Positions 1 through 64,000 of a stretch of DNA of 64,000 bases are shown piece by piece. Origin of the DNA: Bacteroidales bacterium (GTDB lineage Bacteria; Bacteroidota; Bacteroidia; Bacteroidales; UBA12077); assembly GCA_013138975.1 (NCBI GenBank), contig WTBR01000003.1, positions 2,446 through 66,445 on the forward strand. Direction: 5' to 3'. A program made the translations under genes and the position numbers. Each line of letters opens with the position of its first letter. Within the stretch, counting starts at the first letter, position 1. The notes under the pieces were generated by a model, which saw nothing but the letters and a program-made list of their open reading frames with translations, did not search any database and was not told the origin of the DNA.

Positions 1-653
1 ACAGTGTTTGCTTACTCCTATTTACTCAACAATTAAGTGCTCAAACATTAAAAGAAGTTAAGGATATAGAAGGTAATGTTTATAGTACGGTAAAAATTGG
101 CAATCAAATTTGGCTGTCACAAAACTTAAGAACAAGCCATTATAATGATGGTACAAGCATACCTAATGTAACTGATAGATTAGAATGGGAAAACCTCTCA
201 TATGGGGCATATTGTTGGAATGCTAATGATTCAGTTACTTATGCCGGTACTTATGGAGCCTTTTACAATTGGGAAACAGTAAATACCGGTAAATTATGCC
301 CGGTTGGGTGGCATGTACCGTCTATAGCTGAATGGTCTGAGCTTATTAACTTTGTTACAGTAAAAGGCAGTTTCAGAGACGAAGGAATAAATTTGAAATC
401 TAAATATGGTTGGGCCAACGATAGTAATGGAACTGATGATTATGATTTTTTGGCTCTTCCAGGTGGATATCGATATGCCAGTGGATATTTCAGAGAGCCC
501 GGGTTTATTGGTAATTGGTGGAGTGCCAATGCGCTTGATGACTCCGGATTAGCAAAATACATCGGAATGATGAGCTACAGAACTGATGTAAGAATAGATA
601 TAAACAGTAAGTCCTACGGTTTATCAGTACGCTGTTTAAAGGATATGGATTGA
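1..653 (+). CDS. FISUMP-domain (Fibrobacter succinogenes major paralogous domain) secreted protein, 5' end outside window
   Basis: Frame 3 is open from nt 3 to TGA 651-653; the track ORF 393..653 is only its TTG-initiated tail. The translation reads ...DIEGNVYSTVKIGNQIWLSQNLRTSHYNDG...YGAFYNWETVNTGKLCPVGWHVPSIAEWSEL...LALPGGYRY...GNWWSA...GLSVRCLKD, which matches the pattern I associate with the FISUMP/TIGR02145 family. Confidence 0.8.
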   Translation, partial: SVCLLLFTQQLSAQTLKEVKDIEGNVYSTVKIGNQIWLSQNLRTSHYNDGTSIPNVTDRLEWENLSYGAYCWNANDSVTYAGTYGAFYNWETVNTGKLCPVGWHVPSIAEWSELINFVTVKGSFRDEGINLKSKYGWANDSNGTDDYDFLALPGGYRYASGYFREPGFIGNWWSANALDDSGLAKYIGMMSYRTDVRIDINSKSYGLSVRCLKDMD

Positions 654-672
654 TAAGGTTTTTCTTTTAGTT

Positions 673-845
673 AGTCTTTGCAAGAAAACGCCAAATACTT
701 CGTTACTCTCGTTTTGAAAACAGTCATTCACAAAAGTGAACTCCTTGGTTTTCAAAACATCGAATTCCGATAACTATCGGAACGTCTTTGACGCTTTCTT
801 ATCAAAGACTTTAAAAATAAGTAGTTTTCTTGCTGGCACTAGTTA
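673..845 (+). repeat. Family-A nested-palindrome interspersed repeat, copy 1
   Basis: Alignable by eye with 37440-37598, 45235-45394 and 52644-52802. The outer arms agtctttgcaagaaaacgcc / gacgctttcttatcaaagact and the inner arms gttttgaaaac / gttttcaaaac are reverse complements. This copy carries an extra hairpin, ttccgat-aact-atcggaa. Confidence 0.85.
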
Positions 846-852
846 GTAACAT

Positions 853-1425
853 TTACCAAGTATAACCAAAACTAAATCCTATTAAAGGCCAAAATTCATC
901 AGGCAGTTGTACGAAAGGTGTTAATCCAGCCCTAAAAAGAAATCCATTTTCTTTTTGGTGCCTATACCCTATAACACCATGCAGATTCATAGGCGTTTTA
1001 AAATATTCCCACTCTCGGTTTAAAGAAACACTCATTCCTGCCCCTATTTCAAAAAAAGATGGTTCGTTTCCAAATAAAGAATAATACATTAAGCTTGGTG
1101 ACCAGAAGTTGTGTACTTCATTTTCATTGCCTAAAGACTTATCATAAACCCGATAATTAATTGAGCTTATGCCTACACTAAATCTATGATTATTTTTAAT
1201 TCGAAAATCTATATTAGCAGAATAATAACCTTTACCAATCAATTCAATAAATAAAGCTATCCCGGGTTTATTGTTATCTGAAAGATCTGAAGAATTATCT
1301 AAGCCATTTTGCTCATTATCTAACTGAAATGATGATCTATGAATATTTTCATGTGCTAAAAGATTTTGGGTGAAAATACCAGTAGTACAAAACAAAAACA
1401 AGCCCATTAAAATTATATTTTTCAT
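853..1425 (-). CDS. Hypothetical small outer-membrane beta-barrel-like protein
   Basis: Track ORF with a signal-like N-terminus (MKNIILMGLFLFCTTGIFTQ), alternating hydrophobic strands and an aromatic C-terminus (...GFSFGYTW). No family recognised. Confidence 0.5.
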   Translation of the reverse strand: MKNIILMGLFLFCTTGIFTQNLLAHENIHRSSFQLDNEQNGLDNSSDLSDNNKPGIALFIELIGKGYYSANIDFRIKNNHRFSVGISSINYRVYDKSLGNENEVHNFWSPSLMYYSLFGNEPSFFEIGAGMSVSLNREWEYFKTPMNLHGVIGYRHQKENGFLFRAGLTPFVQLPDEFWPLIGFSFGYTW

Positions 1426-1733
1426 GATTTTAATGTTTATACCAATTAAACACCAAAATAACCTATATAATTCGTTTCTTTTTCACTTATATTTCTTCAA
1501 AAAATAAAACCGTAGCTACGGCTATGCTTAGATTTTTTGAATCATCTAAGCAAAAAAATAATTCAAATTATTTATAGGTCATTTTGAAATTTAATTGATA
1601 TTAGTAAATAGCTGAATGGTAAGTTATGGAATTATCTCATGAATTTCAATATTGTAAATAGATATTGCTATGTGATAAGCTAATCTTTTTTTTCAAGACA
1701 CACTGATTAAAATAAAATTTCTATTATAACATA

Positions 1734-1960
1734 GAAGCTTGTCGAAGTAAAGACAGCTTTCTTAGTTTTTGGAGGTATTTCAAGCTTATTAAATAAACTC
1801 TGAAGTTGTGTTTTATACTGACGGGTTAACCCGTCAGTGGGAAATAAGACACCTATACTATTAACTACGCCGATCGAAGGGTAATTTTAAAACACTTTGA
1901 CAACTTTCTTACTTTTCAGAGGTATTTCTAAAACACACTTCGACAAGCTCAGTGTGACAA
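1734..1960. repeat. Composite palindromic repeat region (family-B motif cgacaRgctcagNNtgaca)
   Basis: gaagcttgtcgaagt (1734-1748) is the inverted copy of acttcgacaagct at 1938-1950. There is a ~28-nt direct repeat (cagctttcttagtttttggaggtatttc at 1754-1781 vs caactttcttacttttcagaggtatttc at 1901-1928) and a perfect 20-nt palindrome, ctgacgggttaacccgtcag, at 1818-1837. The core motif recurs at 47545-47566, 51871-51892 and 58226-58246. Confidence 0.65.
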
Positions 1961-2021
1961 TCTCGGCGTTGCTATCTAATTTATAGGAGAATGTATATTA
2001 ACTCTTAGAAAAACATAATAA

Positions 2022-2162
2022 AAGAATACAGAAACAAAACAATATATATTAAATCAAGAGAAGCATTATCGAAAAATGATTTTCAGAGAGGAATACTTGT
2101 TATTTTTAAAAAAATATGAAATTGGATACAACGAAAAATATTTATGGACAGATCAAAAATAA
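2022..2162 (+). pseudogene. C-terminal remnant of an IS200/IS605-type Y1 (RayT-like) transposase
   Basis: The stop-to-stop frame reads KNTETKQYILNQEKHYRKMIFREEYLLFLKKYEIGYNEKYLWTDQK*, with an ATG only at 2076. This matches my recollection of the conserved C-terminus of this transposase family (...YIxNQxxHHxKxxFxxEYxxFLxxxxIxYDExYLW). No HUH/Tyr catalytic core is present upstream. Confidence 0.55.
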
Positions 2163-2312
2163 GCTACCCTTTATTTAATTTAAACTAATTAATCCCGAGG
2201 CGTTGCCATCAGGCTAAATTAAAGAAGACTTTCAATCTGATTTTTTAATTTAATATTGTTTCTCCACAAAAATTTAAACTGATCCTTTATTATATTGCTT
2301 TTTCAAAAGATT

Positions 2313-2349
2313 TAAATAAAAAAAACTCCCATTCAATTATGGGAGTTTC
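2313..2349 (-). terminator. Rho-independent terminator of the tail-fibre-like gene
   Basis: On the minus strand, the hairpin actccca-taattgaa-tgggagt is followed by a T-run, about 20 nt after the stop at 2368. Confidence 0.6.
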
Positions 2350-2367
2350 ATATTTTTAGTTCAATTT

Positions 2368-4632
2368 TTATTTCTTCATCAATTCTTTCAATTCATCAAT
2401 CTGCATTTGCAAATCATCTAGTTTATTCACCTTTTCTTCAAGATTTTTATTCTCCTCCTGCAATTTTTCAATTATTTTTTGCTGTTCTTTTACAGCCTCT
2501 ACTAACAAAGCCGTTATAGGAGCATATTGCATTGATAAATATTCACCTTCTGTATTAACAACTTCTGGTATAATAGCCTCTGCTTCTTGTGCTATAAATC
2601 CCATCCGTGTTCCTTTTTCCTTTGAGTCCGAATCTTTCCATTCGTAATTTACTCCTCTAAGTTTTAAAACTTTATCAAGCGAATTTTCTATTGTTACTAC
2701 ATTCTTTTTTAATCGACTATCACTTAAGGAATTCCAACTTGCATTTCCTCCGGCTGTTCCATTAACATAAAAGGTATATTTCGTTAAATTATCTAAACTA
2801 TCTCCATTAATAACTACAATATTTCTATCAAACTCTCCGTAAATTAAAGGTTTTGTAACAGCCGAATTCTCAATATAAAGTCTGTTCGATCCTGTTGTTT
2901 CATTGTAACCGGCATAACAACCTAAAAACACATTACCAAAACCCTTATTATTATACCCACTTTGATATCCTATCACTGTATTCTGATAACCTGTTTCGTT
3001 ATAATATAATGATTGATCACCTATTGTTATATTTCTTGCTCCTGATTCATTTAATCCTCCAGTAGAGGTTCCTATATAAATATTATAAAAACCATCTGTA
3101 ATACCATACCCACTGTACTGGCCAAAGCAAGTATTACTTTCACCTGTTAAATTGTTATATCCAGCCATATACCCAATAAAAGTATTTCGAAAGCCTGTTG
3201 TATTAGCATTTCCTGCACCACTTCCAAGAAAAATATTATAGTTTCCTAATGTATTAGCTACTCCGGCTACCGATCCAATAAATAAGTTATCCGTTCCAAT
3301 TGTATTACTCATTCCTGCCTGAGTTCCAAAAAAAGTATTATTTGAACCAGTTGAATTTAAATATCCACTTAAGCGTCCAACAAAAAGATTATAGCCTCCT
3401 GATGTGTTACTATATCCACTTTGATATCCTATAAAAAGATTCGTATTACCAGTGGTATTATTATAACCACTTCTATATCCTATAAAAGTATTATCCGATC
3501 CGCTTGTATTGCTTAATCCACTTTCGTATCCCAAAAATAAATTATTTGATCCTCCTAAATTATTATAGCCGCTTCTATAACCAAAAAAGCTATTATAATT
3601 ACCATTATTATTAGCGTAACCACTTTGAGTTCCCAAAAATAAATTGTTTGTACCAGCATCAATCGAAAACCCACTTTGATAACCTAAGGAACAATTTATT
3701 TTATTAATATCCATAAATACGTCTGTACCTGCTTTCGAAGGGCTACGTCCACTAACAGCAAATCCTCCTACCTTGCCTTTAGCCGGCTCATTTATATATA
3801 TTCTTGCACTATCAGGTGTAATTGAAAAATAATCATTAAATCCTTTAGAAGGGCTTCTTCCACTAACTGCAAATCCTCCCACTTTACCTTTTGTAAGCTG
3901 ATCATTAATATTTACAACAACACCGTCATTATAAACTGCAAAAACAGTATCTCCCAACTGACTGATTACTTGGAATAATGGATCAGTATCTAATGCCAAT
4001 GGATCTCCTTTAATTTCAAACCTTCCAACAGGATTATCCTTACCTATTCCTACTTTACCGTCATTGTAATATATTCCTTCTGTCCCAACTTGCCATTGAG
4101 AGCTACCTGAAGGTAAATCAACTGAATTACCATCGCTAATTGACAAGGTACTACCTGTTAAACCCAGAGTCTGCAACTCATTTGATGGGTCTGGATCCGC
4201 ATCATTTTTATTTTTTACATCCAAGGCATAATTAGCGTATGGCACCGACATTAATTCAACTGTTCCAAGTTCAACATAATCTGTACCTCCTGTAACATCA
4301 ACTTCAATTTTCAGATAATACTTATCAAGCCCCCAATCAATATCATTAAAAATACCGGTTACAATATTTCCTTCTCCAATTTTTAAATTAATTACTCCAA
4401 AATTACTTGTAGTTATTATTTGTGATTCTGTGTAAACAACATCTCCGGTTTGAGATCCTTTAACAATACTTGCTAATATCTGAATGTTTTGATTCTGTAT
4501 TAGTTCACTATTTACATTGCGAATTACAGCTTGATAATTAAAAGTTTTTGTCTCTTGCGCAAATAGCTCATTCTGGTTTAAGCATAATGCTAATATTATA
4601 AAAAGCACTAAATAAATATGGATTTTTTTCAT
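2368..4632 (-). CDS. Tail-fibre-domain surface protein with YadA-head-like Gly/Asn repeats and a C-terminal Peptidase_S74 intramolecular-chaperone domain
   Basis: Contains a signal peptide and about 20 tandem repeats of the form GYxSGxxNTxGxxNxFxG. An internal duplication is marked by KGKVGGFAVSGRSPSK appearing twice. The C-terminus reads SDSRLKKNV...LRGVNYEWK...GFIAQEAEAIIPEVV...ALLVEAVKEQ followed by a coiled coil. Confidence 0.8.
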   Translation of the reverse strand: MKKIHIYLVLFIILALCLNQNELFAQETKTFNYQAVIRNVNSELIQNQNIQILASIVKGSQTGDVVYTESQIITTSNFGVINLKIGEGNIVTGIFNDIDWGLDKYYLKIEVDVTGGTDYVELGTVELMSVPYANYALDVKNKNDADPDPSNELQTLGLTGSTLSISDGNSVDLPSGSSQWQVGTEGIYYNDGKVGIGKDNPVGRFEIKGDPLALDTDPLFQVISQLGDTVFAVYNDGVVVNINDQLTKGKVGGFAVSGRSPSKGFNDYFSITPDSARIYINEPAKGKVGGFAVSGRSPSKAGTDVFMDINKINCSLGYQSGFSIDAGTNNLFLGTQSGYANNNGNYNSFFGYRSGYNNLGGSNNLFLGYESGLSNTSGSDNTFIGYRSGYNNTTGNTNLFIGYQSGYSNTSGGYNLFVGRLSGYLNSTGSNNTFFGTQAGMSNTIGTDNLFIGSVAGVANTLGNYNIFLGSGAGNANTTGFRNTFIGYMAGYNNLTGESNTCFGQYSGYGITDGFYNIYIGTSTGGLNESGARNITIGDQSLYYNETGYQNTVIGYQSGYNNKGFGNVFLGCYAGYNETTGSNRLYIENSAVTKPLIYGEFDRNIVVINGDSLDNLTKYTFYVNGTAGGNASWNSLSDSRLKKNVVTIENSLDKVLKLRGVNYEWKDSDSKEKGTRMGFIAQEAEAIIPEVVNTEGEYLSMQYAPITALLVEAVKEQQKIIEKLQEENKNLEEKVNKLDDLQMQIDELKELMKK

Positions 4633-4778
4633 GTCAATATTGTTTAGTTAAAGTTAAATACGGATAATACTATTGAGTTAAAAATACAATTTATTGGAAT
4701 AAATCAATACTATATTCAATATCGAATTGATATTAATCAGCAAGTTAATAGTTATTTTTCGATATCTCAATTATATAT

Positions 4779-4815
4779 AAAAAAATCCCGAAACTCTTAA
4801 AAGAATTCCGGGATT
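4779..4815 (-). terminator. Rho-independent terminator of gcvP
   Basis: The stem aatcccg/cgggatt is followed by T7 on the minus strand, 18 nt after the stop at 4833. Confidence 0.7.
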
Positions 4816-4832
4816 ACAATTTATTGTTAATT

Positions 4833-7730
4833 CTATTTTTTCACTGGTTCAAATGTGAATTTACCTTCTCTATACTCATCAATTGGAGCACAAGAGCAAA
4901 TTAAATTTCTATCTCCGTATCCATCATCAATGCGGCTTACAGTTGGCCAGAATTTATTTTCACGAATCCACTTTAATGGGAATGCTGCCTTTTCTCTATC
5001 ATAGGTACGATTCCATTCATTGGCAATAACCACTTCCTGAGTATGTGGTGCATTTCTCAATACATTATTCTCAGCATCTGCTTTACCATCTTTAACTTCG
5101 ATTATCTCTTTGTAAATTGAAATCATTGCTTCAATAAAACGATCAAGTTCTTGTAATGATTCACTTTCGGTAGGTTCTACCATTAATGTACCATGTACCG
5201 GAAACGATAATGTTGGAGCATGGAATCCATAATCCATTAAACGCTTAGCAATATCAGCTTCTGTAATATTTGCCATTGGTTTAAAGTTTCGGCACTCAAC
5301 AATCATTTCGTGACCTACGAAACCTGTTTCACCTGTATAAAGAATATCGTAATACCCTTTTAACGAAGCTGCTAAATAATTTGCATTGAAAATTGCTAAT
5401 TTACCGGCACGAGTTATACCTTCTTCACCCAACATTTTAATAAATGCATGCGATATTGTAAGTATACTTGCACTACCCCAAGGAGCACCTGATACTGCTG
5501 GCATTCCTTTTTCTCCTCCTGTTTTTATTACCGGATGTGATGGTAATAAAGGAGTTAAATGTTTAGCTACACCAATTGGCCCTGCACCTGGTCCGCCTCC
5601 ACCATGAGGAATTGCAAAAGTTTTATGTAAATTCAGATGGCAAACGTCAGCTCCAATAAAACCCGGATTTGTTAATCCTAACTGGGCATTCATATTTGCT
5701 CCATCCATATATACCTGTCCACCATACTGATGTGTGATGTCCATCATTTCTTTTATTCTATTTTCAAACACACCATGCGTTGAAGGATATGTAACGATAA
5801 ACACAGCTAAATCATCCTTGTGCTCTTCAGATTTTTTCTTTAAATCTTCAATATCAATATTTCCGTTTTCATCGCATTCTACTACAACTACTTTCATTCC
5901 TGCCATTACTGCACTTGCAGGATTTGTTCCGTGAGCCGATGATGGAATCAATGCAATATTTCTATGAGCTTGTCCATTATTCTTATGATATTCACGAATT
6001 ACCATTAATCCGGTATATTCTCCTGCAGCACCTGAGTTAGGCTGAAAAGAAATAGCATCAAATCCGGTTATTTCTTTTAAATCTTCTTCTAGTTCATGAA
6101 ATAACTGATGATATCCTTCTGCTTGATTAGCAGGAACAAATGGATGCATTCCACCAAATTCAGGCCAACTCATTGCAAACATTTCTGTTGCCGCATTCAG
6201 TTTCATTGTACAAGATCCTAAAGAAATCATTGAGTGAGTTAAAGAGAAATCTTTTCTTTCCAATTTCTTTATATAACGCATCATTTCAGTTTCAGAACGA
6301 TAGCGATTAAATACCTCTAAGCTTAAAAATTCACTTGTACGTTTAAATTTATCATCAAAAGCTATTTGCTCATTTATATGACATATAGCATCTGCTTTTT
6401 TATTTGCTGCAAAAGCAAAAACCTCAACTACTTTATTGATATCTTGTATTAAAGTAGTTTCGTCGGTACTAATGCCAATTGTTTTATCATCGATATAATT
6501 AAAGTTGATTTCTCTTTCAAGAGCCAGTTTATTAATATCTTCTGATTTAACATTTCCAAGATTTATTTTTATAGTATCAAAGAAATCTGCGTTTTCCTGT
6601 TCATAACCTAAAGCTTGTAACTTTTCATTTAAAGTAACTGCCATATTATGAATATGCAATGCAATGCGTTTTAATCCTTCTGCACCATGATAAACAGCAT
6701 ACATTCCTGCCATAGTAGCTAATAATGCTTGAGCAGTACATATATTTGAAGTAGCCCGTTCACGCTTAATATGTTGCTCACGAGTTTGAAGAGCCATACG
6801 TAAAGCAAGTTTATTTTCTACATCCTTTGATATTCCGATAATTCGACCGGGAATATTTCTTTTATACTTTTCAGATGTTGCAAAATAGCCTGCATGTGGT
6901 CCACCGTATCCCATTGGAACTCCAAATCGTTGTGTCGATCCAACAACAACATCGGCACCCCATTCTCCCGGAGGAGTTAAAAGAACCAAACTCATAATAT
7001 CAGCAGCAACTGCAACTGAAGTTGTATTCTTATGAGCTTTCTCAACAAAGTTTTTATAATCTTCAACTTTCCCATCAGCTGTAGGATATTGAACAATTGC
7101 ACCAAATATATTTTCGTTTAGTTCAAAAGTTTTATAATCCCCTTTTACTATTTCAATTCCTAAAGGAGTTGCTCTTGATTCAATAACATCTATAGTTTGT
7201 GGAAATACGTTTTCATCGATAAAGAAAACATTTGCTCCTACTTTAGCTTGTGCTCTGGGACGTGCATTATAAAGCATGATCATCGCCTCAGAAGCTGCAG
7301 TTGATTCATCCAAAAGAGATGCATTTGCAAGTTCCATTCCTGTAAGATCCATTACAACGGTCTGGAAATTCAATAAAGCTTCTAATCGTCCTTGAGATAT
7401 CTCTGCCTGATAAGGAGTATATGATGTATACCAGCTTGGGTTTTCCAGAATGTTACGTTGAATAACTGCAGGTAAAATAGTATCATAATATCCTAATCCT
7501 ATATAAGTTTTATATAACTTATTTTTTGCAGCAATTCTTCTAAGCTTATTAGTATACTCAAATTCGCTAATTCCCTTACCAAGTTTTAACGGTTTTTCTA
7601 GTCTTATGGATGCAGGAACCGTTTTATCAATTAATTCATCTAAACTTGAAACACCAATTTTTTCAGCCATTTTTCCGATTTCATTATCTCTCGGACCATT
7701 ATGACGTTGAATAAAATTATCTAATGCCAT
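4833..7730 (-). CDS. gcvP: Glycine dehydrogenase (decarboxylating), P protein of the glycine cleavage system
   Basis: A 965-aa single-chain P protein with characteristic motifs: SWYTSYTPYQAEISQGRLE and HLNLHKTFAIPHGGGGPG (the PLP lysine region). Confidence 0.97.
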   Translation of the reverse strand: MALDNFIQRHNGPRDNEIGKMAEKIGVSSLDELIDKTVPASIRLEKPLKLGKGISEFEYTNKLRRIAAKNKLYKTYIGLGYYDTILPAVIQRNILENPSWYTSYTPYQAEISQGRLEALLNFQTVVMDLTGMELANASLLDESTAASEAMIMLYNARPRAQAKVGANVFFIDENVFPQTIDVIESRATPLGIEIVKGDYKTFELNENIFGAIVQYPTADGKVEDYKNFVEKAHKNTTSVAVAADIMSLVLLTPPGEWGADVVVGSTQRFGVPMGYGGPHAGYFATSEKYKRNIPGRIIGISKDVENKLALRMALQTREQHIKRERATSNICTAQALLATMAGMYAVYHGAEGLKRIALHIHNMAVTLNEKLQALGYEQENADFFDTIKINLGNVKSEDINKLALEREINFNYIDDKTIGISTDETTLIQDINKVVEVFAFAANKKADAICHINEQIAFDDKFKRTSEFLSLEVFNRYRSETEMMRYIKKLERKDFSLTHSMISLGSCTMKLNAATEMFAMSWPEFGGMHPFVPANQAEGYHQLFHELEEDLKEITGFDAISFQPNSGAAGEYTGLMVIREYHKNNGQAHRNIALIPSSAHGTNPASAVMAGMKVVVVECDENGNIDIEDLKKKSEEHKDDLAVFIVTYPSTHGVFENRIKEMMDITHQYGGQVYMDGANMNAQLGLTNPGFIGADVCHLNLHKTFAIPHGGGGPGAGPIGVAKHLTPLLPSHPVIKTGGEKGMPAVSGAPWGSASILTISHAFIKMLGEEGITRAGKLAIFNANYLAASLKGYYDILYTGETGFVGHEMIVECRNFKPMANITEADIAKRLMDYGFHAPTLSFPVHGTLMVEPTESESLQELDRFIEAMISIYKEIIEVKDGKADAENNVLRNAPHTQEVVIANEWNRTYDREKAAFPLKWIRENKFWPTVSRIDDGYGDRNLICSCAPIDEYREGKFTFEPVKK

Positions 7731-7893
7731 ATTATATTGTTATTAAAAGGTAAATATTTATTTGTTTAATTATTTTAGGTTCAAAATTAAATATAAGATT
7801 ATAAATAATCATTACAAACATCATGTTATTTTCTTAACAGTCATGTTGTAAAACAACCAATTATAAACATTATTCATGATAATTATGTTCGTA

Positions 7894-8535
7894 TTAAAAA
7901 AATGGATTATCACTCTTCTCCTTAGCTATTGTAGTGCTTTCACCATGACCAGGATATACAGTTACCTCATCGTTTAAAGTAAAAAGCTTATCATTAATAC
8001 TTGCGATTAAAGTATCATAACTTCCTCCCGGGAGATCTGTTCTTCCTATTCCTCCTTTAAACAATACATCGCCAACGATTACGAATTTATCATTATCATT
8101 ATCATTATATAAAGCAATACTTCCAGGCGAATGCCCTGGAACATGCTTAACCAAAAGTGTTGAATTACCGAACTTAATTTCATCACCTTCATTTACCAAT
8201 CGACTAGGAATTGGAGGTTCCTCAACATTTAAACCAAAAGCAGCGGCCATATCTTTTGAACGTTCTATCAATGGCAGATCCTCTTTGTTCGCAATAGATT
8301 CAACACCATATTTATTTGCTAAATATGCATTTCCCAGTATATGATCGATATGACAATGTGTATTCACAATAAATTTTAAGCTTAAACTATTTTCAGAAAT
8401 GAATTCATCAATTTTATTATATTCATTTTCATCACTACATCCTGCATCTACTATTATACATTCATTTGTCTCATCGTAAACCAAAAACGTATTTTCCTGA
8501 AATGAATTAAACACAAAAATCTTAATCTTTGTCAT
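7894..8535 (-). CDS. MBL-fold metallo-hydrolase (glyoxalase II-like)
   Basis: HCHIDH metal-binding motif, ...VPGHSPGS..., DVLF.GGIGRTD, 213 aa. Confidence 0.85.
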   Translation of the reverse strand: MTKIKIFVFNSFQENTFLVYDETNECIIVDAGCSDENEYNKIDEFISENSLSLKFIVNTHCHIDHILGNAYLANKYGVESIANKEDLPLIERSKDMAAAFGLNVEEPPIPSRLVNEGDEIKFGNSTLLVKHVPGHSPGSIALYNDNDNDKFVIVGDVLFKGGIGRTDLPGGSYDTLIASINDKLFTLNDEVTVYPGHGESTTIAKEKSDNPFF

Positions 8536-8549
8536 AATATATTTTTTAA

Positions 8550-9191
8550 TTATTGTTTTCCTTTTAACATCGGAACAAAAGCAAAAAAACCATGCTCTGT
8601 TTTTTTAAATTCTTCTTCTCCTATCCTATCAACTGTCACCATTACCTGCCCTTTATTTCCTCCTACCGGGATAATCATTCTCCCACCTATTTTCAATTGC
8701 TTTAATAATTCATCAGGTATTTCGGGTGCACCGGCTGTAATAATTATTTTATCGAAAGGAGCATAATTAGCTTGGCCTTTATATCCATCACCATAAAAGA
8801 AATAAGGCTTATAACCCATCTCTGTAAGTAAAGTTCTCGATTTAAGATAAAGCTCTCTTTGACGCTCTATGGTATACACTTTAGCTCCCAGCTCAAGCAA
8901 TATAACACATTGATAGCCTGATCCGGTTCCAACTTCAAGAATTTTATCGTGCTTTTTTACATTTAAAAGTTCAGTTTGAAAAGCTACAGTATATGGTTGA
9001 GATATTGTTTGACCTGATCCAATAGGAAATGCCTGATCCTTATATGCAAATTCTACGAATCCACTATCCATAAAATAATGACGCGGAACTTTCCCTAATG
9101 CTTCAAGGATTTTTTGATCTTTAATTCCCTTTCCTGCTACGGTATCTACAAGTTTCCTTCTAAGCCCCTTATGTCGGTACGAATCAGTCAT
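8550..9191 (-). CDS. pcm: Protein-L-isoaspartate O-methyltransferase
   Basis: QTISQPYTVA, the SAM motif VLEVGTGSGYQ, and a typical 213-aa length. Confidence 0.9.
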   Translation of the reverse strand: MTDSYRHKGLRRKLVDTVAGKGIKDQKILEALGKVPRHYFMDSGFVEFAYKDQAFPIGSGQTISQPYTVAFQTELLNVKKHDKILEVGTGSGYQCVILLELGAKVYTIERQRELYLKSRTLLTEMGYKPYFFYGDGYKGQANYAPFDKIIITAGAPEIPDELLKQLKIGGRMIIPVGGNKGQVMVTVDRIGEEEFKKTEHGFFAFVPMLKGKQ

Positions 9192-9432
9192 TTAAAAAAT
9201 TAAATATGTGAAAAATTAAATTCTCACAAATATAACAGAACAAATTGCAATAATCAAAGTTGGCTAAATAATAAATACCTTAACCAACTTTACTAAAAAT
9301 CAACATTCAATACTCTGACAACCTGCGTATTAAATACTTACAATTCGTGCTAAATCCTTTCTCAAAGTGTTATTAACATAATTTGGTTAATAAATAGATC
9401 ATTTGAACTACCCTGTAGTTTCTTAAAACATT

Positions 9433-9440
9433 TAAGTTTG
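9433..9440 (+). promoter_or_regulatory. Candidate Bacteroidota -7 promoter box (TAnnTTTG)
   Basis: taagtttg lies 20 nt upstream of the ATG at 9460. Confidence 0.35.
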
Positions 9441-9459
9441 TATTATTAATACCTCAATT

Positions 9460-10374
9460 ATGAAAATCGGAATTATAGGAATTAACAAATCAAATCAGGA
9501 AGAACATTTCAGATCAATACATCAATCTTTGGATAAGAATCTAAATGGAATATTCTCGCCTTCCGAAGAGATTTTACCGATCTGTTCAAGCTTCCATATA
9601 AAACTTCGCCAATCTACAGCTGAGTTATTTGAAAATTCTGATGCTGTATATTTTGCCGGTTCGTTAAAACCAAATATGGATTTTGCAATCAATGCTCTTA
9701 AAAATTCTTGCCATTTATTTATTGAAGACATCTCTGAAATAACAGTACAAGAAATAAAAAAATTATATAAGGTAGCTTCTGAAGCAAACGTTTCAATACA
9801 GTTAAAATTAACAAAATCATTCTCACAAGAATATTTACAAGCAAGTGATTATTTATCTAATCCAAAGCTAATAGATTTCAATACAAATTTCTCAAAACGA
9901 CTAAGGCATGAAGACTATTTCTCTGAAATTTTAAACAATCTTTACATTGCAAATAAAAAAATCCAATCAGGAGTAAAAAAAATATCGTCCCTTGTACTTC
10001 CATTTGACAAAAACCATCTTAGTCTTGTTCACATAAGAGTAGATTTCGACAATGGAGCTATTGTAAATATGAAATATAACAATATTTCAAACGAAGATGA
10101 AAATATAATGATCTTTCATAATAAAGAAAATGCCGTTGATATAAACTTTAGCAAGCATTTTACAACAATTTACAAGATTGAAAACGGACAAGTAATAAGA
10201 GAAGAATTGGCTATTTCTAATACTGCAGCCTTTGATTCCGAAATAAAAAGTTTCATTTACTCGTGCAAAAATACTAAAAGCCAAAACATATCAGAATCGC
10301 CCGAAGAACTAAAAACAATTCAAGCAACACATGAAATCATAGAACGAATTAAACAATCAACACGTCCAAATTAA
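9460..10374 (+). CDS. Hypothetical protein, possibly a degenerate Gfo/Idh/MocA-like oxidoreductase fold
   Basis: The N-terminus MKIGIIGINKS... and the overall length and layout resemble that family, but the nucleotide-binding motif is degenerate. Confidence 0.4.
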   Translation: MKIGIIGINKSNQEEHFRSIHQSLDKNLNGIFSPSEEILPICSSFHIKLRQSTAELFENSDAVYFAGSLKPNMDFAINALKNSCHLFIEDISEITVQEIKKLYKVASEANVSIQLKLTKSFSQEYLQASDYLSNPKLIDFNTNFSKRLRHEDYFSEILNNLYIANKKIQSGVKKISSLVLPFDKNHLSLVHIRVDFDNGAIVNMKYNNISNEDENIMIFHNKENAVDINFSKHFTTIYKIENGQVIREELAISNTAAFDSEIKSFIYSCKNTKSQNISESPEELKTIQATHEIIERIKQSTRPN

Positions 10375-10482
10375 ATTTAATTACAATATCAATTATAAAA
10401 TAAAATTGCTTTTTTTTAACAACAATTTTATTTCTTTTACGTTTTTATTAATACTCCTTTTCTTATCGAATTTTTATATTGA

Positions 10483-11898
10483 ATGAATAAACGATTACAC
10501 ACTTTTAAATATCTATTTTTCGATTTCATAACAGCTTTTTTTAGTTGGAATTTATTTTACATTTATAGAAAAACGTTTATTGAACCTTTAAAATTAGGAT
10601 ATGAAGTTCCCATTGAATTCAATCACAAATATTATCTTGGAATAATTATTATTCCTTGCTTTTGGCTATTTCTTTATTATTTAAGCGGATACTATAAAGA
10701 TATTTATAGAAAATCAAGATTAAAAGAACTTGCTCAAACGCTTTTTACAATTTTACTAGGTTCAATTATTATATTCTTTGTAGCCTTACTAGATGACCAA
10801 GTCCACTATTATAGTCAATATTACAAGTTATTTTCATCACTAATAGTAATTCAATTTGCCGCTACATATATTCCTCGAATAATTATAACATCTATAACAA
10901 ATTACAAAATTCACAATCGCAAAATTGGCTTTAACACTATAATTATTGGCGGAAATAAAAAAGCTTTAGAGATTTATCAAAAAATTGAAAATCAAGCTCA
11001 ATCGGTAGGAAATAAATTCATTGGCTTTTTAAGTATCGTTGAAAAGGAAACATTTCTACTTGAAACAAAATTAAAAAGACTAGGAAATATTCAAGACATT
11101 AAAGAAATTATCGACACTCATAAAATTGAAGAAGTAATTATTGCTTTAGAATCAACTGAGCATAAAGATATTGAGAGGATTATAAATTACCTTGAGGATA
11201 AAGACATAGTAATTAAAGTTATTGCCAGCATGTATGATATTTTAACTGGCAAAGTAAAAATGTCGCATATTTATAGCACACCGCTAATCCAGATTTCACA
11301 TAATTTAATGCCTATATGGCAACAACAAACAAAACATTTAATTGATTTAAGTATCTCTCTTCTTGCCCTTATTATATTTTCTCCATTAATTCTATTTCTG
11401 GCAATTGGTATAAAACTAAATTCAAAAGGACCTGCTTTTTATACTCATGAACGAATTGGACAATTCGGCAAACCTTTTACTCTAATTAAGTTTAGATCAA
11501 TGTATACAGATGCCGAAAAAAATGGCCCTGCATTATCATCAAAATATGATAATAGAATTACTCCTTTTGGTAAATTTATGCGAAAATCGAAACTCGATGA
11601 ACTACCTAATTTTCTTAATGTGCTAAAAGGAGATATGTCTCTGGTTGGCCCAAGACCGGAAAGAAAATATTTTATTGATCAAATCGTTGAAAAAGCACCT
11701 CATTATCTGCATTTACAAAAAGTAAAACCAGGTATTACTTCGTGGGGTCAAGTAAAATACGGATATGCCGAAAATGTCAATCAAATGACTGAACGTCTTA
11801 AATATGATATTTTATATATTGAAAACATGTCGGTATATGTTGATTTTAAAATAATGATTTATACCATAATAATTATCCTAAAAGGCAGACATATTTAG
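10483..11898 (+). CDS. Polyprenyl-phosphate glycosyl-1-phosphate transferase (bacterial sugar transferase, WbaP-like)
   Basis: N-terminal TM helices plus a C-terminal sugar-transferase domain: ...IGQFGKPFTLIKFRSM...DELPNFLNVLKGDMSLVGPRPE. Confidence 0.9.
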   Translation: MNKRLHTFKYLFFDFITAFFSWNLFYIYRKTFIEPLKLGYEVPIEFNHKYYLGIIIIPCFWLFLYYLSGYYKDIYRKSRLKELAQTLFTILLGSIIIFFVALLDDQVHYYSQYYKLFSSLIVIQFAATYIPRIIITSITNYKIHNRKIGFNTIIIGGNKKALEIYQKIENQAQSVGNKFIGFLSIVEKETFLLETKLKRLGNIQDIKEIIDTHKIEEVIIALESTEHKDIERIINYLEDKDIVIKVIASMYDILTGKVKMSHIYSTPLIQISHNLMPIWQQQTKHLIDLSISLLALIIFSPLILFLAIGIKLNSKGPAFYTHERIGQFGKPFTLIKFRSMYTDAEKNGPALSSKYDNRITPFGKFMRKSKLDELPNFLNVLKGDMSLVGPRPERKYFIDQIVEKAPHYLHLQKVKPGITSWGQVKYGYAENVNQMTERLKYDILYIENMSVYVDFKIMIYTIIIILKGRHI

Positions 11899-12071
11899 TG
11901 TTTGTCCATAAAGTCTGATATCTGCGTTATGCTCGCTCTTTAATTGGTTAATGAACTACCTCGCCGCAAGCGGACGAAGTCTCAACAAATGATTTCTTTT
12001 TAATTTCGCTCCAAGGGGCGAGGAATAAAACCCGAGATCCCGATACGCTTCGCTTTCGGGATCAGTTCGAC
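11895..12071 (+). repeat. Family-C composite repeat (C-a 11895-11935, C-b 11953-12071)
   Basis: C-a (ttagtgtttgtccataaagtctgatatctgcgttatgctcg) is about 95% identical to the reverse complement of 56743-56784. C-b is alignable with 58139-58265, sharing gaactacc.cgcc, tcgctccaag.gg.gaggaataa.accc, gatccc and cgggatcagttcga. Internal stems: cctcgcc/ggcgagg and gatcccga/tcgggatc. Confidence 0.7.
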
Positions 12072-12120
12072 TTTATATTTTTTATTCGTTTGCAACTCTA
12101 AAAAATATAGTCTCACTGAT

Positions 12121-12678
12121 TTAACACAATTGAATCTTTGCTAATATTTCATAAATCGATCCTTGAGGAGTCAATTTACTTTCATAAAAATAAACTTGAC
12201 TTATTTTAAGTTTTTGTATTTCGATTTCTTTATAATTATTAAGCAGTTTTCTTAATCTATCTTTATCTTTTATAATCTTAGCTCTGCCAATTGTAAGGTG
12301 TGGTTTAAATTCTCTATGCTCAGAAACAATTCCAAACGAACTCATTACTTCTTCAATTGCCCGGTAAATATTTTCAAGGCTATTTGATTTTTCAATCCCA
12401 AACCATAATGCTTTGGGATTAAAAACACTCCTAAAAACACCAAGACCTACACATGATATATCAAATGTTTTTACTCCGCTAAGAGCTTTTGTTAACTTAT
12501 CACTTATTTCATTAATCTTACTTTCCTCTGTATCTCCAAGAAATAAAATTGTTATATGTATATTATTGTCCTCTACCCACCTAATTCTCTCATCTTTTAA
12601 AATTATTTTAAACTCATTTAAAAGTTCTTTAGTGTTTTTTGATATTGGAATCTTAATAGCAACGAATGTTCTTTTCAT
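12121..12678 (-). CDS. thpR: RNA 2',3'-cyclic phosphodiesterase (2H phosphoesterase, ThpR/LigT)
   Basis: Two H-x-T-x motifs (HITILFLG, HLTIGR). I place the start at Met19 of the track ORF (MKRTFVAIKI). Confidence 0.8.
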   Translation of the reverse strand: MKRTFVAIKIPISKNTKELLNEFKIILKDERIRWVEDNNIHITILFLGDTEESKINEISDKLTKALSGVKTFDISCVGLGVFRSVFNPKALWFGIEKSNSLENIYRAIEEVMSSFGIVSEHREFKPHLTIGRAKIIKDKDRLRKLLNNYKEIEIQKLKISQVYFYESKLTPQGSIYEILAKIQLC

Positions 12679-12774
12679 TGAATTTATTTCTTGAATTCGA
12701 TGTAAATTAAAATTATATTTACAATTATACAATAAAATATTAACGTAACTTTTTCAGTATAAAATTTAATAATC

Positions 12775-13425
12775 ATGAAAAAAATCGCAGTTGTTTTAGC
12801 AGGAAATGGAGTTTTTGATGGAGCAGAAATCCATGAAGCTACACTTACAATGTATTCAATTGTAAAACACGGAGCTACATATGAAATTTTTGCTCCAAAT
12901 ATAAACCAACACCATGTTATTAATCATATTACGGGCGAGGAAATGCCTGAAAAAAGAAATGTAATGGTTGAAGCTGCAAGAATTGCTCGCGGAAAAATAA
13001 ACGACCTGGCAGATTTTAAAGCCTCTGATTTTGATGCTTTGATTTTTCCCGGAGGATTTGGTGTAGCTAAAAATCTATGTTCTTTTGCTTTTGACGGAAT
13101 TGAATGTGCAATAGATCAAGATGTTGGGAATGCAATTAAAAACATGATTCAACTGAAGAAGCCTATTGGAGCGCTTTGTATAGCTCCTGTTTTACTTGCC
13201 AAAATATTAAACGACGTAGAACTTACTATTGGACAAGACCAAAACACAGCTCAAGCAATTAAAACAATGGGTGCAAAACATATTGAAACAACACACGGAG
13301 AAGTAGTAATTGATAAAAAGTACAATATTGTTACAACACCATGTTATATGCTCGACGCTAATATTGTTCAGATTGCTAAAGGTGCTAATAATGTTGTTAT
13401 TGCAATCTTAAATTTATGTAAATAA
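12775..13425 (+). CDS. elbB: DJ-1/PfpI-family glyoxalase ElbB
   Basis: MKKIAVVLAGNGVFDGAEIHEATLT..., FPGGFGVAKNL, ...ALCIAP (nucleophile elbow). Confidence 0.85.
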   Translation: MKKIAVVLAGNGVFDGAEIHEATLTMYSIVKHGATYEIFAPNINQHHVINHITGEEMPEKRNVMVEAARIARGKINDLADFKASDFDALIFPGGFGVAKNLCSFAFDGIECAIDQDVGNAIKNMIQLKKPIGALCIAPVLLAKILNDVELTIGQDQNTAQAIKTMGAKHIETTHGEVVIDKKYNIVTTPCYMLDANIVQIAKGANNVVIAILNLCK

Positions 13426-13428
13426 TAT

Positions 13429-14097
13429 TCACTTGGCAATGTTGTATCGTTCAATATAATATGACATTCCCAACTTTTCCAAAACAATAGGATCTAACTT
13501 AATCTGACCGTCTTCTATAAGTCTTACAACTCTTTCGATTAACCGATCTGCTCCATTTGGATCATATTGTGATTTCAAATCAGAACCAAACAATCGTGCT
13601 AAAGCTTGCCAAAAAACTGCTGATATAGATCCTCTTAACTCTTTTAATAATTCATAAGATGTATCCCCTGTTTCTCTATCAATAAGCTTAAGAAGTATTC
13701 GGCCTTGCGTTACTGTAAGTTTCTTTAGCTCATTGCCAAATTCTCCCATTAATTGATTCTCGATCGTTTTTACATATTTTTTCTTTTCCTTCTCAGTTGT
13801 TAGACTTTGAAACTCTTTTTCCATCTTATCCAGCATATTCCCGGCATATTTAGCATATGGATAAGCTCTTGTAACATCACGTATTAATTTGGAATACCTT
13901 CTCTTTCTGTATCTATTTTTAAATACTAAACTAGGAAAGACAACAACCTCTTCTAAAGTAACATTAGGAATTGTATCACCATCGATTATTACAGTATGCA
14001 AAATATAAATACTATCCTTCTCAGAATCTACCTGAGCAACGGAGCTATTTGTTATGGCAACTACAAATAAAAAGATACATACTAATAAAAACCTCAT
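13429..14097 (-). CDS. Secreted hypothetical protein, DUF4294-like
   Basis: Signal peptide plus LLKLIDRETGDTSYELLKELRGSISAVFWQALARLFG, which I recall as the DUF4294 signature. Not verified. Confidence 0.55.
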   Translation of the reverse strand: MRFLLVCIFLFVVAITNSSVAQVDSEKDSIYILHTVIIDGDTIPNVTLEEVVVFPSLVFKNRYRKRRYSKLIRDVTRAYPYAKYAGNMLDKMEKEFQSLTTEKEKKKYVKTIENQLMGEFGNELKKLTVTQGRILLKLIDRETGDTSYELLKELRGSISAVFWQALARLFGSDLKSQYDPNGADRLIERVVRLIEDGQIKLDPIVLEKLGMSYYIERYNIAK

Positions 14098-14283
14098 AAT
14101 TTGTTTTTAAAAATTCCCAATAAAAAATACAAACCTAATTTAAATTAGTTTGTACAGATAATTTAAACGATCATTTTTTAAATATGTTAAGCAATTGTTA
14201 ATAAATTTCTCGTATTTCTTTAACAATGTTTAATTTACATTTTATAAATTACATCTTCTAAACAAATATTATTTTCTAAATTT

Positions 14284-16677
14284 ATGGAAAATCAGATAAA
14301 AGATTCCAATCATGGATTAAAAATTAATGAAATTGAACTCCCGATTATCATAAAGGCTTCACAAGAATTATCTGATGAAATACATAAAGAAAAACTATTA
14401 CTTAAATTTTTAAACCTTTGCTCAAATTTTATTGAGGCAACAAAGTCAATACTATTAGTATATAATAGTAACACTTTAATGATAAGAGCAATTAAAAACG
14501 AAGTTATTCATGACCCAATAATTGTAGACTCAACTCCTTATATAAATTCTAAAAATCTCTCCCATAAGATAATCGAATCTGTTATAAACACTAAAAACCT
14601 TTTCGTTTTAGACAATTCGACTAATAATTTTGCATCACAATCCGAATACATTAAAAATAATAATGTAAAATCCTTATTATGTTGTCCAATAATTTATAAA
14701 TCGAAACCTTTAGGATTAATCTATTTAGAAAATAATATTATTGAAAATGCATTCCCTTTGTTTAAAATTGAAGCAATTGAAATTCTAATAAATCAATTAT
14801 CCATTTCATTAAATAATGCCATTTTCTATTCAGAAATAAAAAGCAGTTTAATTGATAGAACTCAAAAAACGGAACAACAAGTAGAAGAAATTGCTGTACA
14901 AACAGAACATCTTAAACTAACAAACAAGGATTTAGAAGAAACGAATGTAAAAATACATTTACAAAAAAAAGAAATACAAGAGCAGGCCAGACAATTAGAG
15001 ATTAAAAATAAGGAACTTGAGAAGCTATTTATTTCTACTCAGAAAACAGATAATTCAATAGTTATTGCTGATATTAACGGTGAAATTGAGTGGGTAAATG
15101 AAGGTTTCTCCAGAATGTATGGGTATTCTCTTCCAGAATTCATCGAAGAACAAGGATTAAGCTTAATTTCTACAAGTTCATATCCTAAAATAAAAGAAAC
15201 ACTAGAAAAAATAATACAAACAAAAAAATCAATTAGCTACAATACACAAAGAAATAATAAATCAAATCAATCAATTTGGATGCGAACAACAATCACTCCT
15301 ATTGTTGATGAAAGTGGAGAAGTATATAATTTAGTCGCAATTGATTCAGATATAACAAAACTTAAAGAAGCCGAAGAAGAAATCCTAAAACATAAAGAAG
15401 AAATAGAAGCCCAACGGGATTTTGCTAATAATCAAAACAAACAAATTCAAAAGCAAAATGTTGAACTTGAAATACATCAAACTCAACTTGAGAAAACAGT
15501 AGAACAAAGAACTGCACAATTAAAAATAGCTAAAGAAAAAGCAGAAGCATCAGATCGCTTAAAATCCTCTTTCTTAGCAAACATGTCACACGAGATAAGA
15601 ACACCAATGAATGCAATAATTGGTTTTTCCGAGTTAATCTCAGATCTGGATATTGATGAAGTTCAACGTAAAGAAATGGTTGGACATTTAAATAGCAACT
15701 GCAATTCTTTACTTCATTTAATCGATGATATAATTGATATTGCCAGAATAGAAGCTGGTCAATTACGAATATATAAGCAGGATTGTTTTATTAATAAATC
15801 GATCATTGAACTTTACGATTTATTTAGTGAAACTGAACTAAAAGACAATAAAGATGTAGAATTGATTGTAGAAATCGAAAACACCGATCAAAATTTATCA
15901 ATTTGTTCTGATCCATATCGATTTAGACAGATTCTAACCAATTTAATAGGTAATGCTATAAAGTTCACCGATCATGGTTATATAAAATTTGGATATAAAA
16001 TTTCACCTAAAGGATACGAAAACTATGTTATGTTTTTTGTGGAAGATTCTGGAATTGGACTAAATAAAAAAGAACAAAAAGAAATTTTTGAGCAATTCAG
16101 AAAAATAGAATCAGGTGATAAAAACAAATTGTATCGAGGAGCGGGTTTAGGCTTGTCCATATCGAAAAATTTAGTAAATGAACTTGGAGGTAAATTATGG
16201 ATTGAATCAGAAACCGGTATTGGCTCAACTTTCTATTTCACTCTTCCTAATATTAAAACAACCAAAACGCAAGAACAAGCCAAATTGGCAAACAATGATT
16301 ATAACTGGAAAAACAAAACTATTCTAATTGCCGAAGACGAAATAAGTAATATAAAAATAATTAAACTGCTTCTTAAAAAAACTAATGTTAATATTATTCA
16401 TGTTCAAAACGGTAAGGATGTAATTAAAAAATGTAAAAATAATAATGATATTGACTTGGTGCTTATGGATATTAAAATGCCTAAATTAAATGGATTAGAC
16501 GCTGCCAGAGAAATCCGAAAATTCAACAATGATATTCCTATAATTGCATTCTCGGCATATGCAATGCCTACCGACCAACAAAAAACAAAAGAAGCAGGTT
16601 GCAATGACTTTATTGCTAAACCAATAAAAAAGGATAATTTATTTTCAAAATTAGATGAATACTTAATAAATAATTAA
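14284..16677 (+). CDS. Hybrid sensor histidine kinase/response regulator (GAF-coiled coil-PAS-HisKA-HATPase-REC)
   Basis: H-box SFLANMSHEIRTPMN, N-box NLIGNAIKFT, G-boxes DSGIGL and GAGLGLSI, and a receiver domain DLVLMDIKMP...KP. Confidence 0.92.
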   Translation: MENQIKDSNHGLKINEIELPIIIKASQELSDEIHKEKLLLKFLNLCSNFIEATKSILLVYNSNTLMIRAIKNEVIHDPIIVDSTPYINSKNLSHKIIESVINTKNLFVLDNSTNNFASQSEYIKNNNVKSLLCCPIIYKSKPLGLIYLENNIIENAFPLFKIEAIEILINQLSISLNNAIFYSEIKSSLIDRTQKTEQQVEEIAVQTEHLKLTNKDLEETNVKIHLQKKEIQEQARQLEIKNKELEKLFISTQKTDNSIVIADINGEIEWVNEGFSRMYGYSLPEFIEEQGLSLISTSSYPKIKETLEKIIQTKKSISYNTQRNNKSNQSIWMRTTITPIVDESGEVYNLVAIDSDITKLKEAEEEILKHKEEIEAQRDFANNQNKQIQKQNVELEIHQTQLEKTVEQRTAQLKIAKEKAEASDRLKSSFLANMSHEIRTPMNAIIGFSELISDLDIDEVQRKEMVGHLNSNCNSLLHLIDDIIDIARIEAGQLRIYKQDCFINKSIIELYDLFSETELKDNKDVELIVEIENTDQNLSICSDPYRFRQILTNLIGNAIKFTDHGYIKFGYKISPKGYENYVMFFVEDSGIGLNKKEQKEIFEQFRKIESGDKNKLYRGAGLGLSISKNLVNELGGKLWIESETGIGSTFYFTLPNIKTTKTQEQAKLANNDYNWKNKTILIAEDEISNIKIIKLLLKKTNVNIIHVQNGKDVIKKCKNNNDIDLVLMDIKMPKLNGLDAAREIRKFNNDIPIIAFSAYAMPTDQQKTKEAGCNDFIAKPIKKDNLFSKLDEYLINN

Positions 16678-16739
16678 ACATTCTCATAGCTTTCATTGTA
16701 AATAACAAATAGTTATTTATTTTCGAATAAAATATATAC

Positions 16740-17204
16740 ATGGATAAAAATAATAGAGATTATAGTAATAAAGATATAACTGTTCACTGGCGTCCGGCCA
16801 AATGTGTTCATGCTACCATTTGTTATGTAAGACTTAGAAAAGTTTTCGACCCGTCAAGTCGACCTTGGATAAATATGGAAGGTGCCAGTACCGATGAAAT
16901 AATTGATATTGTAAATCAGTGCCCAACTGATGCATTAACTTTTACAAAACTAAACAAAACAGAGAAAGACACTTCTGTTGATGAAGAAAAAAATGAACTT
17001 ATAACAGAAGATGATTCAAATACAAAAATTCAAATAATTAAAGACGGGCCTGCTCTAATTTCAGGAAAATTCGTAATTACAGACATAAATGGAAGTAAAT
17101 TAGCAAATGCTGATAATGTTGCTATTTGCAGATGTGGTAAATCGTCAACAATGCCTTTTTGTGATGGAACACATAACAATATTGGATTTAAAGAAACCAG
17201 ATAG
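16740..17204 (+). CDS. Divergent 4Fe-4S mono-cluster domain / CDGSH iron-sulfur domain protein
   Basis: The C-terminal CRCGKSSTMPFCDGTH is a CDGSH-type motif. The N-terminal part has a C..H..C...CP-type cluster region. Confidence 0.75.
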   Translation: MDKNNRDYSNKDITVHWRPAKCVHATICYVRLRKVFDPSSRPWINMEGASTDEIIDIVNQCPTDALTFTKLNKTEKDTSVDEEKNELITEDDSNTKIQIIKDGPALISGKFVITDINGSKLANADNVAICRCGKSSTMPFCDGTHNNIGFKETR

Positions 17205-17207
17205 CAA

Positions 17208-17609
17208 TTGACTAAATTGATTAAACAACCTTCAAGCATTTTTCTTAAATATCTTTTAGCTTTTCTTGGCTTAATTTCATTATTTCTAGGAATAATAGGA
17301 ATATTTATACCATTACTTCCAACCACACCATTCCTTTTATTATCAGCAACTTTATTTATGAAAAGCTCTACACGGCTGTACAATTGGTTAATGAACCATA
17401 AATATCTCGGAAAATATTTAAAAAATTATATTGAACATAGAACTATTTCTACAAGCACAAAAATTTCAACTATTTCTTTTTTATGGATTTTTTTAACAAT
17501 ATCAATATTCCTTGTTATAGAAAATTTAATTTTTAAAATATTACTTTTGGCAATTGCTATAGGAGTAACAATTCATATTTTATCTTTTAAATCAAAAAAA
17601 GAAAAATGA
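17208..17609 (+). CDS. YbaN-family (DUF454) inner-membrane protein
   Basis: GIFIPLLPTTPFLLLSA is the YbaN signature. The start codon is uncertain: the track uses TTG and there is no upstream ATG. Confidence 0.7.
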   Translation: MTKLIKQPSSIFLKYLLAFLGLISLFLGIIGIFIPLLPTTPFLLLSATLFMKSSTRLYNWLMNHKYLGKYLKNYIEHRTISTSTKISTISFLWIFLTISIFLVIENLIFKILLLAIAIGVTIHILSFKSKKEK

Positions 17610-17884
17610 TTATAGTTTTAATATTAATGAGCTTTGGAATTGGAATTGGTTGGTTTTTACATAAACATAAAAAATTTATAAAAATCACTTCCGAACTAAC
17701 GAATTGGGCAATATATCTACTTTTATTCCTGCTTGGATTATCTGTTGGTACAAATGATGAGATTCTGAATAATTTTGACGAAATAGGTTACCAATCTATT
17801 ATAATCACAGTTTTCGCTGTTATGGGAAGCGTGTTAGTTTCATGGTTATGTTTTACTTTATTTTTCAAAAAAGATGAAAGGTAG
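17606..17884 (+). CDS. LysO-family (DUF340) transporter, small N-terminal-type subunit
   Basis: 92 aa with 3 TM helices. It overlaps ybaN by ATGA and overlaps the next ORF by 11 nt. The two ORFs together are about the length of single-chain LysO/YbjE. Confidence 0.6.
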   Translation: MIIVLILMSFGIGIGWFLHKHKKFIKITSELTNWAIYLLLFLLGLSVGTNDEILNNFDEIGYQSIIITVFAVMGSVLVSWLCFTLFFKKDER

Positions 17885-18470
17885 TTTAATTATATTGTCG
17901 TTTTTTGCTCTTGGCTTATTGGTTGGGATTTATAATATGGTGCCCGAACATTTTTCACAAAACGACTACAGCATTTATGCCTTATATATTTTAATGTTTT
18001 TAGTAGGAATAGGTGTTGGAAGCAATAAAAAATCTTTAAGCCTTATAAAATCAGTAAATTTTAAAATTCTTTTAGTTCCACTATCAGTAATTACAGGTAC
18101 ATATATTGGAGTTTCCGTTTTTTCATTATTACAAGATGAATTAAGCTTAATCGATTCTCTTGCTGTTGGATCCGGTTTTGGATATTATAGCTTATCGAGT
18201 GTTCTTATTTCGGAAGTTTCTAGCGACACCTTAGGTGTAATCGCATTATTATCAAATATTACACGTGAAATAATCACATTATTACTAACTCCTTTATTTG
18301 CAAGGTATTTTGGAAAACTTGCACCTATTGCATCAGGAGGTGCGACAGCAATGGATACTACTTTGCCCGTAATTACAAAATACATAGGATCCGACTATGC
18401 TATAATCTCAGTATTTAGTGGAGTTGTATTAACTATTTTGGTTCCTGTTTTAATTACTATAATATTGTAA
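17874..18470 (+). CDS. LysO-family (DUF340) lysine-exporter-like membrane protein, large part
   Basis: 198 aa, multi-TM, with the ...GFGYYSLSSVLI...GGATAMDTTLP motif region. Confidence 0.7.
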   Translation: MKGSLIILSFFALGLLVGIYNMVPEHFSQNDYSIYALYILMFLVGIGVGSNKKSLSLIKSVNFKILLVPLSVITGTYIGVSVFSLLQDELSLIDSLAVGSGFGYYSLSSVLISEVSSDTLGVIALLSNITREIITLLLTPLFARYFGKLAPIASGGATAMDTTLPVITKYIGSDYAIISVFSGVVLTILVPVLITIIL

Positions 18471-18522
18471 ATATTTATTAATTATTAACTTGTATTTATT
18501 TAATTATATGAATAACAATTCA

Positions 18523-18530
18523 TAATTTTG
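18523..18530 (+). promoter_or_regulatory. Candidate -7 promoter box (TAnnTTTG)
   Basis: taattttg lies 31 nt upstream of the ATG at 18562. Confidence 0.35.
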
Positions 18531-18561
18531 CACGCTCTATTTTTTATTAAATCATATTATT

Positions 18562-19827
18562 ATGGCAGGGAAAATTAACGTTAATGTTAGATCTGAGATA
18601 GGAGAATTAGAAGGAGTAATACTTCATACTCCGGGAAGCGAAGTTGAGAATATGACTCCAAAGAATGCTGAAAGAGCATTATACAGTGATATTTTAAATC
18701 TTTCAGTAGCTAAAAAAGAGTATTCGCAATTAAGCGGAGTACTTGATAAATTAACTAAAACATTTCAAGTAAAAGACTTATTAGCAGATATACTTACTAA
18801 TGAAAAAGTAAAAGATAATATATTAAGTAAAATCTGCCAACATGAAGGAAAGTGTAATTTGAACAAACACTTAAAATCGCTAAATTCAAGTGAACTTGCA
18901 CGTCAACTTATTGAAGGTGTTATCGAAGAAAAAAACACACTGACTAAGTATCTAAATAAAGAACGATATTCTTTAAGACCATTACATAACTTCTTTTTTA
19001 CTCGTGATTCTGCAATGTCGGTACTCGACGAAGTATTGATCGGACGAATGGCAAATAGTGTTCGTGAACGCGAATCCTTTATAATGGAAGCTATTTTTGA
19101 TTATCACGAAATGTTTGTAACTAAGACTGTTAACCCTATTAACAGTGCAAAATACAGTGAAAAAACTTCAATCGAAGGGGGTGACATTTTAGTAGCTCGT
19201 GATGATATTATGTGTATTGGCACTGGGACAAGAACTACAGCACAAGGAATTGATTTTATTTTGGAACGACTTTCAGTTCAAAAAGAAAAGAAACGTCATA
19301 TTCTCATTCAAGAGTTACCATACAAACCAGAATCATTTATTCACCTTGATATGGTATTTACATTTTTGGACGTTGATACATGTATGGTTTACGAACCATT
19401 AATATTAAAAACTAACAAATACCAAACTATACATATTACCATAGATAACGGTATTGTAACTTCTATTAAAGAAGAAGAAAACCTTCTAAAATCCTTAAAA
19501 GATTTAGGAATGGACTTAAAACCTGTATATTGTGGAGGAAGAAAAGATCCGTGGGTACAAGAACGCGAACAATGGCACAGTGGAGCTAACTTTTTCGCTG
19601 TTGGACCGGGAAAAGTAATTGGATACGGGCGTAATACCTATACCATGGAAGAAATGAATAAAAATGGTTTTGAAATTCTTAAGGCCAACGATATTATAAA
19701 AGGAAAAATTGATCCTAAAAAATATGAAAAATATGTTATTACACTTGAAGGATCAGAATTACCTCGTGGTGGTGGAGGTGCAAGATGTATGACAATGCCT
19801 ATTCGCAGAAAATCAGTAAAATGGTAA
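18562..19827 (+). CDS. Arginine deiminase family protein
   Basis: N-terminus INVNVRSEIGELEGVILHTPGSEVE and C-terminal catalytic region GGGGARCMTMPIRR. Confidence 0.8.
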   Translation: MAGKINVNVRSEIGELEGVILHTPGSEVENMTPKNAERALYSDILNLSVAKKEYSQLSGVLDKLTKTFQVKDLLADILTNEKVKDNILSKICQHEGKCNLNKHLKSLNSSELARQLIEGVIEEKNTLTKYLNKERYSLRPLHNFFFTRDSAMSVLDEVLIGRMANSVRERESFIMEAIFDYHEMFVTKTVNPINSAKYSEKTSIEGGDILVARDDIMCIGTGTRTTAQGIDFILERLSVQKEKKRHILIQELPYKPESFIHLDMVFTFLDVDTCMVYEPLILKTNKYQTIHITIDNGIVTSIKEEENLLKSLKDLGMDLKPVYCGGRKDPWVQEREQWHSGANFFAVGPGKVIGYGRNTYTMEEMNKNGFEILKANDIIKGKIDPKKYEKYVITLEGSELPRGGGGARCMTMPIRRKSVKW

Positions 19828-19832
19828 AATTT

Positions 19833-19865
19833 AAAAAAAGGATGTTATAAATAACATCCTTTTTC
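19833..19865. terminator. Bidirectional rho-independent terminator (arginine deiminase / sucC)
   Basis: The stem aggatgttat/ataacatcct is flanked by A7 and T5, between convergent genes. Confidence 0.75.
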
Positions 19866-19884
19866 TTTCTTATCTATATAATTA

Positions 19885-21072
19885 TTAAACTAATTCTTTT
19901 ACTAAATCAGCAGCTTCTTGAAGTGTAATTGCAGAATATACTTTCAAGCCGGAATCATCAATTATCTTTTTACCTTCTTCTGCATTTGTTCCTTGCAAAC
20001 GAACGATTACAGGAATTTTAATTGAACCAATAGCGTTATATGCATCTACAACTCCCTGAGCAACTCTATCGCAACGTACTATTCCTCCGAAAATATTAAT
20101 TAATATCGCTTTTACATTAGCATCTTTTAATATAATTCTAAATCCAGCTTCTACTGTTTCTGCATTTGCTGTCCCCCCTACATCCAAAAAGTTTGCAGGG
20201 TCACCTCCGGCTAATTTTATTATATCCATAGTAGCCATTGCCAAACCTGCACCATTAACCATACATCCAACGTCACCATCAAGTTTTACAAAATTCAGAT
20301 TATACTTAGCCGCTTCCAATTCATTTGGATCTTCTTCAGAGAAATCACGCATTTCTTCATATGCAGGATGTCTATACAATGCATTATCATCTATATTGAC
20401 TTTGGCATCAGCAGCAAAAACTCTATTATCTGAGGTCTTAAAAACAGGATTAATCTCAAATAAAGATGCATCACTATTCTCATATGCTGTATAAAGAGAA
20501 ATTACAAATTTCACCATTTCTTTAAACGCTTTCCCGCTTAAACCAAGATTAAATGCGATTCTTCGGGCTTGAAATCCTTGAATTCCTACTTTAGGGTCTA
20601 CTTCTTCTTTAAAAATTAAATGAGGTGTTTTTTCAGCTACTGTTTCAATATCCATTCCTCCTTCGGTTGAATACATTATAATGTTTCTTCCTGCTTCACG
20701 ATTTAACAGAACACTCATGTAAAATTCTTCAACTTCACTTTCTCCAGGGTAATAAATTCCTTGTTCAATTAGAATTTTACTCACTTTCTTGCCTTCCGAA
20801 CCTGTTTGATGAGTAATCAAATTCATTCCAATAATATCAGTAGCAAAAACTTTTACATCATCCAGCGATTTTGCGATTTTCACGCCTCCCCCCTTGCCTC
20901 TTCCACCAGCATGAATCTGTGCTTTCACAGCCCAAGTATCCGTACCTGTTTTTTCTTGGATTTGCTTTGCAGCTTCAATTGCATTTTCAGCATTTTCAAT
21001 AACAATTCCTTCAGGAATGGCTACACCGTATTGCTTTAATATACTTTTGGCTTGATATTCATGAATATTCAT
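19885..21072 (-). CDS. sucC: Succinate--CoA ligase (ADP-forming) beta subunit
   Basis: MNIHEYQAKSILKQYGV..., an ATP-grasp domain and the ...GGIVRCD ligase motif. Confidence 0.97.
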   Translation of the reverse strand: MNIHEYQAKSILKQYGVAIPEGIVIENAENAIEAAKQIQEKTGTDTWAVKAQIHAGGRGKGGGVKIAKSLDDVKVFATDIIGMNLITHQTGSEGKKVSKILIEQGIYYPGESEVEEFYMSVLLNREAGRNIIMYSTEGGMDIETVAEKTPHLIFKEEVDPKVGIQGFQARRIAFNLGLSGKAFKEMVKFVISLYTAYENSDASLFEINPVFKTSDNRVFAADAKVNIDDNALYRHPAYEEMRDFSEEDPNELEAAKYNLNFVKLDGDVGCMVNGAGLAMATMDIIKLAGGDPANFLDVGGTANAETVEAGFRIILKDANVKAILINIFGGIVRCDRVAQGVVDAYNAIGSIKIPVIVRLQGTNAEEGKKIIDDSGLKVYSAITLQEAADLVKELV

Positions 21073-21166
21073 ATTTATTATTTTACGTTTAAAATTAATA
21101 CTACTAAATTATTGTTTTTTTATACATTTAACCAATTTTTTGTTTATAAATTAATTAACTATAAAA

Positions 21167-21700
21167 ATGCGAAAATTAAAGAACAGCGAATTAAACCGAT
21201 TAAGTATTAACGATTTTAAAAAATCGGATAAAACTCCTTTAATTGTAGTACTCGATAATATTCGAAGTTTAAATAATATAGGAAGTGTTTTTAGAACCTC
21301 AGATGCGTTTCTAATAGAGAGAATAATTTTATGTGGTATAACAGCCATACCTCCGCATAAAGACATACACAAAACAGCATTAGGAGCGACAGATTCGGTA
21401 GATTGGGAGTATAATAAAGATACTTCTGATGCAATTAGTAAGCTTAAAAACGAAGGTTATATTATTGCTTCCATTGAACAAACAGAAAAAGCTGTTATGC
21501 TTCAAGACTTTAAGGTTGAAAAGAATAAAAAATATGCAATTGTTTTTGGCAATGAAGTAAAAGGTGTTCAACAAGAAATTGTTGATATGAGCGACAATGC
21601 AATAGAGATACCTCAATTTGGAACTAAGCACTCTTTAAATATTTCGGTTAGTGCAGGTGTTGTTCTATGGGAGTTTTTCAGAAATATAAAAGCAGTGTAA
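21167..21700 (+). CDS. TrmH/SpoU-family RNA 2'-O-methyltransferase
   Basis: NIGSVFRTSDAF, FGNEVKGV and SLNISVSAGVVL motifs. Confidence 0.85.
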   Translation: MRKLKNSELNRLSINDFKKSDKTPLIVVLDNIRSLNNIGSVFRTSDAFLIERIILCGITAIPPHKDIHKTALGATDSVDWEYNKDTSDAISKLKNEGYIIASIEQTEKAVMLQDFKVEKNKKYAIVFGNEVKGVQQEIVDMSDNAIEIPQFGTKHSLNISVSAGVVLWEFFRNIKAV

Positions 21701-21722
21701 AAAAACATTAAAAATTTAAAAT

Positions 21723-21755
21723 AAAAAAAGCGGTTCATCTCTGAACCGCTTTTTA
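21723..21755. terminator. Bidirectional rho-independent terminator
   Basis: The stem gcggttca/tgaaccgc is flanked by A7 and T5, between convergent genes. Confidence 0.75.
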
Positions 21756-21774
21756 TTATATTATTTCGAATTAC

Positions 21775-23493
21775 TTATTCAACGATAGTTTTGAAAGTAT
21801 CATTTTCAAAATAATTTCTAAATTCTAAATCAGTTTTAGCCATTTGCTTAAGATCAGCGTCTTTTTCAATTGCAGTTGTAAGGTTACTCATTACTGCAGC
21901 TTCATCACCTATTCTTGCATTAATAACAGCCTTTAGATAATAATTTAAAGGAACATCTTTCTCAACTACATCAATAGTTTTATTTGCTGAATCATTTTTA
22001 CCAGCTAATAACATTGATAATGCAGTATTGAATGTTTTATGGTTTTGGAAGTAATTAACCGCAGCTTCATACTCACCATCCATAATATTAATGATACCTA
22101 AGTTATAATCAACAGCATTTCCAGCATCCGTTGCATTTAAGAAATGAGATTTTGCAGTTTCTTTATCACCTTCCATAAGAGCAACAACTCCTAAGTTATT
22201 AGTAATAATTGCATCACCTTCTTTTAATTCGTTAGCTTTCTCTAAAGCAACTTTAGCATCAGTTAAGTTTCCTTGTAGGATATTAATATAAGCTAAGTTA
22301 TTAAATGCTCTAAAACAATCAGCATATTTTACAGTAGCAGCAGTATAAACAGCAGCTTTTGCTTCTAATCCTTCAATTAATTTACCTGCATACAATAATT
22401 CTTCTATATTTAAAGTATCAGGATTACTAACAGCTAATACAAGAAGCATTGAATCTGAATAACCAATTCTGTCAACTTTAACTAAAAGTTCTGATCTTCT
22501 TAATTGTGGTAAAATATCATCAGCTAACACTTCATAAGTAGCAGCTATATTTTTAATTTCTTTTTCACGAACAACAGGATCAGAATACATAGAAAGAACA
22601 CGTAAGATAAGATCTTTGTCTTCGATAGTTGAACCTTCAACTAAACTTTTAAAACCATCCCAATCTTCAGCTGTAGATTTTAAAGAATATAAAGTTGCAG
22701 CATCTTCTTTGCTAACTTTTGTTTTACCAATAACTTTAGTTAAATATTTATCAGCAGTTTTCTTTCTTTGCTCAGATAATCTTGTATTTAATTTTTCTGA
22801 TCCATCAGGTGAAGCATAAGCAGAAATTTCAATTCCTTTAAATTCTTCATTTTCAGTTTCATTAACAGTTTTAACAAACTCCTCAAGAGCAGCAATATCA
22901 TCAGCTTTTAATTCTGATCTACGTACTTTTGATTGTTGAATTAAATAATGAATGTCAGCCTCTTTAGTTTCAGAGATAACTCTTTGAAAATTGTCTTTAG
23001 CAGCAATTGGCATAGGATCAACCATTACCAATAATGGAGTAGAAACAGTACCATCACATAATTTGTAAGCAACTAAATCTAAAGTTTTATCTTTAATTGT
23101 AGCTAAACCTCTGATTTCAAGTTCGCCATTTCTCATAGCCTCTTGATACTTAAATTCACCAGCAAATTCGATAGAACCACCAGTTTCAAATGCGATTACT
23201 TTATTATTAGCTTCAACACTTTCACCTTGTAATGTTTTAGACTCTAAAACTTCTTCTCCTCCTTCATATTTGTACACTGGAGTAAATTCTACAATAGCTT
23301 TTTTGTTGAACCATTCAGCAGGAATATCACCTTTTAATTCATACTTTACTACACCTGCGTGCATTTCAAGTGGATTTGGTGTTACACTATACTGAATATT
23401 AGAAGCTTCTTCTTTCATTTTATCCAATCCACCACAGCTACTTAAAAGTATTGCAGCAAATAAGAAAGATGCTAAATAGTTAATTCTTTTCAT
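21775..23493 (-). CDS. TPR-repeat lipoprotein (function unknown)
   Basis: Lipobox ...LLSSCGG, an OmpA-like-looking segment SAYASPDGSEKLNTRLSEQRKKTADKYL, and C-terminal TPR-like repeats. Confidence 0.6.
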   Translation of the reverse strand: MKRINYLASFLFAAILLSSCGGLDKMKEEASNIQYSVTPNPLEMHAGVVKYELKGDIPAEWFNKKAIVEFTPVYKYEGGEEVLESKTLQGESVEANNKVIAFETGGSIEFAGEFKYQEAMRNGELEIRGLATIKDKTLDLVAYKLCDGTVSTPLLVMVDPMPIAAKDNFQRVISETKEADIHYLIQQSKVRRSELKADDIAALEEFVKTVNETENEEFKGIEISAYASPDGSEKLNTRLSEQRKKTADKYLTKVIGKTKVSKEDAATLYSLKSTAEDWDGFKSLVEGSTIEDKDLILRVLSMYSDPVVREKEIKNIAATYEVLADDILPQLRRSELLVKVDRIGYSDSMLLVLAVSNPDTLNIEELLYAGKLIEGLEAKAAVYTAATVKYADCFRAFNNLAYINILQGNLTDAKVALEKANELKEGDAIITNNLGVVALMEGDKETAKSHFLNATDAGNAVDYNLGIINIMDGEYEAAVNYFQNHKTFNTALSMLLAGKNDSANKTIDVVEKDVPLNYYLKAVINARIGDEAAVMSNLTTAIEKDADLKQMAKTDLEFRNYFENDTFKTIVE

Positions 23494-23571
23494 AGTTTGA
23501 TTGAGTTATTTGTTTTTAAATTGCTAGTTCAGTTTTTGCTCTTAAAATACAAACTTAATATGTTTTCGTTT

Positions 23572-23588
23572 AAAAAAAAAAAAAAAAG
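23572..23588. repeat. A17/T17 homopolymer
   Basis: Counted directly: 17 consecutive A on the plus strand, 79-95 nt upstream of the minus-strand lipoprotein gene start at 23493. Confidence 0.95.
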
Positions 23589-23612
23589 CCTAAAATATGT
23601 ATTTATAAGGGA

Positions 23613-24248
23613 TTATATGGTTATTCTGTTTATTCCGATCGGATAATCTTTCTTAAAAATCAACTCTTTTACTTTTGAGTAATCTCCTTGATTTTCAACA
23701 AAATCCATATCATTTGAGTCAATTATTAAATACTTTATATCGTTTTGCTGCTTAAAGAAGTCGAAATAACCCTCTTGAAGTTTTAATAAATACTCTTGAC
23801 TTATTTCTTTTTCGTAATCTCTACCACGCTTTGCAATGTTATTTGCTAAATTATTAACGTCTATATGCAAATAAATATATAAATCAGGCTTAGGAATTGA
23901 TTTATAAATAATATCAAATATTTGTCGATAAAGATTGTATTCATCCTCTTTTAAAGTAGCACGTGCAAAAATTAAAGATTTCATGAAAAAATAATCAGCA
24001 ACGGTAAATGTTTTAAACAAGTCCCTTGAAGTTAATTCTTTATTTAATTGATGATAACGTTCTGCCAAAAAGGATAGTTCAAGTTGAAAAGAATATTTAT
24101 CAGGTTCTTTATAAAATTTAGGAAGAAAAGGATTATCTTCAAACTGCTCTAATATAAGTTTAGCATTATATTCTTCAGCAATCATCTTAGACAAGGTGGT
24201 TTTACCTGCTCCTATATTTCCCTCAATTACAATATAATTTAAATTCAC
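23613..24248 (-). CDS. Deoxynucleoside kinase
   Basis: P-loop IEGNIGAGKTTL, an ERS-like ...LSFLAERY segment, and a typical dNK length. Confidence 0.85.
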   Translation of the reverse strand: MNLNYIVIEGNIGAGKTTLSKMIAEEYNAKLILEQFEDNPFLPKFYKEPDKYSFQLELSFLAERYHQLNKELTSRDLFKTFTVADYFFMKSLIFARATLKEDEYNLYRQIFDIIYKSIPKPDLYIYLHIDVNNLANNIAKRGRDYEKEISQEYLLKLQEGYFDFFKQQNDIKYLIIDSNDMDFVENQGDYSKVKELIFKKDYPIGINRITI

Positions 24249-24262
24249 CGATTTTATTTATT

Positions 24263-24299
24263 AAAAAACTGCTCCAAAGATAAAGTTCAAAGCAGTTTT
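24263..24299 (-). terminator. Probable terminator of the prolyl oligopeptidase gene
   Basis: The stem aaactgct/agcagttt (17-nt loop) is followed by a T-run on the minus strand. Confidence 0.45.
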
Positions 24300-24334
24300 A
24301 ATTATAAAATATTAAGCCTTTTTATAAACAATTT

Positions 24335-26458
24335 TTATTTTAATCCAAAATTTGGAGTTTCTCCCATATTATAGAATGCAAAAGACCATTTATCAGTAGC
24401 TTCTTGAATTTTCATACTTATTGATTTTCCTGAGCCATGACCTGCTTTTGTTTGGATTCTGATAAAAGTTGGATTTTTTCCAGTGTATTTTTCCTGCAAA
24501 GTAGCAATATATTTAAATGAATGGGCAGGAACAACTCTATCATCATTATCAGCCGTAACAACCATTATAGCAGGATAATCAATGTCTTTCCGAATATTAT
24601 GTAATGGAGAATAATTATACAAGTTTTGAAAATGAATTGAATCTGCACTAAATCCATATTCTTCAATCCAAGCCCAACCAATAGTAAATTTATGATAGCG
24701 TAGCATATCCAATACTCCTACTTCAGGAAATGCCACTTTAAATAAATCCGGACGTTGATTAACAACTGCACCAATTAACAATCCACCGTTTGATTCACCT
24801 TGAATAGTAAGTTTTTCCGACGATGTATATTTTTCCTCAATTAAATATTCAGAAGCAGCTATAAAGTCATCATATACATTTTGTTTATTTAAACGGATTC
24901 CTGCTCTATGCCAGTTCTCTCCATATTCTCCTCCACCTCGAATATTTGCTAAAGCAAAAACGCCTCCATTCTCTAACCAAATTAGCCTATCCTCTTCAAA
25001 ATAAGGCAACTTCCTAGCACCAAATCCTCCATAAGCATATAATAAAGTCGGATTTTTTCCATTAAGTTCTAAGCCTTTTTTATATACAATAAACATTGGG
25101 ATTTTTATACCATCTTTACCTTTATAAAAGATTTGCTTTGTTTCATATTCCGAGGCATTAAAATTAATCTGAGGCTCAAAATAAATCTCACTTTTTTTAG
25201 TTTCTACATTATGTTTAAAAATGGTTGAAGCTACAGTAAATGATTTAAAAGTATAAAACACTTCATTACTATTTACTGAGCTATTAATATCACTTACACT
25301 ACCTAAGGCTGGTAATTCAATATCATATAAATAGCTACCTTTAATATTATATACTTCTAATTTAGTTTTTACATCCTGCAAATATGTGGCAATAATTTTA
25401 TCACCGGCCAAAGCACATTTTTCTAAAATTTCCTTTTTTTCAGGTAAAACATCAATCCAATTACCAATATTAAGTGAATTAACATTTATTCGTACTAATT
25501 TATACTTTGGTGCATTGAAGTTTGTTAAAACAAAAAGATTATCTCCAACTTGATCTAATACATCATAGTCATAATTAAATCCCTTTGTTAACATAACGAA
25601 ACCATCCTTTTTTTGTAAATTCTTTACATACAGATTATTTCCACTGGTCGATTCCGTTTCATATATAAATAAATACTTTTCATCACCTGAAACTTCAGCG
25701 GTGTAATTTCTAAATGGATAATCTTTATCTTCAAAAACAATTTTATCTTCAATTGTTGGAGTTCCTAGTTTATGATAATATATTTTATGAAATTCATTTA
25801 AACCTGATAATTCTTCTCCTACTTTTGATTCAAGGTATCTGCTATAATAAAATCCATCTTTATACCATGCAATTTTAGAAAACTTTACCCATGTTATATG
25901 ATCCTCAAGATCTTGTTTTGTTTCTATGTCACGCACTAATATTTCTTGCCAATCGGAACCACCGCGGGAAATTTGATATGCTATATATTTTCCATCTTTA
26001 GAAATAGCATACACACTGCTCATTGATGCAGTTCCATCATCTGATAATTCATTCGGATCAACTAATATCTCTGCATTCTCTTCCAATGAATTTTGCACAT
26101 ATAAAACATGTTGCTCTTGCAAACCATCATTTTTAAAAAAGAAATATTTATCTCCTACTTTAGACGTAGATTCTATTGTTTCATAATCCCACAATTCAGT
26201 AAGGCGATTTTTAATTTTTTCTCTAAAAGGAATCTTAACCAAATAACTTTGAGTTAACTCATTTTGAGCACGAACCCAGCTTTCTGTTTCCTCAGAATTA
26301 TCATCTTCCAACCAACGATATGGATCTTTTACTTCTTCACCAAAATAATTATCAACTTGATTAACTTTCTTTGTATCTGGATAGTTAAATTTAGATTTAT
26401 TGCATGATACACCTATGATTGAAAGTAATAAAATAATAAGAAATACTTTTTGCTTCAT
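24335..26458 (-). CDS. Prolyl oligopeptidase (S9A) family serine peptidase, lipoprotein
   Basis: DPYRWLED near the N-terminus, a beta-propeller region, the nucleophile motif GESNGG, and ...DDRV...H in the C-terminal catalytic domain. Confidence 0.9.
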   Translation of the reverse strand: MKQKVFLIILLLSIIGVSCNKSKFNYPDTKKVNQVDNYFGEEVKDPYRWLEDDNSEETESWVRAQNELTQSYLVKIPFREKIKNRLTELWDYETIESTSKVGDKYFFFKNDGLQEQHVLYVQNSLEENAEILVDPNELSDDGTASMSSVYAISKDGKYIAYQISRGGSDWQEILVRDIETKQDLEDHITWVKFSKIAWYKDGFYYSRYLESKVGEELSGLNEFHKIYYHKLGTPTIEDKIVFEDKDYPFRNYTAEVSGDEKYLFIYETESTSGNNLYVKNLQKKDGFVMLTKGFNYDYDVLDQVGDNLFVLTNFNAPKYKLVRINVNSLNIGNWIDVLPEKKEILEKCALAGDKIIATYLQDVKTKLEVYNIKGSYLYDIELPALGSVSDINSSVNSNEVFYTFKSFTVASTIFKHNVETKKSEIYFEPQINFNASEYETKQIFYKGKDGIKIPMFIVYKKGLELNGKNPTLLYAYGGFGARKLPYFEEDRLIWLENGGVFALANIRGGGEYGENWHRAGIRLNKQNVYDDFIAASEYLIEEKYTSSEKLTIQGESNGGLLIGAVVNQRPDLFKVAFPEVGVLDMLRYHKFTIGWAWIEEYGFSADSIHFQNLYNYSPLHNIRKDIDYPAIMVVTADNDDRVVPAHSFKYIATLQEKYTGKNPTFIRIQTKAGHGSGKSISMKIQEATDKWSFAFYNMGETPNFGLK

Positions 26459-26653
26459 CTGTTTACAATTTACTAATTAGCTATACTCTGCCAATTAAGA
26501 TTCTAGTTTATATTCTTTTAATTTTTCAAAGCTAATATAAATAGTCATGTTATAATAAACAAGCTATTAACCAATTTTATCAATTAGGTAAATTTATAAA
26601 AGAATTAAATATATTCAAAATGTATATGTAAATGAAATGCGAGGTACTAAAAC

Positions 26654-26684
26654 AAAAAAGCAGAGATAAATCTCTGCTTTTTTT
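26654..26684 (-). terminator. Rho-independent terminator of pnp
   Basis: The stem gcagag/ctctgc sits immediately after the stop and is followed by a T-run on the minus strand. Confidence 0.75.
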
Positions 26685-26686
26685 AG

Positions 26687-28852
26687 TTATTTTTTTTCTT
26701 CTCCGTCTGACGGACGAGTAGGATTATCCTTTTTTTCGGGCTTTGGTAGCAACGCTTTTCTCGAAAGTTTTAGCTTACCATTTCGTTGATCAATCTCAAT
26801 TACTTTAACCTCTATTTCGTCTCCTTCTTTTAAAACTTCTTCAACTTTTTCAAGTCTTTTCCATGCAATTTCAGATATATGAAGTAAGCCATCTTTTCCT
26901 GGAAGTATTTCAACAAATGCACCAAATGCTACAATTGATTTAACTTTTCCTTGATATACTTTTCCAACTTCAGGTACTTCAATTATACCATTTACACGTG
27001 CAAGAGCAGCATCAATAACATCTTTATCTTCAGCAAAGATATCAACAATACCTATATCACCTTCTTGTGTAATAGTAATTGTAGCTCCTGTTTTTTCCTG
27101 AATATCTTGAATTACTTTTCCTCCTGGACCAATAACTGCACCAATCATTTCTTTAGGAATTGTTATTTGTACAATTCTAGGAGTATGTGGTTTAAATTCA
27201 GCTCTTGGTTCTGATATTGTTTTAAGCATTTCCCCAAGGATATGCATTCTTCCTTCTTTTGCTTGTTCTAAAGCTTTGTTCATAATTTCATATGACAAAC
27301 CTTCGATCTTAATATCCATTTGACAAGCAGTAATTCCATCAACAGTACCTGTTACTTTAAAGTCCATATCACCTAAATGATCTTCATCACCAAGAATATC
27401 AGAAAGAACTGCAAATTTATCACCATCGGTAATTAAACCCATTGCGATACCTGAAACTGGCTTCTTCAATTTAATACCAGCGTCCATTAGTGCAAGAGTA
27501 CCTGCACAAACTGTAGCCATTGAAGATGAACCATTAGATTCTAAGATATCAGAAACAACCCGGATTGCATATGGATTTTCTTCTCCTTTAGGAACCATTC
27601 CTTTTAAAGCTCTATATGCTAAATTTCCATGCCCTACTTCACGTCTGCCAACACCTCTATAAGGACGTGCATCACCAGTTGAGAAAGGCAAGAAATTATA
27701 ATGCAATACGAATTTCTCTTTTCCCTGTATTAAAACTTGATCGATAACTTTCTCGTCTAGCTTAGTTCCTAAAGTTACTGTTGTTAAGGATTGTGTTTCA
27801 CCACGAGTAAATATTGCAGAACCATGCGCTGCTGGTAAATAATCAACTTCACTCCAGATTGGACGGATCTCATTAGTTTTACGACCATCTAAACGCATTC
27901 CTTCATCTAAAATTAGATTACGAACTGCTTTTTTCTCTACTTCATCATGAAAATATTTAGCTACTAGCTTAACATTAACTTCTTCATCTTCATTCTCAGC
28001 TTGCAACTTTTCAACATATGCTACTTCTGCTGCTTTAAAAGCTTCAGATCTTTCGTGCTTTGATTTTTGTGATTTAGCTATTTCGTATACCTGATCGTAT
28101 AAATCAGTTTGAATTCTTTTTCTTAATTCCTCATCGTTTGTTTCGTGACAATATTCACGTTTTACAATCTTAAGTTCTTCAGCTAATTCTAACTGTGCTT
28201 TACATTGCAATTTAATTGCTTCGTGCGCTATTTTAATTGCTTCTAACATTTCTTGTTCAGAAACCTCATCCATTTCACCCTCAACCATCATTACATTATC
28301 GAGAGTTGCAGCAACCATTATATCAATATCTGCACTTTCTAATTGTGTGAAAGTAGGATTAATCACAAATTTACCTTCTACTCTTGCAACTCGAGTTTCT
28401 GAAATTGGTCCATGAAAAGGAATATCGGAAACACTTAATGCGGCTGAAGCTGCTAAACCAGCTAATGCATCAGGCATAATATCTGAATCTGCTGAAATAA
28501 GCTGAACATTTACAAATGTTTCAGCGTGAAAATCATCTGGGAATAATGGACGTAAAGCTCTATCAACTAAACGTGACACTAATATTTCATAATCATTTGC
28601 TCGTCCTTCGCGTTTTAAAAATCCGCCAGGATAACGACCCAATGATGCATATTTTTCTTTATACTCTACTGACAAGGGCATAAAATCCATGTCTTCTCGT
28701 GCTTCTTTAGCTGACACTACTGTTGCTAAAAGCATTGTACGCCCCATTCTTACTACAACTGACCCATCGGCTTGTTTTGCCAATTTCCCAGTTTCAATTG
28801 TTATTGATCTTCCCTCGCCAAGATCAATTGTTTTTTCAATTACTTTATACAT
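26687..28852 (-). CDS. pnp: Polyribonucleotide nucleotidyltransferase (PNPase)
   Basis: Two RNase PH domains, a KH domain (IGPGGKVIQ) and an S1 domain (GKVYQGKV...FGAFVE), directly downstream of rpsO. Confidence 0.97.
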
Positions 28853-29028
28853 ATTACATTTCTTTAGTTAACCTGCACTTTGCAGGAGTTTTTTATATTA
28901 CTCTCACTTGTTTTCTTAAATTGCAATTATTCAAAAATATTCTGTTTGCAATATTGTCTTACTGAACAAACAATATTATAAAAAGTTTATATAAACAGCT
29001 AAGTAAAAATATTTTCTATTGTTATATT

Positions 29029-29057
29029 AAAAAAGGCAATTATTAAATTGCCTTTTT
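29029..29057 (-). terminator. Terminator/attenuator after rpsO
   Basis: The stem ggcaat/attgcc is followed by a T-run on the minus strand, 6 nt after the rpsO stop. Confidence 0.7.
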
Positions 29058-29062
29058 CTGTA

Positions 29063-29335
29063 TTATTTACGTATTTTAAGTTCTTTTATTAAAACTCGAT
29101 ATTTTTCTACATCTCGGTCTTTTAAATAATCAAGTAGTCTTCTTCTTTTACCAACAAGTCTAAGAAGAGCCCTTTGAGTACTATAATCTTTTCTGTTTGT
29201 TTTCAGGTGACCTGTCAAATGACTAATTCGATGAGTAAAAAGAGCAATCTGTCCCTCTGTTGAACCTGTATTAGTTTCCGACTTCCCAAACTCCTTAAAA
29301 AATTCTTGCTTTTTTTCTGCTGTTAAATAGTTCAT
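29063..29335 (-). CDS. rpsO: 30S ribosomal protein S15
   Basis: 90 aa, with GSTEGQIALFT.RI..LT.HLK...KD..S.R.L..LVGKRR.LL.YL. Confidence 0.97.
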   Translation of the reverse strand: MNYLTAEKKQEFFKEFGKSETNTGSTEGQIALFTHRISHLTGHLKTNRKDYSTQRALLRLVGKRRRLLDYLKDRDVEKYRVLIKELKIRK

Positions 29336-29519
29336 ACTATCCGTTTTATTTTAATTAATCTATTATATACACTTTAAGACGTGCAAAAGTATTTATTTTT
29401 TTTCATTTTACAAGACATTTGAGTAAAAAAAATTCATTATTTTGATTTAAAAAACTCTTAAAATCTAAGATTAAAACATTAATAATCATTTGGAATATAA
29501 ATATTTAAACAATAAGAAT

Positions 29520-30548
29520 TTAACCTTGCAATAATACTTTTTTCAATTTACCAATTTGTTCGGGACTGCCTAAAACAAAGATTTGATCTTTATTTGAAAT
29601 CTTTACATCTGCCGATGGATTTACAACATAATTGTTATCTGATGTTTTTAATCCAATTATATTTGCACCTGTAGTTGTTCTTATCGACCATTCACCTATT
29701 GATTTTTCGGTAAATTTCACAGACATATTTTCACAAGATATTTCCTCAATATATGCTTCTTCGCTTTCGCGAAGCATTATAAATTCTAAAAAATCAACAA
29801 TGTCGGGTTGAGCTACAAGCTTTGCCATTCGTTGCCCTCCTATTTTATCAGGCATAATTACATTGGTTGCACCAGCGCTTCGGAGCTTTCTGTCGGAATT
29901 AAAATTCGATGCCCTGCTAATAATTTTCATTTCAGGATTCATTGTTTTTGCGGTTAAAACAACAAATAAATTATCGGCATCTTTGGGTAATGCTGTTATT
30001 AAAGCTTGTGCCTTTTCTATTTTTGCATCAAGCAATGTTTCATCTTGTGTTGCATCCCCTTGAATATACAGTAAATTAACATCTTCCCGTATTTTTTCAA
30101 TAATAGCATCGTCACTATCAATAACAACAACCGGGAATTTGTGCCTGATTAGTTCTTTGATTGCCTGATTACCATTGCGACCATAGCCAACAACAATAAC
30201 ATGATTACTGAGTTTTTCGATTTTAGTTTTCACTTTATTATCTTTTAAATAATTTCTTAAAACACCATCAACAATATATTTGGTAAAAGTTGTAACTGCA
30301 TATGCAAATATCCCAAAACTGATAATAATTAAAAATGCAGTAAAAAACTGCCCTAATCCGGATAGTGGGTGAACTTCTCTAAAACCTACTGTAGATATCG
30401 TAATGATTGTCATAAAAACAGCTTCGGAAATTGTAAATCTTTCGATTAAAACATAACCAACTGTCCCTATAACAACAACCAATAACAATAAAGTTATTGC
30501 TACATACATGGATCTAATATTTTCTTTTCCTAATCTAGCGGCTTTCAT
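29520..30548 (-). CDS. Potassium channel protein with RCK/TrkA-N and TrkA-C domains
   Basis: Two TM helices plus a pore (TISTVGFRE), a Rossmann segment VIVVGYGRNG and a C-terminal TrkA-C domain. I chose the start at Met16 of the track ORF, which gives an ATGA overlap with the upstream gene. Confidence 0.8.
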   Translation of the reverse strand: MKAARLGKENIRSMYVAITLLLLVVVIGTVGYVLIERFTISEAVFMTIITISTVGFREVHPLSGLGQFFTAFLIIISFGIFAYAVTTFTKYIVDGVLRNYLKDNKVKTKIEKLSNHVIVVGYGRNGNQAIKELIRHKFPVVVIDSDDAIIEKIREDVNLLYIQGDATQDETLLDAKIEKAQALITALPKDADNLFVVLTAKTMNPEMKIISRASNFNSDRKLRSAGATNVIMPDKIGGQRMAKLVAQPDIVDFLEFIMLRESEEAYIEEISCENMSVKFTEKSIGEWSIRTTTGANIIGLKTSDNNYVVNPSADVKISNKDQIFVLGSPEQIGKLKKVLLQG

Positions 30549-31819
30549 GTACTTTTTCGAATTATATAATTCCCAATTTGGCAATTTAAGCATTTTTTCG
30601 AATCACAGTAATTATTCTTCAATTGAATTAATGCCTGAGTGCTAAATGCATTCCCTGCTTTCACTCCTAAATCATTCCATTTTGCAATGATTGCATTTTT
30701 TTCAGGTTTAATGTTTTCTAATAAGCTTATTGATCGTTCCTGCAAATCTTGCAAACCTTTTACTTTTCCGTAAATAAATAAAAATGGAATGATTGTATTA
30801 ATCAATAAGATATCGACAGCTGACTTACCTATTGGTTTTGATTTTTTAATTGAGTCTCTATTTAATATATAATGATTCTCCCAATAATCCGATGGATTAA
30901 CAATTAATAAATCGTAACAATCATTAATCGTTTTTATTTCAAGCAATTTAGAGAACAATGATGATGATCTATGAATTAATGTGGCAAATTGAGCAATTCG
31001 AACTGAAGGGAAATTACCCGGCCTTGATCTAAGAAACTTCCATAAATATTTTTCGATTGGTATAAGCTTAAATTTCTTTTGTAAATATAAATATTCCTTT
31101 TTGAGACTCTCGTAATAATTATCGCCTGATTCTTCATCAAGAAATCCTGCTTGTCCGAATAATAATGCTTCAATTTGAAAAAGATTATCCTTATGTTTTG
31201 CCAAATAAGTTAAAGGCAATGATTTTGCCAGTAATTCGAATGGATCTGAATTTAGTTTAAAACCAAAATTCCTTGCCAATTGAATATAAAATGCATTTTC
31301 CCAACTATTATTTGTCTGTTGAAGTATTCGATTTATTCTTTCGGCTTTTCCTTCTAGTCTTTCAAAACTTAGTGTTTCCAAACAATTCTGAAGTATAAAA
31401 GGATCGATATTTTTAATCTCATTTTGACATGGAATCCATGTTTCTCTTTTTATTAATGCCTCGTAATTATCTAATAATTCCTGATCAAATTTTATTTCCA
31501 TGGTTGGAATTAGCTGACCATTCGTTCTGGTTATTTCCTTATCGTGATTATGAACAATCTGAAGAATAACATTATCATATGCTTTATCTTTATGATGATT
31601 ATGTACATACCAATCCGATGAATTAATATGAATCTCCACATTCCCTGCCCAAACAGTTTCGTTTATTTTGATTTTAGCATTGAAAAAATCTGGCCCTGAA
31701 TCTGAGTTATGTGTGCCTTGATTCAGAATCTCAATCTTATCTTTTTTCTGATCCTTTATGCTATCCTTATTATAAAGTTTGTACTTCCAAACGTAATGTA
31801 AAAATTCCTCTTTCATCAT
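30545..31819 (-). CDS. DUF2851-family protein
   Basis: The N-terminus EEFLHYVWKYKLYN...HNSDSGPDFFNAKIKI..T.WAGNVEIH..SSDWY.H.H matches my recollection of DUF2851. Confidence 0.7.
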   Translation of the reverse strand: MMKEEFLHYVWKYKLYNKDSIKDQKKDKIEILNQGTHNSDSGPDFFNAKIKINETVWAGNVEIHINSSDWYVHNHHKDKAYDNVILQIVHNHDKEITRTNGQLIPTMEIKFDQELLDNYEALIKRETWIPCQNEIKNIDPFILQNCLETLSFERLEGKAERINRILQQTNNSWENAFYIQLARNFGFKLNSDPFELLAKSLPLTYLAKHKDNLFQIEALLFGQAGFLDEESGDNYYESLKKEYLYLQKKFKLIPIEKYLWKFLRSRPGNFPSVRIAQFATLIHRSSSLFSKLLEIKTINDCYDLLIVNPSDYWENHYILNRDSIKKSKPIGKSAVDILLINTIIPFLFIYGKVKGLQDLQERSISLLENIKPEKNAIIAKWNDLGVKAGNAFSTQALIQLKNNYCDSKKCLNCQIGNYIIRKST

Positions 31820-32003
31820 TAATATTTATTCGATTGTACTATAAAATTAATAAATAAAAGAAAGGATGCAAGGAAAGATAACTTTAAGCAATAAGGGTAA
31901 CATACAATAAGAACCTCAACCGCAAAAGCGGATAGACGCAAAGTAAGAGAATCAATGCTCTAAAAAACTTAGAATGACTTCTTTTACAGTATTTATAAAG
32001 TAT

Positions 32004-32837
32004 TTAGATTATATCTTTTGCTCTAAGCAGGTCAGCCATTTCACTTTGCAGTTCTCTGGCAGCATTCCCTGCTTTCCTATCAAAATCAGTAGAGCTATCC
32101 GCATAAATTATTGACCGAGAAGAGTTTACCAGCAAACCACAAGTGTCGTTCATTCCATATTCAGCTACTTCTTTTAAACTACCTCCTTGAGTTCCAACAC
32201 CTGGAATTAAAAGAAAATGCTCAGGAATGATCCCACGTACTTTTTTAAGGAATTCTGCCTTTGTAGCACCAATTACATACATCAAATTATTCTTATTTCC
32301 CCATTCCGAAGATTTATGAAGAACGGTCTCAAATAAATTATTTTCAGAACCTTTTATATCCAATAATTGAAAATCTTTTGCACTTTCGTTTGATGTTAAT
32401 GCCAATAAAATTACCCACTTATTGTTAAACTCAAGAAACGGAGAAACAGAATCTTTTCCCATGTATGGGGCAACTGTAACTGCATCGCAATTAAATTGCT
32501 CAAAATATGCCCGCGCATACATTTTAGAAGTATTCCCGATATCACCTCGTTTAGCGTCAGCAATTACAAAAATATCTTCATGAATAAGATTTATGTAATT
32601 AATTGTTTTTTCAAGGCTTTTCCATCCGGAAACTCCATGGGCTTCGTAAAATGCAATATTGGGTTTGTATGCAACTGTATATTGAGCTGTTGCATCAATT
32701 ATTCGTTTATTGAATTCAAAGATAGGGTCTTCTTCTTTTAATAAGAAACTCGGAATTTTAGTAATATCCGTATCTAAACCCACACAAAGAAAACTTTTCT
32801 TTTTCTTAATTTGCTCAAATAATTGATTGTAATCCAT
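32004..32837 (-). CDS. pyrF: Orotidine-5'-phosphate decarboxylase (long type 2)
   Basis: [19 protein letters not shown], ...PGVGTQGG. Confidence 0.9.
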
Positions 32838-32966
32838 AAAACTTAAATTTCAAAAAACAATATTCAAATTATAAATTTATAAATACCAAACACTTAATTC
32901 AATATTTTGTTTTTGATGATTGTAATTTATTTGTTTTTTGGTATTTGCCGTTTGTTATTTTATTTT

Positions 32967-34043
32967 TTATTCTACTCCTGCTTCTTTTAATCTTTCGGCA
33001 TTTTCTGCCATTTGTAACTGATCGATTACATTTTGAATATCGCCACCAATAATTGCCGGCAAGTTATAAAGAGTTAGATTTATTCTATGATCAGTAACAC
33101 GCCCTTGTGGGTAATTATATGTTCTTATTTTTGCAGAACGGTCGCCAGTAGAAACCATTGTTTTACGTTTCGAAGAAATTTCGTCGATATATTTTTGGTA
33201 CTCTAAGTTATACAGTCGGGTTCGCAATTCTGCATATGCTTTATCATAATTTTTATGCTGTGATTTCTGATCCTGGCAAGTAACTACAATTCCTGATGGC
33301 TCGTGAACTAAACGAACAGCTGAATATGTTGTATTTACAGACTGTCCACCTGGACCTGATGCACAATATGTATCTTTTCTAATATCTTCCGGTTTTAAGT
33401 TGATATCAAATTCTTCGGCCTCAGGCAAAACAGCAACTGTTGCAGCTGAAGTATGCACACGACCTTGTGTTTCAGTTTGAGGAACTCGTTGTACACGATG
33501 CACACCTGACTCATATTTCAGGATACCATAAACTCCAGCACCACTTACTTTCATTACTACTTCCTTGAATCCACCAACAGTACCTTCACTTGTATTAGTA
33601 ACTTCTATTTTCCACTTTTTGCTTTCGCAATAGTGTGTATACATTCGAAATAAATCTCCTGCAAAAATACTTGCCTCGTCCCCACCTGTTCCAGCACGAA
33701 TTTCAAGAATGGCATTTTTATTGTCCTCAGGATCTTTAGGAAGCAATAGAACTTTTATTTCTTCCTCCATTGGTTCAATTTGTGCTTCAAGTTCATCAAG
33801 TTCCATTTTTGCCATCTCTTTCATCTCTTCATCCTTTTCGGTAGATAAAATTTCCTTGGCAGACTGAATGTTACTTAATATATTTTTATAGGTATTATAT
33901 GTCTCAACAAGCGGTTCAAGTTCTTTGTACTCTTTATTTAACTTAATATACTTCTTCATATCATTAATAACATCGGGATCTGTTATCAATTGACCAACCT
34001 CCTCAAATCTTATCTTTACCCCTTCAAGTTTTTCTAATATCAT
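32967..34043 (-). CDS. prfA: Peptide chain release factor 1
   Basis: GGQ motif [11 protein letters not shown] and the RF1-type region [17 protein letters not shown]. No frameshift site. Confidence 0.95.
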
Positions 34044-34091
34044 TTCATTTCCTCCTAATTAAAATCGATGCAAAATTAACAATTTAATTTT

Positions 34092-35261
34092 TTAATACTG
34101 AAATTCGCCAAACTCACTCTTTATAGTTAGTTTGTTTTCATTTGCTTTTTCACATCGACCAACAATTTTAGCATCAACATTAAAGCTTTTAGAGATATTT
34201 ATTATTTCCTCAGCATATTCCGGTGCAATATAAATCTCCATTCTGTGCCCCATATTAAATACCTTATACATTTCTTCCCAAGATGTTCCAGACTCTTTTT
34301 GTATTATTTTAAATAATTCCGGTAAATCAAATAGATTATCTTTTATTACGTGTAAATTCTCTACAAAGTGCATCACTTTTGTTTGCGCACCACCTGAACA
34401 ATGAACGAGTCCATGAATTTTTGATCTTAATTTATTAAAAATCTCAATCATTATTGGAGCATAGGTACGAGTTGGTGAAAGCACAAGTTTTCCAGCATCA
34501 ATATCGAGTCCTTCGATTTTATCTGTTAACTTATAAGTACCTGAATAAACAACTTCTGAAGGTACCGATGGATCAAAACTTTCAGGATAATTCTCTGCTA
34601 TGTATTTATCAAATACATCGTGACGTGCAGATGTTAATCCATTACTTCCCATGCCTCCATTATATTCTGTTTCATAACTAGCTTGTCCGGATGACGATAA
34701 GCCAACAATAACATCTCCATCCTGAATATTGCTATTATCAATAACATCGGATCGTTTCATTCTTGCCGTTACTGTTGAATCAACAATAATTGTACGAACC
34801 AAATCGCCAACGTCTGCTGTTTCTCCACCTGTTGAAAAAATTGAAACACCCATTTTACGATATTCGGCTAATAACTCCTCTGTGCCATTTATAAGGGCAG
34901 CAATTACTTCACCTGGAATTAAATTTTTATTTCTTCCAATTGTTGATGACAATAAAATATTATCAGTTGCTCCAACACAAAGTAAATCATCAAGATTCAT
35001 AACAATTGCATCTTGTGCAATTCCTTTCCAAACAGAAATATCTCCAGTTTCTTTCCAATATAAATATGCTAGAGAGGATTTTGTTCCTGCTCCATCAGCA
35101 TGCATAATATTACAATACTCATCGCTGCCTCCAATTATATCAGGAATAATTTTACAGAATGCCTGTGGGAATAGTCCTTTATCAATATTTTTAATTGCGT
35201 TATGAACATCTTCTTTAGATGCTGAAACTCCTCTTAATTTATATCGTGAATCTTGAGACAT
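34092..35261 (-). CDS. purM: AIR synthase-related protein (phosphoribosylformylglycinamidine cyclo-ligase, long Bacteroidota type)
   Basis: MSQDSRYKLRGVSASKEDVHNAIKNIDKG...ADGAGTK matches the Bacteroidota PurM-type N-terminus as I recall it. The start is placed at Met10 of the track ORF. Confidence 0.8.
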   Translation of the reverse strand: MSQDSRYKLRGVSASKEDVHNAIKNIDKGLFPQAFCKIIPDIIGGSDEYCNIMHADGAGTKSSLAYLYWKETGDISVWKGIAQDAIVMNLDDLLCVGATDNILLSSTIGRNKNLIPGEVIAALINGTEELLAEYRKMGVSIFSTGGETADVGDLVRTIIVDSTVTARMKRSDVIDNSNIQDGDVIVGLSSSGQASYETEYNGGMGSNGLTSARHDVFDKYIAENYPESFDPSVPSEVVYSGTYKLTDKIEGLDIDAGKLVLSPTRTYAPIMIEIFNKLRSKIHGLVHCSGGAQTKVMHFVENLHVIKDNLFDLPELFKIIQKESGTSWEEMYKVFNMGHRMEIYIAPEYAEEIINISKSFNVDAKIVGRCEKANENKLTIKSEFGEFQY

Positions 35262-35318
35262 ATTTTTTGAAAATGATTTAAGGTGCAAAATTACTAATTA
35301 CTTATAAGAATTAAAATA

Positions 35319-35349
35319 AAAAAAGGATTCCCGAAAAATCGGGAATCCT
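35319..35349 (-). terminator. Rho-independent terminator of the OmpA-family gene
   Basis: The stem ggattcccg/cgggaatcc is followed by a T-run on the minus strand. Confidence 0.8.
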
Positions 35350-35368
35350 AAATTATATATTATTTAAG

Positions 35369-37342
35369 CTAATTTTGAGGTTTAAACTCTGTAGAAATTA
35401 CTTGAAATTCTGTTCTACGATTTATCTGATGTGCAATTTCTTGTTGCTCTTCAGATTCTAAATTCTCAATATAATCAGCTGTTAATTTTGTTCCGCCTAC
35501 TAAGAAAGTATTTTGCCCAATAGTTTTATTATCAATTACTTTTGGCATTGTTGATGCATATCCTTTAGCTCTTAATCTCGCAGATTCAATTCCTTTTTCG
35601 ATTAAATAATTTACAACTGATTGAGCTCGCTTTTGAGATAACTCAACGTTTGTTAATGCACTACCACGGGAATCGGTATGAGAACGCAGTTCAATTACAA
35701 CAGTTGGATTATCATTTAATGTTTCAACAAGCTTATCAAGTGCTACCATTGACTCAGGACGAAGATTCCATTTTGCAAAATCGTAAAAAATATTTGGTAG
35801 CTCAATTGGCTCTGCAATTGATGACAATTTAATTTCAGCAGAAAATGTCTGGCTCTCGATAAGTCCTTTTGTTGTTTCCTTATCTTTCCCTGTTAAATAG
35901 CCTTTTTTAGATGCAACAAAAACATAATCGGTTCCTGGTCGCAGCATAAATTTAAAAGATCCTGCGTCATCGGTTTCGTTTGTCAAGGTCATCCCGTCGC
36001 TACCAACTAATTTAACTGTTGCACTTGCTAATGGAGCATCATTTTTATCATTTAGAATAAGACCCTCAACACTAAATTTAAGTGGTGGTAAAACAAATGA
36101 GTAAATATCATCATCGCCATCTCTTGATGAGCTAAAATATCCTCTCTCCAAATCTTTTTCGATTATCATTCCAAAATCATCTTTTGTAGAGTTTATTGGA
36201 TATCTCATATTTTCAACTTTCCAATTTCCATTTTCTTTGAATGCTCTAAAGATATCTAAACCACCCATTCCTAAATGATAATCTGAAGAAAAATATAATG
36301 TCCCATCATCATGTATAAAAGGAAACATTTCATTTCCGGGTGTATTTATCTCTGCTCCGAGCGATTCAGGAACTCCCCATTCTCCATCAGGACTTGTACG
36401 GGTAACTTTCCAAATATCTTTTGCTCCCATTCCACCTTTCATATCAGAAACAAAATATAAATTTAGTTCATCATCTGATAATGATGGATGAGCCACAACA
36501 ATACTGTCATCAAGCATTAAAATCTGTTCTGCTTTTCCCCACTCTTCATTTCTTTTCATTGATTGAAACATCATACATCCAATAGCATCTTTCTTATGAC
36601 GTTCACAACGCGTAAAAAACATGGTATTAAAGTCTTTGCTCATTGAAACTGCTCCTTCTTCGAATTCTGTATTGACGTTTTGGCCCAGTGGAACCGGAGT
36701 GCTCCAGTTTCCTTTATTATCTTTTTTTGATGTGAAAATATCGGAGAAATTCAAACCTGTTCCTCCATGTGTATCATCGCCTGTTGCACCGTCGCGTGAT
36801 GATGTAAAATAAACCTCGTCATATTCAGCTTTTGCAAATGCAGGGCTATATTCACTCTCCTTTGAATTAAAGAATTTCATATTAGCTACTTTATAGCCGT
36901 TTTCATTCTCCATCCATTTTATTGCTAATTCGCATGATTTAACTCCCATTTCTCCACGAGGATCTGCAGGTACTAATTTTTTATACTCTTTATAATTTAT
37001 GATTGCATCTTCAAATTTTTCATTCATTTTTAATGCATCAGCATAATATAAGTAAATTGTAGGATTTGAATATTTCTTTTGAATAGATTTTTTATACCAC
37101 ATTTCTGCCTTTCTAGGCTGATTTGTTTTTCGATAACATTCTGCAACCTGAAAGGTAATATCACTTTTTATATTACTATCGGTTACTTTACTATATGCAT
37201 TACGAAGTAAATCGATGGCCTGATAATACTGTCCATTTTTATAATAAGTATTTGCTTTATTATATACACTGGTCTGCGCAACCGAAATGCTATGAATTAA
37301 CAAAACAAAGATGCTAAAAAGAAAAACTATTCTGATTTTCAT
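35369..37342 (-). CDS. OmpA-family protein (TPR + TolB-like beta-propeller repeats + CarboxypepD_reg + OmpA_C)
   Basis: Signal peptide, N-terminal TPR, repeated S.DG..LYF-type propeller motifs, and a C-terminal OmpA domain: ...LRSHTDSRGS...N..LSQKRAQSVVNYL. Confidence 0.85.
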   Translation of the reverse strand: MKIRIVFLFSIFVLLIHSISVAQTSVYNKANTYYKNGQYYQAIDLLRNAYSKVTDSNIKSDITFQVAECYRKTNQPRKAEMWYKKSIQKKYSNPTIYLYYADALKMNEKFEDAIINYKEYKKLVPADPRGEMGVKSCELAIKWMENENGYKVANMKFFNSKESEYSPAFAKAEYDEVYFTSSRDGATGDDTHGGTGLNFSDIFTSKKDNKGNWSTPVPLGQNVNTEFEEGAVSMSKDFNTMFFTRCERHKKDAIGCMMFQSMKRNEEWGKAEQILMLDDSIVVAHPSLSDDELNLYFVSDMKGGMGAKDIWKVTRTSPDGEWGVPESLGAEINTPGNEMFPFIHDDGTLYFSSDYHLGMGGLDIFRAFKENGNWKVENMRYPINSTKDDFGMIIEKDLERGYFSSSRDGDDDIYSFVLPPLKFSVEGLILNDKNDAPLASATVKLVGSDGMTLTNETDDAGSFKFMLRPGTDYVFVASKKGYLTGKDKETTKGLIESQTFSAEIKLSSIAEPIELPNIFYDFAKWNLRPESMVALDKLVETLNDNPTVVIELRSHTDSRGSALTNVELSQKRAQSVVNYLIEKGIESARLRAKGYASTMPKVIDNKTIGQNTFLVGGTKLTADYIENLESEEQQEIAHQINRRTEFQVISTEFKPQN

Positions 37343-37439
37343 ATCTATTATAGATTATGTAGTTGTAAAATGTAAAAGTAAGATTTTTTAAATTAAATTA
37401 AAAGACGATAATATAATGAGTTATCACCATTTTATAAGC

Positions 37440-37598
37440 AGTCTTTGCAAGAAAACGCCAAATACTTCGTTACTCTCGTGTTGAAAACAGTCACTTACAA
37501 AAGTAAGTTCCTTGGATTCCAACACTTCGAAAGCCTTGTCTTTGACGTTTTCTTATCAAAGACTTGAAAAAAGGCAGTTTTCTTGCTGACACTAAGTA
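37440..37598 (+). repeat. Family-A repeat, copy 2 (most diverged)
   Basis: Alignable over its full length with the other copies. It carries paired substitutions in both inner stems (see findings). Confidence 0.85.
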
Positions 37599-37621
37599 CG
37601 AAATATAAACATATTTATTGC

Positions 37622-37657
37622 AAAAAGCATGATTACGATATGTAACCATGCTTTTTT
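37622..37657 (-). terminator. Rho-independent terminator of the C-N hydrolase gene
   Basis: The stem aaaaagcatg/catgcttttt (10 bp) has T-runs on both strands. Confidence 0.7.
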
Positions 37658-37701
37658 AATTTAGAAATAATCGTCTGTTAATCGAAACTACTAAATATCT
37701 T

Positions 37702-38436
37702 CTATATTATCTTAAACCAATTTCCATTTTCTCGTCTAGCTATTGCCAATCCCTCTCCTCTTCCTTCAATTTCTGATATAATTTCTCCATTACTTGAAAA
37801 AATCATGCTTTTACCAGCCGCTTCATAGCCTCCTGAATCTCCACCAAAATTCGACAATACAACTAACATTTTATAATTCGTTGCATAATCCTTCATCAAC
37901 TTTATATCATTTTTATACCCTTCTGTACTCCATAAAACTCCTGCTATGTAAACATTTGCTCCATTACTTGAGGCTTTTTTCGGATGAGAAGCATTGTTAA
38001 TATCAGCACAAATGGCCAAAGACACAGTTTCTCCTTTCAATTCTATTTGAGGATCGAGTTCTCCTGGATCAAAAAACTTATCTTCCCCTGTGTGCAAATA
38101 TCGTTTTGTATAAATTGCACTTGATTTATTGGGATAAATTATAAACGCTCCAATATGAAGTTTTCCATTTTTCTGAATTGGCGCTCCTACAACTAAAATC
38201 ATTTGCTTTTCATACGCAGTTTCCATCAAAGGATTTAATCTTTCATCTTTTTCGGTAAACGCTAAAGCTCTTGCCAGTTCAGGTTCATAACCTGTTAAAG
38301 ATAATTCAGGAAATACAATCAGGTCAACTCCTTTTTGATGTGCCTGATCAATTAATGAAATATGTTTTTTAATATTTTCATCAACATCTCCTTTCACTGG
38401 AATTGTTTGCGCAGCTGCAATAATTAAATTTTCCAT
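37702..38436 (-). CDS. Carbon-nitrogen hydrolase (nitrilase superfamily) protein
   Basis: The E-K-C triad context is visible (FPELSLTGY, ...KRYL, ...LAICAD). Confidence 0.85.
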   Translation of the reverse strand: MENLIIAAAQTIPVKGDVDENIKKHISLIDQAHQKGVDLIVFPELSLTGYEPELARALAFTEKDERLNPLMETAYEKQMILVVGAPIQKNGKLHIGAFIIYPNKSSAIYTKRYLHTGEDKFFDPGELDPQIELKGETVSLAICADINNASHPKKASSNGANVYIAGVLWSTEGYKNDIKLMKDYATNYKMLVVLSNFGGDSGGYEAAGKSMIFSSNGEIISEIEGRGEGLAIARRENGNWFKII

Positions 38437-38566
38437 TTAGAGTTAAATCATTAAATAGCTGTGGTACGACTCATTTAAACAGATGACAGCAAATTGCAAT
38501 TATTTATTGATTATAATAAAAGTCGTGCCACACCTTGCGGATTTAAGATAAGCTTTATTAAATTTT

Positions 38567-38725
38567 CTAATCTTCAATTTCCGCCCAGAACATTTTTCCC
38601 TCAATTGGCTGATGTGCTGCAACTTCTACACCTTGATTTTTTACATTATTTATTGAACGAGCTAGCATTGCTGCTCTTTTTTTTATTTTTAAAGTATTAT
38701 TTGTTGTTATAATTATATTTTCCAT
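38567..38725 (-). CDS. Possible unannotated 52-aa small protein
   Basis: An ATG-to-TAG ORF read by hand: MENIIITTNNTLKIKKRAAMLARSINNVKNQGVEVAAHQPIEGKMFWAEIED. It lies on the same strand as its neighbours, 31 nt after the GSIII stop, and falls below the track length cutoff. No homology recognised. Confidence 0.3.
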   Translation of the reverse strand: MENIIITTNNTLKIKKRAAMLARSINNVKNQGVEVAAHQPIEGKMFWAEIED

Positions 38726-38755
38726 AATTTTTTCTTTTTAATTGTTAATAATTTA

Positions 38756-40945
38756 CTAATGAGTAAAAAGCATCTCCCTATATTTAGGTAATGGCCAGAT
38801 TTCATCGTCGACGATAAGTTCAAGCTTATCGACATGATACCTGATTTTCTCAAAATACGGAACTACATTTTTTGAATAATCTGATGCCTTTTCTCTAATT
38901 TCCTCAATTTTATTTGCTTTCTTTCTAGCCTCTATCATCTCATCCACAGCTTCTTTAATAATTGCTATTCGCTCTGAAATTTCGCTAATTGTTTTCAACT
39001 GAGGCTCAGCCATTTTTTCATAAGTTCCCTTAGGATATAGATCCTTTATCCCTCGCACATTTTCAATAAGTACATTCTGATATTTAATCAAGGTTGGTAT
39101 AATATGATTCCCAATTAAATCACCTAATACTCTGGCCTCGATTTGTATCTTCTTGGTATAAATTTCTAAACGAATTTCATATCGTGCATCTAACTCCCTG
39201 CTGGTTAATATTTGAGATTTTTCAAAAACATCTTTTGTATGCTTACTCACAAAAGCTTTTAGGGCTTCAGGTACATCTGAAATATTAGATAAACCTCTTT
39301 TTTCAGCTTCTTTCACCCACTCTTCTCCATATCCATTTCCTTCGAATCGGATTTTCTTTGATGCAATAATGTACTTCTTTAATACCTGAAAAATCGCTTC
39401 ATCCTTTTTAATATCTTTTTCAATTAAAGCATCGACCTCATTTTTAAACTTAACTAACTGATCAGCAACAACGGTATTTAAGGTAATCATGGGTGATGCA
39501 ACATTTGCCGATGAGCCGACAGCACGAAACTCGAATCTATTTCCGGTAAATGCAAAAGGAGAAGTTCTATTACGATCAGTATTATCAAGTAAAATCTCAG
39601 GTATTTTACCAATATCAAGTTTTAACTCTGTTTTTTCATCTGGAGTCATTTTTTTACTTGTAACTCTTTCCTCTAACTGATCGAGCATTCCTGTAAGCTG
39701 AGATCCTATAAACACAGACATAATAGCAGGTGGAGCTTCATGCGCTCCTAGTCGATGTTCATTACCGGCAACAGCCACACTTGCTCTTAAAATATCAGCA
39801 TAATCATGAACAGCCATTACTGTATTAATTAAAAATGTAAGAAACCTCATATTACTACGAGGAGTTTTACCTGGTGAAAGCAAGTTTTTACCGGTATTTG
39901 TTGCCATCGACCAGTTATTATGTTTCCCAGATCCATTAACTCCTTTAAACGGTTTTTCATGGAAAAGAACTCTGAAATTATGTTTTCGCGCAACTTTATC
40001 CATTAAAGTCATTAAGATTTGATTATGATCGACAGCCAAATTCGCTTCTTCGAAAATTGGTGCACATTCAAACTGATTTGGAGCAACTTCATTATGTCGG
40101 GTTTTAACAGGAATTCCCAATTTATAAGCTTCAATTTCAAAATCAACCATATAATTTTTTACACGATCTGATATTGAACCAAAATAATGATCACTTAATT
40201 GCTGATCTTTTGCAGAGGCATGACCAATTAATGTTCTTCCTGTTAGACACAAATCAGGACGAGCATTGAAAAGCGCATTATCTATTAAAAAATATTCCTG
40301 TTCCCAACCTAAAGTTACATTTACCTTTTCAATATCCTTATTAAAATATTGACACACATCAACAGCCGCTTTGTCAATAAGGTTCAATGATTTAATTAAA
40401 GGCGTTTTATAATCTAATGCTTCTCCAGTATATGCAACAAAAATAGTTGGAATACAAAGTGTGTTTCCATACACAAATGCAGGAGAAGAAGGATCCCAAG
40501 CTGTGTAACCACGAGCCTCAAAAGTATTCCGAATACCTCCACTTGGGAAGCTTGATGCATCGGGTTCTTGTTGCACCAACATTTCTCCCTGGAAATTTTC
40601 AATTACTCCACCTCCATCAGCAGGTTCAAAAAATGCATCGTGTTTTTCAGCAGTTGCTCCGTTTAATGGATGAAACCAGTGAGTGTAATGAGTTGCTCTG
40701 CGCTCAACCGCCCATGCTTTCATTCCAATAGCTACTTGATTTGCAATTTTTCGATCAATACGTATTCCTTGATTAATTGACTCGATAACATTTTGGTAAG
40801 CTTCGTGCGAAAGATACTCCTGCATTTTATAATCGTTAAATACATTTTCGCCAAAATACTCGGAAGTTTTAACCGATGGTAAAGTTACATCCACAGGTTT
40901 CCTTTTTGACACTTCTTCAATTGCTTTAAATCTGATTGTAGCCAT
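38756..40945 (-). CDS. glnN: Glutamine synthetase type III
   Basis: 729 aa. The N-terminus (...FGENVFN...M..YL) and the catalytic core (HNEVAPNQFE, ...KPF.GVNGSGKHNNWS) are typical of GSIII. Confidence 0.93.
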   Translation of the reverse strand: MATIRFKAIEEVSKRKPVDVTLPSVKTSEYFGENVFNDYKMQEYLSHEAYQNVIESINQGIRIDRKIANQVAIGMKAWAVERRATHYTHWFHPLNGATAEKHDAFFEPADGGGVIENFQGEMLVQQEPDASSFPSGGIRNTFEARGYTAWDPSSPAFVYGNTLCIPTIFVAYTGEALDYKTPLIKSLNLIDKAAVDVCQYFNKDIEKVNVTLGWEQEYFLIDNALFNARPDLCLTGRTLIGHASAKDQQLSDHYFGSISDRVKNYMVDFEIEAYKLGIPVKTRHNEVAPNQFECAPIFEEANLAVDHNQILMTLMDKVARKHNFRVLFHEKPFKGVNGSGKHNNWSMATNTGKNLLSPGKTPRSNMRFLTFLINTVMAVHDYADILRASVAVAGNEHRLGAHEAPPAIMSVFIGSQLTGMLDQLEERVTSKKMTPDEKTELKLDIGKIPEILLDNTDRNRTSPFAFTGNRFEFRAVGSSANVASPMITLNTVVADQLVKFKNEVDALIEKDIKKDEAIFQVLKKYIIASKKIRFEGNGYGEEWVKEAEKRGLSNISDVPEALKAFVSKHTKDVFEKSQILTSRELDARYEIRLEIYTKKIQIEARVLGDLIGNHIIPTLIKYQNVLIENVRGIKDLYPKGTYEKMAEPQLKTISEISERIAIIKEAVDEMIEARKKANKIEEIREKASDYSKNVVPYFEKIRYHVDKLELIVDDEIWPLPKYREMLFTH

Positions 40946-41127
40946 AATAATTTTTAATAATGCATTAAAATTTATACTAATCGATGCAAATATACATTTT
41001 TTTGACGAGACCCCCTAATTTTTACATGCCCTCTTTATATTTTTATGTTTTTCAGAAACACACCCCCATTATTTTCGATGTGTGTTTTATATTTTCATAC
41101 TTTTTACAAGAGCCTACAAAAAAGCAT

Positions 41128-41157
41128 AAAAAAAAGCCCGACAATTATGTCGAGCTT
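41128..41157 (-). terminator. Rho-independent terminator of the M20 peptidase gene
   Basis: The stem agcccgaca/tgtcgagct (one mismatch) is followed by T8 on the minus strand. Confidence 0.65.
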
Positions 41158-41182
41158 TCAGATATTTTCAAATTATAGTTTC

Positions 41183-42553
41183 TTACTTCATTATTTCAGT
41201 ATAATACTTATAGAAATAAGGAATTGTATTTATTCCATTATAGAATTGCTCTAATGGATAATTTTCGTTTGGTGAGTGAATTGCATCAGACTCTAAACCA
41301 AATCCCATTAGTACAGACTTAATTCCTAATATTTTTTCAAATTCAGAAATAATTGGAATACTACCTCCACTACGAACAGGTACCGGTTTTCTATTGTAAA
41401 TTTTTTCATATGCTTTTTCAGCAGCTTCGTATGCCGGTAAATCGATTGGACAAACGTAAGCCTGACCACCATGTAAGAATTCTACATTTACTTTTACATA
41501 ATCAGGTGCAATTTTCTCGAAATGCTCTTTAAACATTACAGCAATTTTCTCATTATTTTGATCTGGCACTAAACGAGAAGATATTTTAGCAAATGCCTTT
41601 GAAGGAAGAACTGTTTTAGCACCTTCTCCAGTATATCCACCCCAAATACCACACACATCAAATGATGGGCGAATACCTGTGCGCTCATTGGTAGAAAATC
41701 CTTTTTCTCCATGCAATTCTTTTACATCAATAGCTTTCTTATATTCATCTTCTGAGTATGGAGCTTCAGCCATTTTTTCTCTTTCTGCATCAGAAACTTC
41801 TAATACATCGTCGTAAAATCCAGGAATTGTAATATGACCATTTTCATCAACCATATCGGTTATCATTTTAGCCATAACATTAATTGGATTAGCAACTGCA
41901 CCACCAAATAATCCTGAATGAAGATCTCTATTTGGACCTGTAACTTCAACTTCCCAATAAGATAATCCACGTAATCCTGTAGTAATTGCTGGAACATCAG
42001 GAGCAATCATTCCTGTATCAGAAACCAAAATAATATCGGCTTTTACAAGATCTTTGTTTTCTGTGCACCATTTTGGAAGATTTGGAGAACCTATTTCTTC
42101 TTCACCTTCAATCATGAATTTTATGTTACATGGTAAAGAATCTGTTTTTACCATTGCCTCAAATGCTTTGATATGCATAAATCCTTGTCCCTTATCATCA
42201 TCAGCACCGCGAGCCCAAATCTTACCGTCTTTAACAACTGGCTCAAATGGCTTAGTATCCCATAATTCGATAGGATCAACAGGCATTACATCATAGTGAG
42301 CATATACCAATACTGTTGGTTTTGCAGGATCAATAATTTTCTCAGCAAATACAACTGGATTACCATCAGAAGGCATTACTACAGCCTTATCGCAACCAGC
42401 AGCCAATAACGCTGATTTTAGAGCCTCAGCTGTTTTCTCCATATCAGGTTTATGATCTTTGATTGAAGAAATTGAAGGAATTCTTATCAACTCGAAAAGT
42501 TCTTCAAGAAATCGATCCTTATTTGCTTCGATGTATTGTTCTACTTTTTCCAT
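41183..42553 (-). CDS. M20-family dipeptidase / metallo-hydrolase
   Basis: VYAHYDVMP, GRGADDDKG, EGEEEIGS and HSPNE motifs. Confidence 0.88.
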   Translation of the reverse strand: MEKVEQYIEANKDRFLEELFELIRIPSISSIKDHKPDMEKTAEALKSALLAAGCDKAVVMPSDGNPVVFAEKIIDPAKPTVLVYAHYDVMPVDPIELWDTKPFEPVVKDGKIWARGADDDKGQGFMHIKAFEAMVKTDSLPCNIKFMIEGEEEIGSPNLPKWCTENKDLVKADIILVSDTGMIAPDVPAITTGLRGLSYWEVEVTGPNRDLHSGLFGGAVANPINVMAKMITDMVDENGHITIPGFYDDVLEVSDAEREKMAEAPYSEDEYKKAIDVKELHGEKGFSTNERTGIRPSFDVCGIWGGYTGEGAKTVLPSKAFAKISSRLVPDQNNEKIAVMFKEHFEKIAPDYVKVNVEFLHGGQAYVCPIDLPAYEAAEKAYEKIYNRKPVPVRSGGSIPIISEFEKILGIKSVLMGFGLESDAIHSPNENYPLEQFYNGINTIPYFYKYYTEIMK

Positions 42554-42623
42554 TTTAATTTGATTTTATTATTTAATTATTGCGTTTTTTATAAATGAGT
42601 GCCTAAATTAATACTTTTAAAAC

Positions 42624-43241
42624 TTATTCGCAATCTTCAGACTTTTCTGAATATTCAATTTCTTTTTTATATGCTTCAACAGTCTCCAATAATTCATCGT
42701 ACCATTCTCTTCCATACTTTCGCACCAAAGCTTCTTCCAAAAACAAATATGCTTTCACTTTTTTCTTACAACCATATTTTCTTGCCGGATCGCAAACATC
42801 CCAGAAATGGTAATTCAGTGCTTCCATATCATCACCCATTTTTTTAATTCTGATTGGGTATATATGACAAGAGATTGGTTTTCGAAATGAAATTTTACCT
42901 CTTAAAAATTCTTTCTCAATTCCACACTTTGCTATGCCATTCTCAAATATTACATAGACACATTCTTTCCCTTTTAATAAAGGCGTTACTAATTCACCAT
43001 CTCTTTTATCGATAACCGAAAATCCGTTTTTTTCTATCTCTTTAATAGATTCTTCTCTTAAGTGTTTTTTAAACTTGGGATAAAACTCTTCTATTTGCTT
43101 TTCTTCTCCTTCATCAAGAGGAGCTCCGGACTCTCCCTCAACGCAACAATGTCCTTTACAACTATCAAGATTACACAAAAAGTTTTCTTCGAGCAATTCC
43201 GTTCCCACGATACAATTGCCTACCTGCATCATATAATTCAT
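42624..43241 (-). CDS. DUF3109-family Cys-rich protein
   Basis: F.CNLDSCKGHCCVEGESGAPL..EE matches my recollection of the DUF3109 N-terminal motif. Confidence 0.65.
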   Translation of the reverse strand: MNYMMQVGNCIVGTELLEENFLCNLDSCKGHCCVEGESGAPLDEGEEKQIEEFYPKFKKHLREESIKEIEKNGFSVIDKRDGELVTPLLKGKECVYVIFENGIAKCGIEKEFLRGKISFRKPISCHIYPIRIKKMGDDMEALNYHFWDVCDPARKYGCKKKVKAYLFLEEALVRKYGREWYDELLETVEAYKKEIEYSEKSEDCE

Positions 43242-43278
43242 TCGTATATACTATTTTTAAATTTTTATTTTCAATCTA

Positions 43279-44808
43279 TTATTCGATTACTAAATTCTTA
43301 CCTGTCATTTCTTCGGAAGGATTTATCCCCATTAATGAAAGAATTGTTGGAGCTACATCAGCCAAAATACCGTTCTGAACTGATTTAAATCGATCTGAAA
43401 CCAAAATAAACGGAACAGGATTTAATGAATGAGCTGTATTTACTGAATCATCGGCATTAACCGCATTATCGGCATTACCATGATCGGCTATAATTATTGC
43501 CTCGTATCCATTCGCTTTTGCAGTTTCGACTACCTCACTCACACATTGATCTACTGTTTCAACAGCCTTTGTGATTGCTTCATAAACACCCGTATGCCCA
43601 ACCATATCACCATTTGCGAAGTTCAAACAAACAAAATCTGTTTCTTGTTTTTTCAATTCCTCAACAATAGCATCTTTCACTAAAAAAGCACTCATTTCTG
43701 GTTGCAAATCATATGTTGCTACTTTGGGGGATTCCTTCAAAATTCGTTCTTCATTTTCGAAATTTTGCTCTCGACCTCCTGAGAAAAAGAAAGTAACATG
43801 TGCATATTTCTCAGTTTCGGCTATACGAATTTGTTTTTTACCATTGTTAGCTAAAATATCGCCTAATGTATTTTTTAAATTATCCTTATCGTATGCAATA
43901 TGAACATTTTTAAATTTCTCGTCGTAGCGAGTCATTGTTATATAATGTAATGGCATGGTTTGCATTCCATGCTCGGGCATATCTTGCTGAGACAATGCCA
44001 TTGTCATTTGGCGTAAACGATCGGTACGAAAGTTAAAGCAAATTACTACATCGTTTGGCTTAATCTTACCAACTGGATTTCCATTGACATCAACTTTTAC
44101 TATTGGCTTTATAAACTCATCTGTAACATTTTCGTTATACGATTCCTGAACCGAATTAACAATATCCGTTGTTTGTTTTCCTTTTCCATGCACAAATAAA
44201 TCATATGCTTCTTTTATTCGCTCCCAACGATTATCACGATCCATTCCGTAATAACGACCAACCAAACTTGCTATCTCACCATTCGAACTATCTAAATGGT
44301 TTTGCAAACTCTCAATAAATCCTTTTCCACTTCGAGGATCAACATCCCGACCATCGGTTAATGCATGAATATATACTTTATCTAAACCATGATCTTTTGT
44401 TAAATCGCATAATTTATATAAATGCTTATCGGATGAATGCACTCCTCCATCGGAAACTAAACCTATAAAATGAACGGCTACATTTTTCTCCTTTGCATAT
44501 TTAAAAGCATTTACCAAAGCTTCGTTTGATGCTATACTATTATCTTCTACCGCTTTATTTATTCGTACCAAATCCTGATAAACCACACGACCGGCACCAA
44601 TATTTAAATGCCCTACTTCGGAATTACCCATTTGACCTTTGGGCAATCCCACATTATTACCTGAAGTTTGTAATTGCGAGTGTGGATATTTTGTATATAA
44701 ACTATCTATATATGGTGTATTTGCATTATATATTACGTCTGATTTTGACTTATTTCCTACTCCCCAACCATCAAGAATAAGTAAAATAAGCTTTTTATTT
44801 GCCTCCAT
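43279..44808 (-). CDS. gpmI: 2,3-bisphosphoglycerate-independent phosphoglycerate mutase
   Basis: [22 protein letters not shown], ...DGGVHS, ADHGNA. The start is placed at Met17 of the track ORF. Confidence 0.95.
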
Positions 44809-45234
44809 ATTAATGTCCTTTGTTTTAAAGTTGCTAAATTTAAACAAACTCTTCATAAAAGAGTTCGCTCAAAATTATTCTTTTTTATCCCCAAAAAAAA
44901 CTTTACAAAGTATATAAAAACAAGAAAGAGAACAACTCCCTAACAAGCTATTCTCTTTTCTCTAACCCTAAATTTACTTTGAAAAATTTAACCCTAACAC
45001 TTCTTAACCTAAATTTCTTACTACCCCTATACTTTATGTTATTCAACACTTCCAACCAAGTGAAAGTAAATATCTTATCTATTTTTGAGGCTGCAAATGT
45101 AATCAAGAAAGTAAAACCTCCAAGTAATTTTTTATATTTTTTTTTATGATGTAAAACATGTTTTTAAAACACTGATTAAATAAGACTTACAGCGACATTA
45201 AACTTTAGGTTTATGTGAAAGTCAAATAATAATT

Positions 45235-45394
45235 AGTCTTTGCAAGAAAACGCCAAACACTTCGTTACTCTCGTTTTGAAAACAGTCATTCACAAAAGTG
45301 AACTCCTTGGTTTTCAAAACTTCGAAAGCCTCGTCTTTGACGCTTTCTTATCAAAGACTTTAAAAATAAGTAGTTTTCTTACTGGTACTAATTA
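45235..45394 (+). repeat. Family-A repeat, copy 3
   Basis: Near-identical to copies 1 and 4. It lies in the divergent gpmI/POT intergenic region, 178 nt upstream of the POT start. Confidence 0.85.
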
Positions 45395-45571
45395 ATATTT
45401 ATTTATAATAACAAACAACAAAATTCAAAAAACAAATAAACTCCAAATTCCATTTTTTGAAATTAGAAAATTGGAATTTAATTGAGTTTTGTTAATTGAG
45501 TTTTGAAATTTTATCAGATATTAGCACGTTAAAAATTTATATTGAATAATTCTCAAAAACATAATAATATC

Positions 45572-47017
45572 ATGTCTACAAAAACAAGTGTATTTAAAAA
45601 ATTCCCTCGCACATTCTGGATTGCCAACTCAATGGAACTATTTGAGCGTTGGGCATGGTACGGATTTTATATGTTATTGGCAAATTACTTAACCAAATCG
45701 ACAGATGTTGGTGCTTTAGGTTTAAGCCAAGAAGAAAAGGGTATGATAATGGGTATCGGAACAGCTGTACTTTATTTTTTACCTATTATTACCGGGGCAA
45801 TTGCTGACAGATATGGCTATAAAAAAGTATTATTCACGGCTTTCATAATTTATGCAATAGGATTTTTAATTATGCCTTATTGCCAATCGTTTGGATCATT
45901 CTTTGCAATTTTCCTTTTTGTGGCAATCGGAGGCTCACTTTTTAAACCTGTTATTACTGCTACTATTTCAAAAACTACCGACGATACAACATCATCTATT
46001 GGATTTGGGATTTATTACTGGATGGTAAATGTTGGTGCATTTATTGGCCCTATAGTTGCCTTGCAGTTTAGTGTAATTTCTTATACCACGGTATTTTATT
46101 TAAGTGCTGTAATTATTTTAGTTAACATTCCTTTTCTATTCTTCTATAAAGAACCGGAAAGAAAACCATCCGATTTATCTTTCGGGAAATCGCTCAAATT
46201 GATTTTCAAAAATATTGGAATTGCTTTAAGCGATTATAAATTCATCTTTTTCTTATTAATCGTTGCAGGATTTTGGGCGATGTATTATCAATTATTTTAT
46301 ACTTTACCTGTATTTATTGATCAGTGGGTTGATACGCACTCCTTATATAATTTCATAGAAAAAGTTTGGCCTTGGTTAGTTGAAAAAATTGGCTCACCGG
46401 ATGGCACCATTGCAGCCGAATACATTACTAATATTGATGCAATGTATATTATTATGTTCCAAATAATGGTCTCAACTATTATTATGAAATGGAAACCTCT
46501 AACTTCAATGATGACTGGATTTTTTGTTTGTTCAATAGGTATGTCTTTAACGCTGTTTACAAACAATCCGTTTTTTATAATTGCAGCAATATTCATTTTT
46601 GGCGTCGGTGAAATGATGGGATCACCTAAAATTACAGAATACATTGGAAAGATTGCCCCAAAAGATAAAATTGCTTTGTACATGGGTTGCGCATTTTTAC
46701 CTGTAACATTAGGTAACTTATTGGCAGGATATATTTCAGGTGGCGTGTATGGAAGAATGGCCGACAAGCTAACCTTATTGCAAAAGGACTTATCTATTAA
46801 AGGTATATCTGTTCCTGAAATTTCGGAATCTTTTACCCAAAATGATTTATACAATAAAGCCGGGGAACTTTTTAATATGACTCAAACCGAACTTACTAAT
46901 TATTTATGGACTAGCTACAATCCGGGAAGAATTTGGTTTGTACTGCTCGGAATTGGTGTTGGGGCTTCGTTTTTACTGTTTTTGTATGATCGTTTGTTGA
47001 TAAGGAAAGTGAGATAG
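45572..47017 (+). CDS. POT/PTR2-family (MFS) proton-dependent oligopeptide transporter
   Basis: The ELFERWAWYG motif (the ExxERFxYY type) and 12-14 TM helices. The start is placed at the ATG at 45572 rather than the track's TTG. Confidence 0.85.
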   Translation: MSTKTSVFKKFPRTFWIANSMELFERWAWYGFYMLLANYLTKSTDVGALGLSQEEKGMIMGIGTAVLYFLPIITGAIADRYGYKKVLFTAFIIYAIGFLIMPYCQSFGSFFAIFLFVAIGGSLFKPVITATISKTTDDTTSSIGFGIYYWMVNVGAFIGPIVALQFSVISYTTVFYLSAVIILVNIPFLFFYKEPERKPSDLSFGKSLKLIFKNIGIALSDYKFIFFLLIVAGFWAMYYQLFYTLPVFIDQWVDTHSLYNFIEKVWPWLVEKIGSPDGTIAAEYITNIDAMYIIMFQIMVSTIIMKWKPLTSMMTGFFVCSIGMSLTLFTNNPFFIIAAIFIFGVGEMMGSPKITEYIGKIAPKDKIALYMGCAFLPVTLGNLLAGYISGGVYGRMADKLTLLQKDLSIKGISVPEISESFTQNDLYNKAGELFNMTQTELTNYLWTSYNPGRIWFVLLGIGVGASFLLFLYDRLLIRKVR

Positions 47018-47032
47018 ATTTTATTCATATTT

Positions 47033-47058
47033 AGCCCTGCATTCGCAGGGCTTTTTTA
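47033..47058 (+). terminator. Rho-independent terminator of the POT gene
   Basis: The stem agccctgc/gcagggct is followed by T6. Confidence 0.8.
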
Positions 47059-47112
47059 TGGTATTAGAATTACTATCCTTGTAAAGTCATATTAACGCAA
47101 TTAGCTTTTAAA

Positions 47113-47403
47113 TTACCTCTTCTTACGTTTTAATTTCGTTGCTATTTTATTAATACCCATCCCTAAACTCTTAATATATTCAAGGAATTCGGTATCGTCT
47201 TTATTTAATTTATTTAATTCACTTTTTAAGTCTTTACTATTAAAAAAAATCTTTTCTCTCGATGCAATCCTATCGGCTCTTTCTATGGATAAATAAGCAA
47301 TGTTCAGATTGTGCTCGCTATATCCTTCTATTTTTTTTAGTTCAGCAATAATTTCTTTTAAATCGTAATCCTTAAAGCATTCTTGAATAATCTTATATTC
47401 CAT
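47113..47403 (-). CDS. Hypothetical 96-aa protein
   Basis: Track ORF with a basic C-terminus (KLKRKKR). Its own TAATTTTG box lies upstream. No family recognised. Confidence 0.45.
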   Translation of the reverse strand: MEYKIIQECFKDYDLKEIIAELKKIEGYSEHNLNIAYLSIERADRIASREKIFFNSKDLKSELNKLNKDDTEFLEYIKSLGMGINKIATKLKRKKR

Positions 47404-47438
47404 CTGTTTTTACTTATAATTTAGAATTTATAAAGATA

Positions 47439-47446
47439 CAAAATTA
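47439..47446 (-). promoter_or_regulatory. Candidate -7 promoter box (TAATTTTG)
   Basis: The reverse complement of caaaatta, 36 nt upstream of the ATG at 47403. It lies within an 18-nt block identical to 50142-50159. Confidence 0.4.
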
Positions 47447-47544
47447 AGAAATAAGCATTTAGAGAGTATATTAATCGTAATATTCTTTTCACATTAGATG
47501 AGAAAAGAAGCGAGAGTACAAAAATTAAATGAGTTGAAAAAACA

Positions 47545-47566
47545 TTCCGACAAGCTCAGAATGACA
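47545..47566. repeat. Family-B core motif copy
   Basis: ttccgacaagctcagaatgaca. Confidence 0.6.
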
Positions 47567-47613
47567 GACAATGACTTTTTGGACACTCTCTTACAAGATC
47601 TTCTAGTTGAATA

Positions 47614-48066
47614 TTATTTTTCCAACTTATAGAAAATTTTATTTACCATCTTCCAGCCATCATCAAACTTATACAATGATATGTAATCAATATAGGTAAG
47701 TTTTTCGCCAACATAAAATTCAATTTTAGCCACAGCAGCAGTTCCTGTAACATCAATTAAAGGGAATTTCACAGATACTTTTTTACCTTCCTCTGGCAAT
47801 TTACCTTCTTCACGTTTTTTAACTGCCCTAGCTTTCCAATCGGCGATTGACAATTTCCACATCGCATTACCTTCGCCAATACCTAATAAATTAAAGTCGG
47901 GGTGTATTCCAGAATCAATTTTATCGGCATCACCTTCATTTTGTAATCCTTCAACATAAGCTGTTTGAATAACTTTTTTAATTGCCTCTTTTTCTTCGTC
48001 AATATTTTGAGCGTTTAATACTATTGTTGCTAAAAACAGCATTCCAAACAATGTTAGCTTTTTCAT
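47614..48066 (-). CDS. Secreted NTF2-like (SnoaL/lumazine-binding-like) protein
   Basis: Signal peptide and ~130-aa alpha+beta cone-type sequence, ending ...DGWKMVNKIFY. The family call is from memory. Confidence 0.5.
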   Translation of the reverse strand: MKKLTLFGMLFLATIVLNAQNIDEEKEAIKKVIQTAYVEGLQNEGDADKIDSGIHPDFNLLGIGEGNAMWKLSIADWKARAVKKREEGKLPEEGKKVSVKFPLIDVTGTAAVAKIEFYVGEKLTYIDYISLYKFDDGWKMVNKIFYKLEK

Positions 48067-48250
48067 TTCTATAGGTTTTAATAATTAACTGAATATCTAA
48101 TTTGCTTTACATATTTAAACAAGCATTATGCCATGCAAGTTAAATAACTAAACCTCAAATTCATAATTACAAAAAGGGTTTTCAAAAATGAATTGGATTG
48201 TCAAGAAATGTTACAATTGTGTTCGAATACAAACAGTAATTTTATTGCAT

Positions 48251-48278
48251 AAAAAAAACCTCAACATTTCCGCTGAGA
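48251..48278 (-). terminator. Rho-independent terminator downstream of the 411-aa gene
   Basis: Minus strand: CUCAGC-GGAAAU-GUUGAG followed by G and U8. Confidence 0.6.
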
Positions 48279-48407
48279 TCTTGTTACACAAACCCACTCT
48301 AACAATTCATAATATAAATCAATTATCTTTTTTTTCTTTTTCAGCTAACAAGCAATAAAATATGGCTGTTCATTCAACTCCCCAAATACAAATATTAATA
48401 CATTTAT

Positions 48408-49643
48408 TTAATCTTTACCATACATTCTAAATGCTTGAATTCCTTGATAAATTAGAAAATAATTTATAATACGATGAAAGATATCAATAAAATATGACCA
48501 GCCACTATAACTGTATTCATCACCCATTAAATGTATATTATGAAAGGGAGTTATAAAAAGCCAATATTTTTGCCAAAACTCTTCAAATCCCATTATATTA
48601 TTACAAATTGAACTTAAGTACCCACAATAAGAACCAAACCCAATTACTAAAATTAACAGTACGGAAGGCCACCATTTGGTTCCATAATAGTTTGAAAATT
48701 TACCGAAGCCTAATACAATTAAACTATTAAAATTATTCTTGCAGTAAGCTACCCATTTTTTAAAAGAACCTAATTTTTTAGAATTAAAGATAATATCTTT
48801 CAAATAGGCATTTTGCTCTTTAGCTTTGTATTTTAGTTCACTAAATCTATCATATTGCTTCTTTGAAACAATTTTCAGTTGTCTATAAGCTTCAATCGAT
48901 TCTCTTTTTGAATCAATATCAGTTGCATTTTTTGGTAAAACAGAATTAATATATCGTAGCTCAGTCAAATTACTATTCTTAAATTTAATCTGAGAATTGA
49001 ACATATTACAATTAAAAAATGTTATCCCTTCCAAATCGGAGCCTTGAATACGGACAACTGAATTTTTATCGGGATTATAACTTTCAATTGTACCGCCTGG
49101 ACTAGCATAGCCCATTGGGTCTTCATATGATTCATAATTTAAAAAACCAATATTCTTAAATCTGCAATCTAGCTTAACTGTATCAAAACTGCCTGAGTTC
49201 TCAGAAAAAATAAGTTCGTCTACTAATTCAAACCCATCTAAATTCAATTGATCTATATAATCCAGTTTCCCAACTTCAACATTTTTAAAATCAGGATTAG
49301 ATAAAAAACCTGTTAGATAATCAATTACGCCTCCATTAAAACTAAAATAATGCGCACTAGTTCTATCCGCAATTCTTACCTTATTAAAACTACAGTCTTG
49401 AAAATTAATATGGAAACTTCCATCTATAGTTATGTTTTTAAATTTACAGTTGATAAATACAACTCTAAAATCATCATGACTTTCATGAATAACTATATCA
49501 TGTTTTGTAAAATCGTAATTTTTTAAGGGGCTAATTTCTCTGATGGAATAATGCGTAGTATTTATATGCAAAACACCCTCACTAGGAAGAATTAATTCAC
49601 CTCTAAAAAGTGAAACAGTATCTATAAAATTAATATGTCTCAT
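48408..49643 (-). CDS. Pentapeptide-repeat-like beta-helix protein with a C-terminal multi-TM domain
   Basis: The N-terminal ~250 aa show repeats such as FINCKFKNITIDGSFHINFQDCSFNKVRI and GITFFNCNMFNSQIKFKNSNL. The C-terminal part has 3-4 hydrophobic helices (WWPSVLLILVIGFGSYCGYL, YWLFITPF, INYFLIYQGIQAF). Confidence 0.55.
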   Translation of the reverse strand: MRHINFIDTVSLFRGELILPSEGVLHINTTHYSIREISPLKNYDFTKHDIVIHESHDDFRVVFINCKFKNITIDGSFHINFQDCSFNKVRIADRTSAHYFSFNGGVIDYLTGFLSNPDFKNVEVGKLDYIDQLNLDGFELVDELIFSENSGSFDTVKLDCRFKNIGFLNYESYEDPMGYASPGGTIESYNPDKNSVVRIQGSDLEGITFFNCNMFNSQIKFKNSNLTELRYINSVLPKNATDIDSKRESIEAYRQLKIVSKKQYDRFSELKYKAKEQNAYLKDIIFNSKKLGSFKKWVAYCKNNFNSLIVLGFGKFSNYYGTKWWPSVLLILVIGFGSYCGYLSSICNNIMGFEEFWQKYWLFITPFHNIHLMGDEYSYSGWSYFIDIFHRIINYFLIYQGIQAFRMYGKD

Positions 49644-49659
49644 ATCAAAAAAGACTCAG

Positions 49660-49842
49660 CTATAATATTTGCGTATCAACATGATGTTGTGCAATTCTTT
49701 GTGCATCAACATAACTCTTAACATTTTCACCAACTCCAATCCATGCACCATTTGGCATTCGAAGGTATACAATTTCATCCTGCTGATTGTATTCGAATTG
49801 GTAAGTAATTCCTGTTGTTTTTGATTTGACTGTTCGTAACAT
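49660..49842 (-). CDS. Hypothetical 60-aa protein
   Basis: Track ORF MLRTVKSKTTGITYQFEYNQQDEIVYLRMPNGAWIGVGENV..., ending 16 nt before the 411-aa gene start. No family recognised. Confidence 0.45.
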   Translation of the reverse strand: MLRTVKSKTTGITYQFEYNQQDEIVYLRMPNGAWIGVGENVKSYVDAQRIAQHHVDTQIL

Positions 49843-49860
49843 AAGATTATCATTTTAAAA

Positions 49861-49925
49861 CCCCCGGTCACCACAGCTGGGGACACCAAACACCATGGCT
49901 AACACACCACATGCTCACCGCAGTT
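49861..49925 (-). other. GC-rich GGUG-repeat spacer element (possible structured RNA, attenuator or leader)
   Basis: A 65-nt stretch that is clearly G+C-enriched in an AT-rich intergenic background. The minus-strand RNA carries five GGUG motifs and a CCCCAG-N9-CCGGGG hairpin followed by U4. It also contains a 14-codon mini-ORF at 49868-49912 (MWCVSHGVWCPQLW). Confidence 0.4.
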
Positions 49926-49937
49926 TCTTAAATATTT

Positions 49938-50117
49938 TTATTGATCTCGATCAGCATTAAAGTGATCGCGTTCTTCTCTAGAAAATTCCTTTCCACAAGT
50001 ATCGCAAACCCAATCTGTTGTAGCTGCACCTAAATCGTATTCTTTTAAAATTCTAGGGTGGTCACAATCTGATCCATCCCAATCGGCTCTTAATCTTTGT
50101 GATTCCTTAAATTGCAT
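49938..50117 (-). CDS. Hypothetical 59-aa Cys-containing protein
   Basis: MQFKESQRLRADWDGSDCDHPRILKEYDLGAATTDWVCDTCGKEF... has a C.H...C..C arrangement resembling a small metal-binding knuckle. The start is placed at Met18 of the track ORF. Confidence 0.45.
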   Translation of the reverse strand: MQFKESQRLRADWDGSDCDHPRILKEYDLGAATTDWVCDTCGKEFSREERDHFNADRDQ

Positions 50118-50150
50118 AATTATTCCTTTTTTAGTTAATACATAAAGATA

Positions 50151-50158
50151 CAAAATTA
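50151..50158 (-). promoter_or_regulatory. Candidate -7 promoter box (TAATTTTG)
   Basis: The reverse complement of caaaatta, 34 nt upstream of the ATG at 50117. Confidence 0.4.
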
Positions 50159-50360
50159 AACAATACACATTTAGTCATATTTTATCTTTTCTATCCTTTA
50201 TCCGTAGCAGAGAAAAGAACCAATTTAACGAAATGTCACATAGGTGAAAAATAAAAGAATTAATATCGAATGTCGATTAACGAATAATGAAGTATGAAGT
50301 AACACTTAAATCGAAATTCATCATTCGAAATTCCTTGTTCATTATTCAATTTTAAGCATA

Positions 50361-50390
50361 AAAAAAGAGCCTTGATTTCTCAAGGCTCTC
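50361..50390 (-). terminator. Rho-independent terminator of tRNA-Phe
   Basis: The stem gagccttg/caaggctc is followed by T6 on the minus strand, 2 nt after the tRNA 3' end. Confidence 0.8.
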
Positions 50391-50392
50391 TG

Positions 50393-50465
50393 TGGTGCCA
50401 CCTGGAATCGAACCAGGGACACATGGATTTTCAGTCCATTGCTCTACCAACTGAGCTATGGCACC
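50393..50465 (-). tRNA. tRNA-Phe (GAA)
   Basis: The reverse complement, GGTGCCATAGCTCAGTTGGTAGAGCAATGGACTGAAAATCCATGTGTCCCTGGTTCGATTCCAGGTGGCACCA, folds as a 73-nt cloverleaf. The acceptor stem is GGTGCCA/TGGCACC, the anticodon stem is ATGGA/TCCAT, the anticodon is GAA, and the T-loop is GGTTCGATTCC. CCA is not encoded. Confidence 0.97.
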
Positions 50466-50603
50466 ATTCTTGCATTCTTGCTCAATTGCGAGTGCAAATA
50501 TAAGTGAAAATTTTCTTTTTCAAAATATTTTGCAATAATTTTTAAAAAAACTTAAACATCCTAAAACTTTACTTGTTTTAGTATTTTGATTGCTAGTTTT
50601 TTA

Positions 50604-50611
50604 TACTTTTG
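50604..50611 (+). promoter_or_regulatory. Candidate -7 promoter box (TAnnTTTG)
   Basis: tacttttg lies 21 nt upstream of the ATG at 50632. Confidence 0.35.
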
Positions 50612-50631
50612 CAGCTTATATAAAAAATTTA

Positions 50632-51852
50632 ATGAAGTACGAGAATTTTACACTGGAGAACGGGATACGAATTATTCATTTACATTCGAAATCGGCAGTT
50701 GGGCATTGTGGTTTAATTATTAATACCGGAGCACGCGATGAGGAAGAGCATGAGCACGGTATGGCTCATTTTATTGAACATGCAATTTTTAAAGGTACAA
50801 AAAATCGAAAAGCTTACCATATTCTTAGTCGACTAGAAGATGTTGGTGGTGAGATAAATGCATATACAAGCAAAGAAGAAACTACAATTCATACTTCATT
50901 TTTAAAAGATGATTACGAAAGAGCGATAGAAATTATTTCGGATGTAATATTCAATTCTACTTTCCCTGCGAAAGAAATTACACGCGAGAAAGAAGTTATT
51001 ATTGAAGAAATTAATTCATATAAGGATGATCCGGCTGAATTAATTTTTGATGAATTCGAAGAGTTAATTTTTAAAAATCAGCCTTTGGGAAAAAATATTT
51101 TAGGCACTCCTAAAGATTTACGCCGTTTTACCAAAAAGGATATTGAATCGTTTATCTCAAAAAATTACAATACCGATGAAATGGTTTTTTGTTCTGTGGG
51201 TGACATCTCATTTACAAAAATTAAAAAATTAACAAACAAATATTTTGGTCAAATTGAGTCAAATCCAAGGATAAATCCAAGAGACCAAACAAACCATTAT
51301 ATTCCTGAAACTAAAATCGTTAAAAAGAAGACACACCAAACACATTGTATTATTGGCAACAAAGCATATAATGCTCACGACAAGAAAAAGGTTGCAATGG
51401 TTTTATTGGATAATATGTTGGGTGGCCCCGGTTTAAATTCACGATTAAGTCTTTTACTTCGCGAAAAACATGGATATGCTTATCATGTGGAATCTAATTA
51501 TTCAGCATATTCGGATACAGGGATTTTTTCTGTTTATTTTGGTACTGATAAAGAAAATTACGAAAAATGTATAAAGCTGATAAAAAAGGAATTTGAACTA
51601 TTACGAACAAAAAAACTTGGGGTAGTGCAACTTAAAAAAGCCAAGCGTCAATTATTTGGGCAAATTGCTATTGGTTCTGAAAATAATGCCAGCTTAGTTT
51701 TAGCATTAGGTAAAAGCTTTATGCTTTTCAATAGGGTTGATGATTTAGAGAGGGTAAAAGAAAAGATTGAAGCTGTTACAGTTGAAAATATTCAGGAAAT
51801 TGCAAATGAGGTTTTAGATATTGATAAAATGTCGATGTTGGTTTATCAATAA
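50632..51852 (+). CDS. M16-family (pitrilysin/insulinase-like) zinc peptidase
   Basis: Inverted zinc motif HFIEH (GMAHFIEHAIFKGT) and a downstream E in EE.TIH... The start is placed at Met15 of the track ORF. Confidence 0.88.
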   Translation: MKYENFTLENGIRIIHLHSKSAVGHCGLIINTGARDEEEHEHGMAHFIEHAIFKGTKNRKAYHILSRLEDVGGEINAYTSKEETTIHTSFLKDDYERAIEIISDVIFNSTFPAKEITREKEVIIEEINSYKDDPAELIFDEFEELIFKNQPLGKNILGTPKDLRRFTKKDIESFISKNYNTDEMVFCSVGDISFTKIKKLTNKYFGQIESNPRINPRDQTNHYIPETKIVKKKTHQTHCIIGNKAYNAHDKKKVAMVLLDNMLGGPGLNSRLSLLLREKHGYAYHVESNYSAYSDTGIFSVYFGTDKENYEKCIKLIKKEFELLRTKKLGVVQLKKAKRQLFGQIAIGSENNASLVLALGKSFMLFNRVDDLERVKEKIEAVTVENIQEIANEVLDIDKMSMLVYQ

Positions 51853-51870
51853 CTCAAAGAAAGTATTACA

Positions 51871-51949
51871 CTCCGACAGGCTCAGGGTGACACTTTCGTA
51901 TTAATGTTTGTCATATTGAGTCTGCCTGACGGCAGTCAGGCTTGTCGAA
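51871..51949. repeat. Family-B palindromic unit
   Basis: ctccgacaggctcagggtgaca ... tgtcatattgag[tctgcctgacggcagtcag]gcttgtcgaa forms a long imperfect hairpin with a nested cctgac-ggca-gtcagg hairpin, 19 nt after the M16 stop. Confidence 0.65.
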
Positions 51950-51997
51950 TTTACCTTTTCCGAAGCAAAAATATGAACATCTTAATAAATTCTATAC

Positions 51998-52645
51998 ATG
52001 TCCGATTCCCATTTAAATATTGAAGAATATATATTAAATCACTCCGACAAGGAAGACCCAATTTTAGCTGAATTATATCGAGAAACGCATGTGAAAATTC
52101 TTAATCCCAGAATGCTTTCGGGTCATTTACAAGGTAAAGTTCTTGAAATGATTAGCAAAATGATTAATCCAGAAAAAATTCTTGAAATTGGAACTTACAC
52201 AGGATATTCTGCTATTTGCTTGGCTAAAGGATTAAAAGATACAGGCATTCTTCATACCATCGAAATTAATGATGAACTTGAGGATTTAATTTCGAAGTAT
52301 CTTCACAAATCAGGATTAGAAAATAAAGTTAAACTACATTTTGGCGATGCCCGAAAAATTATTCCTGAAATTAATGAGCAATTCGACTTGGTTTTTATTG
52401 ATGCCGATAAAAGGGAGTATCTTGAATATTACAATATCATTTTGGAATATATAAAACCCGGCGGATTTATTTTGGCTGACAATGTATTATGGAGTGGCAA
52501 AGTAATTGAGCAAGAATCACCCGAAGATTTGCATACAAAAGGCATAATTGAATTCAATGAATTTATTAAAAACGATAATCGGATTGAGAAAGTTATCTTG
52601 CCTTTAAGAGATGGTTTGACGTTGATTAGGAAAAAAAATACTTAG
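51998..52645 (+). CDS. Class I SAM-dependent O-methyltransferase (caffeoyl-CoA OMT-like)
   Basis: ILEIGTYTGYSA, FIDADK..Y, ADNVLW. The TAG stop lies inside the first bases of family-A repeat copy 4. Confidence 0.88.
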   Translation: MSDSHLNIEEYILNHSDKEDPILAELYRETHVKILNPRMLSGHLQGKVLEMISKMINPEKILEIGTYTGYSAICLAKGLKDTGILHTIEINDELEDLISKYLHKSGLENKVKLHFGDARKIIPEINEQFDLVFIDADKREYLEYYNIILEYIKPGGFILADNVLWSGKVIEQESPEDLHTKGIIEFNEFIKNDNRIEKVILPLRDGLTLIRKKNT

Positions 52646-52802
52646 TCTTTGCAAGAAAACGCCAAATACTTCGTTACTCTCGTTTTGAAAACAGTCATTC
52701 ACAAAAGTGAACTCCTTGGTTTTCAAAACTTCGAAAGCCTCGTCTTTGACGCTTTCTTATCAAAGACTTGAAAAAAGGCAGTTTTCTTGTAGGCACTACT
52801 TA
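52644..52802 (+). repeat. Family-A repeat, copy 4
   Basis: Near-identical to copies 1 and 3. It begins within the stop codon of the O-methyltransferase gene. Confidence 0.85.
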
Positions 52803-52824
52803 AGGTATTCAATACCTTGTCAAT

Positions 52825-52906
52825 CTTTGGCAAAGTTAAATTTTACAAACAGTCAAACTACTGATAATTAGCCGTATGATTAAATTACGTTAGCTTTGCC
52901 AAAGTT
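52825..52906. promoter_or_regulatory. Pair of palindromic 13-mers (CTTTGSCAAAGTT) upstream of the beta-mannosidase gene
   Basis: ctttggcaaagtt at 52825-52837 and ctttgccaaagtt at 52894-52906. Each is a near-perfect palindrome, with 69 nt between starts, 100-180 nt upstream of the ATG at 53005. Confidence 0.35.
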
Positions 52907-53004
52907 CTTAATTTCATACTAATACAAAAATGTAACGAACTATTAGTATAATGAATAATTCTATTTTCTTATATTTAGTGCTTTAATTTTAAAGCTATCC
53001 TTTA

Positions 53005-55542
53005 ATGTATAATTCTATTCGATTACTTTATTTTATTGCTTTCTCATTGGTCATTTCTTCATGTTCTTTTGAAGAAAGTTCTCATAGAATAATTAGCCTA
53101 AACAATAATTGGGAGTTTACTTCCGAAATTTACAATCAGACATATCCGGCAATTATTCCCGGTTCAATCCATACAGATTTATTTCAAAACAATCTTATAC
53201 TCGATCCATTTTCAGGAGAAAATGAAAATTATTTACAATGGATAGACACATTGATGTGGATTTACACTACTGAATTTAAAAAACCAGATGGCCTTAAATC
53301 TGATGAAGGGTTAGAGATTATTTTTAAGGGACTTGATACGTATGCTGATGTTTATTTAAATGACTCGCTCCTATTTTCGGCAAATAATATGTTTGTTCCG
53401 TGGAAGATTAAGATCGATCCTAACCAGTTAAAGATTAAAAATACCCTAAGCGTAAAGTTAAAACCTGCAATAAAAGAAGAGTTAAAACTGTATAAAAATT
53501 TATCTTTTGAACTTCCTGAAGGATCAAGAGCATATACCCGAAAAGCTGCTTATCATTATGGTTGGGATTGGGGACCCAAATATATTACATCAGGCATTTG
53601 GCAAAACGTTGAATTGCATATTTGGAATACAGCCCGAATTAAAGAACTAAATTATTCCATTCAGAACTTAGATTCATCTGTTGCTAAAGTGAATATTCAC
53701 GTAAGTCTGGAATCTGAAAAAGATTTTAAGGGAACTCTAAAATTAAATTCTACAAACCAAGAAATCAATTATTCGATTGAAGATATCACGATTAAAAAAG
53801 GTATTCATGATTATAATATTCCGGTAGAAATAAAAAAGCCTAAACTATGGTGGACACATAATTTAGGTGTACCATTCCTTTATAAATTTGAAGCACAATT
53901 AATAGAAAACAAACAGATTTTTGATTCTAAAAAAATCAATATTGGACTTAGAACAATTGAATTAATTAGAGAACCCGACGATTTTGGAGAATCCTTTTAT
54001 TTTAAATTAAACGGGATACCTGTTTTTATGAAAGGAGCAAATTATATTCCTTTAAGTTCATTTCCGGGAAATGTTAAAGATATTCAATACAATAAAATAA
54101 TTTCCGATGCAGTTAACGCTAACATGAATATGCTGCGTGTTTGGGGTGGTGGTATTTATGAAAAGGATATATTTTATGATTTATGTGACAAAGAAGGAAT
54201 TCTGATTTGGCAGGATTTTATGTTTGCTAATAATATGTTTCCGAACGACAGCATGTTTCTTGAAAATATAAAAAATGAAGCCGAGTTTCAGGTCAACAGA
54301 TTAAAAAAACATCCATCCATTGCAGTTTGGTGTGGCAACAACGAAATCGACGAAGCGTGGCATAATTGGGGATGGTCGAATTCTTATTCCAAAAAAGATT
54401 CTGCTGAATTATGGAATAATTATGTAGATATATTTCACAAAATACTTCCTGAAATCATTAAAGAAAATAGCCCTGAAATATCATATACATCATCATCTCC
54501 ATTATTTGGAAGAGGAAACTCACGAAGCTCAACCGAAGGAGATAATCATTACTGGTACGTATGGCATGATGCTTATGATTTTGATTGGTACAATAAAGTT
54601 ACTGGACGATTCATGAGCGAATTTGGTTTCCAGTCGTTTCCGAGCATTGAAACCATAGAATATTTCGATACTTCCGTAAATAAAAGCATTGATTCTGAAG
54701 TGATGCTGGTGCATCAGAAACATCATAAGGGGAACTTTCTGATAAATCATTACATGAAAGATTACTATCCTGTTCCTGAAAATTTTGAGGATTTTATTTA
54801 TATCAGTCAGCTCTTACAAGCCGAAGGGATTAGAACAGGCATTCTTGCCCAGCGCAGAGCCAAACCATTTTGCATGGGTAGTTTGTACTGGCAACTGAAT
54901 GATTGTTGGCCGGCAATTTCATGGTCGAGCATTGATTATTCAGGTAATTGGAAAGCCTTGCATTATTTCGCAAAAGATGATTTCAAAAACATAATAATTG
55001 ATCCATATCTAAACAAAGATTCTTTAGAAATCTTTATTGTTTCGGATAGTTTAAAGAATTTAGATATTGATCTTAGATTAAGTTTAATGAATTTTGAAGG
55101 AGAAATAAAACACATCAAATCTTATCAATCTGTTATACCTAAAAACTCCAGCAAATTGGTTTATAAAAAAGCTATCTCTGAGATTTTAAACCATGCCGAT
55201 CTCAACAAATACTTTTTATTTATAGAGCTAAGTCATAACAAGAAAATATTAGATTCACGACATGTATATTTTACGAAGCAAAAAGATCTTGAATTAACTA
55301 AGTTTGAAATCGACACAAAAATCAAACCCATTTCAGGTGGTTTTGAGATAAGATTAAAAACAAAATCCTTAATAAAAAACTTATACATCCAAGTTCCGAT
55401 TAAAGGGCAATGGAGTGAAAATTATTTTGATCTCTTACCAAATATTGAAAAAAGGATTACTTTTAGAACCGAAGTTGAGATAAAAAACATTACTGACAAA
55501 ATGACATATAACTCATTAAATCAAATCCTTACAAACAAATAA
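53005..55542 (+). CDS. Glycoside hydrolase family 2 protein, beta-mannosidase-like lipoprotein
   Basis: Lipobox LVISSCS, 845 aa, LWWTHNLG, NGIPVFMKGANYIP, NMLRVWGGGIYE, CGNNE (acid/base region) and SEFGFQS (nucleophile region). Confidence 0.85.
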   Translation: MYNSIRLLYFIAFSLVISSCSFEESSHRIISLNNNWEFTSEIYNQTYPAIIPGSIHTDLFQNNLILDPFSGENENYLQWIDTLMWIYTTEFKKPDGLKSDEGLEIIFKGLDTYADVYLNDSLLFSANNMFVPWKIKIDPNQLKIKNTLSVKLKPAIKEELKLYKNLSFELPEGSRAYTRKAAYHYGWDWGPKYITSGIWQNVELHIWNTARIKELNYSIQNLDSSVAKVNIHVSLESEKDFKGTLKLNSTNQEINYSIEDITIKKGIHDYNIPVEIKKPKLWWTHNLGVPFLYKFEAQLIENKQIFDSKKINIGLRTIELIREPDDFGESFYFKLNGIPVFMKGANYIPLSSFPGNVKDIQYNKIISDAVNANMNMLRVWGGGIYEKDIFYDLCDKEGILIWQDFMFANNMFPNDSMFLENIKNEAEFQVNRLKKHPSIAVWCGNNEIDEAWHNWGWSNSYSKKDSAELWNNYVDIFHKILPEIIKENSPEISYTSSSPLFGRGNSRSSTEGDNHYWYVWHDAYDFDWYNKVTGRFMSEFGFQSFPSIETIEYFDTSVNKSIDSEVMLVHQKHHKGNFLINHYMKDYYPVPENFEDFIYISQLLQAEGIRTGILAQRRAKPFCMGSLYWQLNDCWPAISWSSIDYSGNWKALHYFAKDDFKNIIIDPYLNKDSLEIFIVSDSLKNLDIDLRLSLMNFEGEIKHIKSYQSVIPKNSSKLVYKKAISEILNHADLNKYFLFIELSHNKKILDSRHVYFTKQKDLELTKFEIDTKIKPISGGFEIRLKTKSLIKNLYIQVPIKGQWSENYFDLLPNIEKRITFRTEVEIKNITDKMTYNSLNQILTNK

Positions 55543-55680
55543 TCATCTATAATTCCAAAAACATATTCGCTTATTTACTGTATTCTGGTATGATTGATTA
55601 TATCATGAAATCTAATGAATAAAAGTTTTATTTTTACATCTGAAATTTACACATTTTAATAATTCTAAATATTTTATATA

Positions 55681-56628
55681 ATGCAAAAACTTGCTATTGG
55701 TATTGATATTGGTGGAACAAATGTCTCATATGGAATTGTTACAAACGAAGGAGAAGTAATTCTAAAGAAATCATTTCCTTTTAAAAATTTTAAAACAGCA
55801 GAAATTTTTATAGATTTTCTAACAAAAGAACTAAAAAACACTTTTAAGGATTTACCAAAGGGTAGTTCTATTAAGGGTATCGGAATTGGGGCTCCAAATG
55901 GCAATTTTTATACCGGTACTATTGAGTATGCTCCAAATTTAAATTGGGAAGGAATTATTCCATTAGCAGATATGCTAAACAAGACATTAAATTACCCCGT
56001 AAAGCTAACTAATGATGCTAATGCAGCCACAATTGGAGAAATGATTTATGGAAATGCTAAAAACATAAAAAACTTTATGTTTATAACACTGGGAACGGGT
56101 GTAGGAAGTGGGTTTGTTGCAAACGGGGAAATAATATTGGGTCATGATGGATTTGCAGGAGAACTGGGGCATGCTATTTTTGATCCAAACGGACGACAAT
56201 GTAATTGTGGTAGAAAAGGATGTTTAGAAACTTATGCTTCGGCATCAGGAATTGTTAGGACTGTTTTAGAATTACTTTCAAAATCGGATGAACCTAGTGT
56301 TTTAAGAGAAATTTCTCTAGATGAAATATCAAGTAAAATGATATATGAAGCTGCATTAGAAGAAGACATAATTGCCCTTACTGCTTTTGATTATACAAGT
56401 TATGTTTTAGGAATTATGTTAGCCAACGCAGTTGCCATTACAAGCCCTGAAGCTATCTTCTTATTTGGGGGACTTGCAAATGCAGGCGATTTAATTTTTA
56501 AGCCTACAAAAAAGTACATGGAAGAATATTTATTAAATATTTATAAAAATAAAATTGACATTAAAGCTTCGGCTTTACCAGAAAATGATGCAGCCATATT
56601 GGGCGCTGCTGCATTGGTATGGGAATAA
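55681..56628 (+). CDS. ROK-family sugar kinase (glucokinase-like)
   Basis: IGIDIGGTN, LTNDANAAT.GE, GTGVGSG, and the zinc motif GHA...C.CG..GCLE. Confidence 0.88.
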   Translation: MQKLAIGIDIGGTNVSYGIVTNEGEVILKKSFPFKNFKTAEIFIDFLTKELKNTFKDLPKGSSIKGIGIGAPNGNFYTGTIEYAPNLNWEGIIPLADMLNKTLNYPVKLTNDANAATIGEMIYGNAKNIKNFMFITLGTGVGSGFVANGEIILGHDGFAGELGHAIFDPNGRQCNCGRKGCLETYASASGIVRTVLELLSKSDEPSVLREISLDEISSKMIYEAALEEDIIALTAFDYTSYVLGIMLANAVAITSPEAIFLFGGLANAGDLIFKPTKKYMEEYLLNIYKNKIDIKASALPENDAAILGAAALVWE

Positions 56629-56640
56629 AATTAAATAAAC

Positions 56641-56784
56641 TCTGTCCGTAAAGTCGGGTGTTTGATTCAGAAAGTTCGAGATTAAGGCTTGTGAAGTTTT
56701 AAAAATCAAGAGTTTAATTATGTAAATGATTGATTTTTAAAACGAGCATAACGCAGATATCGGATTTTATGGACAAACACTAAA
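56641..56784. repeat. MITE-like palindromic element (family C-a related)
   Basis: The outer inverted repeats tgtccgtaaagtcgg (56643-56657) and cggattttatggaca (56761-75) are reverse complements with 3 mismatches in 15 nt. There is an inner perfect 14-bp inverted repeat, gttttaaaaatcaa/ttgatttttaaaac (56696-56709 / 56730-56743). The right 40 nt are the reverse complement of 11895-11935. Confidence 0.7.
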
Positions 56785-56882
56785 TAGTTTCAATTTTCTT
56801 ATTGGGCATAATACTGAAAAAAGGTTTCCAACTAATTAACAATTTTACATAAATATAAAATTGATTATCGACGCTAAAGCTG

Positions 56883-57152
56883 TTACTTAACTATTTTTGA
56901 TTTCAATTTATAATTATATAAAATCCTACCTAAAAATTGCCCAGTAATAAACATTAATACAAATAACAAAAGATATAACCACTCAAACTTAATATCGCAT
57001 AAATACCTCAACCCTATTGAAATAATAACCGGAATATGAATTGATAAAAACCAGTTTAAAGAAAATCTCTTCTGACCTTTTCTCCAAAAACCAAATGGTA
57101 TATTAATTATAAAAACAATAAATGCTAAAAAAGCTATAATCATATTAAACAT
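56883..57152 (-). CDS. Hypothetical small membrane protein (3 TM)
   Basis: Track ORF with three hydrophobic helices, 10 nt downstream of the DMT gene. Confidence 0.45.
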   Translation of the reverse strand: MFNMIIAFLAFIVFIINIPFGFWRKGQKRFSLNWFLSIHIPVIISIGLRYLCDIKFEWLYLLLFVLMFITGQFLGRILYNYKLKSKIVK

Positions 57153-57161
57153 ATTTTCATA

Positions 57162-58046
57162 TCACTCTAGTTGTTTTTTTTTCTGCTTAGCAAAATGAAC
57201 GGTATAGATTCCGATAATTACAATTACACCACCAAAAATTTGCCAAATACTTAGCTCTTCACCTAACATAAAAAATGCTATTATTCCTGCCATTACAGGT
57301 TGTGCCAACAAAGTTGGAGAAATCAATGATGCAGGCAAGTATCCTTGAGCAAAGTTTATAAGAAACCAGGCACCGGCTTGAATGAATACGCCCATTATAA
57401 CAAACAAACCCCAGGCTTTTGACGAAAATCCTACAAATTCAAAGTTTTGAATTAACATAAATATTCCAAGAAAAACTGTTGTTGCCAAGCTACTAATAAA
57501 TAAAAAGGATATAGTATTTAATAGCTTTCTTCCTGATTGAGCGAAGAGCATAAAAGAAGCATAAAACACACCTGCAAAAAGTCCAAAAATTAGTCCTTTA
57601 AAAATACCATTAGGTTGAAACAAATCTTGAATAATTAAAAAAGTAACACCAACCAAGGCAACAAAAAGTCCTATCCAGAATTTAGAGTTTTGCCTTTCTT
57701 TAAAGAACAAGAAAGCACCTATTCCTACCCACAATGGTGCTAAATTTCCAACCAAGGTAGGCATTGCTGCATTTGACAGCATAATACCTGTTGCCCATAA
57801 AGCCATATCAATGGCTAAACACAATCCAGCTAAAACTGCTAAAATAATTCCCTTTGTTTTTAAAGCTTCTTTACTTTTAATTCTTGAAAGAACAAATGGT
57901 ATAAGCAGTGTAATAGTCCCAAAAAACAATCGATAAAAGACGGTTGTTGTACCTGGAGCACCTGCATCCTTAATTAATACAGGAGAAAAAGAAATTAACA
58001 GGGCTCCCATTAACAAAAAGATGTATGATTTTTTAATATTATCCAT
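57162..58046 (-). CDS. DMT-superfamily (EamA-like) transporter
   Basis: About 10 TM helices with two EamA-type halves, 294 aa. Confidence 0.85.
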   Translation of the reverse strand: MDNIKKSYIFLLMGALLISFSPVLIKDAGAPGTTTVFYRLFFGTITLLIPFVLSRIKSKEALKTKGIILAVLAGLCLAIDMALWATGIMLSNAAMPTLVGNLAPLWVGIGAFLFFKERQNSKFWIGLFVALVGVTFLIIQDLFQPNGIFKGLIFGLFAGVFYASFMLFAQSGRKLLNTISFLFISSLATTVFLGIFMLIQNFEFVGFSSKAWGLFVIMGVFIQAGAWFLINFAQGYLPASLISPTLLAQPVMAGIIAFFMLGEELSIWQIFGGVIVIIGIYTVHFAKQKKKQLE

Positions 58047-58138
58047 AAAATAGTAATCGTATATTATAATTAATTACAAAGAAATTAAAATTAGATGAAA
58101 TATTGGATTATGCCTAAAACTTTCTACAATTTAAAAAT

Positions 58139-58265
58139 GAACTACCCCGCCGGTATCAGCTGTGTAATTATTCTTAAATCGCTCCAAGAGGTGAGGAATA
58201 AGACCCAATAGATCCCTCGACTGTACTTTGACAAGCTCAGTGGAACCCGCTCGGGATCAGTTCGA
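58139..58265 (+). repeat. Family-C-b repeat copy with an embedded family-B motif
   Basis: Alignable with 11953-12071. It contains ctttgacaagctcagtggaac (58226-58246) inserted in the terminal gatccc.../...gggatc stem. Confidence 0.7.
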
Positions 58266-58736
58266 TTAATTAAAAGAAATTATTTCCAAAATTAGAATTG
58301 CTATGAGCTTTAAATCTTCATTAAATTACGTTTAAAGAATTGATTAGAATGAGCTATAGGTAAAATGAAAAAAATAAGAAGCAAATAAGCCAATAATTTT
58401 TCATCCACGTAATTATCTGGAGCATCTGTCGACCAAAAATAATCTCTATAAGAATTATACAAAATAAAATAGATCTCCAACTTAATTAATAGAATAAATC
58501 GTCAAATATTCAATAAGAATGCAGTTACACATAAAAATACAGATATAATTCCTAAACAATCTTCTAAATTTTGAGATACAGATTTTACAATTAGCAATTT
58601 ATCAAAAAAATGGATGTTTAATATCTATCACTCCTAAACAAATGTCGGAATTATTCTAAATTCGAGTTTAAGCACCATCCCCAAACTTACTACTCACTGG
58701 GGTATTCAACCAATATATCAAATATCTTCGATTGTT

Positions 58737-58777
58737 CACTGTTGAATTTTTCGGCAGTGTCGAATATTTCAACAGTG
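58737..58777. promoter_or_regulatory. 41-bp palindrome (operator-like) in the leader of the 58998 operon
   Basis: cactgttgaa-N21-ttcaacagtg has perfect 10-bp arms. The left arm plus 10 more nt (gttgaatttttcggca) is repeated directly at 58829-58844. Confidence 0.45.
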
Positions 58778-58997
58778 GTCGTAAACGATTGCTTTTCACA
58801 ACACTTACAACATTATCAAAAATTTAGTGTTGAATTTTTCGGCAATAAATGCTTTTACCTTGAAAATCATCAATTCCGTATAGTCTTGTATTTCAGTATT
58901 TTATACTCGTTTTTTTGGCTTTGGCACACCGTTTGATTTAGGCAAGATTGTACAGCACATTAATGAACCAAGTACATAATTTAAAATAAATATAGAC

Positions 58998-60683
58998 ATG
59001 AAAAATTTATTAGTATTAATCAGCTCGATGACATTCTTTGTAGTTTTTTCTGCAAATTTAAATGCCAAATCATCATTGCACAGCGCAACCGTGGAAGATT
59101 CAATTTATGTTTGGACAAGTCCAGATCTATTTGATATTGCTACAACTTGGGTAAGTGCATATGAAAGCATCAATCCGGAAGCTAAAATTAATGTTTCCAA
59201 TATCCCTAATGATATGGTAAGCCATATGCTAGATAAATCTGGAAATATTGGCTTAATCACAAAAAATTACCTTCCTGCTGCGAATAAATCCATTTGGAAA
59301 ATGTCTGTAGGCAGGGATATAATTGTTCCTATAATGAATTCGAATAATCCATTTTTGGAAGAAATATTCCAGAAAGGAATTTCACAAGAGGAATTTGCGA
59401 ACGTATTTACAGATTCAAAAAAACCAACTTGGGGAATCTTACTTAATAACAAGCAGTCGATTCCTGTTAATTGCTATTACATTAATGGCGAATTAAACAA
59501 GCCTTATCTGGCTGAGTTTTTACAAACAGATCTACAGAAAATAAATGGAAGAGATGTTGATGGCATTGATGAAATGCTAAATAAAATTCAAAATGATAAA
59601 TACGCCTTAGGATACTGCAAGTTAGTTGACATATTAGATCTTGAAGGTAAGGAATTAAAAGAAGGCATAAGTCTTATACCGATTGATATTAACGGGAACG
59701 ATAAGGTAGATCTTTTTGAAAATATCTATAAAAGCTCTAACGCACTAGAAAGAGGTGTATGGATAGGAAAATACCCTAAAGTATTATACAGCAATATATA
59801 TTCTGTTGCTGGTGATCAACCGATCAATAGTAATGAACTTGCATTCCTTGAGTGGATTGTAACTGACGGTCAACAACACCTCAACTCTAATGGCTATTCT
59901 GAACTCCTTATTAGTGAAAGACAGCGTAAAGTACAAAGCATTCATGATAATCATATGACTGTAGTAGATGTTCAAAAACCTGTAAACACTACAAGCACAA
60001 CAATTATTATTGTACTTATAATAACAGGAGTGCTTTTAACTCCAATTGTATTAATGTACAGAAAATCAAAAAATCCTACAATTGTAGAAGATAAAATAAT
60101 TACTCCACAAGTTTTTAAAGAATCATCAATAGCCGCTCCAAACGGGATGTATTTTGACAAATCACATACTTGGGCCTTTATGGAAAGAGATGGATTTGTA
60201 AGAATTGGGATAGCTGATTTTCTTCAGCATGTAACTGGTCAAATTACAAATGTAAAAATGAAAAACTCTGGAGAATCAATAAAAAAAGGGGAATCATTCC
60301 TTTCCATTATCCAGCATGGTAAACAACTGGATATAAATTCACCTATCTCCGGAAAAATTAAAGAAATTAATACTCAACTGAACTTTAACTCATCTGTAAT
60401 AAATTCTTCCCCATATTCAGAAGGTTGGATATATACTATTGAATCTAATAATTGGCTTACAGAAATCAAGACTTTTTTAATGGGTGAAACATATAAAGCA
60501 TGGCTCAAAAATGAATTTTCCCGACTAAAAGATTTCTTCTCTTCTGCAATTAAACTAGAAGTTACGGATCATTTACAAGCTGTTATTCAAGATGGTGGTG
60601 AGATAAATGATAATCCAATGGAAAGTTTTGGTCCTGAGATTTGGGAAGAATTTCAAACGGAATTTATTAACAAAGCAAAATAA
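58998..60683 (+). CDS. Membrane protein: signal peptide + PstS/PBP-like periplasmic domain + 1 TM + GcvH-fold domain with a conserved C-terminal extension
   Basis: The signal is MKNLLVLISSMTFFVVFSANLNA. The PBP-like pattern is ...VGRDIIVPIMNSNNPF...GISQEEFANVF....WG. The TM helix IIIVLIITGVLLTPIVLMY is followed by RKSK. The GcvH-like region reads YFDKSHTWAF..DGFVRIGIADFLQHVTG...GKQLDINSPISGKI...SPYSEGWIYTI. It is a paralogue of 62854..63576. Confidence 0.6.
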   Translation: MKNLLVLISSMTFFVVFSANLNAKSSLHSATVEDSIYVWTSPDLFDIATTWVSAYESINPEAKINVSNIPNDMVSHMLDKSGNIGLITKNYLPAANKSIWKMSVGRDIIVPIMNSNNPFLEEIFQKGISQEEFANVFTDSKKPTWGILLNNKQSIPVNCYYINGELNKPYLAEFLQTDLQKINGRDVDGIDEMLNKIQNDKYALGYCKLVDILDLEGKELKEGISLIPIDINGNDKVDLFENIYKSSNALERGVWIGKYPKVLYSNIYSVAGDQPINSNELAFLEWIVTDGQQHLNSNGYSELLISERQRKVQSIHDNHMTVVDVQKPVNTTSTTIIIVLIITGVLLTPIVLMYRKSKNPTIVEDKIITPQVFKESSIAAPNGMYFDKSHTWAFMERDGFVRIGIADFLQHVTGQITNVKMKNSGESIKKGESFLSIIQHGKQLDINSPISGKIKEINTQLNFNSSVINSSPYSEGWIYTIESNNWLTEIKTFLMGETYKAWLKNEFSRLKDFFSSAIKLEVTDHLQAVIQDGGEINDNPMESFGPEIWEEFQTEFINKAK

Positions 60684-60737
60684 CTATAATAACTATAACA
60701 TCAATAACATATTACAAACTAAACATTAAGAAACAAT

Positions 60738-61616
60738 ATGGGTATTAATCGATTAAACTTCTTGAAAGTACTTGGTCTAACAGGCGCCACACTTGCATTT
60801 GGTAAGAAATTAAATGCAAGTCAGCCCAGCCGTACAAAGGGAGAACAAAAAGAATTCGTTGGAGTCCTTTATGACTCAACACGTTGTGTCGGATGTCAGG
60901 AATGTGAAATAGTCTGTGCGAAAGAACACGGGCTACCAGAACCTGATTCTGACGACTATCCAACAACAGAAGTTGTTAGAAAAACAAATGAGAATAGACG
61001 CTCTGTAATTAATGTGTTTAACACATCAAAAGGCGAGGTTTATGCTAAAAAGCAATGTATGCATTGTAGCGAACCTGCATGTGGTGCTGCATGCCTAACA
61101 GAAGCTATGCATAAAACTCATGAGGGACCTGTAATTTGGAGAGGTGATAAATGCATGGGTTGTCGCTATTGTATGATTTCATGTCCATTTGATGTTCCTA
61201 AATTCGAATATCAAAGTACTAATCCTGAAATTGTTAAGTGTACAATGTGTAATGAAAGGGTACAAGAAGGTGGAATTCCTGCTTGTGTTGAAAATTGTCC
61301 TGCAGAAGCATTAATGTTTGGTACAAGAAAAGACCTTCTAAAGGAAGCAAGGAAGAGAATAGTAGAAAATCCTGATTTATATTATGATCATATTTATGGT
61401 GAACATGAGGCTGGTGGTACAGAATTTCTATATTTATCACCTGTACCATTTAAAGAAATAGGATTTAAAACTAATCTTCAGAATAAATCATATCCTTCAC
61501 TAACAAAAGGTTTTATTGGAGCCATTGCTCCTGTAGATATATTGCTTCCGGCAGCTCTTTTGGGAATTTATGAAGCAACCAAGTCTAATAAAACAAAAAC
61601 GGAGGACGAAGAATGA
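60738..61616 (+). CDS. 4Fe-4S ferredoxin-type subunit, NrfC/HybA/DsrO-like, with a C-terminal TM anchor
   Basis: Four cluster motifs: CVGCQECEIVC, CMHCSEPACGAAC, CMGCRYCMISCP and CTMCNERV...CVENCP. The N-terminal INRLNFLK export-like region is a degenerate twin-arginine motif. C-terminal helix: FIGAIAPVDILLPAALLGIY. Confidence 0.8.
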   Translation: MGINRLNFLKVLGLTGATLAFGKKLNASQPSRTKGEQKEFVGVLYDSTRCVGCQECEIVCAKEHGLPEPDSDDYPTTEVVRKTNENRRSVINVFNTSKGEVYAKKQCMHCSEPACGAACLTEAMHKTHEGPVIWRGDKCMGCRYCMISCPFDVPKFEYQSTNPEIVKCTMCNERVQEGGIPACVENCPAEALMFGTRKDLLKEARKRIVENPDLYYDHIYGEHEAGGTEFLYLSPVPFKEIGFKTNLQNKSYPSLTKGFIGAIAPVDILLPAALLGIYEATKSNKTKTEDEE

Positions 61617-62842
61617 GACAAGCAATAAATATACAATCAGAAGAAAAGCGTGAAAATAAAATTTGGCCTTTTTTATTAAGTGAATTAAAGCCAAAAGGTA
61701 AAATTTTTACACCATTCAATATTATAAGTGCACCAATAATGTTGGCTGGAATTATAATTATCTTTTTAAGATTCTGGAACGGAATAGGTTCTGTTACAAA
61801 CTTATCTCAAGACGTTCCCTGGGGCCTCTGGATCGGATTTGATGTTGTAACTGGAGTTGCTTTTGCTGGTGGTGCTTATGTATTGGTATTTCTTGTCTAT
61901 ATATTAAACATGGAAAAGTATAAGCCAATCGCACGAATTACAGTTCTTAATGGATTTTTAGCTTATTTATTTTATTCAGGCGCATTATTACTTGATTTAG
62001 GTAGACCATTAAATGTTATAAATGTCGTTATTGGAAATAACTTCGGTGTTAGCTCTGTTCTATTCTTGGTAGGTTGGCATTTTTTATTGTATATGCTCGC
62101 TTTATTTCTAGAATTTTCGCCTGCAATAGCAGAATGGCTTGGTGCTCGTAAATTAAGAAAAGCACTTTCCGGATTGACTCTAGTTGCAGTTATATTTGGA
62201 ATAACATTATCTGTTTTACACCAATCCGGTATCGGTGCATTGTTTTTAATGGCTAAAGAAAAAATACATCCTTTATGGTATAATTCATATATGCCAATTA
62301 TGTTTGTTGTATCGAGTATTTTTGCTGGAATCTCCATGGTAATTTTTGAAGGTTCAATTAGCCACAAAGTATTTTCGGATCAACTTGAAGAAGGTAGCCA
62401 TGAAAAACATAATGACATCTTGCATGGCCTATCTAAGATTTGCACCGGAGGTATGTTTGTATACCTGTTTTTATTGGTGCTTATTTTTGTACACCAACAA
62501 AACTGGGAATACCTACCTACTAAAATGGGAGCTTGGTTTTTAGTAGAAGTCATTGGGTTTGTATTAACACCTATGATCTTATTCTATTATAGTTATAGAA
62601 CCAAAAAAATACTCTGGATTAAAATTGCATCTATAATGACCTTAGTTGGAATTCTCCTTAACAGAATGAATATCTCAATTATTGCTTATAAGTGGGATGC
62701 TGCTGTAAGATACATTCCTGATTGGAAAGAGTTTGTTGTTACATTCACAATTATTTTTATTGAAATTTGGATATTTAGATGGATTGTAAGGCGAATGCCT
62801 GTTATTCGTAAATCTCCATCTTGGGTTAAAGATTCACATTAA
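61613..62842 (+). CDS. NrfD/PsrC/HybB-family integral membrane (quinone-interacting) subunit
   Basis: 409 aa with about 10 TM helices and an ATGA overlap with the ferredoxin gene. The N-terminal region ...PWGLWIGFDVVTGVAFAGGAY is typical of NrfD-family proteins, by recollection. Confidence 0.7.
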   Translation: MRQAINIQSEEKRENKIWPFLLSELKPKGKIFTPFNIISAPIMLAGIIIIFLRFWNGIGSVTNLSQDVPWGLWIGFDVVTGVAFAGGAYVLVFLVYILNMEKYKPIARITVLNGFLAYLFYSGALLLDLGRPLNVINVVIGNNFGVSSVLFLVGWHFLLYMLALFLEFSPAIAEWLGARKLRKALSGLTLVAVIFGITLSVLHQSGIGALFLMAKEKIHPLWYNSYMPIMFVVSSIFAGISMVIFEGSISHKVFSDQLEEGSHEKHNDILHGLSKICTGGMFVYLFLLVLIFVHQQNWEYLPTKMGAWFLVEVIGFVLTPMILFYYSYRTKKILWIKIASIMTLVGILLNRMNISIIAYKWDAAVRYIPDWKEFVVTFTIIFIEIWIFRWIVRRMPVIRKSPSWVKDSH

Positions 62843-62853
62843 AAACATATAAT

Positions 62854-63576
62854 ATGGAAGAAAGTTTTAATTATGTAAATATTTTCGAAACAAAAGGAAT
62901 TGAATATTTAATGACAATAGCATTTTTTGCTATTCTAATTCCATTTTGGTTATATCTTAAAAATCCAAAGGCTATAAATGAAAAATTCACACAGGTTATT
63001 GGTACACTCTCTGAAAAGATCCTTAAAATACCACTAGGATTATTTTATAGTAAAAATCACACATGGATGCAATTGGAAAAATCGGGTAATGCTAAAGTAG
63101 GATTAGATGATCTACTTATGCATATTACAGGCGAAGTTAATGTAAGCAATTTTAAGCAACCTGGGGAAAAGGTTAGACCCGGGGATGTAATTGCCCAAAT
63201 TGAACAAAATGGGAAACAGTTAAACATTTCGTCTCCTATTTCCGGTGAAGTTCAAAGTGTAAATACATCTATCAATGAAGATCCTAGTATTATAAATGAA
63301 GATCCTTATGGAAAGGGATGGATTTTAAAAATAAAGCCAGAAAAATGGATTGCAGAAACTAATACATGCTTAGTGGCTGAAGATGCTGAAGAATGGTTGA
63401 AAAATGAGTTGACGAGATTTAAAGATTTTGTTGCCTCTTCCATGGGTAATCTATCTCCAGAGCCATCTATGACAATCTTACAAGACGGTGGTGAATTATC
63501 AGACAATCCACTATCGGGGATGCCGAACGAGGTTTGGAAAGACTTTCAAACAAAGTTTCTTGACCAAATAGGCTGA
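62854..63576 (+). CDS. Single-TM membrane-anchored GcvH-fold protein (paralogue of the C-terminal half of 58998..60683)
   Basis: The TM helix LMTIAFFAILIPFWLYL is followed by KNPK. The GcvH-like region reads YSKNHTWMQLE..AKVGLDDLLMHITGE...GKQLNISSPISGEV...DPYGKGWILKIK. It shares the extension ...LQDGGELSDNP...EVWKDFQTKF. Confidence 0.65.
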   Translation: MEESFNYVNIFETKGIEYLMTIAFFAILIPFWLYLKNPKAINEKFTQVIGTLSEKILKIPLGLFYSKNHTWMQLEKSGNAKVGLDDLLMHITGEVNVSNFKQPGEKVRPGDVIAQIEQNGKQLNISSPISGEVQSVNTSINEDPSIINEDPYGKGWILKIKPEKWIAETNTCLVAEDAEEWLKNELTRFKDFVASSMGNLSPEPSMTILQDGGELSDNPLSGMPNEVWKDFQTKFLDQIG

Positions 63577-63672
63577 AAAACATAAATTTAAATAGTGTTG
63601 ATTAAGAGCTTTTATGTAACTTTAGTTCATCTTAATAACACAAAAAGGACTAGATTAATAAGCAATAAAAAT

Positions 63673-63706
63673 GGGGGAAGGCGAACTATTCAGGGAGCCT
63701 TCTCCC
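63673..63706 (+). terminator. Hairpin after the operon (weak terminator candidate)
   Basis: gggggaaggc-N14-gccttctccc forms a roughly 9-bp stem with one bulge. It is followed by tatatgtt rather than a clean T-run. Confidence 0.35.
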
Positions 63707-63758
63707 TATATGTTAATATACAAAAGAGTAATATTAACTCACATAATAATTCGATTCG

Positions 63759-64000
63759 ATGATGGAGGGACGTTCAAAAAAATTCTTTAAGAGATTACTA
63801 GAAATCGAAACATTGAAAAAATTTACCAGATTCAAATCTTCCATATATGGCCGCGTAGTATTTATAATTACTGGAGCATTAATTGTCCTTTTTATTCTTT
63901 TCAATATTGTTTTCCGATCCGTTTATGGTAATTTTTTTAATACTAATGTTCACCAAAATGGCGATAACATCAGCTCTATTGTAGAGGGAGCATTATATTA
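63759..64000 (+). CDS. Membrane protein, 3' end outside window (possibly a sensor protein)
   Basis: An open frame from ATG 63759 to the window end: MMEGRSKKFFKRLLEIETLKKF...GRVVFIITGALIVLFILFNIVF... has a basic N-terminus and one TM, like the start of many sensor kinases. No catalytic domain is visible, so the function is a guess. Confidence 0.4.
   Translation, partial: MMEGRSKKFFKRLLEIETLKKFTRFKSSIYGRVVFIITGALIVLFILFNIVFRSVYGNFFNTNVHQNGDNISSIVEGALY

What the first reader, a model, noticed from the sequence alone, without database searches (positions are those of the whole stretch)
58998..63576. Orphan NrfC/NrfD-type quinone module bracketed by two membrane-anchored GcvH-fold paralogues, one fused to a periplasmic PstS-like binding domain
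Four same-strand genes are packed like an operon, with gaps of 54 nt, a 4-nt ATGA overlap and 11 nt.

- Gene 1 has a Sec signal, a ~300-aa periplasmic-binding-protein-like domain, one TM helix and a GcvH-fold domain with a ~90-aa extension.
- Genes 2 and 3 are a four-cluster ferredoxin with a C-terminal anchor (HybA/DsrO/NrfC type) and a ~10-TM NrfD/PsrC/HybB-type subunit.
- Gene 4 is a short TM anchor plus the same GcvH-fold domain and extension. By eye it is about 40% identical to gene 1, and both share (H/N)GKQL(D/N)I.SPISG and (L/I)QDGGE(L/I).DNP....E(V/I)W..FQT.F.

No catalytic partner is present in the operon or in the 950-bp non-coding leader: no molybdopterin subunit, hydrogenase, cytochrome c or Hdr subunit.

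NrfCD modules normally link a catalytic subunit to the quinone pool. Soluble GcvH-like lipoate-binding proteins (LbpA) are known partners of the sHdr sulfur-oxidation system. I know of no described system in which membrane-tethered GcvH-fold proteins are paired with an NrfCD module.

I see two hypotheses. The module could oxidise or reduce a protein-bound dithiol/swinging arm through the quinone pool. Alternatively, it could be a ligand- and redox-sensing complex feeding the membrane protein encoded downstream.
Basis: partly seen in the sequence, partly recalled or inferred. Interest (0 to 1): 0.75.

Follow-up and report, generated by a model that had tools for sequence, protein, structure and literature searches.

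The report
Redox-sensor operon with GcvH-like adaptors
The four genes are real, but they are the front part of a widespread, undescribed seven-gene cluster in which a haem-containing sensor kinase and its sigma-54 activator control a quinone-linked iron-sulfur module and membrane-tethered proteins that look like glycine-cleavage H protein but are not conserved lipoyl carriers.

Summary
All four ORFs, their spacing, the domain calls and the 38% paralogy are correct.

The unit is larger than reported. It continues past the window end with three more genes:
- a histidine kinase whose periplasmic PAS-like domain carries CXXCH and CX4CH haem motifs;
- an NtrC-type sigma-54 activator;
- an archaemetzincin (M54) peptidase.

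A conserved -24/-12 promoter and GTGTTGAA repeats lie in the 950-bp leader.

The set recurs in MAGs labelled as about ten phylum-level lineages. Of 86 peptidase-anchored loci with enough flank, 66 hold every gene family of the set. No catalytic subunit or cytochrome is conserved beside it.

HmcB/HmcC is an optional cassette:
- it is absent in 18 of those 86 loci;
- it occurs only with haem-type kinases (Fisher p = 0.0014);
- an MFS transporter takes its place in a soluble variant.

GcvH-like proteins are the near-constant partner of the kinase-activator-peptidase trio. The lipoyl lysine is shifted by one residue here and is not conserved across the family.

Best reading: this is a sigma-54 redox-signalling unit. 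HmcBC couples the quinone pool to the periplasmic side, possibly to the kinase's own haems. The GcvH-fold domains act as cytoplasmic adaptors.

The mechanism is inferred, not shown. I found no description of the cluster in the literature.

The parts
58737..58777 (.). Imperfect palindrome CACTGTTGAATTTTTCGGCA / TGTCGAATATTTCAACAGTG. Candidate enhancer (UAS) for the NtrC-type activator.
   Evidence: Inverted repeat I2, 20-nt arms, 85% complementary. Its half-site TGTTGAATA / GTGTTGAA is the most enriched 9-mer upstream of gene 1 homologues, found in 42 of 74 loci.
58823..58844 (.). Third copy of the half-site (TTTAGTGTTGAATTTTTCGGCA).
   Evidence: Direct repeat family D1, 91% identical to the copy at 58735-58756.
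58922..58937 (+). Sigma-54 type -24/-12 promoter-like element TGGCACACCGTTTGAT, 61 nt before the gene 1 start.
   Evidence: The pattern has only 2 matches in the whole window on both strands. The same motif is found in 46 of 74 upstream regions of gene 1 homologues, about half of them 47-54 nt before the start and the rest spread to -119. It also precedes the first GcvH-like gene in Syntrophobacteraceae, Acidobacteriota and Limnocylindria loci.
58998..60683 (+). Gene 1. Sec signal, periplasmic PstS-like binding domain (about aa 35-316), TM helix (aa 335-353), cytoplasmic GcvH-fold domain (aa 385-505) and a helical C-terminal extension (aa 506-561).
60738..61616 (+). Gene 2. HmcB/HybA-like ferredoxin with four [4Fe-4S] motifs, a Tat-like signal and a C-terminal TM anchor.
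   Evidence: NCBIfam HmcB 329.6 bits (cut-off 420) and HybA 241 bits (cut-off 263). 16 Cys and one TM helix at 259-277.
61613..62842 (+). Gene 3. HmcC/HybB-like NrfD-family membrane subunit with about 10 TM helices, N- and C-termini inside.
   Evidence: Pfam NrfD E 1.3e-19. NCBIfam HmcC 378 bits (cut-off 550). Lys/Arg loop bias.
62854..63576 (+). Gene 4. N-terminal TM anchor, cytoplasmic GcvH-fold domain (aa 64-184) and the same C-terminal extension as gene 1.
   Evidence: Within Bacteroidales it comes and goes together with HmcB/HmcC.
63762..64000 (+). 5' end of the sensor histidine kinase gene, cut by the window end. The full protein is 558 aa: TM, periplasmic PAS-like domain with CTECH and CYTSACH, TM, HAMP, HisKA, HATPase. 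The NtrC-type activator and the M54 peptidase follow on the same contig.
   Evidence: L081 is the same contig extended past the window. Pfam domains. Haem motifs conserved across phyla.

Best explanation
The four genes are the promoter-proximal part of a sigma-54-dependent, seven-gene redox-signalling cluster.

**Shown.**
- Three genes follow directly downstream. The first is a histidine kinase whose periplasmic PAS-like domain carries two conserved haem-c attachment motifs. The second is an NtrC-type sigma-54 activator. The third is an archaemetzincin (M54) zinc peptidase.
- A conserved -24/-12 promoter and conserved GTGTTGAA repeats precede gene 1.
- This kinase-activator-peptidase trio, plus at least one GcvH-like protein, is the conserved core.
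- HmcB/HmcC is an optional cassette, together with gene 4 in Bacteroidales. It is found only with haem-type kinases.

**Inferred.**
- The kinase's haems report periplasmic or quinone-pool redox state.
- The phosphorylated activator binds the repeats and switches on the operon. In this gene order that also auto-induces the regulators.
- HmcBC is a menaquinone-coupled electron wire to the periplasmic face. No other periplasmic redox protein is ever co-encoded, so its most likely partner is the kinase's own di-haem domain. It would then act as a co-sensor or feedback device that ties the haem redox state to the quinone pool.
- The two membrane-tethered GcvH-fold domains are not conserved lipoyl carriers. 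They are cytoplasmic adaptor or regulatory domains that connect the membrane modules to the kinase, the activator or the peptidase.
- The PstS-like domain of gene 1, which is specific to Bacteroidales, adds a periplasmic ligand input, probably an anion.
For: **Extent of the unit.**
- The contig extension shows kinase, activator and then peptidase.
- In the first 80 loci, every GcvH-like gene with the C-terminal extension had HmcB, HmcC, kinase, activator and M54 nearby where the contig allowed. The only exceptions on adequately long contigs were L024, which has no HmcBC and a non-haem kinase, and L031, which has no detected haem-sensor match and no M54. None of about 45 plain gcvH loci had any of these genes.

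**Tally of peptidase-anchored loci with enough flank (n = 86).**
- 66 have the full set.
- 11 have a haem kinase and a GcvH-like gene but no HmcBC.
- 3 have a non-haem kinase and a GcvH-like gene but no HmcBC.
- 2 have HmcBC but no detected GcvH-like gene.
- HmcBC occurs with 68 of 82 haem kinases and with 0 of 4 non-haem kinases. Fisher p = 0.0014.

**Variants.**
- Minimal Bacteroidales variants run gene 1, kinase, activator, M54 contiguously.
- A soluble variant pairs a Cys4-GcvH-like protein with an MFS transporter instead of HmcBC. A sigma-54 promoter precedes it in 2 of the 5 loci scanned.

**Regulatory DNA.** The sigma-54 promoter and the UAS motif are conserved.

**The kinase sensor.**
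- Its best PDB profile match is the GSU0582 haem-c PAS sensor, 3b42, E 7e-4.
- The secondary structure of the model fits a PAS/PDC fold.
- Met42 and His151 are invariant and are candidate distal haem ligands.

**No other partner.** No conserved cytochrome or catalytic subunit appears in the flanks.

**Functional precedent.** In Geobacter the sigma-54 activator BccR (GSU0598) induces a quinone oxidoreductase operon at low redox potential (10.1101/2021.04.15.440034). GSU0599, next to it by locus number, is listed as a two-component protein with two CX2-4CH motifs (PMC8396549). I did not examine the locus itself.
Against: **Against the 'wire to the kinase haems' step.**
- About three quarters of the HmcB homologues from the second peptidase scan (36 of the 46 usable ORFs) have no signal peptide, although HmcC topology is the same as in the Tat-bearing forms. 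In those lineages the Fe-S subunit may not reach the periplasm.
- 14 haem-kinase loci work without HmcBC.
- A sigma-54 promoter in front of the operon is what one expects of a regulated output, not of an input device.
- The association of HmcBC with haem kinases fits the plain 'regulated effector' model equally well.

**Against the 'adaptor' role.**
- It rests only on co-occurrence. No interaction was modelled.
- Lys at +1 is invariant in Bacteroidales, so a modification there is not excluded.

**General limits.**
- All loci are MAGs.
- No expression or biochemical data exist.
Confidence: 0.45

Rival explanations
1. Plain regulated effector. HmcBC, with the GcvH-like proteins as structural subunits, is a respiratory quinol:periplasmic-acceptor or donor:quinone oxidoreductase. 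The adjacent haem-sensing two-component system switches it on, as BccR switches on CbcBA in Geobacter. Its periplasmic redox partner, such as a soluble cytochrome or a hydrogenase, is encoded elsewhere. It does not feed back on the kinase.
For: - A conserved sigma-54 promoter and UAS lie in front of the operon. In split arrangements they precede only the GcvH-HmcBC genes.
- There is a Geobacter precedent.
- HmcBC is replaced by an MFS transporter in the soluble variant, which is what an exchangeable output would look like.
- HmcB and HmcC are closest to Hmc and Hyb electron-transfer subunits.
Against: - No partner is co-encoded in more than 100 loci from about ten phylum-level lineages. Hmc, Hyb, Qrc, Psr and Cbc modules are normally encoded next to theirs (established knowledge).
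- It does not explain why GcvH-like proteins and an M54 peptidase always accompany the regulators, even where HmcBC is absent.
Confidence: 0.3
2. The NrfCD-type module oxidises or reduces a protein-bound swinging arm or dithiol on the membrane-tethered GcvH-fold domains, through the quinone pool.
For: - The GcvH fold is nearly intact, at rmsd 1.2 A to E. coli H-protein.
- A Lys one residue after the lipoyl position is invariant in the Bacteroidales gene 1 family and present in their gene 4 copies examined.
- A basic residue at the hairpin tip is common across the family.
- Most non-Bacteroidales HmcB copies lack a signal peptide. They could therefore sit on the cytoplasmic side, next to the GcvH domains.
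- Soluble-variant copies have Lys at the canonical position, and a SIR2 gene is nearby in 3 loci.
Against: - Of 116 cluster-associated domains, Lys is at the canonical position in 1, at +1 in 48, at +2 in 20 and absent in 47.
- Both window proteins score below the GcvH equivalog cut-offs: 75.6 and 78.5 bits against 115.85.
- In Tat-bearing forms, including close relatives of this window, Fe-S and GcvH domains are predicted on opposite membrane faces.
- HmcC has no evident transmembrane electron path. It lacks the HmcE/HmcF type subunits.
- GcvH-like genes occur without HmcBC in 14 of 86 loci.
- No lipoate ligase or sHdr genes lie in the clusters.
Confidence: 0.07
3. An anion-sensing system, for phosphate or a similar ion. 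The PstS-like domain of gene 1 is the primary sensor and signals the availability of an oxyanion to the kinase, as PstS-PhoU does to PhoR or TorT to TorS. The redox parts are secondary.
For: - The PstS fold is confirmed.
- PBP_like_2 is annotated in many homologues.
- Minimal Bacteroidales variants keep only gene 1 with the kinase, activator and peptidase.
Against: - The binding domain is confined to Bacteroidales. All other lineages have only the TM-GcvH-like form.
- The kinase keeps its own conserved di-haem sensor in every lineage.
- By inspection, the usual PstS phosphate-binding motifs are not obvious. This was not formally tested.
Confidence: 0.06

Closest known systems
Geobacter sulfurreducens BccR (GSU0598) and GSU0599, with the cbcBA operon
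   Same: - A sigma-54 NtrC-type response regulator switches on an adjacent -24/-12-driven operon that encodes an inner-membrane quinone oxidoreductase, in response to falling redox potential (10.1101/2021.04.15.440034).
- GSU0599, adjacent to bccR by locus number, is listed as a two-component protein with two CX2-4CH haem-c motifs (PMC8396549). I did not examine that locus.
   Different: - There the output is a di-haem b / seven-haem c cytochrome pair (CbcBA). Here it is an Fe-S/NrfD pair with no cytochrome.
- The paper names no GcvH-like protein or M54 peptidase for that operon. Two of its genes are called 'hypothetical', and I could not inspect them.
- Orthology of the regulators was not tested.
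Hmc complex (HmcABCDEF) of Desulfovibrio, and HybA/HybB of E. coli hydrogenase 2
   Same: Genes 2 and 3 are most similar to HmcB/HmcC, then to HybA/HybB. They share four-cluster ferredoxin motifs, a Tat-type signal and C-terminal anchor, and a 10-TM NrfD-family partner.
   Different: - All scores are below the equivalog cut-offs.
- There is no HmcA cytochrome, no HmcD/E/F and no hydrogenase.
- The module sits inside a signalling cluster.
Periplasmic haem-c PAS-like sensor domains (GSU0582, GSU0935; PDB 3b42, 3b47)
   Same: - Best PDB profile match of the kinase sensor domain, E 7e-4.
- The conserved Met-containing helix and the R..L...P..N...C..CH segment align.
- A second haem motif, as here, is reported for GSU0591, GSU0599, Adeh_2011 and Adeh_3383 (PMC3831638).
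   Different: - The solved examples are single-haem chemoreceptor domains.
- Similarity is weak.
- Haem binding by this kinase is untested.
Glycine cleavage H protein and lipoate-binding LbpA of the sHdr system
   Same: The same barrel-sandwich fold, with Pfam GCV_H E about 1e-25 and TM 0.94 to E. coli GcvH.
   Different: - Membrane-tethered.
- Carries a roughly 55-aa helical extension with conserved W...DGG...W.
- The lipoyl Lys is not conserved.
- No gcvT/gcvP, sHdr or lipoate-ligase genes are present.
- Linked to a two-component system instead.
Accessory or co-sensor proteins of histidine kinases (TorT-TorS, LuxP-LuxQ, DctA/DcuB-DcuS, ZraP-ZraS)
   Same: Periplasmic binding proteins, or regulated membrane proteins, encoded with a kinase and proposed to modulate it. 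ZraSR is also sigma-54-dependent. These comparisons rest on established knowledge.
   Different: None of these uses a GcvH-fold cytoplasmic domain, an NrfCD module or an M54 peptidase.

Membership tests
Glycine cleavage H protein (GcvH) | GCV_H fold | tested here: met
   Pfam PF01597 E 2e-25 and 5e-25. Foldseek to 3a8k_E TM 0.94, rmsd 1.2 A.
Glycine cleavage H protein (GcvH) | Lipoyl-lysine at the hairpin tip (E-S-V-K-A context) | tested here: not met
   E. coli and Thermus Lys aligns to Gly of N-G-K, with Lys at +1. Across 116 cluster-associated domains the canonical Lys occurs once.
Glycine cleavage H protein (GcvH) | Score above the NCBIfam equivalog cut-off (TIGR00527, 115.85 bits) | tested here: not met
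   75.6 and 78.5 bits.
Glycine cleavage H protein (GcvH) | Genomic association with gcvT/gcvP | tested here: not met
   Beyond the named families, gene maps of more than 100 loci show only locus-specific neighbours or sets shared by a few loci. Those I checked are unrelated to glycine cleavage. I did not search genome-wide.
Hmc complex (HmcABCDEF) | HmcB and HmcC equivalogs | tested here: not met
   HmcB 329.6 bits against cut-off 420. HmcC 378.1 bits against cut-off 550. These are the best-scoring families but fall below threshold.
Hmc complex (HmcABCDEF) | HmcA multihaem cytochrome and the HmcD/E/F subunits | tested here: not met
   None in the window, in L081 or in related loci.
HybA/HybB of [NiFe] hydrogenase 2 | Equivalog scores and an adjacent hydrogenase | tested here: not met
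   HybA 241 bits against 263. HybB 245 bits against 450. No hydrogenase genes are nearby.
Generic NrfC/NrfD-type quinone module | Four-cluster ferredoxin plus a NrfD-family membrane subunit, encoded adjacently | tested here: met
   16 Cys in four motifs. Pfam Fer4_11 and NrfD. The two genes overlap by 4 nt.
Generic NrfC/NrfD-type quinone module | Export of the Fe-S subunit to the periplasm (Tat signal or hitch-hiking) | tested here: inconclusive
   The window copy has NRLNFLK. Close homologues have RRxF[FL]K. 36 of the 46 usable distant homologues have no signal.
Generic NrfC/NrfD-type quinone module | A co-encoded catalytic or cytochrome partner | tested here: not met
   Only the kinase's di-haem domain is conserved nearby.
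Haem-c PAS-like periplasmic sensor kinases (GSU0599 type) | CX2-4CH motif(s) in a periplasmic PAS/PDC-like domain between two TM helices | tested here: met
   CXXCH and CX4CH are conserved in 25 of the 29 kinases of this BLAST cluster. One of the other four is a second, oppositely oriented kinase in L008, and another is the soluble PAS kinase of L024. TM helices at 33-51 and 222-240. The model shows a long helix followed by a five-strand sheet. 3b42 is the best profile hit, E 7e-4.
Haem-c PAS-like periplasmic sensor kinases (GSU0599 type) | Covalent haem actually bound | not testable with these tools
   Needs haem staining or spectroscopy of the expressed domain.
NtrC-type sigma-54 two-component system | REC, sigma-54 AAA+ and HTH_8 domains in the regulator, and a -24/-12 promoter at the target | tested here: met
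   Pfam on the L019 regulator. The L081 fragment shows the REC domain and the start of the AAA+ domain. Promoter conservation.
Archaemetzincin (peptidase M54) | HExxHxxGxxH with a Cys4 zinc site, and Pfam PF07998 | tested here: met
   74.1 bits against cut-off 24.4. H132, E133, H136, H142, C143, C148, C167 and C170 are invariant.
PstS-type periplasmic phosphate-binding protein | Type II binding-protein fold of the PstS class | tested here: met
   Foldseek 4jwo E 2e-15; 4gd5, 4q8r, 1twy and 4exl TM 0.72-0.74. 4h1x phmmer E 1e-3.
PstS-type periplasmic phosphate-binding protein | Pfam gathering score, and phosphate-ligating residues | tested here: inconclusive
   The window protein scores 21.3 bits against cut-off 27, but many homologues carry PF12849. 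Ligand residues were not analysed.
sHdr-LbpA sulfur oxidation system | Lipoylated LbpA next to sHdr genes and lipoate-maturation genes | tested here: not met
   No Hdr-like or lipoate ligase genes lie in any cluster map. The lysine is not conserved.

The most novel reading that the evidence does not exclude
A respiratory NrfCD-type (HmcBC-like) module has been recruited as the input device of a two-component sensor.
- It equilibrates the kinase's own periplasmic haems with the menaquinone pool.
- Non-lipoylated, membrane-tethered GcvH-fold domains form a new class of cytoplasmic signalling adaptor.
- The always-co-encoded archaemetzincin peptidase controls the state or abundance of these adaptors.

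If true, this would be the first physiological role for a bacterial archaemetzincin and a new use of the H-protein fold.
Probability: 0.2. Interest if true: 0.85.

Novelty: new variant of a known kind. Interest (0 to 1): 0.64.

Why it matters
- **A widespread gene set with no description I could find.** The cluster has at least 344 protein clusters at 50% identity for the GcvH-like component and occurs in about ten phylum-level lineages of mostly anoxic-habitat MAGs. It joins parts from bioenergetics and signalling that have not been reported together.
- **It corrects a systematic mis-annotation.** These proteins are labelled 'glycine cleavage system protein H'.
- **It gives bacterial archaemetzincins a fixed genomic context.** They sit beside a sigma-54 two-component system.
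- **It raises a testable idea.** Cells may wire a sensor kinase to the quinone pool through a dedicated Fe-S/NrfD module rather than through direct quinone binding.
- **The conservative reading still adds something.** If only the BccR/CbcBA-like reading holds, the cluster still adds a new type of redox-regulated quinone module in Bacteroidota, Acidobacteriota and other lineages.

Tried and rejected
**Searches that found nothing.**
- Rfam on 56500-64000 at E <= 0.1 gave no match.
- ARAGORN found no tRNA or tmRNA.
- Four literature searches found no description: NrfD + GcvH; archaemetzincin + sigma-54; NrfD + histidine kinase + glycine cleavage; NrfD + sigma-54 + response regulator. One broader search was uninformative.

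**Searches that were uninformative.**
- A single-sequence PDB search with the kinase sensor found nothing useful. Only the profile search reached 3b42.
- Foldseek with the whole kinase model was dominated by catalytic-core hits and said nothing about the sensor domain.

**No cultured host.** Three genome scans returned only MAGs in their top lists.

**Flanking genes.** I looked for a conserved catalytic partner. Beyond the named families I found only locus-specific genes or sets shared by a few loci. Those I inspected were very large proteins of about 1,900 aa of unknown function and proteins whose N-termini look like glucose-6-phosphate dehydrogenase by eye; neither was scanned against Pfam.

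**A lead from locus L024.** Its GcvH-like genes sit beside a sirtuin and a pyridine-nucleotide disulfide oxidoreductase.
- The sirtuin recurs in 3 loci.
- The oxidoreductase does not recur.
- The conserved neighbour in that variant is an MFS transporter.
- I therefore dropped the 'Lpd-like partner' idea.

**Inverted HmcC topology.** I considered that signal-less HmcB copies might pair with an inverted HmcC. The Lys/Arg loop bias is the same in both groups, so I rejected this.

Full report

Yes. The four + strand ORFs lie at 58998-60683, 60738-61616, 61613-62842 and 62854-63576. The spacings are 54 nt, a 4-nt overlap and 11 nt. A 951-bp gap separates gene 1 from the divergent EamA-transporter gene.

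- **Domain calls.** Pfam gives GCV_H for genes 1 and 4 (E 2e-25 and 5e-25), Fer4_11 for gene 2 and NrfD for gene 3.
- **The PstS-like call for gene 1.** It is weak by sequence: PBP_like_2 scores 21.3 bits, below the 27-bit cut-off. An AF2 model (mean pLDDT 77) confirms the fold. It matches PstS-type proteins (4jwo E 2e-15; 4gd5, 4q8r, 1twy and 4exl TM 0.72-0.74). Its C-terminal domain matches E. coli H-protein at TM 0.94, rmsd 1.2 A.
- **Gene 2.** It has 16 Cys in four cluster motifs and a C-terminal TM helix.
- **Gene 3.** It has about 10 TM helices.
- **Paralogy.** The gene 1 C-terminus and gene 4 are 38% identical and share both quoted motifs.
- **Topology.** Basic residues follow both anchors, which places both GcvH-fold domains in the cytoplasm (read directly from the sequence). 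The Fe-S protein has a Tat-like signal. It is degenerate in this window (NRLNFLK), whereas close homologues have RRxF[FL]K.

**2. The unit is larger than four genes.**

The same contig, recovered as L081, continues with three more genes.

- **A 558-aa histidine kinase.** Its order is TM, periplasmic domain, TM, HAMP, HisKA, HATPase.
- **An NtrC-type regulator**.
- **A 177-aa archaemetzincin-type M54 peptidase**, which follows the regulator in related loci. It has invariant HExxHxxGxxH and Cys4 sites.

The kinase's periplasmic domain carries CXXCH and CX4CH about 50 residues apart. These motifs are conserved from Bacteroidales to Acidobacteriota and Syntrophobacteraceae, together with an invariant Met and a CH.H histidine.

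- A profile of this domain finds the GSU0582 haem-c PAS sensor (3b42) as its best PDB match, E 7e-4. The CX4CH motif aligns to that protein's haem site.
- The model shows a long helix followed by a five-strand sheet.
- Sensors of this family with a second haem motif have been noted in Geobacter (GSU0591, GSU0599) and Anaeromyxobacter (PMC3831638, PMC8396549).

**3. Co-conservation.**

In the first 80 loci fetched with gene 4, every GcvH-like gene that carries the C-terminal extension had HmcB, HmcC, the haem kinase, the activator and M54 within 10 kb where the contig allowed. The only exceptions on adequately long contigs were L024 and L031, neither of which has the haem-type sensor. None of about 45 ordinary gcvH loci had any of them.

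Two further scans were anchored on the peptidase. They returned the order [GcvH-like x1-3] - HmcB - HmcC - [GcvH-like x0-2] - kinase - activator - M54. The MAG labels were Bacteroidota, Ignavibacteria, Acidobacteriota, Gemmatimonadota, Syntrophales, Calditrichia, Planctomycetota, Chromatiales, Eisenbacteria and Limnocylindria.

Tally of the 86 peptidase-anchored loci with enough flank:

| Content | Loci |
|---|---|
| Full set | 66 |
| Haem kinase + GcvH-like, no HmcBC | 11 |
| Haem kinase only | 3 |
| Non-haem kinase + GcvH-like, no HmcBC | 3 |
| HmcBC, no detected GcvH-like gene | 2 |
| Regulators only | 1 |

- HmcBC is found only with haem-type kinases (68 of 82 against 0 of 4, Fisher p = 0.0014).
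- In six Bacteroidales loci the order is simply gene 1, kinase, activator, M54. In that order, HmcB-HmcC-gene 4 therefore behaves as one insertable cassette.
- A soluble deltaproteobacterial variant has a cytoplasmic PAS kinase and Cys4-GcvH-like proteins without TM helices. An MFS transporter stands where HmcBC would be.
- No multihaem cytochrome, hydrogenase, molybdoenzyme or Hdr-like gene is conserved in any flank.
- A profile of the two window paralogues finds 344 representative clusters at E <= 1e-30.
- Sources call these proteins 'glycine cleavage system protein H'.

**4. Regulatory DNA.**

- **Promoter.** A -24/-12 element, TGGCACACCGTTTGAT, sits 61 nt before gene 1. The pattern occurs only twice in the whole window on both strands.
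- **Its conservation.** The element recurs in 46 of 74 upstream regions of gene 1 homologues, about half of them 47-54 nt before the start. It also lies before the first GcvH-like gene in Syntrophobacteraceae, Acidobacteriota and Limnocylindria, including loci where the regulators are transcribed separately. It lies before the MFS-GcvH-like operon in 2 of the 5 soluble-variant loci scanned.
- **Candidate enhancer.** Upstream of the promoter are a 41-bp palindrome and a third half-site. The half-site GTGTTGAA is the most enriched 9-mer across homologous leaders, in 42 of 74 loci.
- **Conclusion.** The operon is very probably a direct target of the co-encoded activator. In this gene order it would be auto-induced.

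**5. Are the GcvH-fold domains lipoyl carriers?**

Probably not, as a family.

- HMMER and MAFFT both align the lipoyl Lys of Thermus and E. coli H-protein to the Gly of N-G-K, without gaps. That puts Lys one residue later.
- Of 116 cluster-associated domains, the canonical position holds Lys once. Lys is at +1 in 48 (mainly Bacteroidales) and at +2 in 20 (mainly Acidobacteriota). No Lys is nearby in 47.
- Both window proteins fall below the GcvH equivalog cut-offs.
- The Lys at +1 is invariant within the Bacteroidales gene 1 family, so a lineage-specific modification cannot be excluded.
- The roughly 55-aa extension is helical in the model and carries conserved W...DGG...W.

**6. Most likely mechanism.**

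*Shown.*
- The conserved core is the haem-c kinase, the sigma-54 activator, the M54 peptidase and at least one GcvH-like protein, with a sigma-54 promoter in front of the GcvH-like gene or genes.
- The variable part is the membrane module: HmcBC, an MFS transporter, or none.

*Inferred.*
- The kinase reads periplasmic or quinone-pool redox state through its two haems.
- The activator turns on the operon.
- HmcBC couples the menaquinone pool to the periplasmic face. HmcB-type subunits normally dock a haem-c protein (established knowledge of Hmc, Qrc and Cbc-type complexes). The kinase domain is the only conserved periplasmic redox protein in the cluster. I therefore favour HmcBC acting on the kinase's own haems, as a co-sensor or feedback wire.
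- The GcvH-fold domains act as cytoplasmic adaptors between the membrane modules and the kinase, the activator or the peptidase.
- In Bacteroidales the PstS-like domain adds a ligand input.

*Main rival.*
- In the plain BccR/CbcBA-like reading, HmcBC is only a regulated respiratory output with an unlinked partner.
- The promoter data fit that rival at least as well as my preferred reading.
- What the rival does not explain is the absence of any co-encoded partner, and the constant presence of GcvH-like proteins and M54.

**7. Unresolved.**

- About three quarters of the non-Bacteroidales HmcB homologues scored (36 of the 46 usable ORFs) start only about 11 residues before the first cluster motif, with no signal peptide. 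Yet the Lys/Arg loop bias of HmcC is the same as in Tat-bearing systems.
- Either these copies are exported by hitch-hiking on an unlinked protein, or the Fe-S subunit is cytoplasmic there.
- The role of M54 is unknown.
- All loci come from MAGs. No cultured carrier appeared in the top lists.

**8. Novelty and score.**

- Each part belongs to a known family. The regulatory logic has a Geobacter precedent.
- The combination has not been described in the searchable literature. It consists of an NrfCD-type module with no catalytic partner, membrane-tethered GcvH-fold proteins without a conserved lipoyl lysine, a di-haem sensor kinase, a sigma-54 activator and an archaemetzincin.
- I class it as a new variant of a known kind and score interest at 0.64.

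Noticed in passing
window 63672-63706 (gene 4 to kinase gap, 63577-63761): There is a stable 10-bp G+C-rich hairpin (GGGGGAAGGC...GCCUUCUCCC) in the 185-nt gap. The whole gap folds at z = -3.5 against shuffles. No T-run follows it. A UAS-like half-site, TAGTGTTGA, lies at 63593-63601. It could be a processing or attenuation site, or an internal promoter region for the regulator genes.
   Followed up: partly
window 58110-58275, minus strand: This G+C-richer stretch lies upstream of the divergent EamA-family transporter gene (57162-58046). It folds well on the minus strand (-46.9 kcal/mol, z = -2.7; no shuffle folds as well) but not on the plus strand (z = -0.2). It has no Rfam match at E <= 0.1. 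It may be a structured 5' leader.
   Followed up: partly
window 50459-50474: This is the only other match in the window to the sigma-54 -24/-12 pattern (TGGCACCATTCTTGCA). It lies 116 nt upstream of an M16 (insulinase-type) peptidase gene at 50590-51852.
   Followed up: no
L024 6270-7028; L208 13155-13910; L254 13131-13886: A SIR2-family gene lies within about 3 kb of the Cys4-GcvH-like genes in three loci of the soluble variant. Those GcvH-like copies have Lys at the canonical lipoyl position in L208, L250 and L254. This recalls sirtuin-GcvH-L systems. Its significance is unknown.
   Followed up: partly
L185-L262 (second peptidase-anchored scan): Bacterial archaemetzincin-like M54 genes were next to an NtrC-type regulator gene in all 80 loci. 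They were next to a haem-sensor kinase in about 70 of them. This genomic context for the family does not seem to have been reported.
   Followed up: yes
L247 (Planctomycetota), gene downstream of HmcC: One GcvH-like ORF of 419 aa carries four CXXCH motifs. It may be a fusion of a GcvH-like protein with a cytochrome domain, or an ORF-calling artefact in high-G+C DNA.
   Followed up: no
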